Assembly (NCBI RefSeq): GCF_003334405.1
Contig: NZ_QOWM01000026.1
Direction: 5' to 3' (one strand)
Length of the DNA stretch: 37,729 nucleotides
Source of the DNA: Escherichia coli
Lineage (GTDB): Bacteria; Pseudomonadota; Gammaproteobacteria; Enterobacterales; Enterobacteriaceae
The notes under the pieces were generated by a model. The model worked only from the letters and a program-made list of their open reading frames with translations. It searched no databases and had not been told where the DNA came from. This document shows, one piece after another, positions 1 through 37,729 of this stretch. Numbering within the stretch: the stretch's first letter is position 1; each line of letters starts with the position of its first letter. The translations under genes were made by a program, and so were the position numbers.

Positions 1-102
1 GCTGAACTGTTGCTGGAAGACTACAAAGCCTCCCTGAAATATCTCAGCGATCACCCGAAACTGCAGGGTATTGCCCAACAGAACAGCTTTAAACATACCT
101 GA
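1..102 (+). CDS. gadB: glutamate decarboxylase beta, 3-prime terminal fragment (gene begins upstream of window)
   Basis: Frame-1 translation of bases 1-102 gives [37 protein letters not shown], which I recognise as the GadB C-terminus; gadC follows as in the gadBC operon. Confidence 0.8.
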
Positions 103-122
103 TAACGTTTAACGGTAACGGT

Positions 123-148
123 GTCCCGAAACGAACCCGTTTCGGGAC
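123..148 (+). promoter_or_regulatory. intergenic stem-loop between gadB and gadC (gtcccgaaacg / cgtttcgggac, 4-nt loop)
   Basis: Perfect 11-bp inverted repeat read directly from sequence; no U-tract follows, so it is more likely an mRNA processing/stability element than a full terminator. Confidence 0.35.
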
Positions 149-257
149 AATTTCCAAAGTCTGTTCACTGGCATTAGCAACGGAAAATATTGTTCTGAAT
201 ACGCTTCAGAACAAAACAGGTGCGGTTCCGACAGGAATACCGTTTTAGGGGGATAAT

Positions 258-1793
258 ATGGCTACATCAGTACAGACAGGTAAAGCTAAGCAGCTCACAT
301 TACTTGGATTCTTTGCCATAACGGCATCGATGGTAATGGCTGTTTATGAATACCCTACCTTCGCAACATCGGGCTTTTCATTAGTCTTCTTCCTGCTATT
401 AGGCGGGATTTTATGGTTTATTCCCGTGGGACTTTGTGCTGCGGAAATGGCCACCGTCGACGGCTGGGAAGAAGGTGGTGTCTTCGCCTGGGTATCAAAT
501 ACTCTGGGGCCGAGATGGGGATTTGCAGCGATCTCATTTGGCTATCTGCAAATCGCCATTGGTTTTATTCCGATGCTCTATTTCGTGTTAGGGGCACTCT
601 CCTACATCCTGAAATGGCCAGCGCTGAATGAAGACCCCATTACCAAAACTATTGCAGCACTCATCATTCTTTGGGCGCTGGCATTAACGCAGTTTGGTGG
701 CACGAAATACACGGCGCGAATTGCTAAAGTTGGCTTCTTCGCCGGTATCCTGTTACCTGCATTTATTTTGATCGCATTAGCGGCTATTTATCTGCACTCC
801 GGTGCCCCCGTTGCTATCGAAATGGATTCGAAGACCTTCTTCCCTGACTTCTCTAAAGTGGGCACCCTGGTAGTATTTGTTGCCTTCATTTTGAGTTATA
901 TGGGCGTAGAAGCATCCGCAACCCACGTCAATGAAATGAGCAACCCAGGGCGCGACTATCCGTTGGCTATGTTACTGCTGATGGTGGCGGCAATCTGCTT
1001 AAGCTCTGTTGGTGGTTTGTCTATTGCGATGGTCATTCCGGGTAATGAAATCAACCTCTCCGCAGGGGTAATGCAAACCTTTACCGTTCTGATGTCCCAT
1101 GTGGCACCAGAAATTGAGTGGACGGTTCGCGTGATCTCCGCACTGCTGTTGCTGGGTGTTCTGGCGGAAATCGCCTCCTGGATTGTTGGTCCTTCTCGCG
1201 GGATGTATGTCACAGCGCAGAAAAACCTGCTGCCAGCGGCATTCGCTAAAATGAACAAAAATGGCGTACCGGTAACGCTGGTCATTTCGCAGCTGGTGAT
1301 TACGTCTATCGCGTTGATCATCCTCACCAATACCGGTGGCGGTAACAACATGTCCTTCCTGATCGCACTGGCGCTGACGGTGGTGATTTATCTGTGTGCT
1401 TATTTCATGCTGTTTATTGGCTACATTGTGTTGGTTCTTAAACATCCTGACTTAAAACGCACATTTAATATCCCTGGTGGTAAAGGGGTGAAACTGGTCG
1501 TGGCAATTGTCGGTCTGCTGACTTCAATTATGGCGTTTATTGTTTCCTTCCTGCCGCCGGATAACATCCAGGGTGATTCTACCGATATGTATGTTGAATT
1601 ACTGGTTGTTAGTTTCCTGGTGGTACTTGCCCTGCCCTTTATTCTCTATGCTGTTCATGATCGTAAAGGCAAAGCAAATACCGGCGTCACTCTGGAGCCA
1701 ATCAACAGTCAGAACGCACCAAAAGGTCACTTCTTCCTGCACCCGCGTGCACGTTCACCACACTATATTGTGATGAATGACAAGAAACACTAA
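258..1793 (+). CDS. gadC: glutamate:GABA antiporter (APC family), acid resistance
   Basis: ORF track 511 aa; highly hydrophobic multi-helix protein recognised as GadC; directly downstream of gadB 3-prime end. Confidence 0.95.
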
Positions 1794-1818
1794 CCATGTC
1801 TGAATGGTTATAAGACAA

Positions 1819-1846
1819 GGGAGCGATAATTCATCGCTCCCTTTTT
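1819..1846 (+). terminator. rho-independent terminator after gadC
   Basis: 9-bp stem gggagcgat / atcgctccc with loop aattc, followed by TTTTT at 1842-1846. Confidence 0.7.
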
Positions 1847-1923
1847 CGTGCTTGCTGTCGTATTGACTTAACGGGGATAAGTACGAGAATGAGCGCACAT
1901 CTGTTTACCGGAAACCAGCACAT

Positions 1924-3243
1924 ATGGATATCTGCTCCCGAAACAAGAAATTAACGATTAGAAGACCAGCGATACTAGTTGCACTGGCACTTTTACTGTG
2001 TAGTTGTAAAAGCACGCCTCCAGAGTCCATGGTGACACCACCAGCAGGTTCAAAGCCACCAGCCACGACGCAACAATCGTCACAACCGATGCGTGGCATC
2101 TGGCTGGCCACGGTTTCTCGGCTCGACTGGCCACCGGTTTCCTCGGTTAACATTAGTAACCCCACCAGCCGGGCCCGTGTACAACAACAGGCGATGATCG
2201 ACAAACTGGATCATCTGCAACGTCTCGGCATAAACACGGTCTTTTTCCAGGTCAAGCCGGACGGTACCGCCCTGTGGCCATCGAAAATTTTGCCGTGGTC
2301 CGATCTTATGACCGGTAAGATTGGTGAAAATCCGGGTTACGATCCGCTGCAATTTATGCTCGACGAAGCCCACAAGCGTGGGATGAAAGTACACGCCTGG
2401 TTTAACCCCTATCGCGTATCGGTTAATACGAAGCCCAGTACTATCAGGGAACTGAATAGCACTCTGTCTCAACAACCGGCGAGCGTCTATGTGCAACACC
2501 GCGACTGGATCAGAACGTCTGGCGATCGCTTTGTCCTCGACCCGGGCATCCCTGAGGTTCAGGACTGGATCACATCAATAGTCGCAGAAGTGGTTTCCCG
2601 CTATCCCGTAGATGGCGTGCAGTTTGACGACTATTTCTATACGGAGTCACCGGGTTCACGGCTAAATGATAACGAAACGTACCGTAAATACGGAGGCGCA
2701 TTTGCGTCAAAAGCAGACTGGCGGCGCAACAATACTCAGCAGTTAATTGCAAAGGTATCGCACACCATTAAAAGCATTAAGCCGGGAGTCGAATTTGGTG
2801 TTAGCCCGGCAGGCGTGTGGCGTAACCGATCACACGATCCGCTCGGTTCCGATACCCGAGGCGCGGCAGCCTATGACGAATCCTACGCTGACACCCGTCG
2901 ATGGGTGGAACAAGGATTGCTGGATTACATTGCTCCCCAAATTTACTGGCCGTTCTCACGGAGTGCCGCGCGTTATGACGTGTTGGCAAAATGGTGGGCG
3001 GATGTCGTTAAACCGACCAGGACCCGCCTGTATATCGGTATCGCCTTCTATAAAGTGGGTGAACCTTCAAAGATAGAGCCAGACTGGATGATTAACGGCG
3101 GCGTACCGGAACTGAAAAAGCAGCTCGATCTTAACGATGCTGTGCCCGAAATTAGCGGCACCATCTTGTTCCGTGAGGACTATCTGAATAAACCGCAGAC
3201 TCAACAAGCGGTCAGCTATCTGCAAAGTCGCTGGGGCAGTTAA
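1924..3243 (+). CDS. yddW: lipoprotein YddW, glycoside-hydrolase-like fold, function unknown
   Basis: ORF track 439 aa; N-terminus has signal peptide ending in lipobox LLLCSC; recognised as YddW. Confidence 0.9.
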   Translation: MDICSRNKKLTIRRPAILVALALLLCSCKSTPPESMVTPPAGSKPPATTQQSSQPMRGIWLATVSRLDWPPVSSVNISNPTSRARVQQQAMIDKLDHLQRLGINTVFFQVKPDGTALWPSKILPWSDLMTGKIGENPGYDPLQFMLDEAHKRGMKVHAWFNPYRVSVNTKPSTIRELNSTLSQQPASVYVQHRDWIRTSGDRFVLDPGIPEVQDWITSIVAEVVSRYPVDGVQFDDYFYTESPGSRLNDNETYRKYGGAFASKADWRRNNTQQLIAKVSHTIKSIKPGVEFGVSPAGVWRNRSHDPLGSDTRGAAAYDESYADTRRWVEQGLLDYIAPQIYWPFSRSAARYDVLAKWWADVVKPTRTRLYIGIAFYKVGEPSKIEPDWMINGGVPELKKQLDLNDAVPEISGTILFREDYLNKPQTQQAVSYLQSRWGS

Positions 3244-3606
3244 ACTCCCATTCTTACTTTGTAACAAGCCGGTGCTTTACCCACCGGCTTGTTACCCTCT
3301 TAAACTATCCCACTAATAATCATGCTTACTTAAGTCAAATTAACCACACTTAGTTAAACAGCCATAAATCCCTAATAAAAATGTATGAATATGAAAAACC
3401 ATACGATATTCGCTGTCACCGAAAAATAATTACGATGGGCTATACTCTTCTGAAGAACAGTAGCGTAGATTGAAACTGTCCTAAATCGCTTATTTCTTTT
3501 CAGTATATCTTCATATTTCAGGAGAATATGGTGCAGTTAGTCGATCTCGCACGTTGCGTTTCATTTTGATTCCGTCTGATTTCCCAGCCTTATAAGGGTG
3601 TGAATT

Positions 3607-4989
3607 ATGGAGATGTATTTTAAAAGAATGAAAGATGAGTGGACCGGACTTGTCGAACAGGCAGATCCGCCCATTCGTGCTAAAGCCGCGGAAATTGCCG
3701 TTGCGCATGCTCATTATCTGAGTATCGAGTTTTATCGAATTGTCCGCATCGACCCGCATGCCGAAGAATTCTTGAGTAATGAACAAGTTGAGCGGCAGTT
3801 GAAGAGTGCGATGGAACGCTGGATTATTAACGTGCTTTCTGCCCAGGTTGACGATGTCGAAAGGCTAATACAAATCCAGCATACCGTCGCGGAAGTGCAT
3901 GCCCGCATAGGAATTCCGGTAGAAATTGTCGAGATGGGGTTTCGGGTGCTGAAAAAAATCCTCTATCCGGTGATCTTCTCTTCGGATTATTCCGCCGCAG
4001 AAAAACTTCAGGTCTACCATTTCTCGATTAACAGTATTGATATCGCGATGGAAGTGATGACTCGCGCGTTTACCTTTAGTGACAGTAGTGCCTCAAAGGA
4101 AGATGAAAACTATCGTATCTTCTCGTTACTGGAAAACGCCGAAGAAGAAAAAGAACGGCAAATAGCCTCAATACTTTCATGGGAAATAGATATTATCTAT
4201 AAAATCCTGCTGGATTCTGATTTAGGCAGTAGTTTGCCTTTAAGCCAGGCTGATTTTGGCCTGTGGTTTAACCATAAAGGTCGACATTATTTTAGTGGTA
4301 TTGCCGAAGTAGGCCATATCTCCCGTCTGATTCAGGATTTCGACGGTATTTTCAATCAAACCATGCGTAACACCAGAAATTTGAATAACAGAAGTCTGCG
4401 GGTGAAATTTTTATTACAGATAAGAAATACCGTATCGCAAATTATTACCTTGCTGCGTGAATTGTTTGAAGAAGTATCGCGCCACGAAGTCGGTATGGAT
4501 GTACTGACGAAATTACTTAACCGCCGTTTCCTACCGACTATCTTCAAACGCGAAATTGCCCATGCCAACCGGACCGGTACACCGCTGTCAGTGCTGATTA
4601 TTGACGTTGATAAATTCAAAGAGATCAACGATACGTGGGGCCATAACACTGGTGATGAAATTCTGCGTAAAGTCTCTCAGGCCTTTTATGACAACGTCCG
4701 CAGTAGTGATTATGTTTTCCGCTACGGGGGCGATGAATTTATCATTGTTTTGACTGAAGCTTCTGAAAACGAAACGTTACGTACCGCAGAACGTATTCGC
4801 AGTCGGGTGGAGAAAACCAAACTGAAAGCCGCAAACGGCGAAGATATTGCCCTCTCACTTTCCATCGGTGCCGCCATGTTTAATGGTCATCCTGACTATG
4901 AGCGCCTCATTCAAATAGCCGATGAAGCTCTGTATATCGCCAAAAGACGAGGTAGAAACCGTGTTGAACTCTGGAAAGCCAGTCTTTAG
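3607..4989 (+). CDS. dosC: globin-coupled oxygen-sensing diguanylate cyclase (GGDEF)
   Basis: ORF track 460 aa; C-terminal GGDEF-domain motifs (RYGGDEF) visible in translation; recognised as DosC/YddV. Confidence 0.93.
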   Translation: MEMYFKRMKDEWTGLVEQADPPIRAKAAEIAVAHAHYLSIEFYRIVRIDPHAEEFLSNEQVERQLKSAMERWIINVLSAQVDDVERLIQIQHTVAEVHARIGIPVEIVEMGFRVLKKILYPVIFSSDYSAAEKLQVYHFSINSIDIAMEVMTRAFTFSDSSASKEDENYRIFSLLENAEEEKERQIASILSWEIDIIYKILLDSDLGSSLPLSQADFGLWFNHKGRHYFSGIAEVGHISRLIQDFDGIFNQTMRNTRNLNNRSLRVKFLLQIRNTVSQIITLLRELFEEVSRHEVGMDVLTKLLNRRFLPTIFKREIAHANRTGTPLSVLIIDVDKFKEINDTWGHNTGDEILRKVSQAFYDNVRSSDYVFRYGGDEFIIVLTEASENETLRTAERIRSRVEKTKLKAANGEDIALSLSIGAAMFNGHPDYERLIQIADEALYIAKRRGRNRVELWKASL

Positions 4990-5013
4990 ATGCGCCAGGA
5001 TGCAGAGGTAATC

Positions 5014-7413
5014 ATGAAGCTAACCGATGCGGATAATGCCGCCGATGGCATTTTTTTCCCCGCCCTTGAGCAAAATATGATGGGTGCGGTGTTAATTAAC
5101 GAAAATGATGAAGTGATGTTTTTCAACCCCGCCGCAGAGAAGCTCTGGGGATACAAACGTGAAGAAGTCATTGGCAATAACATTGATATGCTGATTCCGC
5201 GGGATTTGCGTCCTGCGCATCCTGAATACATTCGTCACAACCGTGAAGGCGGTAAAGCGCGTGTTGAGGGGATGAGTCGGGAGCTGCAGCTGGAGAAAAA
5301 AGACGGCAGTAAAATCTGGACCCGTTTTGCGCTATCGAAAGTGAGCGCCGAGGGGAAAGTTTATTACCTGGCGCTGGTACGGGATGCCAGCGTAGAAATG
5401 GCGCAAAAAGAACAGACCCGACAATTGATTATTGCCGTTGACCATCTCGACCGACCGGTGATTGTCCTCGATCCGGAACGCCATATTGTGCAGTGCAATC
5501 GCGCATTTACCGAAATGTTTGGTTACTGCATTAGCGAAGCCAGCGGTATGCAGCCCGATACACTCCTGAACATTCCTGAATTCCCTGCCGATAACCGCAT
5601 TCGTTTACAACAGTTGCTATGGAAAACCGCCCGCGATCAGGACGAATTTCTGCTGTTGACGCGCACCGGTGAAAAAATCTGGATTAAAGCCTCTATCAGC
5701 CCGGTTTATGACGTGCTCGCGCATCTGCAGAACCTGGTAATGACTTTCTCGGATATCACCGAAGAACGGCAGATTCGCCAGCTTGAAGGCAATATTCTCG
5801 CCGCCATGTGCAGCAGCCCGCCATTTCATGAAATGGGGGAAATCATTTGTCGTAACATCGAATCTGTACTCAACGAATCGCATGTTTCGCTGTTCGCACT
5901 GCGCAACGGGATGCCGATACACTGGGCGTCATCTTCCCACGGTGCAGAAATTCAAAATGCGCAAAGCTGGTCAGCGACCATTCGTCAGCGTGATGGCGCG
6001 CCTGCGGGGATCCTGCAAATTAAAACCTCGTCAGGAGCAGAAACCAGCGCCTTTATCGAACGCGTGGCAGATATCAGCCAGCATATGGCCGCGCTGGCGC
6101 TGGAACAGGAAAAAAGCCGTCAGCATATTGAACAACTCATCCAATTTGATCCGATGACCGGTCTGCCAAATCGCAATAACCTGCACAATTACCTCGATGA
6201 CCTGGTCGACAAAGCCGTCTCTCCCGTGGTGTATCTCATCGGTGTTGACCATATTCAGGATGTGATTGATAGCCTTGGCTATGCGTGGGCCGATCAGGCA
6301 TTGCTGGAAGTGGTCAATCGCTTTCGTGAAAAACTCAAACCGGATCAGTATCTCTGTCGTATCGAAGGTACGCAGTTTGTCCTCGTGAGCCTCGAAAACG
6401 ACGTCAGTAACATTACCCAAATCGCCGATGAGCTACGGAATGTGGTCAGCAAGCCGATAATGATTGACGATAAACCCTTCCCGCTTACCTTGAGTATTGG
6501 CATCAGCTACGACCTGGGTAAAAACCGCGATTACTTGCTCTCCACTGCTCACAATGCAATGGATTATATTCGCAAGAATGGCGGTAACGGCTGGCAGTTC
6601 TTCAGCCCGGCGATGAACGAAATGGTAAAAGAGCGTTTGGTTTTAGGCGCAGCGCTGAAAGAAGCGATTAGCAATAACCAACTGAAACTGGTTTACCAGC
6701 CGCAAATCTTCGCAGAAACGGGTGAACTGTACGGCATCGAAGCCCTTGCTCGCTGGCACGATCCCCTGCATGGTCATGTGCCCCCTTCACGGTTTATTCC
6801 TCTCGCAGAAGAGATTGGTGAAATCGAAAATATTGGGCGCTGGGTCATCGCGGAAGCTTGCCGTCAGTTAGCAGAATGGCGTAGCCAGAATATTCATATC
6901 CCGGCGTTATCCGTGAACTTGTCGGCGCTGCACTTTCGCAGTAATCAACTGCCTAATCAGGTGTCTGATGCAATGCACGCCTGGGGTATTGACGGCCACC
7001 AGCTGACGGTAGAAATCACGGAAAGCATGATGATGGAACACGATACCGAAATCTTTAAGCGCATTCAGATCCTGCGTGATATGGGCGTGGGCTTATCGGT
7101 AGATGATTTTGGTACGGGCTTTTCCGGATTATCCCGCTTAGTCAGTCTTCCGGTAACGGAAATCAAAATTGACAAAAGTTTTGTCGATCGTTGTCTGACC
7201 GAAAAACGCATCCTTGCCTTACTTGAAGCCATTACCAGCATTGGGCAAAGCCTCAATTTAACCGTCGTGGCGGAAGGCGTCGAAACCAAAGAGCAATTTG
7301 AGATGCTACGCAAGATCCACTGTCGCGTTATTCAGGGATATTTCTTTTCCCGCCCCCTACCCGCCGAAGAAATTCCAGGCTGGATGAGCAGCGTGTTACC
7401 GCTGAAAATCTGA
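5014..7413 (+). CDS. dosP: heme-PAS oxygen-sensing c-di-GMP phosphodiesterase (PAS-PAS-GGDEF-EAL)
   Basis: ORF track 807 aa from ATG 4990; I place the start at ATG 5014 (MKLTDADNAADG..., 799 aa) because GAGG lies 5 nt upstream; EAL-domain motifs in C-terminal half. Confidence 0.9.
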   Translation: MKLTDADNAADGIFFPALEQNMMGAVLINENDEVMFFNPAAEKLWGYKREEVIGNNIDMLIPRDLRPAHPEYIRHNREGGKARVEGMSRELQLEKKDGSKIWTRFALSKVSAEGKVYYLALVRDASVEMAQKEQTRQLIIAVDHLDRPVIVLDPERHIVQCNRAFTEMFGYCISEASGMQPDTLLNIPEFPADNRIRLQQLLWKTARDQDEFLLLTRTGEKIWIKASISPVYDVLAHLQNLVMTFSDITEERQIRQLEGNILAAMCSSPPFHEMGEIICRNIESVLNESHVSLFALRNGMPIHWASSSHGAEIQNAQSWSATIRQRDGAPAGILQIKTSSGAETSAFIERVADISQHMAALALEQEKSRQHIEQLIQFDPMTGLPNRNNLHNYLDDLVDKAVSPVVYLIGVDHIQDVIDSLGYAWADQALLEVVNRFREKLKPDQYLCRIEGTQFVLVSLENDVSNITQIADELRNVVSKPIMIDDKPFPLTLSIGISYDLGKNRDYLLSTAHNAMDYIRKNGGNGWQFFSPAMNEMVKERLVLGAALKEAISNNQLKLVYQPQIFAETGELYGIEALARWHDPLHGHVPPSRFIPLAEEIGEIENIGRWVIAEACRQLAEWRSQNIHIPALSVNLSALHFRSNQLPNQVSDAMHAWGIDGHQLTVEITESMMMEHDTEIFKRIQILRDMGVGLSVDDFGTGFSGLSRLVSLPVTEIKIDKSFVDRCLTEKRILALLEAITSIGQSLNLTVVAEGVETKEQFEMLRKIHCRVIQGYFFSRPLPAEEIPGWMSSVLPLKI

Positions 7414-7425
7414 CAAATTCCTCTC

Positions 7426-7449
7426 GCCCGCACTCGCGGGTTTTCATTT
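7426..7449 (+). terminator. candidate terminator after dosP
   Basis: Short GC stem cccgc / gcggg (loop actc) followed by ttttcattt; 13 nt after dosP stop. Confidence 0.4.
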
Positions 7450-7522
7450 AACGTGACACTGTCACTTAAATACTGTGATTTCAGCTACGATTCCGGGAGA
7501 TTCCTTCCTTAACTTCCCCTCT

Positions 7523-7549
7523 TGCACCAAAACTGCACTACGCTGCACA
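7523..7549 (+). promoter_or_regulatory. three TGCAC repeats, candidate NtrC-type enhancer sites for ddp operon
   Basis: TGCACC (7523), TGCACT (7534), TGCACA (7544) about 65-90 bp upstream of the sigma54-like element; resembles NtrC half-sites (TGCACC...GGTGCA). Confidence 0.3.
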
Positions 7550-7610
7550 AATGTTGATCAAAAGTTAAAAAATATAACTTTAAGCCAGCATTCTGGCGCT
7601 TATCCCGGCA

Positions 7611-7626
7611 TGGCATGAGATCTGCA
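7611..7626 (+). promoter_or_regulatory. sigma54 (-24/-12) type promoter upstream of ddpX
   Basis: TGGCATgagatcTGCA: GG and GC dinucleotides at the exact consensus spacing (TGGCACG-N4-TTGC); about 45 bp upstream of ddpX ATG. Confidence 0.5.
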
Positions 7627-7670
7627 TAAGCGGAAAGCGCAGCAATTTTTGTCTTATACAGGAACCGTTT

Positions 7671-8252
7671 ATGTCGGATACCACCGAACTGGTTGATTTA
7701 GCCGTAATCTTCCCTGATCTGGAGATCGAATTGAAATACGCCTGCGCTGATAACATCACAGGTAAAGCTATTTATCAGCAAGCGCGTTGTCTGTTACACA
7801 AGGATGCGATTACCGCGCTGGCGAAAAGTATCAGCATCGCCCAGCTGTCAGGGTTACAACTGGTGATTTACGATGCGTATCGCCCACAACAAGCACAGGC
7901 GATGTTGTGGCAAGCCTGCCCAGACCCGCAATATGTTGTTGATGTGACGGTCGGTTCTAATCACAGCCGTGGCACGGCGATCGACCTGACGCTTCGTGAT
8001 GAGCACGGGAACATCCTCGATATGGGCGCAGGGTTCGATGAAATGCACGAGCGCTCCCATGCCTATCACCCTTCCGTCCCGCCCGCCGCTCAGCGCAATC
8101 GGCTGTTGCTGAATGCGATAATGACTGGTGGCGGTTTTGTCGGTATCTCCAGCGAATGGTGGCACTTCGAATTACCCCAGGCAGCGAGTTACCCTCTGCT
8201 CGCTGATCAATTCTCTTGTTTTATATCCCCTGGCACACAGCACGTCAGTTAA
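7671..8252 (+). CDS. ddpX: D-Ala-D-Ala dipeptidase (VanX homologue)
   Basis: ORF track 193 aa; recognised as DdpX; first gene of ddp operon. Confidence 0.93.
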   Translation: MSDTTELVDLAVIFPDLEIELKYACADNITGKAIYQQARCLLHKDAITALAKSISIAQLSGLQLVIYDAYRPQQAQAMLWQACPDPQYVVDVTVGSNHSRGTAIDLTLRDEHGNILDMGAGFDEMHERSHAYHPSVPPAAQRNRLLLNAIMTGGGFVGISSEWWHFELPQAASYPLLADQFSCFISPGTQHVS

Positions 8253-8265
8253 TCAGGAAACTGTC

Positions 8266-9816
8266 ATGAAGAGATCGATATCGTTTCGTCCCACATTGCT
8301 CGCGCTCGTCCTTGCCACAAATTTCCCGGTTGCGCACGCCGCCGTACCAAAAGATATGCTGGTGATTGGTAAGGCCGCCGATCCACAAACCCTCGACCCG
8401 GCGGTAACAATAGATAATAACGACTGGACAGTGACCTACCCGTCTTATCAGCGGCTGGTTCAGTACAAAACGGACGGTGATAAAGGCTCAACCGACGTTG
8501 AAGGCGATCTGGCAAGTAGCTGGAAAGCGTCTGACGATCAAAAAGAGTGGACGTTCACCCTGAAAGATAATGCTAAATTTGCCGATGGCACACCTGTCAC
8601 TGCCGAAGCAGTAAAACTTTCTTTTGAGCGGCTACTAAAAATCGGCCAGGGGCCAGCAGAAGCATTTCCCAAAGATTTAAAGATTGATGCTCCCGACGAA
8701 CATACGGTGAAGTTTACCCTTAGCCAACCATTCGCACCGTTCCTCTACACGCTGGCGAATGACGGTGCATCCATTATCAATCCGGCGGTCTTAAAGGAAC
8801 ATGCAGCGGATGATGCTCGCGGCTTCCTCGCGCAAAATACCGCCGGTTCCGGACCATTTATGCTGAAAAGCTGGCAAAAAGGTCAGCAATTAGTTCTGGT
8901 GCCAAATCCGCATTACCCAGGCAATAAACCGAACTTCAAACGGGTATCGGTAAAAATTATTGGTGAAAGTGCCTCCCGTCGCCTGCAGCTCTCCCGTGGC
9001 GACATTGACATTGCCGATGCGCTGCCGGTGGATCAACTCAACGCCCTGAAGCAGGAAAATAAAGTCAATGTGGCAGAGTATCCGTCACTGCGCGTTACCT
9101 ATCTGTATCTGAATAACAGCAAAGCGCCTCTTAATCAGGCGGATCTGCGTCGGGCCATTTCCTGGTCTACCGATTATCAGGGCATGGTTAACGGCATTCT
9201 GAGTGGTAACGGAAAACAGATGCGCGGCCCGATTCCGGAAGGCATGTGGGGCTACGATGCGACGGCAATGCAATACAACCATGACGAAACGAAAGCCAAA
9301 GCCGAATGGGATAAAGTGACGAGCAAACCCACCAGCCTGACGTTTCTCTACTCCGATAACGATCCGAACTGGGAGCCTATTGCTCTGGCGACACAATCCA
9401 GTCTCAACAAGCTGGGCATCATTGTGAAGCTGGAAAAGCTGGCGAACGCCACCATGCGCGACAGAGTGGGTAAAGGTGATTACGACATTGCGATTGGCAA
9501 CTGGAGTCCGGATTTTGCCGACCCGTATATGTTTATGAATTACTGGTTTGAGTCAGACAAAAAAGGTCTGCCGGGTAACCGCTCGTTCTATGAAAACAGT
9601 GAGGTCGATAAGTTACTGCGCAATGCGCTTGCGACCACCGACCAGACGCAGCGTACCCGGGACTACCAGCAGGCACAGAAAATCGTCATTGATGACGCTG
9701 CTTATGTGTACCTGTTCCAGAAAAACTACCAACTGGCGATGAACAAAGAGGTGAAAGGCTTTGTGTTCAATCCCATGCTGGAACAGGTCTTCAATATCAA
9801 TACCATGAGTAAATAA
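8266..9816 (+). CDS. ddpA: periplasmic D-Ala-D-Ala/dipeptide binding protein of ABC transporter
   Basis: ORF track gives 562 aa from 8128 overlapping ddpX; I use internal ATG 8266 (MKRSISFRPTLLALVLATNFPVAHA, a typical signal peptide), giving 516 aa. Confidence 0.9.
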   Translation: MKRSISFRPTLLALVLATNFPVAHAAVPKDMLVIGKAADPQTLDPAVTIDNNDWTVTYPSYQRLVQYKTDGDKGSTDVEGDLASSWKASDDQKEWTFTLKDNAKFADGTPVTAEAVKLSFERLLKIGQGPAEAFPKDLKIDAPDEHTVKFTLSQPFAPFLYTLANDGASIINPAVLKEHAADDARGFLAQNTAGSGPFMLKSWQKGQQLVLVPNPHYPGNKPNFKRVSVKIIGESASRRLQLSRGDIDIADALPVDQLNALKQENKVNVAEYPSLRVTYLYLNNSKAPLNQADLRRAISWSTDYQGMVNGILSGNGKQMRGPIPEGMWGYDATAMQYNHDETKAKAEWDKVTSKPTSLTFLYSDNDPNWEPIALATQSSLNKLGIIVKLEKLANATMRDRVGKGDYDIAIGNWSPDFADPYMFMNYWFESDKKGLPGNRSFYENSEVDKLLRNALATTDQTQRTRDYQQAQKIVIDDAAYVYLFQKNYQLAMNKEVKGFVFNPMLEQVFNINTMSK

Positions 9817-9817
9817 C

Positions 9818-10840
9818 GTGACCTTCTGGAGTATTTTACGCCAACGCTGCTGGGGGCTGGTGCTCGTGGTGGCGGGCGTCTGCGTGATTACGTTTATTAT
9901 CTCGCATCTGATCCCTGGTGATCCGGCGCGGTTACTGGCGGGTGACCGCGCCAGCGATGCTATCGTGGAAAATATTCGCCAGCAACTGGGACTGGACCAG
10001 CCACTGTATGTACAGTTTTACCGCTACGTCAGCGACCTGTTTCATGGTGACCTGGGAACATCCATTCGTACCGGGCGTCCGGTGCTGGAAGAGTTGCGTA
10101 TATTTTTCCCGGCGACGCTGGAGCTGGCTTTTGGTGCCCTGCTGCTGGCACTCCTGATTGGCATCCCGCTGGGCATACTCTCTGCAGTCTGGCGAAATCG
10201 CTGGCTGGATCATCTGGTGCGAATAATGGCCATTACCGGAATCTCCACACCTGCGTTCTGGCTTGGGCTGGGCGTCATTGTGCTGTTTTATGGTCATCTG
10301 CAAATTCTTCCCGGCGGCGGAAGGCTTGATGACTGGCTGGATCCACCAACGCACGTTACCGGCTTTTATCTGCTCGATGCGCTGCTTGAAGGCAACGGTG
10401 AAGTCTTCTTCAATGCGTTGCAACATCTCATCTTACCGGCATTAACGCTGGCGTTCGTTCACCTGGGAATTGTCGCTCGCCAGATCCGCTCAGCGATGCT
10501 GGAACAATTGAGTGAAGACTACATTCGTACCGCCCGGGCCAGCGGCTTGCCCGGCTGGTATATCGTTTTATGTTATGCGCTACCCAATGCGTTGATCCCA
10601 TCGATTACCGTATTGGGTTTGGCGCTGGGCGATTTGTTGTATGGCGCAGTGCTCACCGAAACCGTTTTTGCCTGGCCCGGAATGGGTGCATGGGTAGTAA
10701 CATCAATACAGGCGCTCGACTTCCCGGCAGTGATGGGCTTTGCCGTCGTGGTTTCATTTGCTTATGTGCTGGTCAACCTGGTGGTGGATTTGCTCTATTT
10801 GTGGATTGATCCGCGTATCGGACGTGGAGGTGGTGAATGA
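9818..10840 (+). CDS. ddpB: ABC transporter permease
   Basis: ORF track 340 aa; GTG start 2 nt after ddpA stop; DppB-like permease. Confidence 0.9.
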   Translation: MTFWSILRQRCWGLVLVVAGVCVITFIISHLIPGDPARLLAGDRASDAIVENIRQQLGLDQPLYVQFYRYVSDLFHGDLGTSIRTGRPVLEELRIFFPATLELAFGALLLALLIGIPLGILSAVWRNRWLDHLVRIMAITGISTPAFWLGLGVIVLFYGHLQILPGGGRLDDWLDPPTHVTGFYLLDALLEGNGEVFFNALQHLILPALTLAFVHLGIVARQIRSAMLEQLSEDYIRTARASGLPGWYIVLCYALPNALIPSITVLGLALGDLLYGAVLTETVFAWPGMGAWVVTSIQALDFPAVMGFAVVVSFAYVLVNLVVDLLYLWIDPRIGRGGGE

Positions 10841-11733
10841 TGCTAAGCGAGGAAACGTCCGCCGTACGCCCACAAAAACAAACGCGATTTAACGGTGCAA
10901 AACTGGTATGGATGCTGAAAGGCAGTCCGCTCACCGTGACCAGCGCAGTCATCATTGTATTAATGCTATTGATGATGATTTTTTCACCGTGGCTGGCGAC
11001 GCATGATCCCAACGCCATTGATTTAACCGCCCGCCTTTTGCCGCCTTCTGCGGCGCACTGGTTTGGCACCGATGAAGTGGGACGCGATCTGTTTAGCCGC
11101 GTACTGGTCGGCAGTCAGCAATCAATTCTCGCCGGATTAGTCGTGGTTGCCATTGCGGGTATGATTGGTTCGCTACTCGGATGTCTATCCGGTGTGCTTG
11201 GTGGACGCGCAGACGCCATCATCATGCGCATCATGGACATTATGCTGTCGATTCCTTCGTTGGTACTGACAATGGCACTGGCTGCCGCTCTCGGGCCGAG
11301 TTTGTTTAACGCCATGCTGGCTATTGCTATTGTGCGAATTCCCTTTTATGTGCGCCTGGCGCGGGGGCAAGCATTAGTTGTACGCCAGTATACCTATGTT
11401 CAGGCGGCGAAAACCTTTGGCGCGTCTCGTTGGCATCTGATCAACTGGCATATTTTACGTAACTCCCTACCGCCGCTGATCGTGCAGGCATCGCTGGATA
11501 TCGGTAGCGCGATTTTAATGGCCGCCACGTTGGGATTTATTGGCCTGGGTGCTCAACAACCGAGTGCTGAATGGGGCGCGATGGTAGCAAATGGTCGCAA
11601 CTATGTACTCGATCAGTGGTGGTATTGCGCATTTCCGGGGGCAGCGATTTTGCTTACCGCCGTCGGGTTTAATCTCTTTGGTGATGGTATTCGCGATCTG
11701 CTTGACCCGAAAGCAGGAGGAAAGCAGTCATGA
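10837..11733 (+). CDS. ddpC: ABC transporter permease
   Basis: ORF track 298 aa; ATG overlaps ddpB stop (ATGA); DppC-like permease. Confidence 0.9.
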   Translation: MMLSEETSAVRPQKQTRFNGAKLVWMLKGSPLTVTSAVIIVLMLLMMIFSPWLATHDPNAIDLTARLLPPSAAHWFGTDEVGRDLFSRVLVGSQQSILAGLVVVAIAGMIGSLLGCLSGVLGGRADAIIMRIMDIMLSIPSLVLTMALAAALGPSLFNAMLAIAIVRIPFYVRLARGQALVVRQYTYVQAAKTFGASRWHLINWHILRNSLPPLIVQASLDIGSAILMAATLGFIGLGAQQPSAEWGAMVANGRNYVLDQWWYCAFPGAAILLTAVGFNLFGDGIRDLLDPKAGGKQS

Positions 11734-12716
11734 CCCAACCCGTTCTGGACATTCAACAACTGCATTTGAGTTTCCCCGGTTTTAACGGTGATGTTCACGC
11801 GCTCAACAATGTGTCCTTGCAGATTAACCGCGGTGAAATTGTCGGTCTGGTGGGAGAATCCGGCTCAGGTAAATCAGTCACCGCAATGCTGATTATGCGT
11901 CTGCTACCGACGGGCAGTTATTGCGTACATCGGGGGCAGATTTCCCTGCTGGGAGAAGATGTTCTTAACGCGCGGGAAAAACAGCTTCGTCAGTGGCGCG
12001 GCGCACGAGTGGCGATGATCTTTCAGGAACCGATGACCGCCCTCAATCCGACACGTCGAATAGGTCTTCAGATGATGGACGTGATCCGCCATCATCAACC
12101 AATAAGTCGTCGGGAAGCCAGAGCTAAAGCGATTGACCTGCTGGAAGAGATGCAAATCCCGGATGCCGTGGAAGTTATGTCGCGCTATCCGTTTGAGCTT
12201 TCAGGTGGTATGCGCCAGCGGGTAATGATTGCGCTGGCATTCTCCTGCGAGCCGCAATTGATTATTGCCGACGAACCGACTACGGCGCTGGACGTCACGG
12301 TGCAGTTGCAGGTACTGCGTTTGCTTAAACATAAAGCCCGCGCCAGTGGAACTGCGGTTCTGTTCATCAGCCATGATATGGCCGTGGTGTCGCAACTGTG
12401 CGATAGCGTTTACGTGATGTATGCCGGAAGCGTAATTGAAAGCGGCGTGACGGCAGACGTTATCCATCATCCCCGGCATCCGTATACCATTGGTTTGCTG
12501 CAATGCGCACCAGAACATGGAGTACCACGCCAGCTATTACCCGCCATTCCAGGGACGGTACCAAACCTCACCCATTTGCCTGACGGCTGCGCTTTTCGCG
12601 ATCGTTGCTATGCGGCAGGTGCACAGTGTGAAAACGTCCCGGCGCTGACAGCGTGTGGTGACAACAACCAGCGCTGTGCCTGTTGGTATCCGCAGCAGGA
12701 GGTTATAAGTGTCTGA
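11730..12716 (+). CDS. ddpD: ABC transporter ATP-binding protein
   Basis: ORF track 328 aa; Walker A GESGSGKS; AGGAGG upstream of ATG; start overlaps ddpC stop. Confidence 0.92.
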   Translation: MTQPVLDIQQLHLSFPGFNGDVHALNNVSLQINRGEIVGLVGESGSGKSVTAMLIMRLLPTGSYCVHRGQISLLGEDVLNAREKQLRQWRGARVAMIFQEPMTALNPTRRIGLQMMDVIRHHQPISRREARAKAIDLLEEMQIPDAVEVMSRYPFELSGGMRQRVMIALAFSCEPQLIIADEPTTALDVTVQLQVLRLLKHKARASGTAVLFISHDMAVVSQLCDSVYVMYAGSVIESGVTADVIHHPRHPYTIGLLQCAPEHGVPRQLLPAIPGTVPNLTHLPDGCAFRDRCYAAGAQCENVPALTACGDNNQRCACWYPQQEVISV

Positions 12717-13635
12717 CACGTTATTAACGTTACGCGACGTCCATATCAATTTCCCGGCCCGTAAAAACTGGCTTGGTAAAACTACGGAACATGTTCATGC
12801 CATTAATGGTATTGATTTACAGATCCGCCGTGGTGAAACCTTAGGGATCGTCGGCGAGTCAGGCTGCGGCAAAAGCACCCTCGCACAGCTTTTAATGGGT
12901 ATGCTGCAACCGAGCCACGGGCAGTACATCCGTTCTGGCTCACAACGCATTATGCAGATGGTGTTTCAGGACCCGCTCTCTTCGCTTAATCCGCGCTTAC
13001 CGGTGTGGCGCATCATCACAGAACCGCTCTGGATAGCTAAGCGTAGTAGTGAACAACAGCGGCGAGCGTTGGCAGAGGAGTTGGCTGTGCAGGTGGGTAT
13101 TCGTCCGGAGTATCTCGACCGCCTGCCTCATGCGTTCTCCGGCGGGCAGCGGCAACGTATCGCCATTGCCAGAGCACTCTCTTCGCAGCCTGACGTGATT
13201 GTGCTTGATGAGCCAACCTCTGCGCTGGATATCTCCGTTCAGGCGCAGATCCTCAATTTACTGGTAACGCTACAGGAAAATCACGGGCTGACCTATGTGC
13301 TGATTTCACACAATGTCTCGGTGATACGTCATATGAGCGATCGGGTGGCGGTGATGTATCTCGGGCAGATTGTAGAACTGGGCGACGCGCAGCAGGTGCT
13401 GACGGCACCTGCACATCCATACACCCGATTATTGCTGGATTCCCTCCCCGCCATTGATAAACCGCTGGAGGAAGAATGGGCATTACGTAAAACGGATCTG
13501 CCGGGAAACCGCACGTTGCCGCAAGGCTGTTTTTTCTACGAACGTTGCCCGCTGGCAACCCACGGATGTGAAGTCCGGCAATCATTAGCAATAAGGGAGG
13601 ACGGACGTGAGCTCCGGTGCTGGCGGGCGCTGTAG
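12709..13635 (+). CDS. ddpF: ABC transporter ATP-binding protein
   Basis: ORF track 308 aa; GTG start with AGGAGG upstream; Walker A GESGCGKS; overlaps ddpD end. Confidence 0.92.
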   Translation: MSDTLLTLRDVHINFPARKNWLGKTTEHVHAINGIDLQIRRGETLGIVGESGCGKSTLAQLLMGMLQPSHGQYIRSGSQRIMQMVFQDPLSSLNPRLPVWRIITEPLWIAKRSSEQQRRALAEELAVQVGIRPEYLDRLPHAFSGGQRQRIAIARALSSQPDVIVLDEPTSALDISVQAQILNLLVTLQENHGLTYVLISHNVSVIRHMSDRVAVMYLGQIVELGDAQQVLTAPAHPYTRLLLDSLPAIDKPLEEEWALRKTDLPGNRTLPQGCFFYERCPLATHGCEVRQSLAIREDGRELRCWRAL

Positions 13636-13647
13636 AGATGCTAACAA

Positions 13648-13684
13648 CGCATCAGGCATTCACGCGCCTGACGCGTCATCCGGC
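13648..13684. repeat. REP-like palindromic element between convergent ddpF and osmC
   Basis: Imperfect hairpin cgcatcaggc / gcctgacgcg followed by tcatccggca, resembling the REP copies elsewhere in the window. Confidence 0.4.
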
Positions 13685-13690
13685 AATGCT

Positions 13691-14122
13691 TTACGATTTC
13701 AACTGGTAATCCAGCGTAATTTCCGCTTTCAGTACCTGAGAGACCGGGCATCCTGCTTTTGCTTTCTGGATTATGCCGTCAAAGGTAGAGGCATCAATAC
13801 CCGGCACCGCAACTTCACTCTTCAGTGCGATTTTCGTAATCGCAAAACCGGCATCCACTTTATCCAGCGACACATCGGCGGTGGTATCAATCGATGTTGG
13901 CGTGAATCCCGCTTCCCCCAGCATTAATGAAAGCGCCATTGAGAAACATGCGGCATGCGCTGCGCCAATCAGTTCTTCAGGGTTGGTTCCTTTTTCGCCT
14001 TCAAAACGCGTGTTAAATCCATACGGCTGTTGGTTCAGCACGCCACTCTCGGTGGATACTGTTCCCTTCCCGCGTTTGATATCGCCTTCCCAGTGTGCCT
14101 GACCTTTCTTATGGATTGTCAT
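13691..14122 (-). CDS. osmC: osmotically inducible peroxiredoxin (OsmC/Ohr family)
   Basis: ORF track 143 aa, recognised as OsmC. Confidence 0.95.
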   Translation of the reverse strand: MTIHKKGQAHWEGDIKRGKGTVSTESGVLNQQPYGFNTRFEGEKGTNPEELIGAAHAACFSMALSLMLGEAGFTPTSIDTTADVSLDKVDAGFAITKIALKSEVAVPGIDASTFDGIIQKAKAGCPVSQVLKAEITLDYQLKS

Positions 14123-14466
14123 TGTTGCTCTCCTGTGGGCTTAAAAAGGAAATTATAGACTACGTGAGAAACAGCACGAGGATAAGCAGGATATTCCGAA
14201 TAAAATCCGGCGAAAATATTACTTCTGCACTTAAATTAAATTCCCACAATAGATTACCGGGAATATATAACCCAAAAGATATTGTATCAATATTAATCGG
14301 ATCATACCAATCACAATCCCTATGAATATCATGGTGTTAAAATATAAAAATCATCAACCAGGACTAATCTTAACAACGAAGCGGCAAATATTTGCCATGC
14401 TGAATGTGCTTTATAAATCTGCGATCCGTAGCAGACACCATAAATACACAGACACGGAGAATCACT

Positions 14467-14682
14467 ATGTTTACTTATTATCAGGCAGAAAATTCAACAG
14501 CAGAACCCGCTCTGGTTAATGCCATTGAGCAAGGCCTTCGGGCACAGCATGGTGTTGTCACTGAAGATGACATTCTCATGGAGCTGACCAAATGGGTTGA
14601 AGCTTCTGATAACGACATCCTCAGTGATATCTACCAGCAAACGATCAATTATGTGGTCAGTGGCCAGCACCCTACGCTTTAA
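14467..14682 (+). CDS. bdm: biofilm-dependent modulation protein
   Basis: Within ORF track 14404..14682; start at ATG 14467 (MFTYYQAENSTAEP..., 71 aa) with GGAGA upstream. Confidence 0.85.
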   Translation: MFTYYQAENSTAEPALVNAIEQGLRAQHGVVTEDDILMELTKWVEASDNDILSDIYQQTINYVVSGQHPTL

Positions 14683-14783
14683 GGTGCTATGCTTGATCGG
14701 CAACCTAATTTAGGGGTTTAGCACGTGTTTCTTCGCTACGGCGATGTTGTCCTTAAAACTAGCTACAGGATTGAGGAGTTAAA

Positions 14784-14921
14784 ATGAAATCGAACCGTCA
14801 GGCACGTCATATTCTTGGACTGGACCATAAAATTTCTAACCAGCGCAAAATAGTTACCGAAGGTGACAAATCCAGCGTAGTAAATAACCCAACCGGCAGA
14901 AAACGCCCCGCTGAAAAGTAA
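14784..14921 (+). CDS. sra: stationary-phase-induced ribosome-associated protein (45 aa)
   Basis: Not in ORF track (too short); hand translation from ATG 14784 gives [49 protein letters not shown]; GAGGAG upstream. Confidence 0.85.
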
Positions 14922-14951
14922 TTCATAACCATCAGTCCTCAATGACGATTA

Positions 14952-14986
14952 AACACCATTGCCTGCGCAATGGTGTTTTTGTTTTT
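14952..14986 (+). terminator. rho-independent terminator after sra
   Basis: 10-bp stem aacaccattg / caatggtgtt, 6-nt loop, followed by TTTTTGTTTTT. Confidence 0.75.
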
Positions 14987-15077
14987 ATCTGCTTTATACT
15001 TGAGGCCGACGCCCTGGCGGTAAAGCAAAGACGATAAAAGCCCCCCAGGGATGGATATTCAAAAAAGAGTGAGTGAC

Positions 15078-16775
15078 ATGGAACCAAAAACAAAAAAACA
15101 GCGTTCGCTTTATATCCCTTACGCTGGCCCTGTACTGCTGGAATTTCCGTTGTTGAATAAAGGCAGTGCCTTCAGCATGGAAGAACGCCGTAACTTCAAC
15201 CTGCTGGGGTTACTGCCGGAAGTGGTCGAAACCATCGAAGAACAAGCGGAACGAGCATGGATCCAGTATCAGGGATTCAAAACCGAAATCGACAAACACA
15301 TCTACCTGCGTAACATCCAGGACACTAACGAAACCCTCTTCTACCGTCTGGTAAACAATCATCTTGATGAGATGATGCCTGTTATTTATACCCCAACCGT
15401 CGGCGCAGCCTGTGAGCGTTTTTCTGAGATCTACCGCCGTTCACGCGGCGTGTTTATCTCTTACCAGAACCGGCACAATATGGACGATATTCTGCAAAAC
15501 GTGCCGAACCATAATATTAAAGTGATTGTGGTGACTGACGGTGAACGCATTCTGGGGCTTGGTGACCAGGGCATCGGCGGGATGGGCATTCCGATCGGTA
15601 AACTGTCGCTCTATACCGCCTGTGGCGGCATCAGCCCGGCGTATACCCTTCCGGTGGTGCTGGATGTCGGAACGAACAACCAACAGCTGCTTAACGATCC
15701 GCTGTATATGGGCTGGCGTAATCCGCGTATCACTGACGACGAATACTATGAATTCGTTGATGAATTTATCCAGGCTGTGAAACAACGCTGGCCAGACGTG
15801 CTGTTGCAGTTTGAAGACTTTGCTCAAAAAAATGCGATGCCGTTACTTAACCGCTATCGCAATGAAATTTGTTCTTTTAACGATGACATTCAGGGCACTG
15901 CGGCGGTAACAGTCGGCACACTGATCGCAGCAAGCCGCGCGGCAGGTGGTCAGTTAAGCGAGAAAAAAATCGTCTTCCTTGGCGCAGGTTCAGCGGGATG
16001 CGGCATTGCCGAAATGATCATCTCCCAGACCCAGCGCGAAGGATTAAGCGAGGAAGCGGCGCGGCAGAAAGTCTTTATGGTCGATCGCTTTGGCTTGCTG
16101 ACTGACAAGATGCCGAACCTGCTGCCTTTCCAGACCAAACTGGTGCAGAAGCGCGAAAACCTCAGTGACTGGGATACCGACAGCGATGTGCTGTCACTGC
16201 TGGATGTGGTGCGCAATGTAAAACCAGATATTCTGATTGGCGTCTCAGGACAGACCGGGCTGTTTACGGAAGAGATCATCCGTGAGATGCATAAACACTG
16301 TCCGCGTCCGATCGTGATGCCGCTGTCTAACCCGACGTCACGCGTGGAAGCCACACCGCAGGACATTATCGCCTGGACCGAAGGTAACGCGCTGGTCGCC
16401 ACGGGCAGCCCGTTTAATCCAGTGGTATGGAAAGATAAAATCTACCCTATCGCCCAGTGTAACAACGCCTTTATTTTCCCGGGCATCGGCCTGGGTGTTA
16501 TTGCTTCCGGCGCGTCACGTATCACCGATGAGATGCTGATGTCGGCAAGTGAAACGCTGGCGCAGTATTCACCATTGGTGCTGAACGGCGAAGGTATGGT
16601 ACTGCCGGAACTGAAAGATATTCAGAAAGTCTCCCGCGCAATTGCGTTTGCGGTTGGCAAAATGGCGCAGCAGCAAGGCGTGGCGGTGAAAACCTCTGCC
16701 GAAGCCCTGCAACAGGCCATTGACGATAATTTCTGGCAAGCCGAATACCGCGACTACCGCCGTACCTCCATCTAA
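15078..16775 (+). CDS. maeA: NAD-dependent malic enzyme
   Basis: ORF track 574 aa from 15051; I use ATG 15078 ([14 protein letters not shown]..., 565 aa), the N-terminus I recall for MaeA/SfcA; start choice is uncertain by 9 codons. Confidence 0.9.
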
Positions 16776-16781
16776 GCCTGC

Positions 16782-16810
16782 GCCCGGTAGTGAAGGCTAC
16801 CGGGCTATTT
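16782..16810 (+). terminator. candidate terminator after maeA
   Basis: 9-bp stem gcccggtag / ctaccgggc with 6-nt loop, followed by T-rich tatttccctctccctttttc. Confidence 0.5.
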
Positions 16811-16908
16811 CCCTCTCCCTTTTTCAGATCTCATCCATACTGGGTAGTGGCGAATAAATCTCATTTGCCTCACCTGCTATGCAGAACATCATCCGAAAAG
16901 GAGGAACT

Positions 16909-17919
16909 ATGAAGGCTGCAGTTGTTACGAAGGATCATCATGTTGACGTTACGTATAAAACACTGCGCTCACTGAAACATGGCGAAGCCCTGCTGAAAAT
17001 GGAGTGTTGTGGTGTATGTCATACCGATCTTCATGTTAAGAATGGCGATTTTGGTGACAAAACCGGCGTAATTCTGGGCCATGAAGGCATCGGTGTGGTG
17101 GCAGAAGTGGGTCCAGGTGTCACCTCATTAAAACCAGGCGATCGTGCCAGCGTGGCGTGGTTCTACGAAGGATGCGGTCATTGCGAATACTGTAACAGTG
17201 GTAACGAAACGCTCTGCCGTTCAGTTAAAAATGCCGGATACAGCGTTGATGGCGGGATGGCGGAAGAGTGCATCGTGGTCGCCGATTACGCGGTAAAAGT
17301 GCCAGATGGTCTGGACTCGGCGGCGGCCAGCAGCATTACCTGTGCGGGAGTCACCACCTACAAAGCCGTTAAGCTGTCAAAAATTCGTCCAGGGCAGTGG
17401 ATTGCTATCTACGGTCTTGGCGGTCTGGGTAACCTCGCCCTGCAATACGCGAAGAATGTCTTTAACGCCAAAGTGATCGCCATTGATGTCAATGATGAGC
17501 AGTTAAAACTGGCAACCGAAATGGGCGCAGATTTAGCGATTAACTCACACACCGAAGACGCCGCCAAAATTGTGCAGGAGAAAACTGGTGGCGCTCACGC
17601 TGCGGTGGTAACAGCGGTAGCTAAAGCTGCGTTTAACTCGGCAGTTGATGCTGTCCGTGCAGGCGGTCGTGTTGTGGCTGTCGGTCTACCGCCGGAGTCT
17701 ATGAGCCTGGATATCCCACGTCTTGTGCTGGATGGTATTGAAGTGGTCGGTTCGCTGGTCGGCACGCGCCAGGATTTAACTGAAGCCTTCCAGTTTGCCG
17801 CCGAAGGTAAAGTGGTGCCGAAAGTCGCCCTGCGTCCGTTAGCGGACATCAACACCATCTTTACTGAGATGGAAGAAGGCAAAATCCGTGGCCGCATGGT
17901 GATTGATTTCCGTCACTAA
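16909..17919 (+). CDS. adhP: zinc-dependent alcohol dehydrogenase (propanol-preferring)
   Basis: ORF track 346 aa from 16879; I use ATG 16909 ([11 protein letters not shown]..., 336 aa), which has GGAGG 6 nt upstream. Confidence 0.92.
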
Positions 17920-17928
17920 GAGGCCTTT

Positions 17929-17956
17929 GCTGCGACTGCCATGTTCGGGTCGCAGC
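17929..17956 (+). other. stem-loop downstream of adhP
   Basis: 8-bp inverted repeat gctgcgac / gtcgcagc with 12-nt loop; no U-tract, so terminator function is uncertain. Confidence 0.3.
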
Positions 17957-18064
17957 ATCGCACACTCTCCAACATGAAATGGCTAAATGGATTATTGTTG
18001 CGTAGGAAGGAACAATAATGATAGTGTTCCCAGTGAAGGAACGCTACTGAGAGTAAAGACACTA

Positions 18065-18349
18065 ATGAAAATGGCCAATCATCCCCGCCCGGGGGACATT
18101 ATTCAGGAATCACTGGACGAACTTAATGTCAGCCTGCGCGAGTTTGCCAGAGCAATGGAAATTGCTCCCTCAACGGCAAGCCGATTGCTGACAGGAAAAG
18201 CAGCTTTGACGCCAGAAATGGCGATTAAACTTTCCGTGGTGATCGGCAGTTCGCCGCAAATGTGGCTGAATCTGCAAAACGCCTGGAGTCTGGCAGAGGC
18301 AGAAAAAACAGTGGATGTGTCGCGATTACGCCGTCTGGTTACGCAATAA
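18065..18349 (+). CDS. yddM: HigA-like antitoxin / XRE-family HTH DNA-binding protein
   Basis: ORF track 120 aa from 17987; I use ATG 18065 ([14 protein letters not shown]..., 94 aa); helix-turn-helix segment [21 protein letters not shown]. Confidence 0.8.
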
Positions 18350-18350
18350 A

Positions 18351-18378
18351 AAAATGGCACTTTATAAAGCGCCATTTA
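18351..18378. terminator. hairpin terminator after yddM (copy A of a duplicated hairpin)
   Basis: aaaatggcac tttataaa gcgccattt: stem with one mismatch, flanked by A- and T-tracts. Confidence 0.5.
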
Positions 18379-18401
18379 GAACTGATGACAAACGCAACAT
18401 T

Positions 18402-18430
18402 GCCTGATGCGCTACGCTTATCAGGCCTAC
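18402..18430. repeat. REP element
   Basis: gcctgatgcgctacgcttatcaggcctac, classic REP palindrome; a 29-mer about 80 percent identical recurs at 35611. Confidence 0.8.
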
Positions 18431-18467
18431 ACGTTCACTGCAATCTATTGGATTTGAAGGGTTTTCA

Positions 18468-18499
18468 TGCCGGATAAGGCGTTCACGCCGCATCCGGCA
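18468..18499. repeat. REP element (opposite orientation), forming a BIME with 18402
   Basis: tgccggataaggcgttcacgccgcatccggca; a copy differing by one base recurs at 35655. Confidence 0.85.
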
Positions 18500-18528
18500 T
18501 GAACAAAGCCTACGTTGTCTACAATATG

Positions 18529-18556
18529 AAAATGGCGCCTTTTACAGCGCCATTTT
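18529..18556. terminator. bidirectional hairpin terminator after fdnI (copy B)
   Basis: Perfect 10-bp stem aaaatggcgc / gcgccatttt with 8-nt loop; 22 nt beyond fdnI stop. Confidence 0.65.
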
Positions 18557-18577
18557 CAGCTTAAAGTTCAAAAGAGA

Positions 18578-19231
18578 TTATATCCCTTCTTCACTCTCTT
18601 TTTTCGCTTCTGCCTTCTCGATTTCACGATACCAGCGCGGATGGTGTTTCTTCGCCCAGCGACGACTTACCTTCCCTTCGATCATCCCTTTAATCGATCC
18701 TTTCACCCAAAATGCCATATACATATGGATCAGGATGGCGTGGATCAGGATGATACCCGCAGCCGCGTGGATCAGCAGGCTGTAGCGAACAACCTGCATC
18801 GGGAAGTACTGCGCAAAGTACGGACGCCAGATAATCACCCCGGTCACCAGCAGCACGAAAATCATGCTCATGATCGACCAGAACATCATCTTTTGCCCGG
18901 CGTTGTACTTACCGACATCCGCCACTTTATGCTCATTGCCTTTCAATACTTCGACAATGTTCAACAGCCACGGAATATCTTTCTTATCCGGGATGTTGTG
19001 ATGCACAAAACGCACAAACATAAACATCAGTGCGACGAAAATCGCAATGCCGAAGAACGGGTGCAAAATGCGTCCCATCTGCGGCGTACCGAAGGTTTGC
19101 GTCAGCCATTGCAGCGTCGGGAAGAAGAACGAAATCCCGGACAGCGCCACCAGGAAGAAGCAAATCACCACGGTCCAGTGACAGGCGCGATCAATAAATT
19201 TGGTGCGCACAATCATTTTCGACTTACTCAT
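18578..19231 (-). CDS. fdnI: formate dehydrogenase-N gamma subunit (cytochrome b556)
   Basis: ORF track 231 aa; I use internal ATG ([12 protein letters not shown]..., 217 aa) preceded by AGGAGG; start overlaps fdnH stop. Confidence 0.92.
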
Positions 19232-20108
19232 GATGATCCTCCTCGTCATCGTCCACTTCCTTATTCGGGCCAATACCGATGTAGTGGAAAATCAACCCGG
19301 CAAAAGTGGCAATAAAGCCAGCCGCTGCCAGCGGTTTCAACGCGCCTTTCCACAGGCTTACCGAGGTGTCGATCTTCGGATCTTTCGGCAGACCGTGATA
19401 CAGCTCCGGCTGATCGGCGTGATGCAGCACGTACATAACGTGCGTACCACCGACCCCTTCCGGGTTGTAGACGCCAGCATGTTCGTAACCACGCGCTTTC
19501 AGTTTCGCCACGCGCTGTTCCGCCAGCTCCAGCATCTCCTTCTTGGTGCCGAAGTGGATAGCCCCGGTCGGACAGGTTTTCACACAAGCCGGTTCCTGGC
19601 CGACGCTGACGCGATCGACGCAGAGCGTGCATTTATATACCCGGTTATCCTCTTTGTTGAGGCGCGGAATATTAAACGGACACCCGGCAATGCAGTAACC
19701 ACAGCCGATGCAGTTTTCCGACTGGAAATCGACAATCCCGTTAGCGTACTGAATGATTGCACCAGCAGACGGGCACGCCTTCAGGCAGCCGGGATCTTCA
19801 CAGTGCATACAGCCGTCTTTACGGATCAGCCACTCCAGCTTGCCGTTCTGTTCGGTTTCGCTAAAGCGCATCACCGTCCAGGACTTGGCGCTCAGATCGG
19901 CGGGGTTATCGTAAACCCCGACGCAGTGCCCCACTTCATCACGGATGTCGTTCCACTCCGAACACGCCACCTGACAGGCTTTACAGCCGATACAGGTGGA
20001 AACGTCGATAAGTTTTGCGACTTCTGCTTTGTAATCACGCACCTGAGAAGGCGGCGTGATGGAGTTAGTTGCGGACCTTTTGATAATGTCCTGCGTTTCC
20101 ATAGCCAT
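19224..20108 (-). CDS. fdnH: formate dehydrogenase-N beta subunit (4Fe-4S ferredoxin-type)
   Basis: ORF track 294 aa; multiple CxxCxxCxxxCP ferredoxin motifs. Confidence 0.95.
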
Positions 20109-20120
20109 CTGTTCGCCCCC

Positions 20121-37729: not shown

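What the first reader, a model, noticed from the sequence alone, without database searches (positions are those of the whole stretch)
1924..3243. Lipoprotein YddW of unknown role between acid-resistance and c-di-GMP genes
This 439-aa lipoprotein (lipobox LLLCSC) has a glycoside-hydrolase-like fold by recollection and is wedged between gadBC and dosCP. It is followed by a long 363-bp AT-rich intergenic region. It is one of the few substantial genes in the window with no well-established function.
Basis: partly seen in the sequence, partly recalled or inferred. Interest (0 to 1): 0.3.

Follow-up and report, generated by a model that had tools for sequence, protein, structure and literature searches.

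The report
digH, a known septal cell-wall hydrolase

Summary
There is a 439-codon ORF at 1924-3243 (+) with a lipoprotein signal whose lipidated Cys is residue 28. The protein has a glycoside-hydrolase-like TIM barrel. The gene lies between gadC and dosC and is followed by a 363-bp spacer of 37% GC.

The interpretation, "no well-established function", is out of date. The protein is 438/439 identical to E. coli K-12 b1491, which is annotated digH, "divisome localized glycosyl hydrolase". It is a full-length GHL10 (PF02638) domain and is 47% identical to the crystallised peptidoglycan-cleaving domain of C. difficile Cwp19.

Published work (Yakhnina & Bernhardt 2020, read only through citing papers; Bryant et al. 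2025) shows four things:
- DigH degrades denuded peptidoglycan glycans.
- It accumulates at midcell.
- It is kept low by the Prc protease.
- It becomes essential for daughter-cell separation when lytic transglycosylases are missing.

The neighbours gadBC and dosCP are not conserved next to digH orthologues in five other Enterobacterales genera. The "wedged" position is therefore probably incidental.

The exact bond cleaved and the catalytic chemistry remain open. I infer a single-acid, substrate-assisted mechanism using the invariant Asp235-Asp236 pair. Novelty: already known. Interest: low.

The parts
1817..1846 (+). gadC terminator hairpin (11-bp stem, 5-nt loop, then a T-run). It marks the upstream boundary of the digH unit.
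   Evidence: RNA fold of 1794-1860: centroid stem AAGGGAGCGAU/AUCGCUCCCUU followed by UUU, z=-3.6. Sequence read. The simple terminator scanner did not report it.
1863..1890 (+). Sigma-70-like promoter candidate (TTGACT-16 nt-GAGAAT), 34 nt upstream of the digH ATG.
   Evidence: It is the only promoter-like site in 1750-3650. It is a consensus match only, since shuffles give 2.7 such sites on average, so this is weak evidence.
1924..3243 (+). digH (yddW, b1491) coding sequence, 439 aa plus stop.
   Evidence: ORF list. Identical DNA (100%) is annotated digH in E. coli genomes. The protein is 438/439 identical to K-12 DigH, with S172 in place of G172.
1924..2004 (+). Lipoprotein signal peptide (residues 1-27): a basic n-region, a hydrophobic core and the lipobox L-C-S.
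   Evidence: PS51257-type pattern match with Cys at residue 28. AF2 predicts a helix at 17-25 with low pLDDT.
2005..2007 (+). Cys28 codon (TGT), the predicted lipidated first residue of the mature protein. The +2 residue is Lys, so outer-membrane sorting is expected.
   Evidence: YddW is listed among outer-membrane lipoproteins in 10.1101/2021.01.05.425367, and DigH is described as an outer-membrane lipoprotein in a membrane proteomics study, PMC10546733.
2008..2088 (+). Pro/Ser/Thr/Gln-rich disordered tether (residues 29-55, KSTPPESMVTPPAGSKPPATTQQSSQP) between the lipid anchor and the barrel.
   Evidence: Composition: 7 P, 5 S, 4 T and 3 Q in 27 residues. pLDDT is about 46-52 for residues 21-50. 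The literature on disordered N-terminal linkers of outer-membrane lipoproteins lists YddW.
2086..3234 (+). GHL10 (PF02638) (beta/alpha)8 catalytic barrel, residues 55-437.
2626..2634 (+). Codons for Asp235-Asp236-Tyr237 at the C-terminal end of strand beta4. This is the proposed catalytic centre.
   Evidence: D235 and D236 are invariant and Y237 is at least 90% conserved in 53 diverse GHL10 sequences. They align with Cwp19 D195-D196-Y197, which were singled out in the crystal-structure paper PMC5765458.
3261..3295 (+). Perfect 14-bp inverted repeat with a 7-nt loop, starting 18 nt after the digH stop. It is a probable 3' end-forming or stabilising hairpin and has no T-run.
   Evidence: the repeat finder pair I1. 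RNA fold dG=-23.9 kcal/mol, z=-9.6, and 0 of 200 shuffles fold as well.

Best explanation
The ORF is digH (old name yddW), the E. coli 'division glycan hydrolase'.

Shown by sequence here:
- The protein is made with a lipoprotein signal peptide.
- Cys28 is the predicted lipidated residue, and Lys at +2 predicts sorting to the outer membrane.
- A proline-rich disordered tether of about 27 residues lets a GHL10 (beta/alpha)8 barrel reach the peptidoglycan.

Shown by others experimentally (taken from papers):
- The enzyme cleaves the glycan backbone of peptidoglycan only after amidases have stripped off the stem peptides (denuded glycans).
- It accumulates at midcell during division.
- Its level is held down by the periplasmic protease Prc (NlpI-Prc system).
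- Overproduction suppresses the chaining of tol-pal and multi-LT mutants.
- Deleting it in a strain lacking six lytic transglycosylases almost blocks daughter-cell separation and raises the denuded-glycan signal.

Inferred here (not shown):
- The bond cut is MurNAc-beta-1,4-GlcNAc (muramidase-type).
- Catalysis uses a single general acid, Asp236. Asp235 positions the substrate's 2-acetamido group for anchimeric assistance through an oxazolinium-like intermediate.
- The usual beta7 nucleophile is replaced by an invariant glycine, Gly372.
- Water resolves the intermediate on peptide-free MurNAc, giving hydrolysis. The homologue Cwp19 can instead use the C6-OH on peptide-bearing MurNAc, giving lytic transglycosylation.

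The position between gadBC and dosCP is a lineage-specific accident of gene order, not an operon or a functional link.
For: Identity:
- Matching DNA was found in 5414 of 5426 complete E. coli genomes. All ten rows listed were 100% identical and annotated digH.
- The K-12 record annotates b1491 as digH, 'divisome localized glycosyl hydrolase'.
- The protein is 438/439 identical to K-12 DigH.

Family and fold:
- GHL10 PF02638 matches at E=8.8e-136 over the full model.
- Identity to Cwp19 is 46.7% over 364 aa, and all letters and numbers agree with the published residue names.
- The AF2 model has pLDDT 90.1.

Function from the literature:
- PMC12288456 gives denuded-glycan specificity, midcell accumulation, Prc control, the synthetic chaining of deltaLT deltadigH, rescue by pdigH in deltaLT but not in deltaamiABC, and increased GFP-DamX(SPOR) signal.
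- PMC7391070 summarises the 2020 discovery.
- PMC13174416 lists DigH as one of three E. coli enzymes that turn over denuded glycans in vitro.
- PMC8820737 and PMC10671308 agree.

Lipoprotein and outer membrane.

Mechanism inference:
- 12 of 13 residues proposed for the Cwp19 active site are identical in DigH: W60, Q109, W159, R164, D235, D236, Y237, S294, Q339, Y341, G372 and F416.
- 11 of these 12 are invariant or at least 90% conserved across 53 sequences that are 36-82% identical to DigH. F416 is not on either list.
- The Cwp19 structure paper reports that the beta7 catalytic Glu of GH5/GH42/PgaB is replaced by a conserved Gly. It also reports that D196 aligns with the residue proposed to stabilise an oxazolinium intermediate in PgaB.
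- Cwp19 cleaves MurNAc-GlcNAc bonds. It gives anhydro products plus reducing-end products that end in unsubstituted MurNAc.

Context: the neighbours differ in five other Enterobacterales genera.
Against: - The primary paper (Yakhnina & Bernhardt 2020, PNAS 117:6777) is not in the held library. Its results are therefore cited second-hand.
- Secondary papers disagree on the chemistry. They call DigH an 'amidase', a 'transglycosylase/LT', a 'muramidase', 'muramidase/glucosaminidase', or 'either glucosaminidase or muramidase'. The bond cleaved is evidently not settled, and my muramidase assignment rests on homology to Cwp19 only.
- The substrate-assisted single-acid mechanism is inference. The Cwp19 authors noted that D195 is largely buried, and they proposed Arg132 (DigH R164) as a possible second catalytic residue.
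- I could not inspect model coordinates.
- A single digH deletion has no visible phenotype in wild-type cells, so its contribution under normal conditions is redundant.
Confidence: 0.9

Rival explanations
1. DigH is a lytic transglycosylase like its homologue Cwp19. On this view it cleaves MurNAc-GlcNAc non-hydrolytically to give 1,6-anhydroMurNAc ends, rather than acting as a true hydrolase.
For: Cwp19 has the same GHL10 domain (47% identity, 12 of 13 active-site residues shared). It was reported to produce 1,6-anhydromuropeptides. One paper groups DigH with lytic transglycosylases. DigH overlaps functionally with LTs.
Against: Papers that summarise the biochemistry call DigH hydrolytic: 'hydrolytic enzyme DigH' and 'glucosaminidase or muramidase'. 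Cwp19 itself gave hydrolytic reducing-end products exactly when the terminal MurNAc carried no peptide, and peptide-free MurNAc is DigH's preferred substrate.
Confidence: 0.08
2. DigH is an endo-N-acetylglucosaminidase. On this view it cuts GlcNAc-beta-1,4-MurNAc rather than MurNAc-beta-1,4-GlcNAc.
For: The specialist literature explicitly leaves this open. Both sugars carry the 2-acetamido group that a substrate-assisted mechanism would need. The structural neighbours GH20, GH18 and PgaB GH153 act on GlcNAc-type residues at subsite -1.
Against: The only GHL10 enzyme with mapped products, Cwp19, leaves MurNAc or anhydroMurNAc at the cleaved end, and its active-site residues are conserved in DigH. 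Two papers call DigH a muramidase or a likely muramidase.
Confidence: 0.2
3. The protein acts on a non-peptidoglycan polysaccharide, such as an exopolysaccharide linked to the neighbouring c-di-GMP genes or an alpha-glucan. On this view its position next to dosCP or gadBC reflects a shared pathway.
For: The closest non-GHL10 fold is the PNAG hydrolase domain of PgaB, a biofilm polysaccharide enzyme. A Deinococcus GHL10 protein, DogH, was reported to convert starch to maltose (title and abstract only). dosCP control c-di-GMP.
Against: Cwp19 showed no activity on 11 non-peptidoglycan carbohydrates, including starch. Genetic and cytological evidence ties DigH to denuded peptidoglycan. gadBC and dosCP are not neighbours of the orthologue in five other genera. 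A terminator hairpin precedes digH and a strong hairpin follows it, and a 363-bp spacer separates it from dosC.
Confidence: 0.03
4. One reading: a lipoprotein of unknown role.
For: Older database names persist, such as 'uncharacterized lipoprotein YddW (UPF0748 family)'. NCBIfam has no model for it.
Against: All the evidence listed for the best explanation applies. The gene has carried a functional name in K-12 and RefSeq annotation since the 2020 work.
Confidence: 0.02

Closest known systems
E. coli K-12 DigH (YddW, b1491), division glycan hydrolase
   Same: It has 438 of 439 residues identical and the same flanking genes (gadC and dosC). The 363-bp downstream spacer is identical. This is the same gene in another E. 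coli strain.
   Different: There is one substitution, Ser172 in place of Gly172. It lies in a surface helix region (171-182 in the model), away from the conserved active-site residues.
Clostridioides difficile Cwp19 catalytic domain (PDB 5OQ2/5OQ3; Pfam GHL10)
   Different: Cwp19 is a Gram-positive S-layer protein anchored by three CWB2 repeats. It was reported as a lytic transglycosylase and acts in stationary-phase autolysis and toxin release. DigH is a lipid-anchored outer-membrane protein with no extra domain. It is reported as hydrolytic and specific for denuded glycans, and it acts at the septum. Cwp19 Ser368, part of a cis-peptide, is Arg417 in DigH.
PgaB/BpsB C-terminal glycoside hydrolase domain (next-best structural neighbour)
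   Same: It is a (beta/alpha)8 barrel acting on an N-acetylhexosamine polymer, with a conserved Asp at the end of beta4 that aligns with DigH D236.
E. coli lytic transglycosylases acting on denuded glycans (MltA, MltE) and RlpA of Pseudomonas and Vibrio
   Same: They share the physiological job of clearing denuded septal glycans so that daughter cells separate. They are outer-membrane lipoproteins, and they are genetically redundant with DigH.
   Different: Their folds are unrelated (my own knowledge; no fold comparison with an LT was run here) and their chemistry is non-hydrolytic. DigH is a TIM-barrel hydrolase.

Membership tests
E. coli DigH (b1491) orthologue | Near-identical sequence to K-12 DigH | tested here: met
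   438/439 identical with no gaps.
E. coli DigH (b1491) orthologue | Same chromosomal position (gadB-gadC-digH-dosC-dosP) | tested here: met
   The spacer to dosC is 100% identical to K-12.
E. coli DigH (b1491) orthologue | Cleaves denuded peptidoglycan glycans, localises to midcell, and is degraded by Prc | not testable with these tools
   Taken from the literature only. The primary 2020 paper is not held.
Pfam GHL10 (PF02638, formerly DUF187) | Significant full-length match to the family HMM | tested here: met
   E=8.8e-136, score 452.5, model positions 1-310 of 311.
Pfam GHL10 (PF02638, formerly DUF187) | (beta/alpha)8 barrel superposable on the solved member Cwp19 | tested here: met
Pfam GHL10 (PF02638, formerly DUF187) | Conserved active-site set: Trp, Gln, Trp, Arg, Asp-Asp-Tyr, Ser, Gln, Tyr, and Gly on beta7 | tested here: met
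   12 of 13 are identical to Cwp19. D235, D236, R164, W60, W159, Q339, Y341 and G372 are invariant in 53 sequences.
Bacterial lipoprotein (PROSITE PS51257 type) | Signal peptide ending in a lipobox with an invariant Cys | tested here: met
   There is a single pattern match, LVALALLLCSC, with Cys28. The strict L-[ASTVI]-[GAS]-C form is not matched because position -2 is Cys.
Bacterial lipoprotein (PROSITE PS51257 type) | Actual acylation and outer-membrane location | not testable with these tools
   Lys at +2 (no Asp) predicts Lol export. The literature lists YddW/DigH among outer-membrane lipoproteins.
CAZy GH10 (endo-xylanases), as the RefSeq product name 'family 10 glycosylhydrolase' suggests | Match to the GH10 domain (Pfam PF00331) | tested here: not met
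   The Pfam scan lists only GHL10, plus weak Melibiase, GH31 and DUF6259 hits. PF00331 is absent. The family accession is from my own knowledge.
CAZy GH10 (endo-xylanases), as the RefSeq product name 'family 10 glycosylhydrolase' suggests | Two catalytic glutamates, at the ends of beta4 (acid/base) and beta7 (nucleophile) | tested here: not met
Lytic transglycosylases (functional class) | Non-hydrolytic cleavage that gives 1,6-anhydroMurNAc | not testable with these tools
   This is reported for the homologue Cwp19. DigH is described as hydrolytic.

The most novel reading that the evidence does not exclude
Two smaller points are not excluded and, as far as the held literature shows, are not stated together anywhere. 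No held paper mentions both DigH and Cwp19.

(1) GHL10 enzymes may be single-acid, substrate-assisted muramidases. The outcome, hydrolysis or lytic transglycosylation, would then be decided by whether the -1 MurNAc carries a peptide. This would reconcile 'DigH is a hydrolase' with 'Cwp19 is an LT' and would settle the bond that DigH cleaves.

(2) In Citrobacter, Pectobacterium and Kosakonia the digH orthologue is preceded at 4-105 bp by a roughly 95-aa VF530 (PF09905) gene that E. coli lacks. This hints at a partner or regulator that was lost when the E. coli locus was rearranged.
Probability: 0.35. Interest if true: 0.35.

Novelty: already known. Interest (0 to 1): 0.08.

Why it matters
As a scan finding it does not matter much. 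It is a correctly delimited gene whose function was established in 2020 and extended in 2025.

The case is still useful as a calibration point. The old name (YddW, UPF0748) and the misleading automatic product name ('family 10 glycosylhydrolase') can both make a characterised peptidoglycan hydrolase look like an orphan or like a xylanase.

The residual scientific interest is narrow. The exact glycosidic bond and the catalytic mechanism of the large GHL10 family remain unresolved. That family has 7379 representatives at 50% identity in the search here, many of them in large multidomain proteins.

Tried and rejected
- **Single-sequence AlphaFold.** It gave an unusable model (pLDDT 39.5). I repeated it with a 53-sequence alignment.
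- **NCBIfam.** It gave no real family. The only hit was a 16-bit match to the FlgH L-ring lipoprotein over residues 12-61, against a cutoff of 414 bits. This reflects signal-peptide and linker resemblance.
- **PHROGs.** No hit.
- **Rfam on 1700-3700 at E<=1.** Only sub-threshold chance hits, so the spacer holds no known RNA family.
- **Pattern-based terminator scan.** It found nothing, although folding shows strong hairpins after gadC and after digH. The second hairpin lacks a T-run, so I call it a probable rather than proven terminator.
- **The 2020 PNAS primary paper.** It could not be read. The acid-stress LT paper (PMC11232391) could not be read either.
- **Functional link to gadBC or dosCP.** Rejected, because the neighbours are not conserved.
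- **VF530 gene in E. coli.** I looked for the gene that precedes digH orthologues elsewhere. There was no blastn match in 5,426 E. coli genomes and no meaningful tblastn match in the window (best E=1.0).
- **GH10 xylanase membership.** Considered because of the RefSeq name and rejected.

Full report
**Observation**

The window carries an ORF at 1924-3243 on the + strand that encodes 439 residues. These are exactly the coordinates given. Position 1924 is the first start codon after the upstream in-frame stop.

The product begins MDICSRNKKLTIRRPAILVALALLLCSCKS. A PROSITE PS51257-type lipobox pattern matches once and places the lipidated cysteine at residue 28, which is codon TGT at 2005-2007. 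The stricter L-[ASTVI]-[GAS]-C form does not match, because position -2 is itself a Cys. Residue +2 is Lys, so by the usual Lol rule the protein should go to the outer membrane (rule from established knowledge).

Residues 29-55 are rich in Pro, Ser, Thr and Gln. They are predicted with low confidence, which fits a disordered tether.

gadC lies upstream (258-1793). dosC (3607-4989) and dosP lie downstream. The spacer to dosC is 363 bp at 37.2% GC, against 50.3% for the window. Every descriptive element of the finding is therefore confirmed.

**Identity**

The 2.1-kb stretch around the gene matches 5414 of 5426 complete E. coli genomes. The best ten records are 100% identical, and all ten annotate the gene as digH (locus view). 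In K-12 MG1655 the gene is b1491, digH, 'divisome localized glycosyl hydrolase'. The window's protein differs from it at one position, S172 in place of G172, and the downstream spacer is identical. YddW is simply the former name of DigH.

**Family and fold**

Pfam gives a full-length GHL10 (PF02638) match at E=8.8e-136 over residues 55-389. NCBIfam and PHROGs have no model for the protein.

The only solved relative by sequence is the catalytic domain of C. difficile Cwp19 (5OQ2/5OQ3), at E=4e-100 and 46.7% identity over 364 aligned residues.

A single-sequence AlphaFold run failed with pLDDT 39.5. With a 53-sequence alignment drawn from a search of 1.84 billion representatives, the model reached pLDDT 90.1 and pTM 0.86 and shows a regular (beta/alpha)8 barrel from residue 56 to 437. 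That search found 7379 relatives at E<=1e-3.

The RefSeq product name 'family 10 glycosylhydrolase' is misleading:
- There is no hit to the GH10 xylanase domain.
- The two-glutamate catalytic signature of that clan is absent.

**What is known about function (from papers)**

The primary paper is Yakhnina & Bernhardt 2020 (PNAS 117:6777). It is not in the held library, so I rely on papers that cite it.

According to Bryant et al. 2025 (PMC12288456), DigH has the following properties:
- It accumulates at midcell.
- It is negatively regulated by Prc.
- A digH deletion alone has no visible phenotype.
- In a strain lacking mltA, mltC, mltD, mltE, slt and rlpA, the deletion causes extremely long chains and a higher denuded-glycan signal.
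- Overexpression restores rod shape to that strain but not to an amidase-less strain, which makes no denuded glycans.

The Tol-Pal review (PMC7391070) recounts how DigH was found. It emerged as a multicopy suppressor and Prc target in tol-pal mutants, and it is recruited to the divisome independently of Tol-Pal. A 2026 preprint (PMC13174416) lists DigH with MltA and MltE as the only E. coli enzymes known to turn over denuded glycans in vitro. Membrane proteomics and a lipoprotein-linker study treat DigH/YddW as an outer-membrane lipoprotein.

That criterion is met.

**How it most likely works**

Shown or directly readable:
- lipoprotein signal;
- disordered tether;
- TIM-barrel hydrolase domain;
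- published substrate, location and regulation.

The chemistry is inferred. Using the pairwise alignment, I mapped onto DigH the 13 residues that the Cwp19 crystal-structure paper proposed for the active site (PMC5765458). Twelve are identical: W60, Q109, W159, R164, D235, D236, Y237, S294, Q339, Y341, G372 and F416. Only S368 changes, to R417. Eleven of the twelve are invariant or at least 90% conserved across 53 GHL10 sequences that are 36-82% identical to DigH. F416 is not on either list.

The Cwp19 paper notes two relevant points:
- The glutamate on strand beta7 that serves as nucleophile in GH5, GH42 and PgaB is replaced by a conserved glycine in GHL10.
- D196 (DigH D236) superposes on the residue thought to stabilise an oxazolinium intermediate in PgaB.

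The mBio paper on Cwp19 (PMC6016235) found cleavage of MurNAc-GlcNAc bonds. It reported anhydro products, and also hydrolytic products whose terminal MurNAc lacked a peptide.

Putting these together, I propose that DigH is a muramidase-type enzyme. Asp236 would be the general acid. Asp235 would position the MurNAc 2-acetamido group for anchimeric assistance. Water would resolve the intermediate on peptide-free MurNAc. This would also reconcile 'DigH is a hydrolase' with 'Cwp19 is a lytic transglycosylase'.

The proposal is inference, and I give it roughly even odds. The alternatives are a glucosaminidase, a true LT, or an Asp-Arg dyad. They are listed with the experiments that would decide between them.

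Secondary papers variously call DigH an amidase, a transglycosylase, a muramidase, or a muramidase/glucosaminidase. This shows that the point is unsettled. No paper in the held library mentions both DigH and Cwp19.

**Context**

digH looks like a separate transcription unit:
- A hairpin plus T-run follows gadC at 1817-1846.
- The only sigma-70-like match in the region lies 34 nt before the ATG. This is weak evidence.
- A perfect 14-bp hairpin (dG -23.9 kcal/mol, z -9.6) begins 18 nt after the stop codon.

In Citrobacter, Pectobacterium, Kosakonia, Rahnella and Erwinia, orthologues 75-82% identical to DigH have none of gadBC or dosCP beside them. Placement between acid-resistance and c-di-GMP genes is therefore specific to the E. 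coli lineage and carries no evident functional meaning.

**Verdict**

This is digH, a characterised septal peptidoglycan glycan hydrolase. Novelty is 'already known' and interest is low. What remains open is the exact bond and catalytic mechanism of the GHL10 family, together with a possible VF530 partner gene in other Enterobacterales.

Noticed in passing
window 3528-3569 (+): The 'empty' AT-rich spacer contains a 13-codon ORF ([13 protein letters not shown]) with a strong AGGAGA Shine-Dalgarno sequence just upstream of its ATG. It ends 37 nt upstream of the dosC start. The K-12 record annotates exactly this ORF as yddY (b4746, 'protein YddY').
   Followed up: partly
window 3261-3295 (+): A perfect 14-bp inverted repeat (GTAACAAGCCGGTG / CACCGGCTTGTTAC, 7-nt loop, dG -23.9 kcal/mol, z -9.6) begins 18 nt after the digH stop and is not followed by a T-run. 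It is a probable 3' end or stabilising hairpin. The pattern-based terminator scan missed both this one and the gadC terminator at 1817-1846.
   Followed up: partly
L003 5608-5895; L004 and L005 5708-5995; L006 and L007 5706-5996: In Citrobacter, Pectobacterium and Kosakonia, a roughly 95-aa gene of Pfam family VF530 (PF09905) lies on the same strand directly upstream of the digH orthologue, with gaps of 105, 5 and 4 bp. It is absent next to the orthologue in Rahnella and Erwinia. It was not found in E. coli genomes by blastn, and tblastn against the window gave only chance-level hits (best E=1.0). This may be a lost operon partner.
   Followed up: partly
window 1924-3243 (annotation issue): The RefSeq/PGAP product name 'family 10 glycosylhydrolase / glycoside hydrolase family 10 protein' conflates Pfam GHL10 ('GH-like 10') with CAZy GH10 xylanases. 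The protein has no GH10 domain hit and lacks the two catalytic glutamates.
   Followed up: yes
window 22528-22586 (-): Rfam SECIS_3 (selenocysteine insertion sequence) matches at 84.3 bits against a gathering score of 63. It is the only Rfam match above threshold in the whole window. It presumably lies inside a selenoprotein formate dehydrogenase gene.
   Followed up: no
window 4990-7413 (+): The longest dosP ORF is 807 aa, starting at 4990 immediately after the dosC stop. RefSeq annotates dosP as 799 aa, which starts 24 nt later at 5014. This is a start-codon ambiguity only.
   Followed up: no
P0122-P0130, P0169 and others: Many GHL10 representatives are very large multidomain proteins of 1000-2700 aa, some with two or three GHL10 stretches. 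The family extends far beyond single-domain lipoproteins like DigH.
   Followed up: no

Follow-up and report, generated by a model that had tools for sequence, protein, structure and literature searches.

The stretch of DNA considered here, referred to as the window, comprises 37,729 nucleotides of Escherichia coli (RefSeq assembly GCF_003334405.1, contig NZ_QOWM01000026.1). Two of its genes, digH (also named yddW; positions 1924-3243) and dosC, flank an intergenic spacer at 3244-3606, and the length of 363 bp that an earlier note had given for this spacer is accurate. The note, made from the letters alone, had also proposed a 13-codon upstream ORF within it. This ORF is present as described. 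It runs from an ATG to a TGA, 13 codons plus stop, and reads ATGGTGCAGTTAGTCGATCTCGCACGTTGCGTTTCATTTTGA (codons ATG GTG CAG TTA GTC GAT CTC GCA CGT TGC GTT TCA TTT TGA). As claimed, AGGAG stands only 3 nt before the ATG, with AAT in between. The distance from the stop to the dosC ATG had been put at about 40 nt and measures 37 nt. The features of the region are collected in Table 1.

Table 1. Features of the digH-dosC spacer and the start of dosC (window positions)
Feature	Position	Strand	Basis
yddY coding sequence	3528..3569	+	Sequence and identity to NC_000913.3 1567178-1567219 (minus strand); SPA tag (PMC6001520); Ribo-RET (PMC11429745)
yddY Shine-Dalgarno (SD) sequence, AGGAG	3520..3524	+	Sequence; within the 14-nt invariant run 3517-3530
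dosC, diguanylate cyclase DosC	3607..4989	+	Gene downstream of yddY, same mRNA
dosC SD region, AAGGGUG	3594..3600	+	Sequence
Approximate dosCP mRNA start	3460	+	3607 minus 147 (PMC5435950)
Predicted sigma-S-type -10 element GCTATACTCTT, with TATACT at 3441-3446 and C at -13	3439..3449	+	Read by eye
5' arm of predicted long-range helix, core 3502-3515 AGUAUAUCUUCAUA	3485..3520	+	MFE and duplex calculations
3' arm of predicted helix, spanning the dosC AUG and codons 2-10	3601..3636	+	Folding

It is close to certain that this ORF is yddY, a known 13-codon sORF that is already catalogued and not new. All 42 nucleotides and all 13 amino acids are identical to yddY of E. coli K-12 MG1655, where the annotation of NC_000913.3 lists a CDS at exactly these 42 nt (yddY, b4746, YP_009518783.1, "protein YddY"). 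The flanking genes match as well, with yddY of MG1655 lying between digH/yddW and dosC. In other words, there is no difference from the yddY described by VanOrsdel et al. (2018; PMC6001520), and the two are the same gene. Other E. coli genomes annotated by PGAP/RefSeq, including a re-sequenced MG1655, list no gene at the yddY position, and this may be why it went unrecognized from the letters alone. The gene has been part of the curated K-12 annotation since the 2018 report, and as a discovery the ORF matters little.

Two observations concern the neighbors of the spacer. Just past the digH stop there is a perfect 14-bp inverted repeat, GTAACAAGCCGGTG...CACCGGCTTGTTAC (3261-3295), with a GCCGGTG/CACCGGC core that is kept across Escherichia species. 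It has no U-run and was not called by a terminator scan, and it is probably the digH terminator. On the far side of dosC, the dosP ORF was called from an ATG at 4990 that abuts the dosC stop (TAGATG; window 4987-5016), which makes it 807 aa long. RefSeq places the dosP start 24 nt later, at 5014, for a product of 799 aa.

The evidence that yddY is translated comes from published work. VanOrsdel et al. found it, with the same coordinates and the same peptide, among 36 sORFs detected by immunoblot of chromosomally SPA-tagged products. YddY-SPA is among the least abundant small proteins tested. Weaver et al. is also among the published sources on YddY. More recently, Vellappan et al. (PMC11429745, a preprint) picked YddY from retapamulin start-site profiling as being up at least 3-fold at low Mg2+. 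This Ribo-RET start peak is the kind of initiation-site profiling signal that the earlier note had named as a check. The same study reported that the activity of the yddY upstream region is PhoQP-dependent, that YddY is not membrane-associated, and that neither deletion nor overexpression gave a phenotype. Because both SPA tagging and Ribo-RET detect it, yddY is translated, and it is translated at a low level. The suggestion that the ORF might be chance in an AT-rich region can be dismissed, because it is an annotated and experimentally detected sORF. One detail of initiation is worth adding. In every lineage the ATG of yddY is followed directly by another start codon, GTG or, in E. albertii, ATG (3528-3533). 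This second codon lies 6 nt from AGGAG, which is closer to the usual spacing than the 3 nt of the annotated ATG. Judged from these spacings, initiation may occur at either codon.

The length of the ORF would have been a poor guide to any of this. When the 363-nt spacer was shuffled 5000 times with its dinucleotide composition preserved, 87% of the shuffles had an ATG ORF of 13 codons or more. The real spacer itself contains two further ATG ORFs, at 3381-3473 (30 codons) and 3385-3429 (14 codons), both without an SD sequence. Therefore, ORF length alone is no evidence. These two ORFs also lie largely upstream of the mapped transcription start. What is rare is the combination of an ORF of at least 13 codons with a preceding AGGAG or GGAGG, which arises in only 0.7% of the shuffles.

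The next question is which transcript carries yddY. A transcriptome study of BL21(DE3) reported a dosC 5' UTR of 147 nt (PMC5435950), and the leader of the B strain has the same length as that of K-12. This puts the transcription start 68 nt upstream of the yddY ATG. Because the 5' UTR reaches beyond it, yddY is an upstream ORF on the dosCP mRNA. It thus shares an mRNA with the main ORF, as judged by the 5' UTR length, and according to the literature is translated from it. A scan for sigma-70 promoter consensus sequences around the spacer found none, so the promoter call rests on a sigma-S-type -10 element read by eye and on the published 5' UTR length. The element GCTATACTCTT resembles KCTAYRCTTAA, which we take to be the sigma-S consensus. 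The +1 expected from it (~3453) lies 7 nt upstream of the start at 3460. Two other observations are that 3440-3450 is the second-longest invariant run among five Escherichia lineages and that an RpoS-holoenzyme SELEX peak has been assigned to yddV (PMC5493296). We infer that the dosCP leader, including yddY, is transcribed from a stationary-phase (sigma-S-type) promoter.

A search for PhoP boxes (KGTTTA-N5-KGTTTA, up to 3 mismatches) gave two sites on the minus strand, at 3355-3381, with 2 mismatches each. The window has 106 such matches where 81 are expected, so that these two candidates are no better than chance, and conservation over 3355-3381 is poor (0.29). Any direct PhoP site here is therefore conjectural. 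The PhoQP dependence may be indirect, via IraM-mediated stabilization of RpoS acting on the sigma-S promoter. A literature search on post-transcriptional control of dosC (CsrA, sRNAs, UTR) gave nothing relevant.

Variation within E. coli was surveyed in 5426 complete genomes, in 5413 of which the spacer was matched. About 4200 of these genomes fall into a spacer identity band of 90-95% because of a 12-bp tandem duplication at 3338-3349. K-12-type strains have one copy of AATTAACCACAC there, and most E. coli genomes have AATTAACCACGC AATTAACCACAC. With regard to yddY itself there are three classes. The 13-codon frame is present in approximately 3140 genomes (58%, by subtraction), and the sampled changes in it are synonymous (TCA/TCG, GAT/GAC), with only about four substitutions observed in the 42 nt of yddY within E. 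coli. A 5-bp deletion near the 3' end of the ORF is found in 1211 genomes (22%). It leads to a 20-aa product, with the extended frame ending at a TAA (3593-3595) that overlaps the dosC SD sequence. In the third class, about 1050 genomes (19%) in which a 101-nt probe matches no further than its nucleotide 56, the 3' end of yddY and most of dosC are deleted, which leaves a fusion frame of 57 codons. Loss of DosC has been documented in some strains (PMC5635171).

The rearrangements at this locus have some features of their own. In the dosC-deletion genomes (Nissle among them), dosC is reduced to a 165-nt 3' remnant while dosP is intact. The deletion covers ~3563-4243 and beyond, and its left breakpoint falls in yddY codons 11-12, around a short shared TGATT. 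These strains have dosP behind the yddY start site and the 57-codon fusion ORF. A different event is seen in strain MS20673, which lacks the entire dosCP-ddp region and has an IS1 shortly after digH, making the gene order digH, IS1, sra, maeA.

Does YddY have a function of its own? One possibility is that the 13-aa peptide acts in trans as a microprotein, with a target in, say, the low-Mg2+/PhoQP response or the DosC-DosP-PNPase complex. The tagged product does accumulate, low Mg2+ induces it and its transcription depends on PhoQP. In addition, codons 1-11 are the same in every sampled E. coli that has an intact dosC. However, the non-coding leader on either side is at least as invariant. The C-terminus is replaced in the 22% of genomes with the 5-bp deletion, and it is fused or deleted in the ~19% with the larger one. 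That YddY is not membrane-associated and that its deletion or overexpression gives no phenotype also speaks against such a role. A trans-acting YddY is improbable, and more so given that the peptide is absent outside E. coli.

This last point comes from a DosC scan of a genome collection, which recovered orthologous loci in four Escherichia lineages other than E. coli. These are two GTDB species representatives labeled "E. coli" (L007 and L009), E. whittamii (L008) and E. albertii (L015). The scan recovered further loci in Citrobacter, Kluyvera, Phytobacter, Enterobacter and Trabulsiella, but in these genera the dosC leaders were unalignable and contained no convincing SD-preceded uORF or anti-start helix. 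Two of the matches deserve a separate comment. The match in E. albertii NBRC 107761 extends only over residues 1-352 of the 460 in DosC, and dosC of this type strain thus appears truncated or disrupted. Another match is a 398-bp contig in an Oceanospirillum linum assembly that encodes DosC residues 1-79 with 100% identity to E. coli, and the most likely source of this contig is contamination with E. coli DNA.

With fourfold degenerate sites of dosC as the neutral benchmark (mean pairwise identity 0.52), most of the leader lies well above it, with identities of 0.86 for 3453-3519 and 0.83-0.84 for 3553-3592. The block consisting of the yddY SD sequence, the ATG and codon 2 reaches 0.97. In contrast, codons 3-8 have an identity of 0.54, which is the neutral rate. 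The run 3517-3530 (TTCAGGAGAATATG), which contains the SD sequence and the ATG, is the longest invariant one in the promoter and leader of the five Escherichia lineages. This is only modestly unusual when the whole leader is conserved at 0.83-0.86 (0.71^11 is ~0.02), and the invariance could reflect another constraint at the RNA or DNA level.

The reading frame has a different history. In the four lineages the ORF begins ATG GTG CCG TAA, ATG GTG CTG TAA, ATG GTG CGA TAA or ATG ATG TAG TAA. A fifth allele, ATG GTG CAA TAA, came from a scan of metagenomes, which otherwise gave repeats of two known alleles and 24 unrelated matches. Every non-coli allele has TAA where E. coli has TTA, and its frame stops after 2-3 codons. 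None of the sister-lineage alleles has a megablast match in the 5426 E. coli genomes. The most parsimonious account is that a mini-ORF of 2-3 codons lost its stop in E. coli, and only there, and so became the 13-codon ORF. The earlier note had held that a loss of the frame or the start codon in relatives would count against the ORF. The outcome is divided, because the start codon and the SD sequence are invariant in the other Escherichia lineages whereas the frame is not kept, and it is frameshifted even within E. coli in the deletion allele. YddY has neither amino-acid conservation beyond the species nor purifying selection on its frame, unlike MgrB and MgtS. As far as sequence comparison can tell, then, the peptide is not under detectable constraint and no part of the leader is more conserved than the initiation site. 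On our best reading of these alignments, YddY as a peptide plays no conserved role. The comparison shows it to be evolutionarily new and dispensable, in line with the lack of phenotypes.

If the peptide is not what is selected, perhaps the start site is. A clue to what it might do is provided by the predicted structure of the leader. Nucleotides 3502-3515, directly 5' of the yddY SD sequence, are predicted to pair with 3606-3619, which include the dosC AUG and codons 2-4. More pairs extend the helix out to 3485 and 3636, with the variable yddY body at the apex of the hairpin. The yddY SD sequence (here GGAGA, 3521-3525) is itself predicted to pair with UUUCC at 3580-3584. The duplex of the two arms has a calculated energy of -24.8 to -26.1 kcal/mol, corresponding to z-scores of -4.2 to -4.6 against shuffled sequences (0 of 500 as stable). 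The z-scores are -2.9 to -4.2 in L007 and E. whittamii, and the duplex is weak (z about -1.4) in L009 and E. albertii, the most distant lineages. A covariation test on 7 Escherichia sequences found 0 compensatory pairs for the helix, and none of the few substitutions in its 5' arm preserves pairing. The helix is thus a statistically unusual prediction and nothing more.

What would a ribosome at yddY do to this structure? In the free leader the predicted probability of being unpaired is 0.00 for the dosC AUG and 0.10 for the yddY SD sequence. When 3513-3543 is blocked in constraint folding, as by a ribosome at the yddY start, the probability for the dosC AUG goes from 0.00 to 0.48. However, most of the helix persists under this modeled ribosome, and the accessibility of the TIR increases only from 0.24 to 0.31. 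Modeled ribosomes in the middle of the ORF or at the yddY stop have no effect. The idea that yddY translation opens the helix is therefore weakly supported by these models.

Taken together, these observations lead us to propose a cis-acting role for the yddY start site, although with confidence that falls somewhat short of even. The selected feature would be the ribosome-binding site AGGAG-N3-AUG, and not the peptide. In its ancestral form this site would open a mini-ORF of 2-3 codons, which E. coli would have extended to 13 codons through the TAA-to-TTA stop loss. Ribosomes would load beside, and partly on, the 5' arm of the predicted hairpin, the base of which would pair the dosC start codon and the middle of which would pair the yddY SD sequence. 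Occupancy of the yddY start site might then modestly tune the translation of DosC. There are points against this. The helix lacks compensatory changes, is weak in the two most distant lineages and largely persists under the modeled ribosome, and the dosC leaders of other genera have no uORF or comparable helix.

A quite conceivable alternative, to which we give roughly a third of our belief, is that translation of yddY is a by-product. The SD-AUG block would be kept for some other reason, such as an RNA structure, a site for a protein or an sRNA, or a DNA site. Ribosomes would initiate there incidentally and infrequently, with no effect on fitness from either the peptide or the act of translating it. 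This fits the low abundance of YddY-SPA and the lack of a phenotype upon deletion or overexpression. It also fits the freedom with which the length and C-terminus of the ORF vary within E. coli (13, 20 or 57 aa), as well as the neutral rate of the ORF body. The short SD spacing and the predicted pairing of most of the SD sequence are further points in its favor, and the remaining leader is conserved too, even though it is untranslated in the sister species. However, some observations do not fit so well. No other stretch of the leader is as conserved as the SD-ATG block, and composition alone would seldom produce an ORF of this length behind an SD sequence. Furthermore, the five non-coli alleles differ at codon 3 but all share the in-frame TAA at codon 4, a pattern that hints at selection for a short ORF.

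The cis-acting reading can be taken a step further. A genus-wide mini-ORF, AGGAG-N3-AUG-GUG-NNN-UAA, might be an occupancy switch on a long hairpin that masks the dosC start, and stop loss would have turned it into a microprotein of 13 or 20 aa. This full version is unlikely, but if true it would allow the birth of a de novo small protein gene from a regulatory mini-ORF to be dated. Because the YddY peptide is E. coli-specific and variable within the species, searches for a function in trans hold less promise than work on the start site as a possible cis control of the oxygen-sensing DosC/DosP module of c-di-GMP metabolism. In any case, yddY is a compact example of how stop loss in a mini-ORF can yield a detectable "small protein", and it bears on how many tagged or Ribo-seq-positive sORFs truly function. 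To that extent the comparative picture is of modest use.

How does yddY compare with known systems? The earlier note had raised the possibility of a leader peptide. In terms of position this holds, because yddY is an upstream ORF inside the 147-nt dosC 5' UTR. In its size range and leader position it is also like trpL, hisL, pheL and ivbL. Classical attenuation would require that a ribosome stalled on this short ORF in the 5' leader chooses between a terminator and an antiterminator upstream of dosC. Neither the consensus scan of 3200-3700 nor the folds of the leader produced an intrinsic terminator, that is, a G+C-rich hairpin followed by a U-run, and yddY has no cluster of regulatory amino-acid codons. 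A scan of 3150-3750 against Rfam 15 at a permissive E-value gave nothing at gathering score. Its sole match, rli61 at the 3' end of digH, scored 24 bits against a gathering score of 50 and is irrelevant. The genes downstream of yddY encode c-di-GMP enzymes, in contrast to those behind the four leader peptides. Without a terminator or a codon run, and with an ORF of only 2-3 codons in the sister species, attenuation is disfavored and can be regarded as highly improbable, leaving that part of the suggestion unsupported.

A closer parallel may be the start-stop or minimal ORFs that Meydan et al. (bioRxiv 10.1101/520783) identified in E. coli by Ribo-RET, including those in yecJ and hslR. Such a site cannot make a functional protein, because a stop almost directly follows the SD-preceded start codon, and it has been proposed to tune translation of the associated gene. 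Indeed, lengthening the yecJ start-stop changed its effect (10.1101/520783). The non-coli Escherichia alleles are similar in that an SD sequence is followed by an ORF of 2-3 codons, and the E. albertii allele would be ATG-TAG if the second codon is the start. By the definition of a stop within 0-2 sense codons, all five non-coli alleles would qualify and the 13-codon allele of the window would not. A difference is that the yecJ and hslR sites are internal and out of frame within genes, whereas the yddY site is in a 5' leader.

The remaining comparison is with regulatory uORFs proper. In E. coli, uof-fur and toiL-topAI are suitable examples. A survey of uRBSs in S. meliloti describes regulatory uORFs that work via translational coupling or via unmasking or occlusion of the RBS (PMC13285730). 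Like all of these, yddY is translated on the leader of the main gene, and the predicted structure likewise involves the start of that gene, dosC. Unlike them, yddY has no evident stalling motif or sensing function. The location of the stop codon separates the alleles. Because its stop is 37 nt from the dosC AUG, yddY of K-12 is too far away for direct coupling or occlusion, for which the uORF should end at or within a few nt of the main SD sequence or start codon. In the 5-bp-deletion allele the stop does overlap the dosC SD sequence, as in overlapping uORFs. Perhaps, in this 22% of E. coli genomes, termination on the dosC SD sequence would couple the two ORFs directly by termination-reinitiation.

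What the first reader, a model, noticed from the sequence alone, without database searches (positions are those of the whole stretch)
4987..5016. dosC-dosP junction: two possible dosP starts
dosC ends TAG at 4987-4989 and an in-frame ATG follows immediately at 4990. A second ATG at 5014 has GAGG 5 nt upstream and gives the N-terminus MKLTDADNAADG. The pair encodes a heme-globin diguanylate cyclase and a heme-PAS phosphodiesterase, so the start choice and any translational coupling bear on the stoichiometry of an opposing c-di-GMP enzyme pair.
Basis: partly seen in the sequence, partly recalled or inferred. Interest (0 to 1): 0.3.

Follow-up and report, generated by a model that had tools for sequence, protein, structure and literature searches.

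The report
Two candidate dosP start codons
The E. coli oxygen-sensor gene dosP has two in-frame ATGs just after dosC, but the evidence points to the second one (position 5014) as the real start, and this ambiguity is already known and settled in current annotation, so the finding is ordinary.

Summary
dosC ends with TAG at 4987-4989, an in-frame ATG follows at 4990, and a second in-frame ATG lies at 5014 with GAGG five bases upstream.

The locus is the E. coli dosC-dosP operon. The ambiguity is already documented. Biochemical and structural work uses an 807-residue DosP that starts MRQDAEVI. UniProt, the K-12 reference record and RefSeq use the 799-residue form that starts MKLTD.

My evidence favours 5014:
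- **Conservation:** ATG5014 and its Shine-Dalgarno core are invariant in 12 lineages (Escherichia, Citrobacter and three unnamed enterobacterial lineages).
- **ATG4990 is not conserved:** it occurs only in E. coli and three close relatives. It is ATT or ATA in two other lineages and ATA in at least 53 complete E. coli genomes with intact dosP. Elsewhere, spacer-length changes or in-frame stops rule out the extension.
- **Shine-Dalgarno pairing:** -7.2 kcal/mol for 5014 against -3.3 for 4990.
- **Published in vitro profiling:** retapamulin profiling found an initiation peak at the 5014 site in 5 of 5 replicates and reported no extra dosP site.

About a third of neighbouring genes also have an upstream in-frame start candidate. 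Minor reinitiation at 4990 and translational coupling remain untested in vivo.

The parts
3607..4989 (+). dosC (dgcO, yddV) coding sequence, 460 aa, globin-coupled diguanylate cyclase
   Evidence: ORF list, translation, RefSeq annotation at the same coordinates in a near-identical strain
4987..4989 (+). dosC stop codon TAG
   Evidence: Sequence. The stop codon type is not conserved: TAA or TGA in other lineages
4990..4992 (+). Upstream in-frame ATG, the historical start of the 807-aa 'Ec DOS' form. Most likely a lineage-specific codon inside the intercistronic spacer
   Evidence: Sequence. Weak SD pairing of -3.3 kcal/mol. Replaced by ATT (L004), ATA (L010, L002) or absent in Citrobacter and others. 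The ATA variant is identical in 53 complete E. coli genomes
4990..5013 (+). 24-nt dosC-dosP intercistronic spacer. It would encode MRQDAEVI if translated from 4990
   Evidence: Spacer length is 24, 26 or 32 nt in orthologous operons. The first ~12 nt are unalignable between Escherichia and Citrobacter, while GCAGAGGTAA is conserved
5005..5009 (+). Shine-Dalgarno sequence GAGGT for dosP
   Evidence: Duplex with the 16S rRNA 3' end is -7.2 kcal/mol, close to the median (-7.4) of 28 neighbouring annotated starts. The AGGT core is invariant in 12 lineages
5014..5016 (+). dosP start codon ATG, the annotated start and the best-supported one
   Evidence: Invariant in 12 lineages. RefSeq and K-12 annotation. 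INRI-seq initiation peak at this site in 5/5 replicates
5014..7413 (+). dosP (pdeO, yddU, dos) coding sequence, 799 aa, heme-PAS c-di-GMP phosphodiesterase
   Evidence: ORF, RefSeq annotation, PDB matches named 'Oxygen sensor protein DosP'

Best explanation
dosP is translated from ATG5014. A 30S subunit, or a ribosome that has just finished dosC, is positioned by the Shine-Dalgarno sequence GAGGU (5005-5009) four to five bases upstream. This yields the 799-residue protein that begins MKLTD. The 24 bases between the dosC stop and this ATG are an ordinary intercistronic spacer. ATG4990 is a codon that happens to sit in that spacer, in frame and with no stop after it, in E. coli and its nearest relatives. 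It has no Shine-Dalgarno sequence of its own and is not needed for DosP. The 807-residue 'Ec DOS' of the biochemical and structural literature is a legacy of the longest-ORF annotation. Shown here: conservation, energetics, annotation status, and in vitro initiation at 5014. Inferred: that 5014 is also the dominant start in vivo, and that any coupling to dosC translation acts through this site.
For: (1) In an alignment of 12 dosC-dosP junctions, ATG5014 and the AGGT of the SD are invariant. The lineages are E. coli, four other Escherichia lineages, four Citrobacter species and three unnamed enterobacterial lineages at 83%, 72% and 64% protein identity. ATG4990 is present in only 4 of them. (2) The 8-codon extension is impossible outside that small clade. 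The position reads ATT in the E69 lineage, whose dosC and dosP ORFs are intact, and ATA in the 83% lineage. Citrobacter has a 26-nt spacer, which breaks the frame. The 72% and 64% lineages have an in-frame TGA. (3) Within E. coli, strain JA0266 reads TAG ATA CGC and still has an annotated intact 799-aa dosP, and 53 complete genomes are identical to this variant over 89 nt. (4) SD-antiSD duplex energy is -7.2 kcal/mol for 5014 against -3.3 for 4990. Only 3 of 28 annotated starts nearby are weaker than -3.3. (5) INRI-seq (PMC9825163, Table S2) used a synthetic dosP transcript lacking dosC in a cell-free system with retapamulin. It gave peaks of 27-46 at the annotated start (K-12 position 1565733, equivalent to 5014) in 5/5 replicates. 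Table S3 of non-annotated sites, held complete, has no dosP entry. Per unit of transcript, the dosP peak (35/146.5) is about 1.8 times that of dosC (89/669), so the site is competent on its own. (6) About 1090 of 5354 genomes have lost the dosC start through deletions of window 3562-4247 and 4294-4824, yet keep the spacer and dosP. (7) K-12 (b1489, NP_416006.4) and PGAP records all use 5014. Wu et al. 2024 call the 807 numbering 'historical'.
Against: There is no in vivo initiation-site or N-terminal peptide evidence for DosP. The Meydan et al. Ribo-RET values listed in the INRI-seq table are 0 for both dosC and dosP, because the operon is RpoS-dependent and silent in log phase. ATG4990 is retained in the large majority of E. 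coli genomes: 3457 of 5316 are identical over 4958-5046, and most sampled variants change other positions. In one sampled strain (SWHEFF_68) the two changes in the spacer, CGC>CGT and ATC>ATT, are both synonymous in the 4990 frame. This is too few events to mean much, but it points the other way. A stop codon directly abutting an AUG is a favourable geometry for reinitiation by a terminating ribosome (established knowledge, not tested here). In the INRI-seq construct the upstream ATG lies only 9 nt from the 5' end, so that experiment is not a fair test of 4990.
Confidence: 0.85

Rival explanations
1. Dual proteoforms. Most DosP starts at 5014, but ribosomes that have just terminated on the dosC UAG slide three bases and reinitiate at the abutting AUG4990. 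E. coli would then make a minor 807-residue form whose amount reports how much DosP synthesis is coupled to DosC synthesis.
For: UAG-AUG adjacency and an open frame to 5014. Both genes are in one operon. ATG4990 is kept in most E. coli genomes. The 807-aa protein folds and is an active, O2-regulated enzyme in vitro, so it would not be harmful.
Against: There is no SD ahead of 4990 (-3.3 kcal/mol). The codon is lost in several lineages and in at least 53 E. coli genomes without loss of dosP. The extension changes Gln to Pro at codon 3 between E. coli and sister species. PDB chains from 1S66, 9CMF and 9CLO begin at residues 16-20 of the 807-residue numbering, which suggests the extension adds to a tail outside the PAS fold (inference). 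No experimental detection was found: the only paper in the library containing MRQDAEVI is the cryo-EM paper, which describes a construct.
Confidence: 0.2
2. ATG4990 is the true and main start, and the 807-residue protein used in the biochemical literature is the native one.
For: It is the longest ORF. The 807-aa form is deposited on 595 contigs in public collections and is used in PDB entries 1V9Y, 9BGV and 9CDR.
Against: All the comparative, energetic and in vitro evidence listed for the best explanation applies. Current curated and automated annotations have abandoned this start. The authors who use it call it historical numbering.
Confidence: 0.03
3. The in-frame, stop-free spacer exists to allow UAG read-through. 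This would give a DosC-DosP fusion (460 + 1 + 807 = 1268 residues) that fixes a 1:1 cyclase:phosphodiesterase unit.
For: dosC, the spacer and dosP share one frame with no further stop. UAG is the leakiest E. coli stop codon (established knowledge). Natural in-frame deletion fusions of the two genes exist. The two proteins form a complex anyway.
Against: The shared frame is not conserved: spacers of 26 and 32 nt occur, and two lineages have in-frame TGA. The stop codon varies among TAG, TAA and TGA. No read-through signal or structure follows the stop.
Confidence: 0.03

Closest known systems
The documented DosP start-site discrepancy: UniProt P76129 / K-12 b1489 (799 aa) versus 'Ec DOS residues 1-807' numbering (His77, Met95, Arg97)
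   Same: This is exactly the feature in the finding. It is the same eight residues, MRQDAEVI, noted by Wu et al. 2024, used in PDB 1V9Y, 9BGV and 9CDR, and in the review statement 'amino acids 1-807'.
   Different: Nothing differs. What I add is the comparative and population evidence on which start is conserved.
Translational coupling by termination-reinitiation at abutting or overlapping cistrons (e.g. trpB-trpA UGAUG; the Adhin and van Duin scanning model) - recalled from established knowledge
   Same: The genes are co-directional in one operon. A stop codon directly abuts a candidate AUG (UAG-AUG), and a second AUG lies 24 nt away, within the range over which post-termination ribosomes can reinitiate.
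   Different: In the classic cases the reinitiation codon is the conserved start and usually has an SD inside the upstream gene. Here the abutting AUG has no SD and is not conserved. The conserved start has its own SD and initiates without dosC in vitro. Dependence on dosC translation has not been tested.
Genes with two functional in-frame starts giving long and short proteoforms (e.g. infB IF2-alpha/beta, clpB, cheA) - recalled from established knowledge
   Same: There are two in-frame AUGs in one ORF, which could give proteins differing only at the N-terminus.
   Different: In those genes both starts are conserved, each has initiation signals, and the forms differ by a functional segment. 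Here the forms would differ by 8 residues at a tail outside the PAS fold, and the upstream start is neither conserved nor SD-led.

Membership tests
Canonical SD-led bacterial initiation site (claim for ATG5014) | AUG/GUG/UUG preceded at about 4-9 nt by a sequence complementary to the 16S rRNA 3' end | tested here: met
   GAGGU at 5005-5009, 4 nt before the AUG. Duplex energy -7.2 kcal/mol, close to the median (-7.4) of 28 neighbouring annotated starts
Canonical SD-led bacterial initiation site (claim for ATG5014) | Start codon and SD conserved in orthologs | tested here: met
   ATG and AGGT are invariant in 12 lineages down to 64% protein identity
Canonical SD-led bacterial initiation site (claim for ATG5014) | Ribosomes arrested at the site by an initiation-specific inhibitor | tested here: met
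   From the literature, in vitro only: INRI-seq peaks of 27-46 in 5/5 replicates at K-12 1565733. In vivo Ribo-RET gives 0 because the operon is not expressed in log phase
Canonical SD-led bacterial initiation site (claim for ATG4990) | SD at suitable spacing | tested here: not met
   Best pairing upstream of 4990 is -3.3 kcal/mol (GGAA, about 12 nt away). Only 3 of 28 annotated starts nearby are weaker
Canonical SD-led bacterial initiation site (claim for ATG4990) | Start codon conserved in orthologs | tested here: not met
   Present in 4 of 12 lineages. It is ATT, ATA or absent elsewhere, and ATA in at least 53 E. coli genomes
Translationally coupled gene pair (termination-reinitiation) | Same operon, same strand, stop-to-start distance of a few tens of nt or less | tested here: met
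   0 nt to ATG4990 and 24 nt to ATG5014. Operon status comes from the literature
Translationally coupled gene pair (termination-reinitiation) | Downstream initiation region masked by structure that upstream translation opens | tested here: not met
   Fold of 4940-5080 has z = 0.29 against shuffles. The consensus fold of 12 junctions is -5.4 kcal/mol with a covariation term of -0.22. The site initiates in vitro without dosC
Translationally coupled gene pair (termination-reinitiation) | Downstream translation falls when upstream translation is stopped prematurely | not testable with these tools
   Needs dosC nonsense mutants with DosP quantification. Natural dosC-deleted strains keep dosP, but their DosP levels are unknown
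Dual-start N-terminal proteoforms | Both N-termini detected in cells | not testable with these tools
   No dosP entry in the N-terminomics supplements searched. No paper in the library carries the peptide except as a construct
Dual-start N-terminal proteoforms | Coding constraint on the segment between the starts | tested here: not met
   The segment has indels that are not multiples of 3, in-frame stops and unalignable sequence outside Escherichia. It shows a Gln/Pro difference within Escherichia. Variation within E. coli is too scarce to test

The most novel reading that the evidence does not exclude
In E. coli and its closest relatives only, ribosomes terminating at the dosC UAG reinitiate at the abutting AUG4990. 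Free 30S subunits use the SD-led AUG5014. The cell would then make two DosP proteoforms (807 and 799 residues), and their ratio would record how much phosphodiesterase synthesis was physically coupled to cyclase synthesis, and perhaps to co-translational DosC-DosP assembly.
Probability: 0.08. Interest if true: 0.35.

Novelty: already known. Interest (0 to 1): 0.1.

Why it matters
The practical consequence is residue numbering. The heme ligands are called His77 and Met95 in the literature, but they are His69 and Met87 in the annotated 799-residue protein. Recombinant 'full-length' DosP also carries eight residues that cells most likely do not make. For c-di-GMP biology, the result suggests that the DosC:DosP ratio is not set by start-codon choice at this junction. 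The dosP initiation region is self-sufficient. Natural E. coli lineages alter the pair in much cruder ways, by deleting dosC or by making in-frame dosC::dosP fusions.

Tried and rejected
- **In vivo initiation data:** I looked for data that would settle the matter directly. The TRAINSPOTTER N-terminomics supplements have no dosP entry. The Ribo-RET preprint has no supplements held. The small-protein profiling preprint mentions only yddY. The Meydan values reproduced in the INRI-seq table are zero.
- **RNA element at the junction:** I tested for an element that could mediate coupling or differential expression. There is no Rfam match in 3000-8000 apart from a chance-level hit elsewhere. The fold is not unusually stable and there is no conserved structure.
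- **Terminator-like hairpin:** I considered the hairpin plus T7 at 5035-5059 as an attenuator. The number of such motifs in the region (7) is within the shuffle expectation (5.1 +/- 2.7), and the motif is not conserved in Citrobacter, so I did not pursue it.
- **RNase E processing:** I tried to find literature on RNase E processing of the dosCP transcript, which I recalled from memory, but could not retrieve a source. I make no claim about it.
- **Codon-level selection test:** Variation within E. coli in the 24-nt spacer is too sparse for this.
- **E. albertii:** The locus L008 does not contain a usable junction.
Full report
**Observation.** The window around 4987-5016 reads ...AGT CTT TAG ATG CGC CAG GAT GCA GAG GTA ATC ATG AAG CTA ACC.... 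TAG at 4987-4989 closes a 460-codon ORF (3607-4989). ATG at 4990 opens an 807-codon ORF (4990-7413). ATG at 5014 is in the same frame, with GAGG at 5005-5008 five bases upstream. Translation gives MRQDAEVI followed by MKLTDADNAADG. Every statement in the finding is correct. dosC and dosP also share one reading frame. An out-of-frame ATG at 5000 opens a three-codon mini-ORF.

**Identity.** A 601-base query across the junction matches 5354 of 5426 complete E. coli genomes at 95% identity or more, annotated as diguanylate cyclase DosC and oxygen-sensing c-di-GMP phosphodiesterase DosP. Neighbours are gadC, digH, ddpX and ddpA. Orthologs carry Protoglobin/DosC_2nd/GGDEF domains and PAS/GGDEF/EAL domains respectively.

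**The ambiguity is already known.** RefSeq/PGAP places the dosP start 25 bases after the last base of dosC, which is window 5014 and gives 799 aa. This held in every record I opened. The curated K-12 MG1655 record does the same (b1489, NP_416006.4, 2400 nt). The biochemical and structural literature uses the longer form:
- PDB chains 1V9Y, 9BGV and 9CDR begin MRQDAEVIMKLTD.
- Wu et al. [quoted passage not shown]

Both sequences exist in public protein collections. The 807-aa form is on 595 contigs and the 799-aa form on at least 1000.

**Is it more than chance?** No. In the RefSeq annotation of the same ~38-kb stretch of a near-identical strain, 10 of 28 intact genes have an in-frame ATG/GTG/TTG between the annotated start and the first upstream stop. 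Six of these are ATG and five lie within 30 nt. An alternative upstream start is therefore common.

**Which start is real: comparative evidence.** I collected dosC-dosP junctions from four other Escherichia lineages and Citrobacter amalonaticus. I added C. rodentium, C. sedlakii and C. farmeri, plus three unnamed lineages whose DosP is 83%, 72% and 64% identical. In the 12-sequence alignment:
- The ATG equivalent to 5014 and the AGGT of the Shine-Dalgarno sequence are invariant, and GCAGAGGTAA is nearly so.
- ATG4990 is present only in E. coli and three close Escherichia lineages.
- It reads ATT in the E69 lineage, where dosC (460 aa) and dosP (801 aa from the 5014-equivalent ATG) are intact.
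- It reads ATA in the 83% lineage.
- The four Citrobacter species have a 26-nt spacer, so nothing upstream can be in frame.
- The 72% lineage has a 24-nt spacer with an in-frame TGA.
- The 64% lineage has a 32-nt spacer with an in-frame TGA.
- The first dozen bases after the dosC stop are unalignable between Escherichia and Citrobacter, as expected for non-coding spacer.
- Within Escherichia, codon 3 of the putative extension is CAG (Gln) in E. coli and CCG (Pro) in the sister lineages.

**Which start is real: E. coli population.**
- Of 5316 genomes with the junction, 3457 are identical to the window over 4958-5046. Most sampled variants change dosC or dosP codons rather than the spacer.
- Strain JA0266 reads TAG ATA CGC, so ATG4990 is lost, yet it has an annotated intact 799-aa DosP. 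Fifty-three complete genomes are identical to this allele over 89 bases.
- One sampled strain has two spacer changes that would be synonymous in the 4990 frame. That is too few events to weigh.

**Which start is real: signals.** The best pairing between the 16S rRNA 3' end and the 15 bases ahead of each ATG is -7.2 kcal/mol for 5014 and -3.3 for 4990. The median for 28 annotated starts nearby is -7.4, and only three are weaker than -3.3. Local unfolding costs are similar for the two sites.

**Which start is real: experiment from the literature.**
- INRI-seq translated a synthetic pool of E. coli 5' regions in a cell-free system with retapamulin. The dosP oligo runs from CTTTAG ATG CGC... through the first ~45 codons and contains no dosC.
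- Table S2 lists peaks of 45.7, 36.7, 28.7, 37.0 and 27.2 at the annotated start 1565733 (equivalent to 5014), scored as identified. dosC gives 69-106.
- Table S3, the list of non-annotated sites, is held complete and has no dosP entry.
- Relative to transcript abundance (146.5 against 669 CPM), the dosP site captures about 1.8 times as many initiating ribosomes as the dosC site, so it is self-sufficient.
- There are two caveats. In that oligo the upstream ATG is only 9 nt from the 5' end. The in vivo Ribo-RET values are zero for both genes, because the operon is RpoS-dependent and expressed in stationary phase.

**Coupling and stoichiometry.**
- The junction RNA has no unusual stability (z = 0.29), no conserved structure (consensus -5.4 kcal/mol, covariation -0.22) and no Rfam family. 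There is no sign of an SD-masking structure that dosC translation would need to open.
- Roughly 1090 of 5354 genomes match only the last part of the junction query. In the example I dissected, window 3562-4247 and 4294-4824 are deleted. This removes the dosC start but keeps the last 165 nt of dosC, the spacer and dosP. dosP in those strains cannot depend on full dosC translation.
- That DosC is frequently absent is already reported (PMC5635171).
- A 24-nt gap is still short enough for terminating ribosomes to reinitiate at 5014, and UAG-AUG adjacency would allow some reinitiation at 4990. Both are plausible from established knowledge, and neither is tested.

**Conclusion.**
- The most likely mechanism is ordinary SD-directed initiation at ATG5014 (confidence 0.85).
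- ATG4990 is a lineage-specific, SD-less codon in the spacer. The 807-residue protein is an annotation legacy.
- A minor 807-residue proteoform made by reinitiation is possible (about 0.2) but would be an E. coli-specific by-product.
- The feature is already known and resolved in current annotation, so interest is low.

**Side observations.**
- E. coli carries several natural in-frame dosC::dosP deletion fusions. The commonest is 923 aa and results from deletion of window 4915-5949. It is present in 25 complete genomes and on many assembled contigs, and RefSeq annotates it simply as DosC.
- Other items are listed separately.

Noticed in passing
window 3562-4824 (deleted in other strains); example locus L002 2955-3189: About 1090 of 5354 complete E. 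coli genomes match only the last part of the junction query. In the example dissected, two deletions (window 3562-4247 and 4294-4824) remove the dosC start and most of the gene. A 46-nt fragment, the last 165 nt of dosC, the spacer and an intact dosP remain. The promoter region and most of yddY are kept. Frequent absence of DosC is already noted in the literature (PMC5635171).
   Followed up: partly
window 4915-5949 (deleted in other strains); locus L027 2001-4772: A 923-aa in-frame DosC::DosP fusion (P0104 and many sister clusters) arises from a 1035-nt deletion. It joins DosC residues 1-436 to DosP residues 313-799, giving globin + GGDEF (lacking its last 24 residues) + degenerate GGDEF + EAL, with no heme-PAS domain. 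It is found in 25 of 5426 complete genomes and on many assembled contigs. RefSeq labels it 'diguanylate cyclase DosC'. In L027 an IS1 sits just upstream.
   Followed up: partly
proteins P0008 (1015 aa, 31 contigs) and P0005 (1054 aa, 1 contig): There are two further natural in-frame fusions. One joins DosC 1-237 to DosP from MMGAVLINEND (residue 22). The other joins DosC 1-247 directly to MRQDAEVIMKLTD, so its deletion ends exactly at ATG4990.
   Followed up: no
window 3607-7413: dosC, the 24-nt spacer and dosP share one reading frame with only the single TAG between them. Amber suppression (supE laboratory strains) or read-through would give a 1268-residue DosC-DosP fusion. The shared frame is not conserved in Citrobacter, where the spacer is 26 nt.
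   Followed up: partly
window 5035-5059: A terminator-like hairpin, AATGCC-GCCGAT-GGCATT followed by seven T, lies inside dosP codons 8-15 (-11.3 kcal/mol with an outer stem). The count of such motifs in the region is within shuffle expectation, and the motif is not conserved in Citrobacter. The T-run comes from the conserved Ile-Phe-Phe codons.
   Followed up: partly
window 5000-5011: An out-of-frame mini-ORF, ATG CAG AGG TAA, overlaps the dosP Shine-Dalgarno sequence and ends 2 nt before ATG5014. It has no SD of its own (+0.4 kcal/mol). Its ATG is missing in C. amalonaticus and C. sedlakii.
   Followed up: partly
window 3528-3569: The 13-codon small ORF yddY ([13 protein letters not shown]), annotated in K-12 as b4746, sits 37 nt upstream of dosC behind a strong AGGAG. 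A translated leader peptide precedes the operon.
   Followed up: no
locus L023 (strain PEC422) 1260-2064: A deletion fuses truncated gadC to the sequence ...TCTTTAG ATG, removing digH and dosC entirely. The spacer and dosP are kept.
   Followed up: no
proteins P0001 (971 aa) and P0004 (857 aa): These DosP variants carry internal tandem duplications: a triplicated segment AETSAFIERV...GYAWA in P0001 and a duplicated segment around IRKNGGNGWQFF in P0004. Each is on a single contig, so they may be assembly artefacts.
   Followed up: no
locus L007 3160-3200 (Citrobacter amalonaticus AUH_CA_2023_1): The species-representative genome has a frameshift near dosP codon 55. Other C. amalonaticus records encode an intact 801-aa protein (P0050, P0060), so this is probably a long-read assembly error.
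   Followed up: no

Follow-up and report, generated by a model that had tools for sequence, protein, structure and literature searches.

The Ter macrodomain of the Escherichia coli chromosome is recognized by the protein MatP through a 13-bp target, matS, for which a review (PMC3116907) that cites Mercier et al. 2008 gives 23 copies in this macrodomain and the consensus GTGAC[A/G]N[T/C]GTCAC. A set of 28 matS sites, derived from three independent MatP ChIP-seq experiments, was reported by Seba et al. 2024 (eLife, PMC10945525), with matS1 at 1,136,538 and matS28 at 1,974,386 as the outermost members and a density of approximately 3 sites per 100 kb that is higher near dif. Supplementary file 1 of that study contains the entries 'matS13 1563282 bp' and 'matS12 1536807 bp'; a list of matS coordinates was also sought in the supplement of Nolivos et al. 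2016, the accessible part of which did not contain one. In EMSA experiments with MatP, Crozat et al. 2020 used a matS probe with the sequence GTGACAGTGTCAC, which is GTGACACTGTCAC read on the other strand.

Several other proteins that position or organize chromosomes have comparable targets. The binding sites of the nucleoid occlusion protein SlmA (SBS) are, like matS, short palindromes recognized by a protein that positions the chromosome. The SBS, GTGAGTACTCAC, comprises 12 bp, its inner bases are unlike those of matS, and SlmA sites are depleted from Ter, where matS13 lies. The four outermost base pairs, GTGA...TCAC, are shared between the targets of MatP and SlmA (PMC3116907). The parS sites of ParB and the NBS sites of Noc (B. 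subtilis) are conceptually alike in being dispersed palindromes that mark a region of the chromosome for an organizing protein, but the proteins are unrelated to MatP, the sequences are different and the regions marked are origin-proximal or non-Ter.

Here we analyzed a palindrome between dosP and ddpX in a window of 37,729 nucleotides from E. coli, the whole stretch of DNA under study, which carries the gene order gadC-digH-dosC-dosP-ddpXABCDF-osmC-bdm-sra-maeA-adhP-yddM-fdnIHG-yddG...narU and additionally contains narZYWV. With matS13 of strain K-12, this palindrome has the 13-bp sequence, the location in Ter, the coordinate and the correspondence to the MatP EMSA probe in common, and strain-level SNPs in the flanks are the only differences.

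Sequence and position of the palindrome

The original prediction had described a perfect 13-bp inverted repeat between the terminator of dosP and the promoter region of ddp, and both the sequence and its placement were confirmed. The palindrome GTGACACTGTCAC consists of perfect 6-bp arms that flank a single central base, C, and stands in the context ...TTTAACGTGACACTGTCACTTAAAT...; beyond the arms, further symmetry is weak, with three of the next five positions able to pair. With the dosP ORF ending at 7413, the palindrome starts 40 bp beyond the stop codon and 12 bp beyond the hairpin of the dosP terminator, for which we calculated an RNA folding energy of -10.9 kcal/mol (z = -3.7). The sigma-54 promoter element of ddpXABCDF follows approximately 145 bp downstream, ahead of the ddpX ATG at 7671. 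The coordinates of these elements are compiled in Table 1.

Table 1. Coordinates and sequences of the features in and around the dosP-ddpX intergenic region and of natural variants of the palindrome. Positions refer to the window.
Feature	Sequence	Position	Strand	Remarks
dosP intrinsic terminator	hairpin GCCCGCACTCGCGGGT followed by TTTTC	7426..7445 (hairpin 7426-7441)	+	terminator scan; not part of matS
matS site, assigned to matS13	GTGACACTGTCAC	7453..7465	.	dosP-ddpX intergenic; K-12 MG1655 1,563,282-1,563,294; fits GTGACRNYGTCAC; coordinate equals the published one
sigma-54 (-24/-12) promoter of ddpXABCDF	ATGGCATGAGATCTGCA	7610..7626	+	pattern match
matS site, assigned to matS12	GTGACAGTGTCAC	33749..33761	.	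within narW coding sequence; K-12 MG1655 1,536,807-1,536,819
Core variant, strain 317	GTGACACCGTCAC			change at Y position; stays in matS consensus, loses 6-1-6 symmetry
Core variant, strain F467	GTGACGCTGTCAC			change at R position; stays in matS consensus, loses 6-1-6 symmetry
Core variant, strain PSJ-29	ATGACACTGTCAC			G-to-A at position 1; breaks matS consensus

As a class, perfect palindromes with two 6-bp arms and one central base are not enriched in the window. We counted 13, whereas 10.1 ± 3.0 were obtained in dinucleotide shuffles, which corresponds to chance level, and 9.2 are expected for independent bases. One of the other twelve, located in narW, has the same arms and corresponds exactly to the site between dosP and ddpX read on the opposite strand. 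When the window was searched with GTGACRNYGTCAC and one mismatch was allowed, these two sites (starting at 7453 and 33749) were the only matches, compared to 0.28 ± 0.45 expected in the shuffled window, and none of 100 shuffles reached two or more matches.

Identity of the palindrome

The palindrome matches the matS consensus without a mismatch. For both sites, we computed the positions in K-12 MG1655 (NC_000913.3), where the first lies between ddpX and dosP and the second in narW, and the start coordinates were exactly those published for matS13 and matS12, respectively. The window corresponds to approximately 1.535 to 1.571 Mb of MG1655 and thus to the middle of the Ter macrodomain (about 1.14-1.97 Mb). 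Within this 37.7-kb stretch, the two matS sites are 26.3 kb apart and hence regionally clustered. The copy in narW spans the codons Ser-Asp-Ser-Val-Thr.

We conclude that the palindrome is almost certainly matS13, the 13-bp target of MatP that is catalogued for E. coli K-12. This identity is based on the fit to the consensus, the enrichment of the motif, a coordinate equal to that of a site defined by ChIP-seq, and the pattern of conservation described below. The palindrome is therefore an already known chromosome-organization site and neither a gene regulator site nor a terminator. Of the earlier proposal that it might be bound by a dimeric regulator, the dimeric protein can be retained, since the site is a catalogued MatP target, whereas a function as transcriptional regulator site for ddp or dosCP cannot. 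Binding of MatP in the strain analyzed here and the mechanism downstream of binding are predicted on the basis of the literature. The matP gene (b0956) is annotated in K-12 MG1655 at 1,018,485-1,018,937, which is outside the window; its presence in the strain from which the window originates is expected from the species identity, as 100% matches to E. coli chromosomes were obtained.

Conservation and natural variants

A 321-bp query around the site found matches in 5392 of 5426 complete E. coli genomes, in which the annotation gives dosP followed by ddpX, and a 47-bp segment with the site at its centre was found in 5343 of the 5426. Among the 47-bp matches, 2644 were identical, 2626 had one or two mismatches and 74 had more. 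For an alignment of variants, 15 sequences were deliberately chosen mostly from the non-identical matches, and even in this biased sample the substitutions clustered in the flanks, namely at 7445, 7446, 7452, 7472, 7475 and 7484. Three core variants were present among the 15 sequences (Table 1), two of them with a change at a degenerate R or Y position and one with a change that breaks the consensus. Strain F467 (L093), which has one of these core variants, additionally carries a 7-bp tandem duplication (TTTTCAT TTTTCAT) in the U-tail of the dosP terminator, aligned to 7441-7447 of the window.

The original prediction had proposed to judge conservation by whether substitutions preserve the symmetry of the palindrome. 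For matS, this test is misleading because positions 6 and 8 of the consensus are degenerate (R and Y), and the variants of strains 317 and F467 break the symmetry and yet fit the consensus.

Approximately 1,176 of the 5,392 complete genomes matched the 321-bp query only over its first 110-113 bases, i.e. up to about position 7492. In three such strains, approximately 66 bp take the place of ddpXABCDF (7493-13646 of the window, 6.15 kb), which makes dosP and osmC convergent neighbours. This replacement (about 6113-6180 in loci L002, L003 and L004) contains a REP-like stretch. All three strains have retained matS unchanged, 28 bp before the breakpoint, indicating that the site neither forms part of the ddp promoter nor travels with it. 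In the same strains, dosC is annotated as a pseudogene remnant.

Across species, we compared the C-terminus of DosP with GTDB species representatives. Outside of E. coli sensu lato, the arrangement dosP-matS-ddp was found in one divergent Escherichia lineage only, represented by strain SCPM-O-B-8794. In E. albertii, strain E69, Kosakonia, Trabulsiella and Brenneria, dosP is followed by other DNA, and no matS was found within the 2.5-kb flanks. The DosP orthologs of the divergent genomes E. coli E69 (L006) and E. albertii (L007) are 93-95% identical at the amino-acid level in the C-terminal 299 residues; downstream of position 3397, the DNA of these two loci is entirely different, and neither a ddp operon nor matS was found within 2.5 kb. 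That matS is absent at an individual position outside of E. coli sensu lato is to be expected, since conservation concerns the regional population of matS sites and not each site singly, and the comparison across species is thus uninformative about function.

Alternative explanations

Being intergenic and symmetric, the palindrome could also be the operator of a dimeric transcription factor for ddpXABCDF or dosCP, for instance of a repressor or of a co-activator that cooperates with NtrC and sigma-54, and its distance to the sigma-54 promoter would suit enhancer-type action. We consider such a function extremely unlikely, as strains that lack the ddp operon together with its promoter still carry the unchanged site, an identical 13-mer is found within the coding sequence of narW, and the known control elements of ddpX are located downstream of the palindrome. 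The GTGA and TCAC cores are common to matS13 and to the half-sites of the CRP operator, which has the consensus TGTGA-N6-TCACA. However, the spacing is 5 in matS13 instead of 6, and the flanking T and A of the CRP operator are missing (cGTGA...TCACt). A comparison with this consensus by eye yielded no evidence of CRP control at the palindrome. Searches for NtrC sites (TGCACC-N4-TGGTGCA) and sigma-54 elements (TGGCAC-N5-TTGCW) gave no match that overlaps 7453-7465, the sigma-54 pattern matching at 7611-7626 instead, and a scan for sigma-70 promoters between 7300 and 7750 detected no sites, so that the GTGACA arms are not part of a recognizable -35/-10 pair. Furthermore, gene expression in Ter was reported to be unaffected by MatP even where the sites are intergenic, according to a review that cites Mercier et al. 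2008, which likewise argues against an operator.

If transcribed, the palindrome could give rise to a hairpin in the 3'-terminal part of the dosCP RNA, which might serve as an additional or back-up terminator or stabilize the transcript as a stem-loop. A stem of 5 bp that encloses a 3-nt loop and is lengthened by pairing of UUAA with UUAA was predicted to fold with -5.2 kcal/mol (z = -3.3), and the two benign core variants map to the loop. For this reason, the pattern of variation alone does not discriminate between matS and a hairpin with a 5-bp stem: both tolerated positions would fall into the 3-nt loop. What decides in favor of matS is the match to the ChIP-seq coordinate together with the location of the twin site within coding DNA, and a hairpin would leave both the 13-mer in narW and the coincidence of the coordinate unexplained. 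Moreover, a much stronger canonical terminator with a U-run is located upstream and is the only one called by the terminator scan. The palindrome is followed by UUAAAUAC, with no U-run on either strand, and thus does not have the GC-rich hairpin plus U-run of an intrinsic terminator. A scan of 7300-7750 against Rfam at E <= 10 found no matching family and returned merely two meaningless eukaryotic matches. Nor is the palindrome part of a bidirectional terminator, as had additionally been suggested, because dosP has its own, distinct terminator hairpin, and such an element would lack a rationale since dosP and ddpX are co-directional. We regard the probability of an RNA function as close to nil. 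An equally negligible probability is assigned to a chance occurrence without function, with which the frequency of 6-1-6 palindromes in the window would be compatible, but not the enrichment of the specific matS pattern, the publication of the site as bound by MatP, its presence in nearly all complete E. coli genomes, and a core that is less variable than the flanks.

Neighbouring elements

The sigma-54 element upstream of ddpX, ATGGCATGAGATCTGCA, is identical to the sigma-54 ChIP-seq site OS16 (Bonocora et al. 2015), and ddpX was reported to depend on NtrC and RpoN. Repeats of TGCACC/TGCAC (TTGCACCAAAACTGCACTACGCTGCACA) are located at 7522-7552, about 60-90 bp upstream of this promoter. These repeats probably serve NtrC as enhancer sites; they were not detected by a search with the strict NtrC consensus in which up to 3 mismatches were allowed. 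A second perfect sigma-54 -24/-12 consensus, CTGGCACTACCGTTGCA, was observed inside narY at 32726-32742 and is identical to the intragenic sigma-54 ChIP-seq site IS19, and hence already known (Bonocora et al. 2015). On the minus strand of the window, fdnG (20121-23168) is split into two ORFs, 20121-22532 and 22581-23168. The interruption is presumably caused by the in-frame UGA codon for selenocysteine that is known in formate dehydrogenase-N.

Proposed role of the site

Based on the literature about MatP, a dimer of this protein would bind both half-sites of matS13, GTGAC and GTCAC. The site is one of about 23-28 that are distributed over approximately 0.8-1 Mb of Ter and that together label this DNA as Ter. 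According to the literature, MatP bound to matS displaces or unloads the condensin MukBEF from Ter; inhibition of MukBEF was found to be graded, depending on how many matS sites there are and how densely they are placed (Seba et al. 2024, PMC10945525). In addition, MatP is reported to tie Ter to the division septum via ZapB, so that sister Ter regions are held at mid-cell and their segregation is delayed until division. The placement of matS13 between dosP and ddpX is incidental to both genes. It is very unlikely that MatP at matS13 might also act locally, either by blocking read-through from dosCP into ddp or by modulating NtrC-dependent looping. If such a local effect existed, expression of ddp would be coupled to the cell-cycle state of Ter.

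In the RefSeq records, the site is without any annotated feature, and a reader of the sequence will therefore probably mistake it for an orphan operator, a confusion that would be avoided if GTGACRNYGTCAC were flagged in windows from the Ter region. For the biology of E. coli, matS sites matter for the folding, positioning and segregation of the chromosome terminus.

Follow-up and report, generated by a model that had tools for sequence, protein, structure and literature searches.

Genes and features of the ddp locus

The window analyzed in this work is a stretch of 37,729 nt of Escherichia coli chromosomal DNA (contig NZ_QOWM01000026.1 of assembly GCF_003334405.1). Comparison of its positions 7380-7700 with complete E. 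coli chromosomes revealed 100% identity to the dosP-ddpX intergenic DNA of many of them. According to the RefSeq annotation of this identical DNA, the genes follow each other in the order gadC, digH, dosC, dosP, ddpX, ddpA, ddpB, ddpC, ddpD, ddpF, osmC, bdm, sra and maeA. The osmC gene, next after ddpF, is carried by the reverse strand, and ddpA to ddpF encode a dipeptide ABC importer composed of a binding protein, two permeases and two ATPases. The coordinates of these five genes were carried over from an identical locus annotated in RefSeq (L001; offset of -621 from the window). In Escherichia, the first gene of the operon is ddpX. The dosP ORF ends at 7413 and the intergenic region between dosP and ddpX is 257 nt long. 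The features of this region and of the operon are the following:

7423-7450, + strand: intrinsic terminator of dosP, hairpin GCCCGC-ACTC-GCGGGT followed by TTTCATTT (terminator scan)
7474-7490, + strand: TGTGA-N6-CTACGA, candidate pair of CRP half-sites (7/10 of TGTGA-N6-TCACA; centre at about -155)
7523-7539, + strand: proposed NtrC site A, TGCACCAAAACTGCACT (9/14 to TGCACCAnnnTGGTGCA; centre at -106 from the predicted start)
7544-7560, + strand: proposed NtrC site B, TGCACAAATGTTGATCA (10/14, top match of the intergenic region; centre at -85)
7561-7609, + strand: spacer between enhancer and promoter (alignment)
7610-7626, + strand: sigma-54 promoter ddpXp, ATGGCATGAGATCTGCA (pattern, weight matrix and identity with the ChIP-seq site OS16)
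7637-7638, + strand: predicted transcription start (12 nt past the -12 C, the rule used in PMC4591121)
7671-8252, + strand: ddpX, D-alanyl-D-alanine dipeptidase, 193 aa (ORF list; RefSeq annotation of identical DNA)
8266-13635, + strand: ddpA, ddpB, ddpC, ddpD and ddpF, co-transcribed with ddpX (ORF list; RefSeq annotation)

The dosP terminator, whose strength is modest, marks the limit between the dosCP transcript and the ddp control region. Just 3′ of it lies a near-perfect palindrome, GTGACACTGTCAC (7453-7465, + strand), which is present in Escherichia and is not evident in Citrobacter or Enterobacter. No Rfam family was found within 7350-7750.

The promoter segment was found in 4275 of the 5426 complete E. 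coli genomes and is absent from the 1151 others (about 21%). In strain MS10711, the entire ddp module and its control region have given way, between dosP and osmC, to an unrelated sequence of about 75 nt (L082, 6110-6179), the missing stretch corresponding to positions ~7490-13646 of the window. A deletion is suggested by the position of the left break, 3′ of the TGTGA motif and within the conserved control region.

A sigma-54 promoter directly upstream of ddpX

An earlier note, made from the sequence alone, had proposed that TGGCATGAGATCTGCA (7611-7626, + strand) has the spacing of a sigma-54 promoter. This is borne out: the GG (7612-7613) and the GC (7624-7625) are 12 nt apart, and the element reads TGGCAT-N5-CTGCA, compared to TGGCAC-N5-TTGCW for the consensus. 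The pattern TGGCAYN5YTGCW has two matches in the window compared to 0.15 expected. The weight-matrix scoring that had been proposed as a check was done with a matrix based on the 135 sigma-54 ChIP-seq sites tabulated in PMC4591121 minus the two that lie within the window (133 sites). With this matrix, from which it was left out, the ddpX site reaches 14.8 bits, the top match on either strand of the window, and exceeds the median of the ChIP-confirmed sigma-54 sites (14.4 bits). Such a score is not rare by itself, random sequence of equal size and dinucleotide make-up being expected to contain about 0.89 matches of 14.5 bits or more, and its weight therefore rests on the position, orientation and conservation of the site. 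Directly upstream of ddpX, in the 257-nt intergenic region and in the right orientation, the chance expectation is about 0.002. Furthermore, the TGGCA and TGCAT cores show no variation among 35 distinct Escherichia, Citrobacter and Enterobacter-type sequences.

By the rule applied in PMC4591121, transcription would start 19 nt past the centre of the motif, 34 nt before ddpX. In the window, the predicted leader thus extends over 34 nt, from 7637 to the ddpX ATG at 7671, and includes a Shine-Dalgarno sequence, AGGA, at 7660-7663. The EcoCyc status of this start is 'P' (predicted) in Table 1 of PMC4591121, and our literature search found no mapped 5′ end of ddpX mRNA.

Two side observations concern the same motifs. 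A second strong sigma-54 motif of the window, CTGGCACTACCGTTGCA (32726-32742, + strand, 14.5 bits), lies inside a gene and is the published intragenic ChIP-seq site IS19 in narY (PMC4591121, Table 2). The control region also carries two GATC (Dam) sites, one in the right half of proposed site B (7557-7560), the other in the sigma-54 promoter spacer (7618-7621); the former is missing in E. cloacae and E. hormaechei, and both are probably incidental.

The element ATGGCATGAGATCTGCA is the sigma-54 ChIP-seq site OS16, whose motif centre is located at 1561153 (U00096.2) on the minus strand, with ddpX downstream (PMC4591121). The same ddpX promoter sequence is given in PMC2831329. The position of OS16 provides the genome-to-window mapping g = 1561100 + (7671 - w). 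Under nitrogen starvation, NtrC ChIP-seq detected a peak at 1561101-1561181 that was assigned to ddpXABCDF (PMC4066584), and a gSELEX peak was reported at 1,561,132 for the ddpX region (PMC8743547). In gel shifts, a probe corresponding to 7341-7748 of the window was bound by NtrC, by the RpoN holoenzyme and by both as a ternary complex, and RT-qPCR after nitrogen depletion showed a 104.5-fold increase of ddpX mRNA and a 2.2-fold increase of ddpF mRNA (PMC8743547). In microarray experiments, ddpX was down 2.1-fold in an rpoN deletion and up 2.7-fold after sigma-54 induction (PMC2831329). The sigma-54 promoters recorded in RegulonDB include that of ddpX (PMC3118216).

Control of the ddp operon by a sigma-54 promoter, NtrC and nitrogen limitation, which the earlier note had suggested, is thus backed by published data (PMC4591121, PMC4066584, PMC8743547 and PMC2831329), and the comparison of 80 species loci presented below agrees with it. 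Given the published sigma-54 and NtrC occupancy, in vitro binding and induction, the promoter was already known: it is an ordinary, catalogued sigma-54/NtrC promoter and a curated member of the Ntr regulon. Its confirmation adds nothing new. One modest gain of this work is a sequence-level proposal of the place where NtrC binds, of two degenerate sites at this place and of the incidental nature of the middle TGCAC.

Within the operon, a gSELEX study of RpoD gives an 'internal promoter' between ddpA and ddpB, at about 9800-10000 of the window (PMC3946193). It may bear on the lower induction of ddpF (2.2-fold) than of ddpX (104.5-fold).

A proposed NtrC element upstream of the promoter

Three TGCAC motifs, all on the + strand (7523-7527, 7534-7538 and 7544-7548), lie 63-88 nt upstream of the sigma-54 element, as previously noticed. 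This motif is under-represented in the window (61 matches compared to 101 expected), and only 0.038 groups of three same-strand copies inside 30 nt are expected per window. The three copies had been considered as NtrC enhancer sites. An upstream NtrC element is supported by our analysis, but not its division into three equivalent sites, the best matches to the NtrC consensus TGCACCAnnnTGGTGCA (PMC8743547) being two 17-mers (9/14 and 10/14). No canonical TGCACCAnnnTGGTGCA palindrome was found upstream of ddpX in the intergenic region. Proposed site A contains the first and second TGCAC copies; its left half is perfect (TGCACCA), its right half is degenerate, and its TGCACCAAAA is invariant in the 35 sequences. 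Proposed site B, which contains the third copy, has a good left half and a poor right half and is nearly invariant across genera. With centres at -106 and -85, the two proposed sites lie in the zone of about 80-150 nt upstream of the start where NtrC enhancers are expected, and the 21 bp between them (two helical turns) would put them on one helical face.

Once mapped on the window, the NtrC ChIP-seq peak covers 7590-7670, over the promoter and not over 7523-7560. The NtrC peak windows of glnH, rutA and astC also include the sigma-54 motif centre, and the motif centre of yeaG lies one base beyond the edge of the peak window (tables of PMC4066584 and PMC4591121). Since NtrC peaks are found over sigma-54 motifs elsewhere too, this dataset does not resolve the position of the sites. 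No exact NtrC sites of ddpX were found in our literature search, and a full-text search for the enhancer sequence gave no match. Zimmer et al. in 2000 and Reitzer and Schneider in 2001 probably list the NtrC sites of ddp. The supplement of PMC8743547 gives the probe primers only, with no NtrC box called for ddpX.

Between the enhancer and the promoter, the spacer includes a conserved GTTAA (7564-7568), and the segment 7549-7583, whose A+T content is about 86%, extends back into the right half of site B. Measured from the first base of site B, the sigma-54 motif lies 66 nt away in Escherichia and 75-78 nt (mostly 77) away in the other genera, the Escherichia spacer being 10-11 bp shorter than those of Citrobacter and Enterobacter. 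The two classes of spacer length are about one turn of the helix apart, as would be expected if looping were constrained by the face of the helix, and the spacer probably acts as a bend or loop segment. A search of 7549-7610 for the IHF consensus WATCAANNNNTTR with at most one mismatch found no match and only an A+T-rich stretch.

Comparison across Enterobacterales

The scan for DdpX, done on one genome per species, yielded 80 loci, which are phylogenetically related and not independent. At the head of the ddp-like operon, 67 of these 80 loci have a sigma-54 site scoring 12.5 bits or more. Upstream of this promoter, 53 of the 67 have a match of 10/14 or better to the NtrC consensus, compared to 0.063 expected per locus (the zone scored being the 130 nt upstream of the promoter, with site centres at about -50 to -180 from the predicted start).

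In the Escherichia loci, the sigma-54 promoter is located directly before ddpX. By contrast, ddpX comes second in the operons of Citrobacter, Enterobacter, Serratia, Pantoea, Raoultella, Brenneria and others, after a gene encoding a protein of ~289 aa, and a strong sigma-54 site (e.g., ATGGCACGCGTCCTGCA; 13-17 bits) lies ~70 nt upstream of this first gene. The encoded protein is an RpiR/MurR-type regulator with HTH_6 and SIS domains, whose top NCBIfam match, SapR, is below the curated cutoff. This RpiR-family gene is found between the promoter and ddpX in locus L004 (2117-2986) and at the equivalent place in most of the loci L004-L081, whereas Escherichia is devoid of it. Furthermore, the leader found 3′ of the -12 element in E. 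coli is unrelated to that of Citrobacter and Enterobacter, and homology is found again only at ACAGGAACCGT, the ribosome-binding region immediately upstream of ddpX. This organization fits a loss of the RpiR-family gene in Escherichia, which would have put the ancestral operon promoter directly before ddpX. Taken as a whole, the comparison provides evidence that sigma-54/NtrC control of D-Ala-D-Ala scavenging is the ancestral state across Enterobacterales.

The block TGCACCAAAAsTGmACTACGCTGCACAAATGTTGATCAnnnGTTAA hardly varies among the 35 distinct sequences mentioned above (Escherichia, Citrobacter and Enterobacter-type), and its flanks have diverged; besides this enhancer block, TGGCA and TGCAT are the main invariant runs near the promoter. 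Beyond these genera, the orthologues of site A are TGCACCAAAACGGATCG in Brenneria (10/14) and TGCACCAACATGGATCG in Lonsdalea (11/14), and each of them is paired with a second 17-mer located 21 bp away (TGCACGATTTTTGCGCT and TGCACAAATTTTGCGCT, respectively). Those of site B are TGCCCAAATGTTGTGCA in Serratia (11/14, a clear orthologue) and TGCACAAATGTTGTGCG in Huaxiibacter (11/14). Raoultella and Pantoea carry palindromes that match the NtrC consensus at 12/14 positions.

Possible other regulatory inputs and alternative readings

Upstream of the proposed NtrC element, TGTGATTTCAGCTACG (7474-7489) matches the CRP consensus at 7/10 positions, compared to 8/10 for its Enterobacter counterpart. TGTGA is found 49-51 nt upstream of site A in 32 of the 35 distinct sequences, and the N6 that follows varies freely. 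It has been reported that ddpX is down in a cya deletion (PMC4512719) and that the whole ddp operon is controlled by Crp (PMC8085971); no report of CRP binding at ddpX was found in our literature search. Because TGTGATGCA forms the right half of an NtrC palindrome in Pantoea, the TGTGA motif was also considered as a third NtrC half-site, a reading that was dropped for E. coli since TGTGATT fits the half-site poorly by eye. In EHEC, ddpX is the gene most strongly up-regulated by a pdhR deletion (>205-fold), together with ddpA, argT and yhdXY (PMC11508082). A direct role of PdhR at ddpX was not retained: the effect looks indirect because argT and yhdXY, which are other Ntr genes, rise with ddpX.

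That all these motifs are chance matches devoid of any regulatory role is extremely improbable. Such a reading could invoke the ~0.9 sigma-54 matrix matches of at least 14.5 bits expected per random window and the 95 matches of 9-10/14 to the NtrC consensus present in the window, but the position, the orientation and the cross-genus invariance of the motifs oppose it, as does their published binding in vivo and in vitro, and it conflicts with the ChIP-seq and expression data already published. Another reading maintains NtrC as the activator and considers the three TGCAC copies as equivalent direct repeats, spaced by 11 and 10 bp on one helical face, each of them nucleating an NtrC dimer in a non-palindromic array. 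The rarity of such a group of same-strand copies speaks in its favor, as does the presence of all three in Escherichia and in C. amalonaticus-type sequences. Moreover, three NtrC dimers would make one hexamer. It nevertheless seems unlikely: most Citrobacter and Enterobacter have TGAAC in place of the middle copy whereas the outer two do not vary, the more distant Brenneria and Lonsdalea carry two 17-mers 21 bp apart, and the near-palindromic 17-mers of Serratia, Raoultella and Pantoea (11-12/14) argue for dimer sites. On the basis of these orthologues (TGAAC as middle copy, paired 17-mers and better palindromes elsewhere), the E. coli element most likely consists of two degenerate 17-bp NtrC sites, the middle TGCAC being the weak right half of site A.

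The earlier note had also mentioned that the operon is reported as RpoS-dependent and had considered that a second promoter may be present. RpoS dependence of ddp was reportedly described by Lessard et al. in 1998. This part of the claim stands: in stationary-phase EDL933, expression is RpoS-dependent by 39-fold for ddpX and 31-fold for ddpA (PMC2907692). The second promoter did not emerge from our scans. No match to a sigma-70 promoter (-10 hexamer TATAAT or TATACT and -35 hexamer with a spacing of 16-18 bp) was found in 7350-7750, and the -10 candidates obtained with less stringent settings were all weak and poorly matched at -35 (e.g., AATACT at 7469 and TATAAC at 7573), none of them being a convincing sigma-70 or sigma-S candidate in the intergenic region. 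A sigma-S or sigma-70 promoter located in this region would account for the RpoS-dependent stationary-phase expression, and the two or three holoenzyme bands seen in gel shifts with the ddpX probe (PMC8743547) would be in keeping with it. In view of the scans, we nevertheless regard it as rather unlikely. The RpoS effect could be indirect, or could result from read-through across the modest terminator (7423-7450) by the dosCP transcript, which is sigma-S dependent. The 46-bp block could also, although this is quite unlikely, be read by NtrC together with a second regulator, such as the RpiR-family protein that other genera encode at the head of the operon, or CRP acting with the TGTGA at 7474. 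The conservation of the block is denser than two NtrC dimers would call for, so that another factor may share it; it is invariant even where the NtrC consensus is free (nnn, ACGC linker and GTTAA). An RpiR/MurR-type gene lies between the promoter and ddpX in most Enterobacterales, and ddp expression depends on Crp/cAMP and on RpoS and increases in the pdhR deletion. Against this, the block is unchanged in Escherichia despite the missing RpiR-family gene, the pdhR effect looks indirect, and CRP is represented by a match of 7-8/10 only, with no binding report found in our literature search. It is likewise quite unlikely that the direct-repeat TGCAC-type block and the TGTGA-N6-ACG found 50 nt upstream constitute a composite element where CRP-cAMP or another factor would co-activate, the circuit being simplified in Escherichia by the deletion of the operon's own RpiR-family regulator gene. 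If this were the case, nitrogen would not be the sole signal read at the block, and the published Crp and RpoS dependence would be explained without a second promoter. The conserved CRP-like motif and the Escherichia-specific absence of the RpiR-family gene provide leads on carbon and stationary-phase input.

Proposed mechanism and comparison with known systems

We estimate at about 0.9 the probability that the element is ddpXp, the NtrC-activated, sigma-54-dependent promoter of E. coli ddpXABCDF. In the mechanism that we propose, the sigma-54 holoenzyme would occupy ATGGCATGAGATCTGCA (7610-7626) in a closed complex. When nitrogen is limiting, phosphorylated NtrC would bind the conserved block 7523-7560, most likely at the degenerate dimer sites A and B, which have strong TGCAC(C/A)A left halves and would lie on the same face of the helix. 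NtrC would then oligomerise, contact the polymerase by looping the A+T-rich spacer of ~50 bp and drive promoter opening at the expense of ATP. Transcription would proceed from near 7637 through ddpX and the genes of the Ddp ABC importer, and imported D-Ala-D-Ala would be split to D-alanine, a scavenged nitrogen source. In this scheme, we infer from the sequence comparisons the exact NtrC sites, their number (two), the looping geometry and the start point.

The element is identical to ddpXp of E. coli K-12 (RegulonDB/EcoCyc, OS16), with the same 34 nt to ddpX and the same operon. Like ddpXp, the promoters yeaGp, argTp, astCp, rutAp and glnHp2 are NtrC ChIP-seq targets with sigma-54 sites. The first 11 nt of the yeaG motif, ATGGCATGAGAGTTGCT, are the same as those of ddpX (7610-7620), yeaG being another NtrC target, and the sigma-54 sites of argT and astC have a C at -14 (CTGCA), as in ddpX. 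In glnAp2, the model NtrC/sigma-54 promoter of E. coli, -24/-12 elements are preceded by a pair of NtrC dimer sites that share a helical face, and activation proceeds by looping and ATP-driven opening. The organization proposed for ddpXp is similar in all these respects. However, the strong sites of glnAp2 are good TGCACCAnnnTGGTGCA palindromes located at about -140 and -108, 32 bp apart, whereas those proposed at ddp match only 9-10/14 positions, are closer to the start (-106 and -85) and are 21 bp apart. Whereas glnHp2 relies on IHF, ddp is devoid of IHF consensus between the enhancer and the promoter. Finally, the ddp-like operons of other Enterobacterales are headed, like that of E. coli, by an orthologous sigma-54 site with NtrC-like sites, and those of Citrobacter and Enterobacter have the same enhancer block. 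They differ from the E. coli operon in that their promoter drives the RpiR-family gene first and ddpX second, in that their spacer is 10-11 bp longer, and in that several of them carry palindromes of 11-12/14.

Follow-up and report, generated by a model that had tools for sequence, protein, structure and literature searches.

The window (the whole stretch of 37,729 nucleotides of DNA analyzed here) is E. coli K-12, and its segment 13600–15000 has a match in 5,414 of the 5,426 complete E. coli genomes. The annotation there begins with ddpF and continues with osmC, which is on the minus strand, followed by bdm, sra and maeA. The osmC–bdm spacer, which shows no difference from MG1655 (MG1655 positions are obtained as 1,570,747 minus the window coordinate), comprises 344 bp (14123–14466) and has a G+C content of 36% versus 50% for the window; the annotation and this composition confirm the original prediction of a divergent osmC/bdm pair around an AT-rich spacer. 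A check on the sequence also placed all three strings flagged in that prediction exactly at the positions given for them, and the distance of about 70 bp from motif to start codon proved correct for both genes. The features of the locus are collected in Table 1. The central part of the spacer is poorly kept even among Escherichia, and both its length and its content vary. The corresponding spacer of Salmonella, where bdm is named yddX, is longer than that of E. coli by approximately 170–190 bp, amounting to about 515–519 bp in the arizonae and diarizonae loci. An Rfam scan of 13600–15100 returned no relevant match. A 19-nt inverted repeat (14106–14124 and 14308–14326, 84% complementary) pairs sequence around the start codon of osmC with a stretch halfway along the spacer; by a rough estimate it is at the margin of chance, and it is not conserved in other Escherichia.

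Table 1. Genes and regulatory features of the osmC–bdm locus (window coordinates; arrows give the direction of reading on the minus strand)
Feature	Position	Strand	Basis
osmC coding sequence, peroxiredoxin OsmC, 143 aa	13691..14122	minus	ORF and RefSeq annotation
osmCp2 core, sigma-S type –10 TCTATAAT	14142..14159 (–10: 14159→14152)	minus	published start at about 14142
osmCp1 core promoter	14150..14185	minus	start 14150; probable –10 TAGTCT 14162→14157; probable –35 TTATCC 14185→14180
osmCp1 RcsB box TCGGAATATCCTGC	14186..14199 (14199→14186)	minus	consensus fit, position –49..–36, conservation, literature
Variable central spacer between the promoter modules, 28% G+C	14200..14357		composition, conservation
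bdm RcsB box CAGGACTAATCTTA	14359..14372	plus	consensus fit, 40-species conservation, start-site geometry
Perfect palindrome GGCAAATATTTGCC, its own reverse complement, 7+7	14383..14396		direct sequence check
Predicted bdm extended –10: TG 14393–94, C, hexamer CATGCT 14396–14401	14393..14401	plus	inferred; conservation
Implied bdm transcription start, MG1655 1,556,340, 60-nt leader	14407..14408	plus	reporter primer; G14408 invariant
bdm coding sequence, 71 aa	14467..14682	plus	ORF list and annotation

RcsB boxes were scored with the consensus TN(G/A)GAN4TC(T/C)NA and its low-affinity variant TN(G/A)GAN4(A/C)CTNA (Huesa et al. 2021). Sites with at most one mismatch to the consensus are not enriched in the window (20 matches versus 36 expected), and the consensus and the variant together give three matches in the spacer versus 1.3 expected (P = 0.14). 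Perfect palindromes of at least 14 bp occur four times in the window, versus 2.7 expected from simulations, and the probability of finding one in the spacer alone is about 0.034. As a string match alone, none of the flagged motifs exceeds chance; the strings being unremarkable, the functional claim must rest on position, conservation and published experiments. Motif scoring, the check proposed with the original prediction, recovered both boxes with one mismatch each (bdm to the main consensus, osmC to the variant) and revealed no enrichment. The third consensus match in the spacer (14297–14310) is not kept even within Escherichia and was treated as a chance occurrence. We also discarded promoter-like matches on the minus strand at 14290–14262 and 14310–14281, which fall in poorly conserved sequence (two found versus 1.7 expected). 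Among the other palindromes of the window, CCATTTCATGAAATGG (5821–5836) is a perfect 16-mer and one of the two longest, and the perfect palindromes AAATAATATTATTT (24403–24416) and GTCATTTATAAATGAC (24468–24483) lie less than 80 bp apart in an AT-rich stretch which, upon coordinate conversion, corresponds to the 3' end of yddG and the yddL–yddG spacer.

On the osmC side, the published start sites allow the flagged motif to be placed in a promoter. Table S1 of Kim et al. 2012 contains a start site of osmC, 28 nt before the ATG, with a 51-nt upstream string; in the window this string corresponds to 14200→14150 (minus strand), so that the start falls at 14150. With respect to this start, TAGTCT is found at –12..–7 and TTATCC at –35..–30, separated by a spacer of 17 bp, and from this spacing we infer that they are the –10 and –35 hexamers of osmCp1. 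The RcsB box TCGGAATATCCTGC occupies –49..–36 and abuts the –35 hexamer TTATCC; it deviates from the variant TNRGAN4(A/C)CTNA at one position and from the main consensus at two. The string GGATATTCCGA (14189–14199), which had been flagged as RcsB-box-like, is the complement of positions –49..–39 of this box. A second osmC start is given in the supplement of Mendoza-Vargas et al. 2009 at –20, with the –10 sequence 'gtagTCTATAATttcc'; osmCp1 lies 8 bp upstream of this promoter, osmCp2. The –10 element of osmCp2 reads CTATAATT in Escherichia and CTATACTT in the other genera (jointly CTATAMTT) and is kept in 19/19 aligned upstream regions. H-NS and Lrp act on osmC as well, and the RcsB box and the NhaR site of osmCp1 have reportedly been described. 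In the literature, RcsB is stated to activate osmC, which is also regulated by RpoS, and the RcsB and NhaR sites of osmCp1 are stated to overlap.

Both attributes originally assigned to osmC are supported: the RcsB-box-like string belongs to a box at –49..–36 of a mapped promoter of a gene under RcsB control, and RpoS responsiveness agrees with a –10 element invariant in 19 genomes as well as with the RpoS regulation cited in the literature. The geometry at osmCp1 fits the published RcsB/NhaR site, which has the same location and sequence here, the spacer being identical to that of MG1655; we detected no difference between the two. In the osmC upstream alignment, the box and the osmCp1 hexamers are conserved in 6/6 Escherichia lineages sampled and unrecognizable in Citrobacter, Salmonella, Intestinirhabdus, Leclercia and Silvania; to judge from this alignment, the osmCp1 RcsB/NhaR module appears to be confined to Escherichia. 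A natural E. coli variant, T14194A, falls into the unconstrained N4 of the osmC box.

On the bdm side, the flagged string GGACTAATCTTAAC (14361–14374), whose reverse complement is GTTAAGATTAGTCC, overlaps the box CAGGACTAATCTTA (14359–14372), the original coordinates starting and ending 2 bp further right than the 14-bp register of the consensus. This box deviates from TN(G/A)GAN4TC(T/C)NA only by a C for T at position 1. We analyzed its conservation in 40 loci, one genome per species, by aligning the 160 bp upstream of the bdm start codon, and found no indel across 14358–14413 in nearly all species. Invariant in 40/40 species are C14358, A14360, G14362, A14363, T14368, C14369, T14370 and A14372, which form the GGA-N4-TCT-N-A skeleton of an RcsB box; position 14361 (consensus position 3) is G or A, both of which the consensus allows. 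The N4 is variable (55–90% conserved), while the half-sites are invariant, and several Enterobacter species possess a perfect consensus box, CTAAGATGAATCTGA. The module is retained in genera without osmC within 2 kb, and in E. cloacae the entire spacer upstream of bdm measures only 140 bp. The RcsB box and the extended –10 described below make up a compact module, which is conserved in no fewer than 40 species of enterobacteria irrespective of the gene upstream. An RcsB box in the bdm promoter has reportedly been described; gene and regulator are the same here, and the literature states that RcsB regulates (activates) bdm.

The start site of bdm is missing from the start lists of Kim et al. 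2012, which give osmC and sra, and of Mendoza-Vargas et al. 2009, which give only osmC; the data of Adams et al. 2021 comprise just 3' ends, and those of Cho et al. 2014 just expression values. Pourciau et al. 2023 constructed a bdm-lacZ transcriptional fusion with a CsrA-regulated signal, the reverse primer of which anneals to 14385–14407, and state in their Methods that such promoter fragments extend to the transcriptional start site. By this rule of primer design, bdm transcription would begin at 14407 or at G14408; G14408 is invariant, and 14407 is a T, an unusual base for +1. Counted from 14407, the start of this later reporter study, the RcsB box is located at –48..–35, so that the second RcsB-box-like motif of the original prediction coincides with a box at the expected promoter position of a gene whose RcsB control is found in the literature. 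Conversely, if the box is placed at –49..–36, geometry alone predicts +1 at 14408 and a CATGCT –10 hexamer preceded by TG. T14393, G14394, A14397 and T14401 are invariant in 40/40 species and correspond to the TG, A–11 and T–7 of an extended –10 element, as which we read TGcCATGCT; this reading and the 40-species conservation were worked out in the present study. No consensus hexamer is present at the –35 position (14373–78), as is usual where an activator and an extended –10 drive transcription. The same reading would explain why a sigma-70 scan found no plus-strand promoter in the region.

Several other readings of this region were rejected. TATAAA (14412–17) as the –10 of the main bdm promoter, combined with TTGCCA as its –35, would leave a spacer of only 14 bp, and the active fusion ends at 14407, upstream of TATAAA. 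In a comparison by eye, the conserved block TTTGCCATkCTGAAT misses a sigma-54 site by one position of spacing, offers sigma-E a TCTGA-like –10 without GGAACTT, resembles the GCCGTAA of sigma-28 with the wrong spacing, and fits none of the CRP, Cra and RcsAB boxes. A TAnnnT hexamer (14412–14417, TATAAA in E. coli) with invariant T14412 and A14413 lies just downstream of the bdm start; it could serve a further promoter of bdm, from which transcription would begin at around 14424, or reflect a constraint on the initially transcribed sequence. The 60-nt bdm leader showed no significant fold (z = –0.17). An in-frame ATG at 14404–14406, which precedes the annotated start codon of bdm by 63 nt, would give an ORF of 92 aa; since this ATG precedes the transcription start at 14407, the annotated start of the 71-aa protein stands.

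The palindrome GGCAAATATTTGCC covers –24..–11 of the bdm promoter, i.e. spacer and extended –10, and thus lies inside the core promoter and is not transcribed. Its two arms differ in the 40 species: in the right arm, ATTTGCC, the TTTG is invariant and the CC near-invariant; in the left arm the GGC is 45–68% conserved, and the majority base differs from that of E. coli at two of the three positions. Three outer pairs separate a true dyad from an A-tract beside TTTG; of the 40 species, 18, 17 and 6 show complementarity at them, the lowest count belonging to the C–G pair. Full 7/7 symmetry is found only in the window, in E. coli strain E69 and in two other Escherichia lineages, and it is broken in E. 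whittamii and in another lineage (L006). Some Enterobacter carry inverted repeats of the form GGCAAA-N4-TTTGCC or CGCAAA-N4-TTTGCG. Between lineages the left arm floats by 2 bp against a fixed right arm; therefore there is no fixed dyad axis, and the element is ill-suited to serve as a fixed dimer site. Among 5,404 E. coli genomes, 4,489 (83%) share an identical 74-bp segment of the bdm promoter, which includes the palindrome. The substitution G14383A, the commonest variant found and that of the one sampled non-identical genome, occurs in 567 of some 5,400 complete genomes, in which the outer pair is lost; it accounts for at most 567 of the 915 non-identical 74-bp segments. In sigma-54 promoters the second G of the GG is separated by 11 bp from the G of the GC; tested against the patterns GG-N10-GC (–24/–12) and TGGCAC-N5-TTGCA, GGCAAATATTTGCC falls one position below this, the distance being 10 whichever strand is read. 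Most likely, GGCAAATATTTGCC is plain promoter sequence with a fortuitous symmetry, and we conclude that this symmetry is probably a by-product of a conserved promoter element beside an A-rich spacer. The original prediction was right that the palindrome is perfect and located at 14383–14396; the operator role suggested for it is at odds with the conservation of the right arm only and with the polymorphism of the symmetry. In the E. coli strain MB51 an IS1A is inserted at 14386/14387, within the left arm of the palindrome, and lies between the RcsB box and the core promoter of bdm, which makes this strain a natural promoter-disruption mutant.

We therefore consider it very probable that osmC and bdm are served by two separate, back-to-back RcsB-activated promoter modules and that the palindrome is no operator of its own. 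The two start sites lie 257 bp apart and the box centers 173 bp apart. At either promoter, the RcsB box is a 14-bp pseudo-palindrome centered at about –42 and set directly against the –35 position of a weak core, where a dimer of phosphorylated RcsB would recruit or stabilize RNA polymerase in the manner of a class-II-type activator. On the osmC side, the distal osmCp1 overlaps an NhaR site according to the literature and lies upstream of the sigma-S-type osmCp2; the bdm promoter, with no recognizable –35, would rely on the extended –10 (TGcCATGCT). The right arm of the palindrome would then be this extended –10, and its left arm a lineage-specific sequence that may mirror the right arm by chance. 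This mode of activation by RcsB is probable at both promoters. The arrangement of the RcsB box at rprA is alike. In the literature, RcsB homodimer sites are usually located just upstream of the –35, and at the RcsB-activated ytfK of Salmonella the box occupies –50..–36 (Huesa et al. 2021), a position comparable to those of the osmC and bdm boxes. Of the candidate operator sites initially proposed, the two RcsB boxes hold, as sites already known, and the palindrome is not supported. Publications dating from 2001–2005 onward report that RcsB controls osmCp1 and bdm, and both are textbook Rcs-activated promoters; this control is thus already known and was rediscovered here from sequence alone, and beyond this confirmation the locus matters little.

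With respect to the homodimer consensus of Huesa et al. 2021, the bdm box has one mismatch and the osmC box one mismatch to the lower-affinity variant. The RcsAB box TaAGaatatTCctA (Wehland and Bernhard 2000), from which the 'core' GAATATTCC used in the original prediction derives, has AGA/GGA...TCC/TCT half-sites in common with both; RcsAB boxes, however, bind RcsA-RcsB heterodimers and are typically found further upstream, at capsule genes, whereas both sites described here occupy the homodimer position next to the –35. In Salmonella SL1344, a search with a strict pattern (Huesa et al. 2021) assigned to osmC/yddX a box in the middle of the spacer, TGAGATTTATCCTA, 269 nt from yddX. In arizonae this box is degenerate, and diarizonae lacks it. 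A conserved CAGGACTAATCTTA box, which begins with C and was not reported in that study, is present in Salmonella approximately 90–103 nt upstream of the yddX ATG. A scan with the strict consensus has thus reported the non-conserved mid-spacer box and not the conserved C-initial one.

Alternative explanations concern both the boxes and the palindrome. The RcsB-like motifs could be chance matches in AT-rich DNA, devoid of any regulatory role, and the low information content of the consensus, with the 20 versus 36 expected matches in the window and P = 0.14 for the spacer, agrees with this. It is contradicted by the invariance of the bdm half-sites in 40 species, by the equal placement of both boxes relative to independently reported start sites, and by the published RcsB control of both genes, for which footprints and half-site mutagenesis are reportedly already in print; mere coincidence is thus very unlikely. 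Alternatively, one RcsB operator common to osmC and bdm, or a DNA loop that joins their boxes, might run both genes as one bidirectional unit. Both genes are Rcs-responsive in the literature, both boxes reside in one spacer, and the predicted box of Salmonella SL1344 has been assigned to osmC and yddX together. Yet with centers 173 bp apart each box abuts its own –35, the bdm box and promoter are kept in genera without adjacent osmC, the osmC box is confined to Escherichia, the intervening sequence varies in content and length, and neither arizonae nor diarizonae conserves the box found in the mid-spacer of SL1344. Given these findings, we also hold joint control to be highly improbable and prefer two separate modules.

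For the palindrome, one alternative is an operator for a dimeric factor, e.g. a repressor of the LacI/PurR type blocking RNA polymerase at bdm in E. coli. It would account for a perfect 7+7 dyad within the core promoter, for which the chance in the spacer alone is about 3%, and it is compatible with the identity of the 74-bp segment in 83% of the complete E. coli genomes and with the related inverted repeats, differing in their spacer, of some Enterobacter. Both the arm sequence and the 12-bp core spacing are shared with PurR/LacI operators (GCAAA-CG-TTTGC), but the center is TA and not the CG that PurR needs, and the left arm is unconserved, so that this is a resemblance only. We found no evidence of PurR control of bdm and no described site matching GGCAAATATTTGCC, a full-text search of the literature for the motif strings yielded only unrelated papers, and to our knowledge no factor is known for this palindrome. 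In the window, four such palindromes stand against 2.7 expected; conservation is limited to the right arm, where the TG..A...T signature of the promoter accounts for it; no more than 18, 17 and 6 of the 40 species have complementary bases at the outer pairs; the left arm shifts by 2 bp among lineages; and the symmetry is broken in E. whittamii, in lineage L006 and in the 567 genomes with G14383A. We consequently regard such an operator as very improbable, and likewise its narrower version, a recently evolved, Escherichia-specific operator for a dimeric repressor which, bound across the bdm spacer and –10, would gate the activation by RcsB. The symmetry could alternatively reflect a hairpin, either a DNA cruciform or a weak minus-strand terminator, and a simple scan indeed marks a terminator-like site on the minus strand (14397–14382). 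As single-stranded DNA, however, the region folds weakly (about –4.6 to –4.9 kcal/mol, z of about –1.3), into a short AT-rich stem that is equaled by about 10% of shuffled sequences, the tail CTTCGTTGTT is a poor T-run, and the bdm mRNA, which begins downstream of the site, does not contain it; with such a hairpin, tail and position no intrinsic terminator was recognized at the palindrome. We know of no minus-strand transcript that ends there, and we consider the hairpin extremely unlikely. Promoter DNA with fortuitous symmetry thus stays the preferred reading of GGCAAATATTTGCC.

According to the literature, sra, downstream of bdm, is also transcribed from the bdm promoter, bdm and sra being co-transcribed, and Kim et al. 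2012 additionally list a start site of sra inside the 3' end of bdm. Adams et al. 2021 reported an 'orphan' RNA 3' end at MG1655 position 1,555,999 (minus strand), which corresponds to window positions of about 14748–14758, in the bdm–sra spacer and upstream of the sra start codon.

Follow-up and report, generated by a model that had tools for sequence, protein, structure and literature searches.

YddM of Escherichia coli as the probable antitoxin of an ancestral chromosomal HigB/HigA module that has lost its toxin

yddM, a 94-codon gene lying between adhP and fdnI in Escherichia coli, is in our reading (probability about 0.88) the antitoxin gene left from an ancestral Rts1-type HigB/HigA module on the chromosome, whose toxin has been lost and whose promoter and operators now drive yddM itself. 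We analyzed the gene within a 37,729-nucleotide stretch of E. coli DNA, referred to below as the window. The locus corresponds to parE-2/higA-2 (TA20) of Bustamante and Vidal, with gene sizes that agree (279 and 285 nt), and the same work describes K-12 and HS as keeping only the antitoxin of this pair (PMC7232551). The orphan-antitoxin reading of K-12 yddM is correct but already published (PMC7232551), and our additions are incremental: the polarity given by outgroups, population frequencies, the lack of a toxin remnant, a conserved two-operator architecture, the ST131 frameshift, and a spacer divergence with defined bounds.

In the window, maeA (15051-16775) lies upstream of adhP (16909-17919, plus strand), which is separated from yddM (18065-18349, plus strand; 285 nt, 94 aa plus stop) by a spacer of exactly 145 bp (17920-18064), the length given in an earlier note on this DNA; fdnI and fdnH lie downstream of yddM on the minus strand. 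According to tblastn and annotation, the position of adhP is unchanged between toxin-plus and toxin-less genomes. The earlier note treated 17957-18349 as one interval, which comprises the spacer past a hairpin 3' of adhP together with the gene, the yddM start itself being at 18065. An in-frame ATG at 17987 would lengthen yddM to 120 aa (17987-18349), spanning its own operators; a family search with this extended product added nothing beyond the HigA match, and the start is probably unused, since the solved protein has 94 aa.

Among curated profiles, YddM matches NCBIfam TIGR02607, an equivalog named "HigA family addiction module antitoxin", at 93.7 bits against a curated cutoff of 47.7 and over profile positions 1-80 of 81, and its single helix-turn-helix domain matches Pfam HTH_3 (5e-9, residues 14-65). 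This bears out its earlier description as a 94-aa XRE/HigA-type helix-turn-helix protein, and RefSeq carries the gene under the same name, "HigA family addiction module antitoxin". YddM is identical to the protein of PDB 2ICP/2ICT, deposited as "antitoxin HigA" and cited in a review as YddM of E. coli CFT073 (PMC3968373). In the PDB comparison it also matches Rts1 HigA (E = 1e-18), and the solved structures nearest to it are those of HigA antitoxins and not of stand-alone regulators; PADLOC returned only weak generic helix-turn-helix matches. In K-12, tagged YddM gave reproducible ChIP-exo peaks from which a motif was obtained, making it a confirmed DNA binder (PMC6237786). The gene in the window does not lie directly 3' of a HigB (PF05015) gene, the arrangement found in 1331 E. 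coli genomes and nearly all outgroups, and the toxin gene being absent, the window does not hold a complete type II HigBA module with both partners intact. Nor does YddM fit a stand-alone XRE transcription factor, its outgroup orthologues being paired with HigB and its nearest solved relatives being HigA proteins.

The missing partner can be identified from strains that retain it. Many E. coli records carry, between adhP and yddM, a gene that PGAP names "type II toxin-antitoxin system RelE/ParE family toxin". In strains AGR6137 and GMF054 this gene has 279 nt and its last base is the first base of yddM, and in toxin-plus loci the end coordinate of the toxin equals the start coordinate of yddM. 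Its 92-aa product (WP_000605676.1) matches Pfam PF05015 (HigB-like toxin) over its full length (1.5e-17) and the structures of Rts1 HigB (4MCT at 8e-32; 4MCT, 4MCX, and 4PX8 at about 1e-31), with which it shares the C-terminal YILxYEDYH; PADLOC gave no match for it. The YddM protein, WP_000781370.1, is the same in toxin-carrying and toxin-less strains. Because the identical protein is paired with an intact toxin elsewhere, YddM would be expected to bind and neutralize its cognate HigB.

The toxin annotation just described came to light in a megablast of window positions 17700-18600 against 5426 complete E. coli genomes. Toxin DNA is present in 1331 of these genomes (24.5%), in exactly one place per genome and always adjoining yddM, and in none of the toxin-less genomes; the toxin-less spacer as found in the window occurs in 4089 (75%). 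Within the 1331, an ST131-type 1-nt frameshift is matched exactly in 545 genomes (10% of all 5426), which leaves about 786 (about 14.5%) as an upper bound for a full-length, unframeshifted toxin. The frameshift is a 1-nt deletion, CACCGACTC to CACCACTC, at about codon 33 (positions 601-878 of the locus L046 from E. coli ST131 strain 5392); PGAP flags the gene as "frameshifted", its translation is a 35-aa stub, and the YddM beside it is unaltered. Among the 4089 toxin-less genomes, about 1068 (about 20% of 5426) carry a variant about 87% identical to the window, a count defined by the 80-90% identity band with two places per record. Toxin-plus strains include UM146, JJ1886, PMV-1, ST131, and O127:H6, which we take to belong to phylogroup B2. 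One genome, E. coli O157:H7 TR01, has a mosaic spacer that is likewise 145 bp long (701-846 of locus L047), composed of a toxin-plus-type 5' part, a K-12-type left operator, and the last 47 nt of the toxin gene; with this single occurrence, it may reflect either a rare recombination event or faulty assembly.

Outgroups give this polymorphism a direction. Scanning one genome per species for YddM relatives, with tblastn of the toxin, YddM, AdhP, and FdnI on the loci recovered, we found the toxin directly 5' of yddM in E. albertii, two cryptic Escherichia lineages, and about 13 Citrobacter species, and also in Cedecea, Buttiauxella, Enterobacter, Pluralibacter, Chimaeribacter, and Erwinia. The gene fdnI lies 3' of yddM in Escherichia, Citrobacter, Pluralibacter, and Enterobacter, and adhP lies 5' of the module in Escherichia and two Citrobacter species. 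The order adhP-higB-yddM-fdnI is accordingly that of E. coli, E. albertii, cryptic Escherichia, and the two Citrobacter species, and higB-yddM-fdnI that of the other Citrobacter, Pluralibacter, and Enterobacter. Toxin and antitoxin diverge in parallel, with low dN/dS (0.04-0.12 between E. coli and Citrobacter). Together, the toxin 5' of yddM in outgroups and the parallel divergence show that the intact pair is ancestral at the adhP-fdnI site and that the toxin-less state of the window is derived. Relatives thus carry a toxin at this position, among them the 1331 E. coli genomes, E. albertii, cryptic Escherichia, Citrobacter, and other genera, and YddM does not group with stand-alone regulators; both results support the earlier note, which had read the gene as an orphan antitoxin and proposed the synteny comparison.

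The family has repeatedly lost HigB while keeping HigA. The antitoxin is intact beside a toxin with an internal deletion in Citrobacter sp. FP75, a toxin with a frameshifting deletion in C. portucalensis A60, a frameshifted toxin in Xenorhabdus lircayensis, and toxins cut down to their last ~29 codons in X. khoisanae and last ~15 codons in Chimaeribacter californicus (independent decay at loci L008, L014, L028, L029, and L031). The truncated toxins keep the 3' end, which holds the ribosome-binding site of the antitoxin.

In the window, no remnant of the toxin can be detected. As the earlier note had stated, no toxin-sized open reading frame lies upstream of yddM: the longest frames in the spacer, of 25 aa (plus strand) and 48 aa (minus strand), matched no family. 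A search of 17900-18075 for a toxin remnant gave a six-frame protein local alignment score of 24 against a shuffle mean of 26 and a nucleotide score of 14 against a shuffle mean of 16, and tblastn of the toxin over the whole 37.7-kb window, which took in the suggested search between adhP and yddM, returned nothing. The proposal that short broken frames in the spacer were debris of a decayed toxin, exemplified by a frame with its ATG at 17974, within a 25-aa open reading frame at 17941-18018, must be rejected, since the comparison with the toxin stays at shuffle level and the spacer aligns instead with the promoter and operator region 5' of the toxin in other loci. What stands of that proposal is that a toxin present in relatives has been lost from the locus; it was not eroded in place but cleanly removed. 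The sequence TAATG (18063-18067, plus strand), through whose overlapping stop and start codons higB and yddM are coupled in intact modules, is kept and forms the right-hand edge of the deletion. As the spacer aligns upstream of the toxin elsewhere and TAATG is retained, the toxin open reading frame appears to have been removed from about its ribosome-binding region to its last few codons. A possible vestige of the last toxin codons, GAC..CACTAATG at 18057-18067 with a 4-nt loss, was noticed by eye and has no statistical support.

The part of the spacer that differs from the toxin-plus alleles measures 108 bp (17957-18064, plus strand) and would represent the former higB promoter, operator, and 5' untranslated region, now directly 5' of yddM. 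Across 20 loci from nine genera, the window included, the invariant columns read GTTSC ... GSAACA ... GTTCC ... GGAAC, which are four half-sites forming two inverted repeats, TGTTSC-N7-GGAAC, 10 nt apart. These are the predicted operators O1 (17996-18014, plus strand; TGTTGC-N7-GGAACA), which overlaps a putative -35 element TTGCGT placed by alignment (17998-18003, plus strand), and O2 (18025-18043, plus strand; TGTTCC-N7-GGAACG); the half-sites of both are invariant. A putative -10 element, GATAGT (18020-18025, plus strand), lies between O1 and O2 and is aligned with TATACT in Chimaeribacter. A scan for the sigma-70 consensus found no promoter in the spacer of either allele, so the promoter is placed by conservation and analogy only; genomic SELEX has placed a site for RpoD holoenzyme in the interval from adhP to yddM (PMC3946193). 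On the Rts1 plasmid, HigA dimers bind two 21-bp inverted-repeat operators overlapping the -35 and -10 elements, and HigA alone represses the promoter Phig no less effectively than the HigB-HigA complex does (PMC12266136). By analogy with O1 and O2 of Phig, we infer that the two inverted repeats 5' of yddM may act as operators (PMC12266136).

Upstream, the differing segment begins at a hairpin 3' of adhP found by inverted-repeat search (17928-17957, plus strand), with 9-bp arms TGCTGCGAC / GTCGCAGCA and a 12-nt loop. Alignment and a difference map place this hairpin as the last stretch shared with the toxin-plus alleles, with the diverged cassette starting directly after it: the continuation is CTGTTTTG in toxin-plus alleles and CATCGCAC in the window (17928-17965). 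A short T-run after the hairpin was lost together with a 51-bp length difference, and a terminator scan left the hairpin unflagged in both alleles because of its 12-nt loop.

The history of this segment is more complicated than a deletion. The window spacer (17957-18064, compared with positions 1757-1905 of L001) lacks 51 bp found in toxin-plus alleles, and over the 75 nt 5' of the first open reading frame it matches E. coli toxin-plus alleles at 46 of 64 aligned positions and Citrobacter or Pluralibacter at 50-51 of 62-64, compared with 73 of 75 between E. coli toxin-plus alleles and E. albertii. By sequence comparison, the toxin-less spacer is no simple recent deletion derivative of an E. 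coli toxin-plus allele. Recombination may have brought in a diverged toxin-less cassette; the alternative is that local rearrangements at the inverted repeats sped up the change. The import would have had homologous recombination replace higB and its promoter with a diverged, already toxin-less cassette from an unsampled or ancient enterobacterial lineage, with crossovers in the adhP hairpin and the conserved 5' end of yddM, and the allele then spreading through most E. coli phylogroups. In favor of this, the differences stop abruptly at both ends of 17957-18064: the flanking DNA is 95% identical or better, and in the first 100 nt of yddM nothing separates the window from four toxin-plus alleles (three from E. 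coli, one from cryptic Escherichia). The spacer itself resembles Citrobacter or Pluralibacter at least as much as it does E. coli toxin-plus alleles, and within it only the functional operator half-sites are conserved, as expected from long neutral divergence. Yet no donor has emerged: the other species representatives with at least 85% YddM identity all have the toxin or recognizable debris, a distant blastn search against plasmids gave chromosomal fragments only, and E. coli genomes hold no second, paralogous copy of the spacer, the extra places found being the inverted segment of an O111-type allele. Local mutation at inverted repeats, exemplified by an 11-bp inversion and a 30-bp deletion at this very site, could also have accelerated change. 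We regard the import as possible, with odds clearly against it; it concerns the history of the locus only and leaves its identity unaffected. More tentative still is a wider proposal, in which the 108-bp spacer would be a xenologous or very old antitoxin-only allele that replaced higB and its promoter by recombination and swept most E. coli phylogroups; YddM, autorepressed, would persist as a protection from incoming HigB toxins and as a minor regulator. Replacement would then have run in one direction, because a recipient can survive the displacement of an intact module by an antitoxin-only allele.

Both local rearrangements are seen among present-day alleles. The 11-bp segment GCGTAGGAAGG (18000-18010) sits between perfect 9-bp inverted repeats (17991-17999 and 18011-18019) and is inverted in the O111-type allele of the roughly 1068 genomes mentioned above (loci L048 and L052). 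As the inverted segment lies inside O1, the palindrome is kept and its imperfect half-site has moved from the left to the right. Three sampled genomes (L049, L053, and L055) share a 30-bp deletion bounded by direct repeats, GGAAGGAAC and TGAAGGAAC; equivalent to window positions 18014-18043, it removes the putative -10 element and half of each operator.

The coding sequence of yddM shows a different pattern of variation. Pairwise comparison of the window gene with E. coli and E. albertii alleles gave 0 nonsynonymous and 4-13 synonymous differences, so that in the alleles sampled E. coli and E. albertii share one and the same protein, and omega against Citrobacter is 0.04-0.12. In 11 further toxin-less alleles, 11 sites differ from the window, all of them synonymous and none missense. 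These synonymous-only differences indicate that yddM has been maintained after the loss of the toxin. Rare loss-of-function alleles show that this selection is not absolute: strain E300010 (L053) combines the 30-bp promoter deletion with a nonsense codon, R40*, in yddM, and strain 2017.17.03CC (L056) has a 12-nt in-frame deletion in yddM together with a truncated adhP, both coding changes being singletons.

These occasional nonsense, in-frame deletion, and promoter-deletion alleles are what would be expected if toxin-less yddM were a functionless leftover whose decay is still to come, and no complemented phenotype is known for the gene, the hypersensitivity of the Keio mutant to epetraborole having failed complementation. 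We nevertheless consider such a leftover improbable, given that 11 of 11 differing sites in the toxin-less alleles are synonymous, that the protein is unchanged as far as E. albertii, that the operator half-sites are intact in the window, and that the tagged protein yields ChIP-exo peaks in K-12. Far less credible is the idea that YddM was always a stand-alone XRE regulator, with higB inserted 5' of it later in some B2-type E. coli. The toxin is missing from three quarters of complete E. coli genomes, and YddM has been treated as an orphan transcription factor in K-12 studies, both of which would suit this idea, but outgroups with a close YddM (E. albertii, cryptic Escherichia, about 13 Citrobacter, and five to six further genera) have the toxin directly 5' with the same 1-nt stop/start overlap, the two proteins diverge in parallel, and the window retains the operator pair that precedes the toxin elsewhere. 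Recent acquisition by the outgroups from B2 E. coli is argued against by the dS of their modules, 0.5-2. We give as little weight to a K-12 partner toxin for YddM that lies unannotated nearby or is encoded elsewhere. A 90-aa antisense open reading frame (18103-18375, minus strand) does overlap yddM and was once annotated as c1908 in CFT073; against this, neither it nor the spacer frames match any NCBIfam or PADLOC family, toxin DNA occupies a single place per genome, beside yddM, and is lacking in toxin-less genomes, and tblastn of the toxin over the window is empty.

The reading of yddM as the antitoxin of a former HigB/HigA module suggests the following course of events. The common ancestor of Escherichia and Citrobacter would have carried the module between adhP and fdnI. 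The lineage of the window would then have lost the 279-nt higB open reading frame, with a junction at or just 5' of the old TAATG overlap, so that the module promoter and its palindromic operators O1 (17996-18014) and O2 (18025-18043) would now drive yddM directly. A YddM dimer at O1 and O2 would repress its own promoter without toxin, like free HigA at Rts1 Phig, and by that analogy autorepression is probable. YddM may have been kept for regulating a few further sites, for neutralizing incoming HigB-type toxins, or for both. Its most likely role is that of an autorepressed orphan antitoxin or a minor regulator; the earlier suggestion of a solo helix-turn-helix protein retained as a transcription factor fits the published ChIP-exo binding (PMC6237786) and the purely synonymous variation. 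HigB relatives are encoded on 454 plasmids, and the true plasmid matches are all at most 57% identical, which weakens the case for anti-addiction against plasmid HigB and leaves cross-protection uncertain.

Among described systems, the closest is HigA of CFT073 (PDB 2ICT/2ICP; parE-2/higA-2, TA20, in AIEC NRG857c), an identical 94-aa protein at the same chromosomal site; in CFT073 and NRG857c a HigB-like toxin gene lies 5' of the antitoxin, whereas the window has no such gene and carries a diverged variant of the promoter region. HigB-HigA of the Proteus vulgaris plasmid Rts1 shares the toxin-first order, a 92-aa toxin with a C-terminal YEDYH, and two inverted-repeat operators around -35 and -10 (PMC12266136), which at yddM are predicted. 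It differs in being plasmid-borne as opposed to chromosomal, in having the toxin that the window lacks, and in the length of its HigA (104 aa against 94 aa for YddM), and the half-site sequence at the yddM locus is deduced from conservation only. K-12 contains a second HigA-family protein that is an orphan there, YbaQ (PDB 2EBY), which matches YddM at 6e-9; it differs from YddM in its locus and its length of 113 aa and is a distant paralogue. YbaQ is a DNA binder confirmed by ChIP-exo (PMC6237786), and AIEC NRG857c has its partner parE-1, which in CFT073 is reduced to a pseudogene (PMC7232551). HigBA (YgjN/YgjM) of K-12 belongs to the same named family and also has its toxin gene first, but it represents a different subfamily, absent from the PDB matches of YddM at E <= 1e-3, and shows the reverse pattern, the module being intact in K-12 and orphaned in B2 strains (PMC7232551).

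For annotation, K-12 YddM is best described as an orphan HigA antitoxin instead of a regulator of unknown origin, with a cognate HigB that seems intact in no more than ~15% of complete E. coli genomes. Studies of orphan transcription factors in K-12 could take the promoter of yddM itself, with its two predicted operators, as their starting point. The clean deletion described here, the ST131 frameshift, the internal deletions in Citrobacter, and the 5' truncations in Xenorhabdus and Chimaeribacter form a natural series of toxin loss with the antitoxin kept, which could aid studies of toxin-antitoxin decay; they do not overturn current understanding.

Some further features surround the gene. A table of the MazF regulon gives yddM the value 6, apparently a leader length after cleavage (PMC5001579), and an ACA lies at 18059-18061 (within 18057-18064). 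Just past the yddM stop lies a hairpin, AAATGGCAC...GCGCCATTT (18352-18377), one of two copies flanking a REP block; an Rfam search of 17850-18650 gave sub-threshold REP-related matches only (naRNA4, ES036), 3' of yddM. An indel polymorphism of ~180 bp between yddM and fdnI (18344-18525) holds the REP-like elements, is independent of the toxin state, and is flanked by two copies of one terminator-like hairpin, that at 18352-18377 and another at ~18528-18553. Strain MLI108K3 carries an IS200/IS605 tnpA inserted between yddM and fdnI (829-1287 of locus L055).

Follow-up and report, generated by a model that had tools for sequence, protein, structure and literature searches.

A BIME-1 element between yddM and fdnI of Escherichia coli lies within a duplicated terminator stem-loop, a footprint that recurs at other BIME-1 loci

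At the facing 3' ends of yddM and fdnI in Escherichia coli, a complete BIME-1 element lies between two direct copies of one terminator stem-loop. This arrangement very probably arose when a single BIME-1 inserted at one bidirectional intrinsic terminator common to the two genes and duplicated its 26-bp stem-loop. The stem-loop is present twice, both copies abut the constant ends of the element, an empty E. coli allele and the outgroups carry one hairpin, and the same footprint recurs elsewhere. No other non-coding repeats in E. coli are as abundant as REP and BIME sequences. The footprint bears on how they move, on what they choose as a target and on how that target is cut.

The window, by which we mean the whole 37.7-kb stretch of DNA that was analyzed, contains yddM and fdnI as convergent genes separated by a spacer of 228 bp, with the yddM stop codon 2 nt upstream of the left hairpin copy (Table 1). 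Directly upstream of yddM, an intact HigB/RelE-like toxin gene was observed in B2 E. coli and in Citrobacter (L005, L006 1-370; L071 1223-1785; L075 1857-1948); it is missing in K-12-like strains and in the window. Citrobacter carries an additional pyrophosphatase-like gene between fdnI and yddM, and Salmonella has no yddM, so that its fdnI hairpin directly faces adhP. The only Rfam match in the window above the gathering score is SECIS_3 (22528-22586, minus strand, 84 bits) within fdnG, where the selenocysteine codon of formate dehydrogenase-N would lead one to expect it.

Table 1. Features of the yddM-fdnI region, in coordinates of the window.
Feature	Coordinates	Strand	Description
Region	window of 37.7 kb		maeA-adhP-yddM / fdnI-fdnH-fdnG of E. 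coli
yddM CDS	18065..18349	+	HigA-family antitoxin-like, 94 aa; translation, RefSeq annotation of identical DNA
Left hairpin copy (L), probable left target-site duplication	18352..18377		palindromic core AAATGGCACTTTATAAAGCGCCATTT; A-run on its left side
BIME-1	18378..18529	+	152 nt; left arm, Y REP, linker, inverted Z1 REP, right arm
Left terminal arm	18378..18401	+	AGAACTGATGACAAACGCAACATT
Y-type REP (palindromic unit)	18402..18430	+	GCCTGATGCGCTACGCTTATCAGGCCTAC; weak Rfam matches to REP-derived families
Linker between REP tails (L motif)	18431..18463		33 nt; homologous to the BIME-1 family linker
Z1-type REP, inverted	18464..18503	-	arms 18464-18482 and 18485-18503 (repeat finder); naRNA4-like Rfam match, E = 2e-4
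Right terminal arm ('B' motif)	18504..18529	+	ACAAAGCCTACGTTGTCTACAATATGA
Right hairpin copy (R), probable right target-site duplication	18530..18555		palindromic core AAATGGCGCCTTTTACAGCGCCATTT; perfect 12-13 bp stem on both strands
fdnI CDS	18578..19231	-	formate dehydrogenase-N gamma subunit; translation, annotation

The repeat finder detected a direct repeat of 34 nt with 82% identity (18344-18377 and 18522-18555), with a start-to-start spacing of 178 nt. The palindromic cores of the two copies are identical at 22 of 26 positions, and the copies have no exact 11-mer in common. When the window was searched with the hairpin pattern AAATGGCGC-N8-GCGCCATTT, allowing up to 3 mismatches, the two hairpins were the only matches; 100 shuffles of the window averaged 0.05 matches and never yielded two. 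The alignment score of the left against the right copy was 34, compared with a maximum of 20 among 650 permuted flank pairs. In the 5,426 complete E. coli genomes, no other locus has the hairpin, and the median number of places per genome is one. The sequence-only reading had described two near-identical hairpins in direct order around a pair of inverted REPs and had named their pairwise alignment as a check, and both the arrangement and the alignment are confirmed; the starts that it gave, near 18351 and 18529, each precede the palindromic core by one base. The divergence between L and R, 15% of positions, is well above what is usual among E. coli alleles, which indicates either that the insertion event is old or that the copies evolve fast.

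Both hairpins fold on both strands with z-scores of -3.8 to -6.1 relative to shuffled controls. The predicted energy of the right copy is -18.7 kcal/mol on the plus strand and -20.8 kcal/mol on the minus strand. On the plus strand, the left copy has a stem with a mismatch (-10.2 kcal/mol) followed by AGAACUG, so that its designation as the yddM terminator applies only in a weak form; on the minus strand, it has a clean stem with a U7 tail, makes a good terminator and was flagged by the terminator scan.

The lengths of the element (152 nt) and of the hairpin (26 nt) add up to the repeat spacing of 178 nt. With positions 18379-18528 (150 nt) as the query, other intergenic copies in E. coli matched from query positions 1-3 to 147-150 at 84-86% identity. 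These include the copies at entD-fepA and uspB-pitA, and the similarity ends at the hairpin edges. Aligned BIME-1 copies were found in five Escherichia species. The left arm, the 'A' motif of the older nomenclature, is kept as GAGA(C/A)TGATGACAAACGCAAAA at the left end of every copy, and the right arm as AACAAAGCGCAC(G/T)TTGTCAACAATCTGA at the right end of every copy. The terminal inverted repeats are imperfect, GAGACTGATGACAAACG on the left matching the reverse complement of the right, TCAGATTGTTGACAAAG, at about 14 of 17 positions by eye. The earlier proposal that a REP cluster had inserted here is therefore upheld as to the insertion and revised as to its content, which is a complete 152-nt BIME-1 with conserved terminal arms.

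The BIME-1 DNA has a fold z-score of -5.5, and its minimum-energy structure consists of two separate REP hairpins, not one long hairpin. In the linker (18431-18463), the IHF consensus WATCAANNNNTTR had no match with one mismatch or fewer; the best match there has 2 mismatches by eye, and that of the family consensus has 1. The scan for this consensus returned 34 matches against 35 expected. Rfam matches in the region to REP-derived families (naRNA4, ES036) were all below threshold, and REP features are absent from the NC_000913.3 annotation as used. The window holds a second REP pair at 35609-35688, between convergent ORFs, made up of a degenerate Y-like unit, a 15-nt linker and a Z2-type unit. 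This pair has neither BIME-1 arms nor a duplicated flanking hairpin, and the hairpin footprint may therefore be specific to BIME-1.

We surveyed the alleles of the locus in 5,426 complete E. coli genomes, sampling about 40 of 5,474 records per search, and found three main spacer lengths. The 50-bp spacer, which has one perfect hairpin, AAAAATGGCGCTTCTTAAAGCGCCATTTT, and no BIME, accounts for about 44% of genomes (about 2,300 to 2,400). The 228-bp spacer, which is the hairpin-BIME-hairpin arrangement of the window, accounts for about 38% (about 2,070), and the 406-bp spacer, with three hairpins and two BIME units arranged as two tandem 178-bp units, for about 18%, including K-12 MG1655. At least one unit was present in 3,025 genomes; given the roughly 2,070 with exactly one, about 955 genomes would have two units and about 2,400 none. 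A single genome contained at most four hairpin places, and genomes with four hint at three-unit alleles. Escherichia sp. L614-1 has the ordinary one-unit allele.

The exact single hairpin was found in 2,299 genomes of the empty group and is uniform. Its stem of 12-13 bp (-16 to -17 kcal/mol) is followed by U4 on the plus strand and U7 on the minus strand; with a GC-rich stem-loop and a U-run on each strand, it is a predicted bidirectional intrinsic terminator. The core of the left copy equals this hairpin at 22 of 26 positions. The empty allele has exactly the flank that L has on its left and exactly the flank that R has on its right, as an empty site should when it is compared with a target duplication. 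In K-12, the two BIMEs are identical over 148 nt, marking a recent tandem duplication, and the middle hairpin resembles R but for one additional substitution (L002 2701-3085).

Two further alleles were observed. In strain 47538, the A-run that borders the single hairpin at its 5' foot has received an insertion of IS200C, an element encoding a Y1 transposase (L003, about 482-1186); this allele occurs in about 5% of complete E. coli genomes in a spread sample, and the hairpin stays single. In the laboratory-derived strain EC0026B_R1, a 34-bp deletion between AAA microhomologies takes out the right hairpin copy (L004, about 640-690), and fdnI is thus left without its proximal terminator copy.

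Besides E. coli, protein cluster look-ups returned Salmonella, Citrobacter and more distant genera. Citrobacter freundii has one fdnI hairpin, ATGGCACTAC-CGAT-GTAGCGCCAT, and no BIME; the same holds for C. farmeri, Salmonella enterica and a metagenomic relative, each with one fdnI hairpin. These hairpins belong to the GGCGC/GCGCC stem family, as in E. coli. The presence of one related hairpin without a BIME in Salmonella and Citrobacter argues that the single hairpin is ancestral. Compared with the single hairpin (S), L and R each have 4 differing positions, and the two differ from each other at 6; no single crossover between L and R yields S, the nearest product still being 3 positions away. 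The diagnostic substitutions of L and R are the same in K-12-like and B2 strains (e.g., Nissle 1917), which points to one old insertion event at yddM-fdnI. The idea that one ancestral bidirectional terminator was duplicated by the insertion, put forward from the window alone, thus gains support from the empty alleles, the outgroups, the alignment of the copies and the absence of a suitable crossover product: E. coli genomes lacking the REP pair have one hairpin at exactly the same site, and the relatives without REPs have one hairpin, not two.

The same footprint was found at other BIME-1 loci. At uspB-pitA, a AGCGGGCCAG(TAAA)CTGACCCGCTC hairpin stands on either side of the element; the locus is filled in 1,940 genomes, and the remaining spans are 174 bp shorter with one hairpin copy. 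An empty allele with one CCGCCGGGGTAACCGGCGGTG hairpin also exists at rutG-ymdF, where K-12-like strains are filled (hairpin-BIME-hairpin). In a divergent E. coli lineage, BIME-1 lies reversed at this same hairpin, and the hairpin is duplicated there too (L074, about 296-495; L025). The two opposite BIMEs are 85.6% alike and their flanks 90-96% alike; because the elements are less alike than the flanks, they appear to be independent insertions into one target hairpin. An inversion between the hairpin copies was rejected, since the BIMEs differ as much as unrelated family members. A locus downstream of zapB was dropped as a filled/empty pair, as E. coli genomes matched its left flank only.

Species-representative genomes were scanned with a pattern that covered both the left arm and the Z1 junction. 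The scan returned 54 loci, of which about 44 were in five Escherichia species, one was in Pseudocitrobacter and the rest were chance matches in unrelated phyla. After array copies were left out and orthologous loci merged, 26 distinct loci remained, and 650 permuted flank pairs served as the null. The permutation test was at first inflated by arrays of Escherichia sp. MOD1-EC7003 with common spacer hairpins and was redone on these non-redundant, non-array loci. At 15 of the 26, the score between left and right flanks exceeded the permuted maximum (22-44 versus 20), and both copies lay within 3 nt of the element ends in all 15; 16 of the 26 were above the 99th percentile, and two or three others had visibly diverged copies. 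In a BLAST-based census of all retrieved DNA, 15 of 32 loci were strictly positive, and about 4 more had diverged copies.

The duplicated segments are 16-29 nt long, fold as stem-loops and are unrelated from locus to locus, their length tracking that of the stem-loop. Of 16 cases, 14 have a T-rich run after the right copy and 11 have an A-rich run before the left copy. The junctions are constant: a stem-loop is followed by GAGA(C/A)TGATGAC at one end of the element, and CAACAATCTGA at the other end is followed by a stem-loop and then the T-run. The junction motifs are GAGA(C/A)TGATGACAAACGCAA at the left element end and GTCAACAATCTGA at the right. A tentative orientation rule, in which the T-run adjoins the right arm, is drawn from a small number of one-directional cases, 5 as against 2 ambiguous ones.

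About 40-50% of BIME-1 loci have no two-sided duplication, and several have a hairpin on one side only, which may reflect decay of the duplication or a second insertion mode. The BIME-1 at entD-fepA, which lies within an operon and is kept in five Escherichia species, has no flanking hairpin and at most TTAG on each side (L007 401-550 and five other sequences); it is either an old copy whose duplication has decayed or the product of another insertion mode. Escherichia sp. MOD1-EC7003 has far more pattern-matching BIME-1 copies than other species (L050 and four other sequences), including BIME-1 arrays with short GC-rich hairpin spacers that differ within an array, some of them recurring across loci. 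Repeated insertion into one hairpin does not account for these arrays.

Taken by itself, the yddM-fdnI locus is a polymorphic BIME-1 of the ordinary kind. Statistical support for the duplicated-terminator footprint is robust, and the footprint recurs with different hairpins at many loci in several species. The sequence-only reading had taken the duplication as a footprint of REP mobilisation at one locus; it holds there, and its scope is wider, as it recurs at most BIME-1 copies examined.

The direction of change could in principle be the reverse, with hairpin-BIME-hairpin as the ancestral state and the single-hairpin alleles as deletions by recombination or slippage between the copies. Direct repeats of 26-34 bp are able to mediate deletion, copy number at the locus varies (zero, one or two units, the K-12 units being identical), filled and empty classes both occur across divergent E. 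coli backgrounds, and absences of BIME-1 were termed 'excisions' by Bachellier 1997, at least as that work is summarized in PMC1187871. We consider this reversal unlikely, however, because a lone hairpin without a BIME is the state in Salmonella and Citrobacter, because the single hairpin is uniform in about 2,300 genomes, and because it is not a mosaic of L on the left and R on the right, every crossover product being at least 3 positions off. Even if some deletions have occurred, two homologous copies that exactly abut the element ends need an original duplication. It is very unlikely, too, that the history ran in two steps, a tandem duplication of the hairpin by slippage coming before a BIME-1 insertion between the copies. 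Although palindromes are slippage-prone and rare tandem-hairpin alleles could escape a sampling of about 40 of 5,474 records per search, no hairpin-hairpin intermediate was seen in that sampling at three polymorphic loci, and the coincidence would be required at 15 loci or more, with both copies no more than 3 nt from constant element ends.

The remaining explanations question whether the hairpins are target DNA at all. If the hairpin were part of the mobile unit, the two copies would be element ends travelling with the BIME, and the MOD1-EC7003 arrays, whose hairpin spacers in some cases recur at several loci, could be read in this way. The flanking hairpins are nevertheless locus-specific and unrelated (scores of 22-44 against a null maximum of 20), at each of the three loci tested they equal the hairpin that resides in the empty allele, and the yddM-fdnI hairpin occurs at its own locus only; the empty allele refutes the idea at yddM-fdnI, and overall we find it scarcely credible. 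Chance or convergence, by which two independent terminators would be merely alike, can appeal to the general shape that terminators have in common (GC stems, A/T runs) and to the lack of an exact 11-mer common to both copies. It is refuted by the two pattern matches where 0.05 are expected, by an alignment score above all 650 permuted pairs and by single-allele flanks that equal the outer flanks of L and R exactly, and its probability is practically negligible.

For the preferred reading, insertion of one BIME-1 at a single shared terminator, the following course of events can be proposed. The target would be recognized as a structure, namely a terminator stem-loop, usually with a T-run after it. 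Because the duplication ends 0-1 nt outside the stem at any stem length, the cuts are expected to be symmetric about the dyad; each strand may be cut at the corresponding foot of the stem, with a stagger equal to the hairpin length. A single enzyme that recognized this hairpin on both strands, or the cruciform when extruded, could nick at the foot. One element strand would then be joined at each end, and repair synthesis over the two single-stranded hairpin overhangs would produce a full copy on each side. The two copies could subsequently serve as direct repeats for unequal exchange, giving the two tandem 178-bp units of K-12.

The likeliest nuclease would be the REP-associated Y1/HUH transposase TnpA-REP (RAYT). 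TnpA-REP binds hairpins in single-stranded DNA and cleaves C↓T, with the consensus CC↓TGAT (PMC3333891). The ends of BIME-1 read GAGAC↓TGATGAC and CAATC↓TGA, with C↓TGA at both. The enzyme is a candidate because of its activity on hairpins in single-stranded DNA, because of C↓TGA at both element ends and because terminator stems, with their trailing T's, present a matching context. IS200C, which encodes a Y1 enzyme, lies at the foot of the yddM-fdnI hairpin in about 5% of genomes, a further hint at Y1 transposases. Y1 transposition of the IS200/IS605 type inserts single-stranded DNA without a sizeable target duplication (PMC2817692). With this known chemistry, a RAYT-only pathway alone does not explain a duplication of 16-29 bp, and host repair or two-strand cuts must be invoked. 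As a tentative generalization, BIME-1, and perhaps REPINs generally, may home to intrinsic-terminator stem-loops rather than land semi-randomly, with the mover enzyme cutting both strands at the hairpin feet, so that the duplication would be the hairpin itself.

As to gene expression, yddM transcripts probably read through the weak left copy and the BIME to the right copy. Transcripts of fdnI would meet the right copy first, and their read-through would then meet the left copy with its clean stem and U7. Read-through of either gene would run through the BIME to the distal hairpin, placing the BIME in both 3' UTRs. Each insertion would thus turn one common terminator into two, set a REP doublet inside read-through 3' UTRs and make direct repeats that drive later copy-number change, as in the zero-, one- and two-unit alleles. 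A duplication of hairpin length, constant ends and natural empty sites together yield a testable model of terminator stem-loop targets and structure-directed staggered cleavage. If the homing reading is true, this would be the first genomic footprint to fix the target, the cut geometry and the element boundaries of REP-associated transposition, and it would account for elements that lie at gene 3' ends, in two 3' UTRs, with a terminator kept on each side. If the literature of the 1990s already noted the footprint, the value of the present data lies in a clean population-scale confirmation.

BIME-1 (RIP/RIB) has been described as a Y REP, a long IHF-binding linker and a Z1 REP, found in single copy at the 3' ends of E. 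coli transcription units (PMC3333891). The yddM-fdnI element resembles this description in its tail-to-tail Y and inverted Z1 REPs, its linker of about 33 nt, its conserved outer arms and its position between convergent genes, and the entD-fepA and uspB-pitA copies can be aligned to it over its full length; its linker has 2 mismatches to the BIME-1 IHF consensus. One extragenic unit, as opposed to a tandem Y-S-Z2 array, lies between the convergent stops in the window, and each of the two units in K-12 is a whole BIME-1 plus a hairpin. Presence and absence of BIME-1 among strains has been reported before (PMC3333891; Bachellier 1997, as summarized in PMC1187871). Unlike in the accessible accounts of BIME-1, the yddM-fdnI element is bracketed by a duplicated terminator stem-loop. 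No target duplication at BIME-1 is described in the accessible literature, a body of work that does not take in the primary BIME-1 papers of the 1990s, where a flanking repeat was possibly noted already. The mechanism of REP/BIME dissemination was called unknown by Ton-Hoang 2012 and Corneloup 2021, and a 2026 preprint, which likewise treats the mode of spread as unknown, speaks of semi-random insertion.

In the REPIN-RAYT system, two inverted REPs form one long hairpin-capable unit that acts as a replicative entity and is mobilized by a REP-associated Y1 tyrosine transposase. BIME-1 likewise has two inverted REPs, and the two-unit allele of K-12 resembles the tandem repeats of REPINs with flanking sequence in Pseudomonas fluorescens (PMC3116915). 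Unlike REPINs, the BIME-1 unit has arms of about 25 nt outside the REPs and would target terminator stem-loops; the REPIN literature, as accessible, describes neither a target preference nor a duplication. BIME-1 is also similar to MITEs in being short and non-coding, in its terminal inverted repeats and in its direct target duplications with filled and empty alleles, the empty allele having a single copy at three loci. The duplications of MITEs, however, are a few bp of fixed length and are made by a DDE transposase, whereas those of BIME-1 are 16-29 bp and follow the size of the stem-loop. According to one review, REPs 'do not display MITE signatures' (Delihas 2011, PMC3184786).

IS200/IS605 elements are comparable in their hairpin-recognizing, single-strand-specific Y1 HUH enzymes, which are related to RAYTs. 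They differ in that they insert 3' of a short specific target without a sizeable duplication, as in the IS200C allele, which keeps one hairpin, whereas at BIME-1 the whole stem-loop is duplicated and the targets are unrelated. The 'insertion with long target duplication' of Helicobacter pylori (Nobusato et al., cited in PMC1643837) likewise combines a polymorphic insert with an unusually long direct duplication; as far as that citation describes it, the inserts are restriction-modification genes and the duplication is not defined by a stem-loop, so that the resemblance is conceptual only. Finally, REP dimers within palindromes are known from Anabaena, Thermomicrobium and Halothiobacillus (Di Nocera 2013, PMC3733652). 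There, as at BIME-1, a REP doublet occupies a palindromic target, but those dimers split one palindrome into halves, whereas BIME-1 has a complete palindrome on each side.
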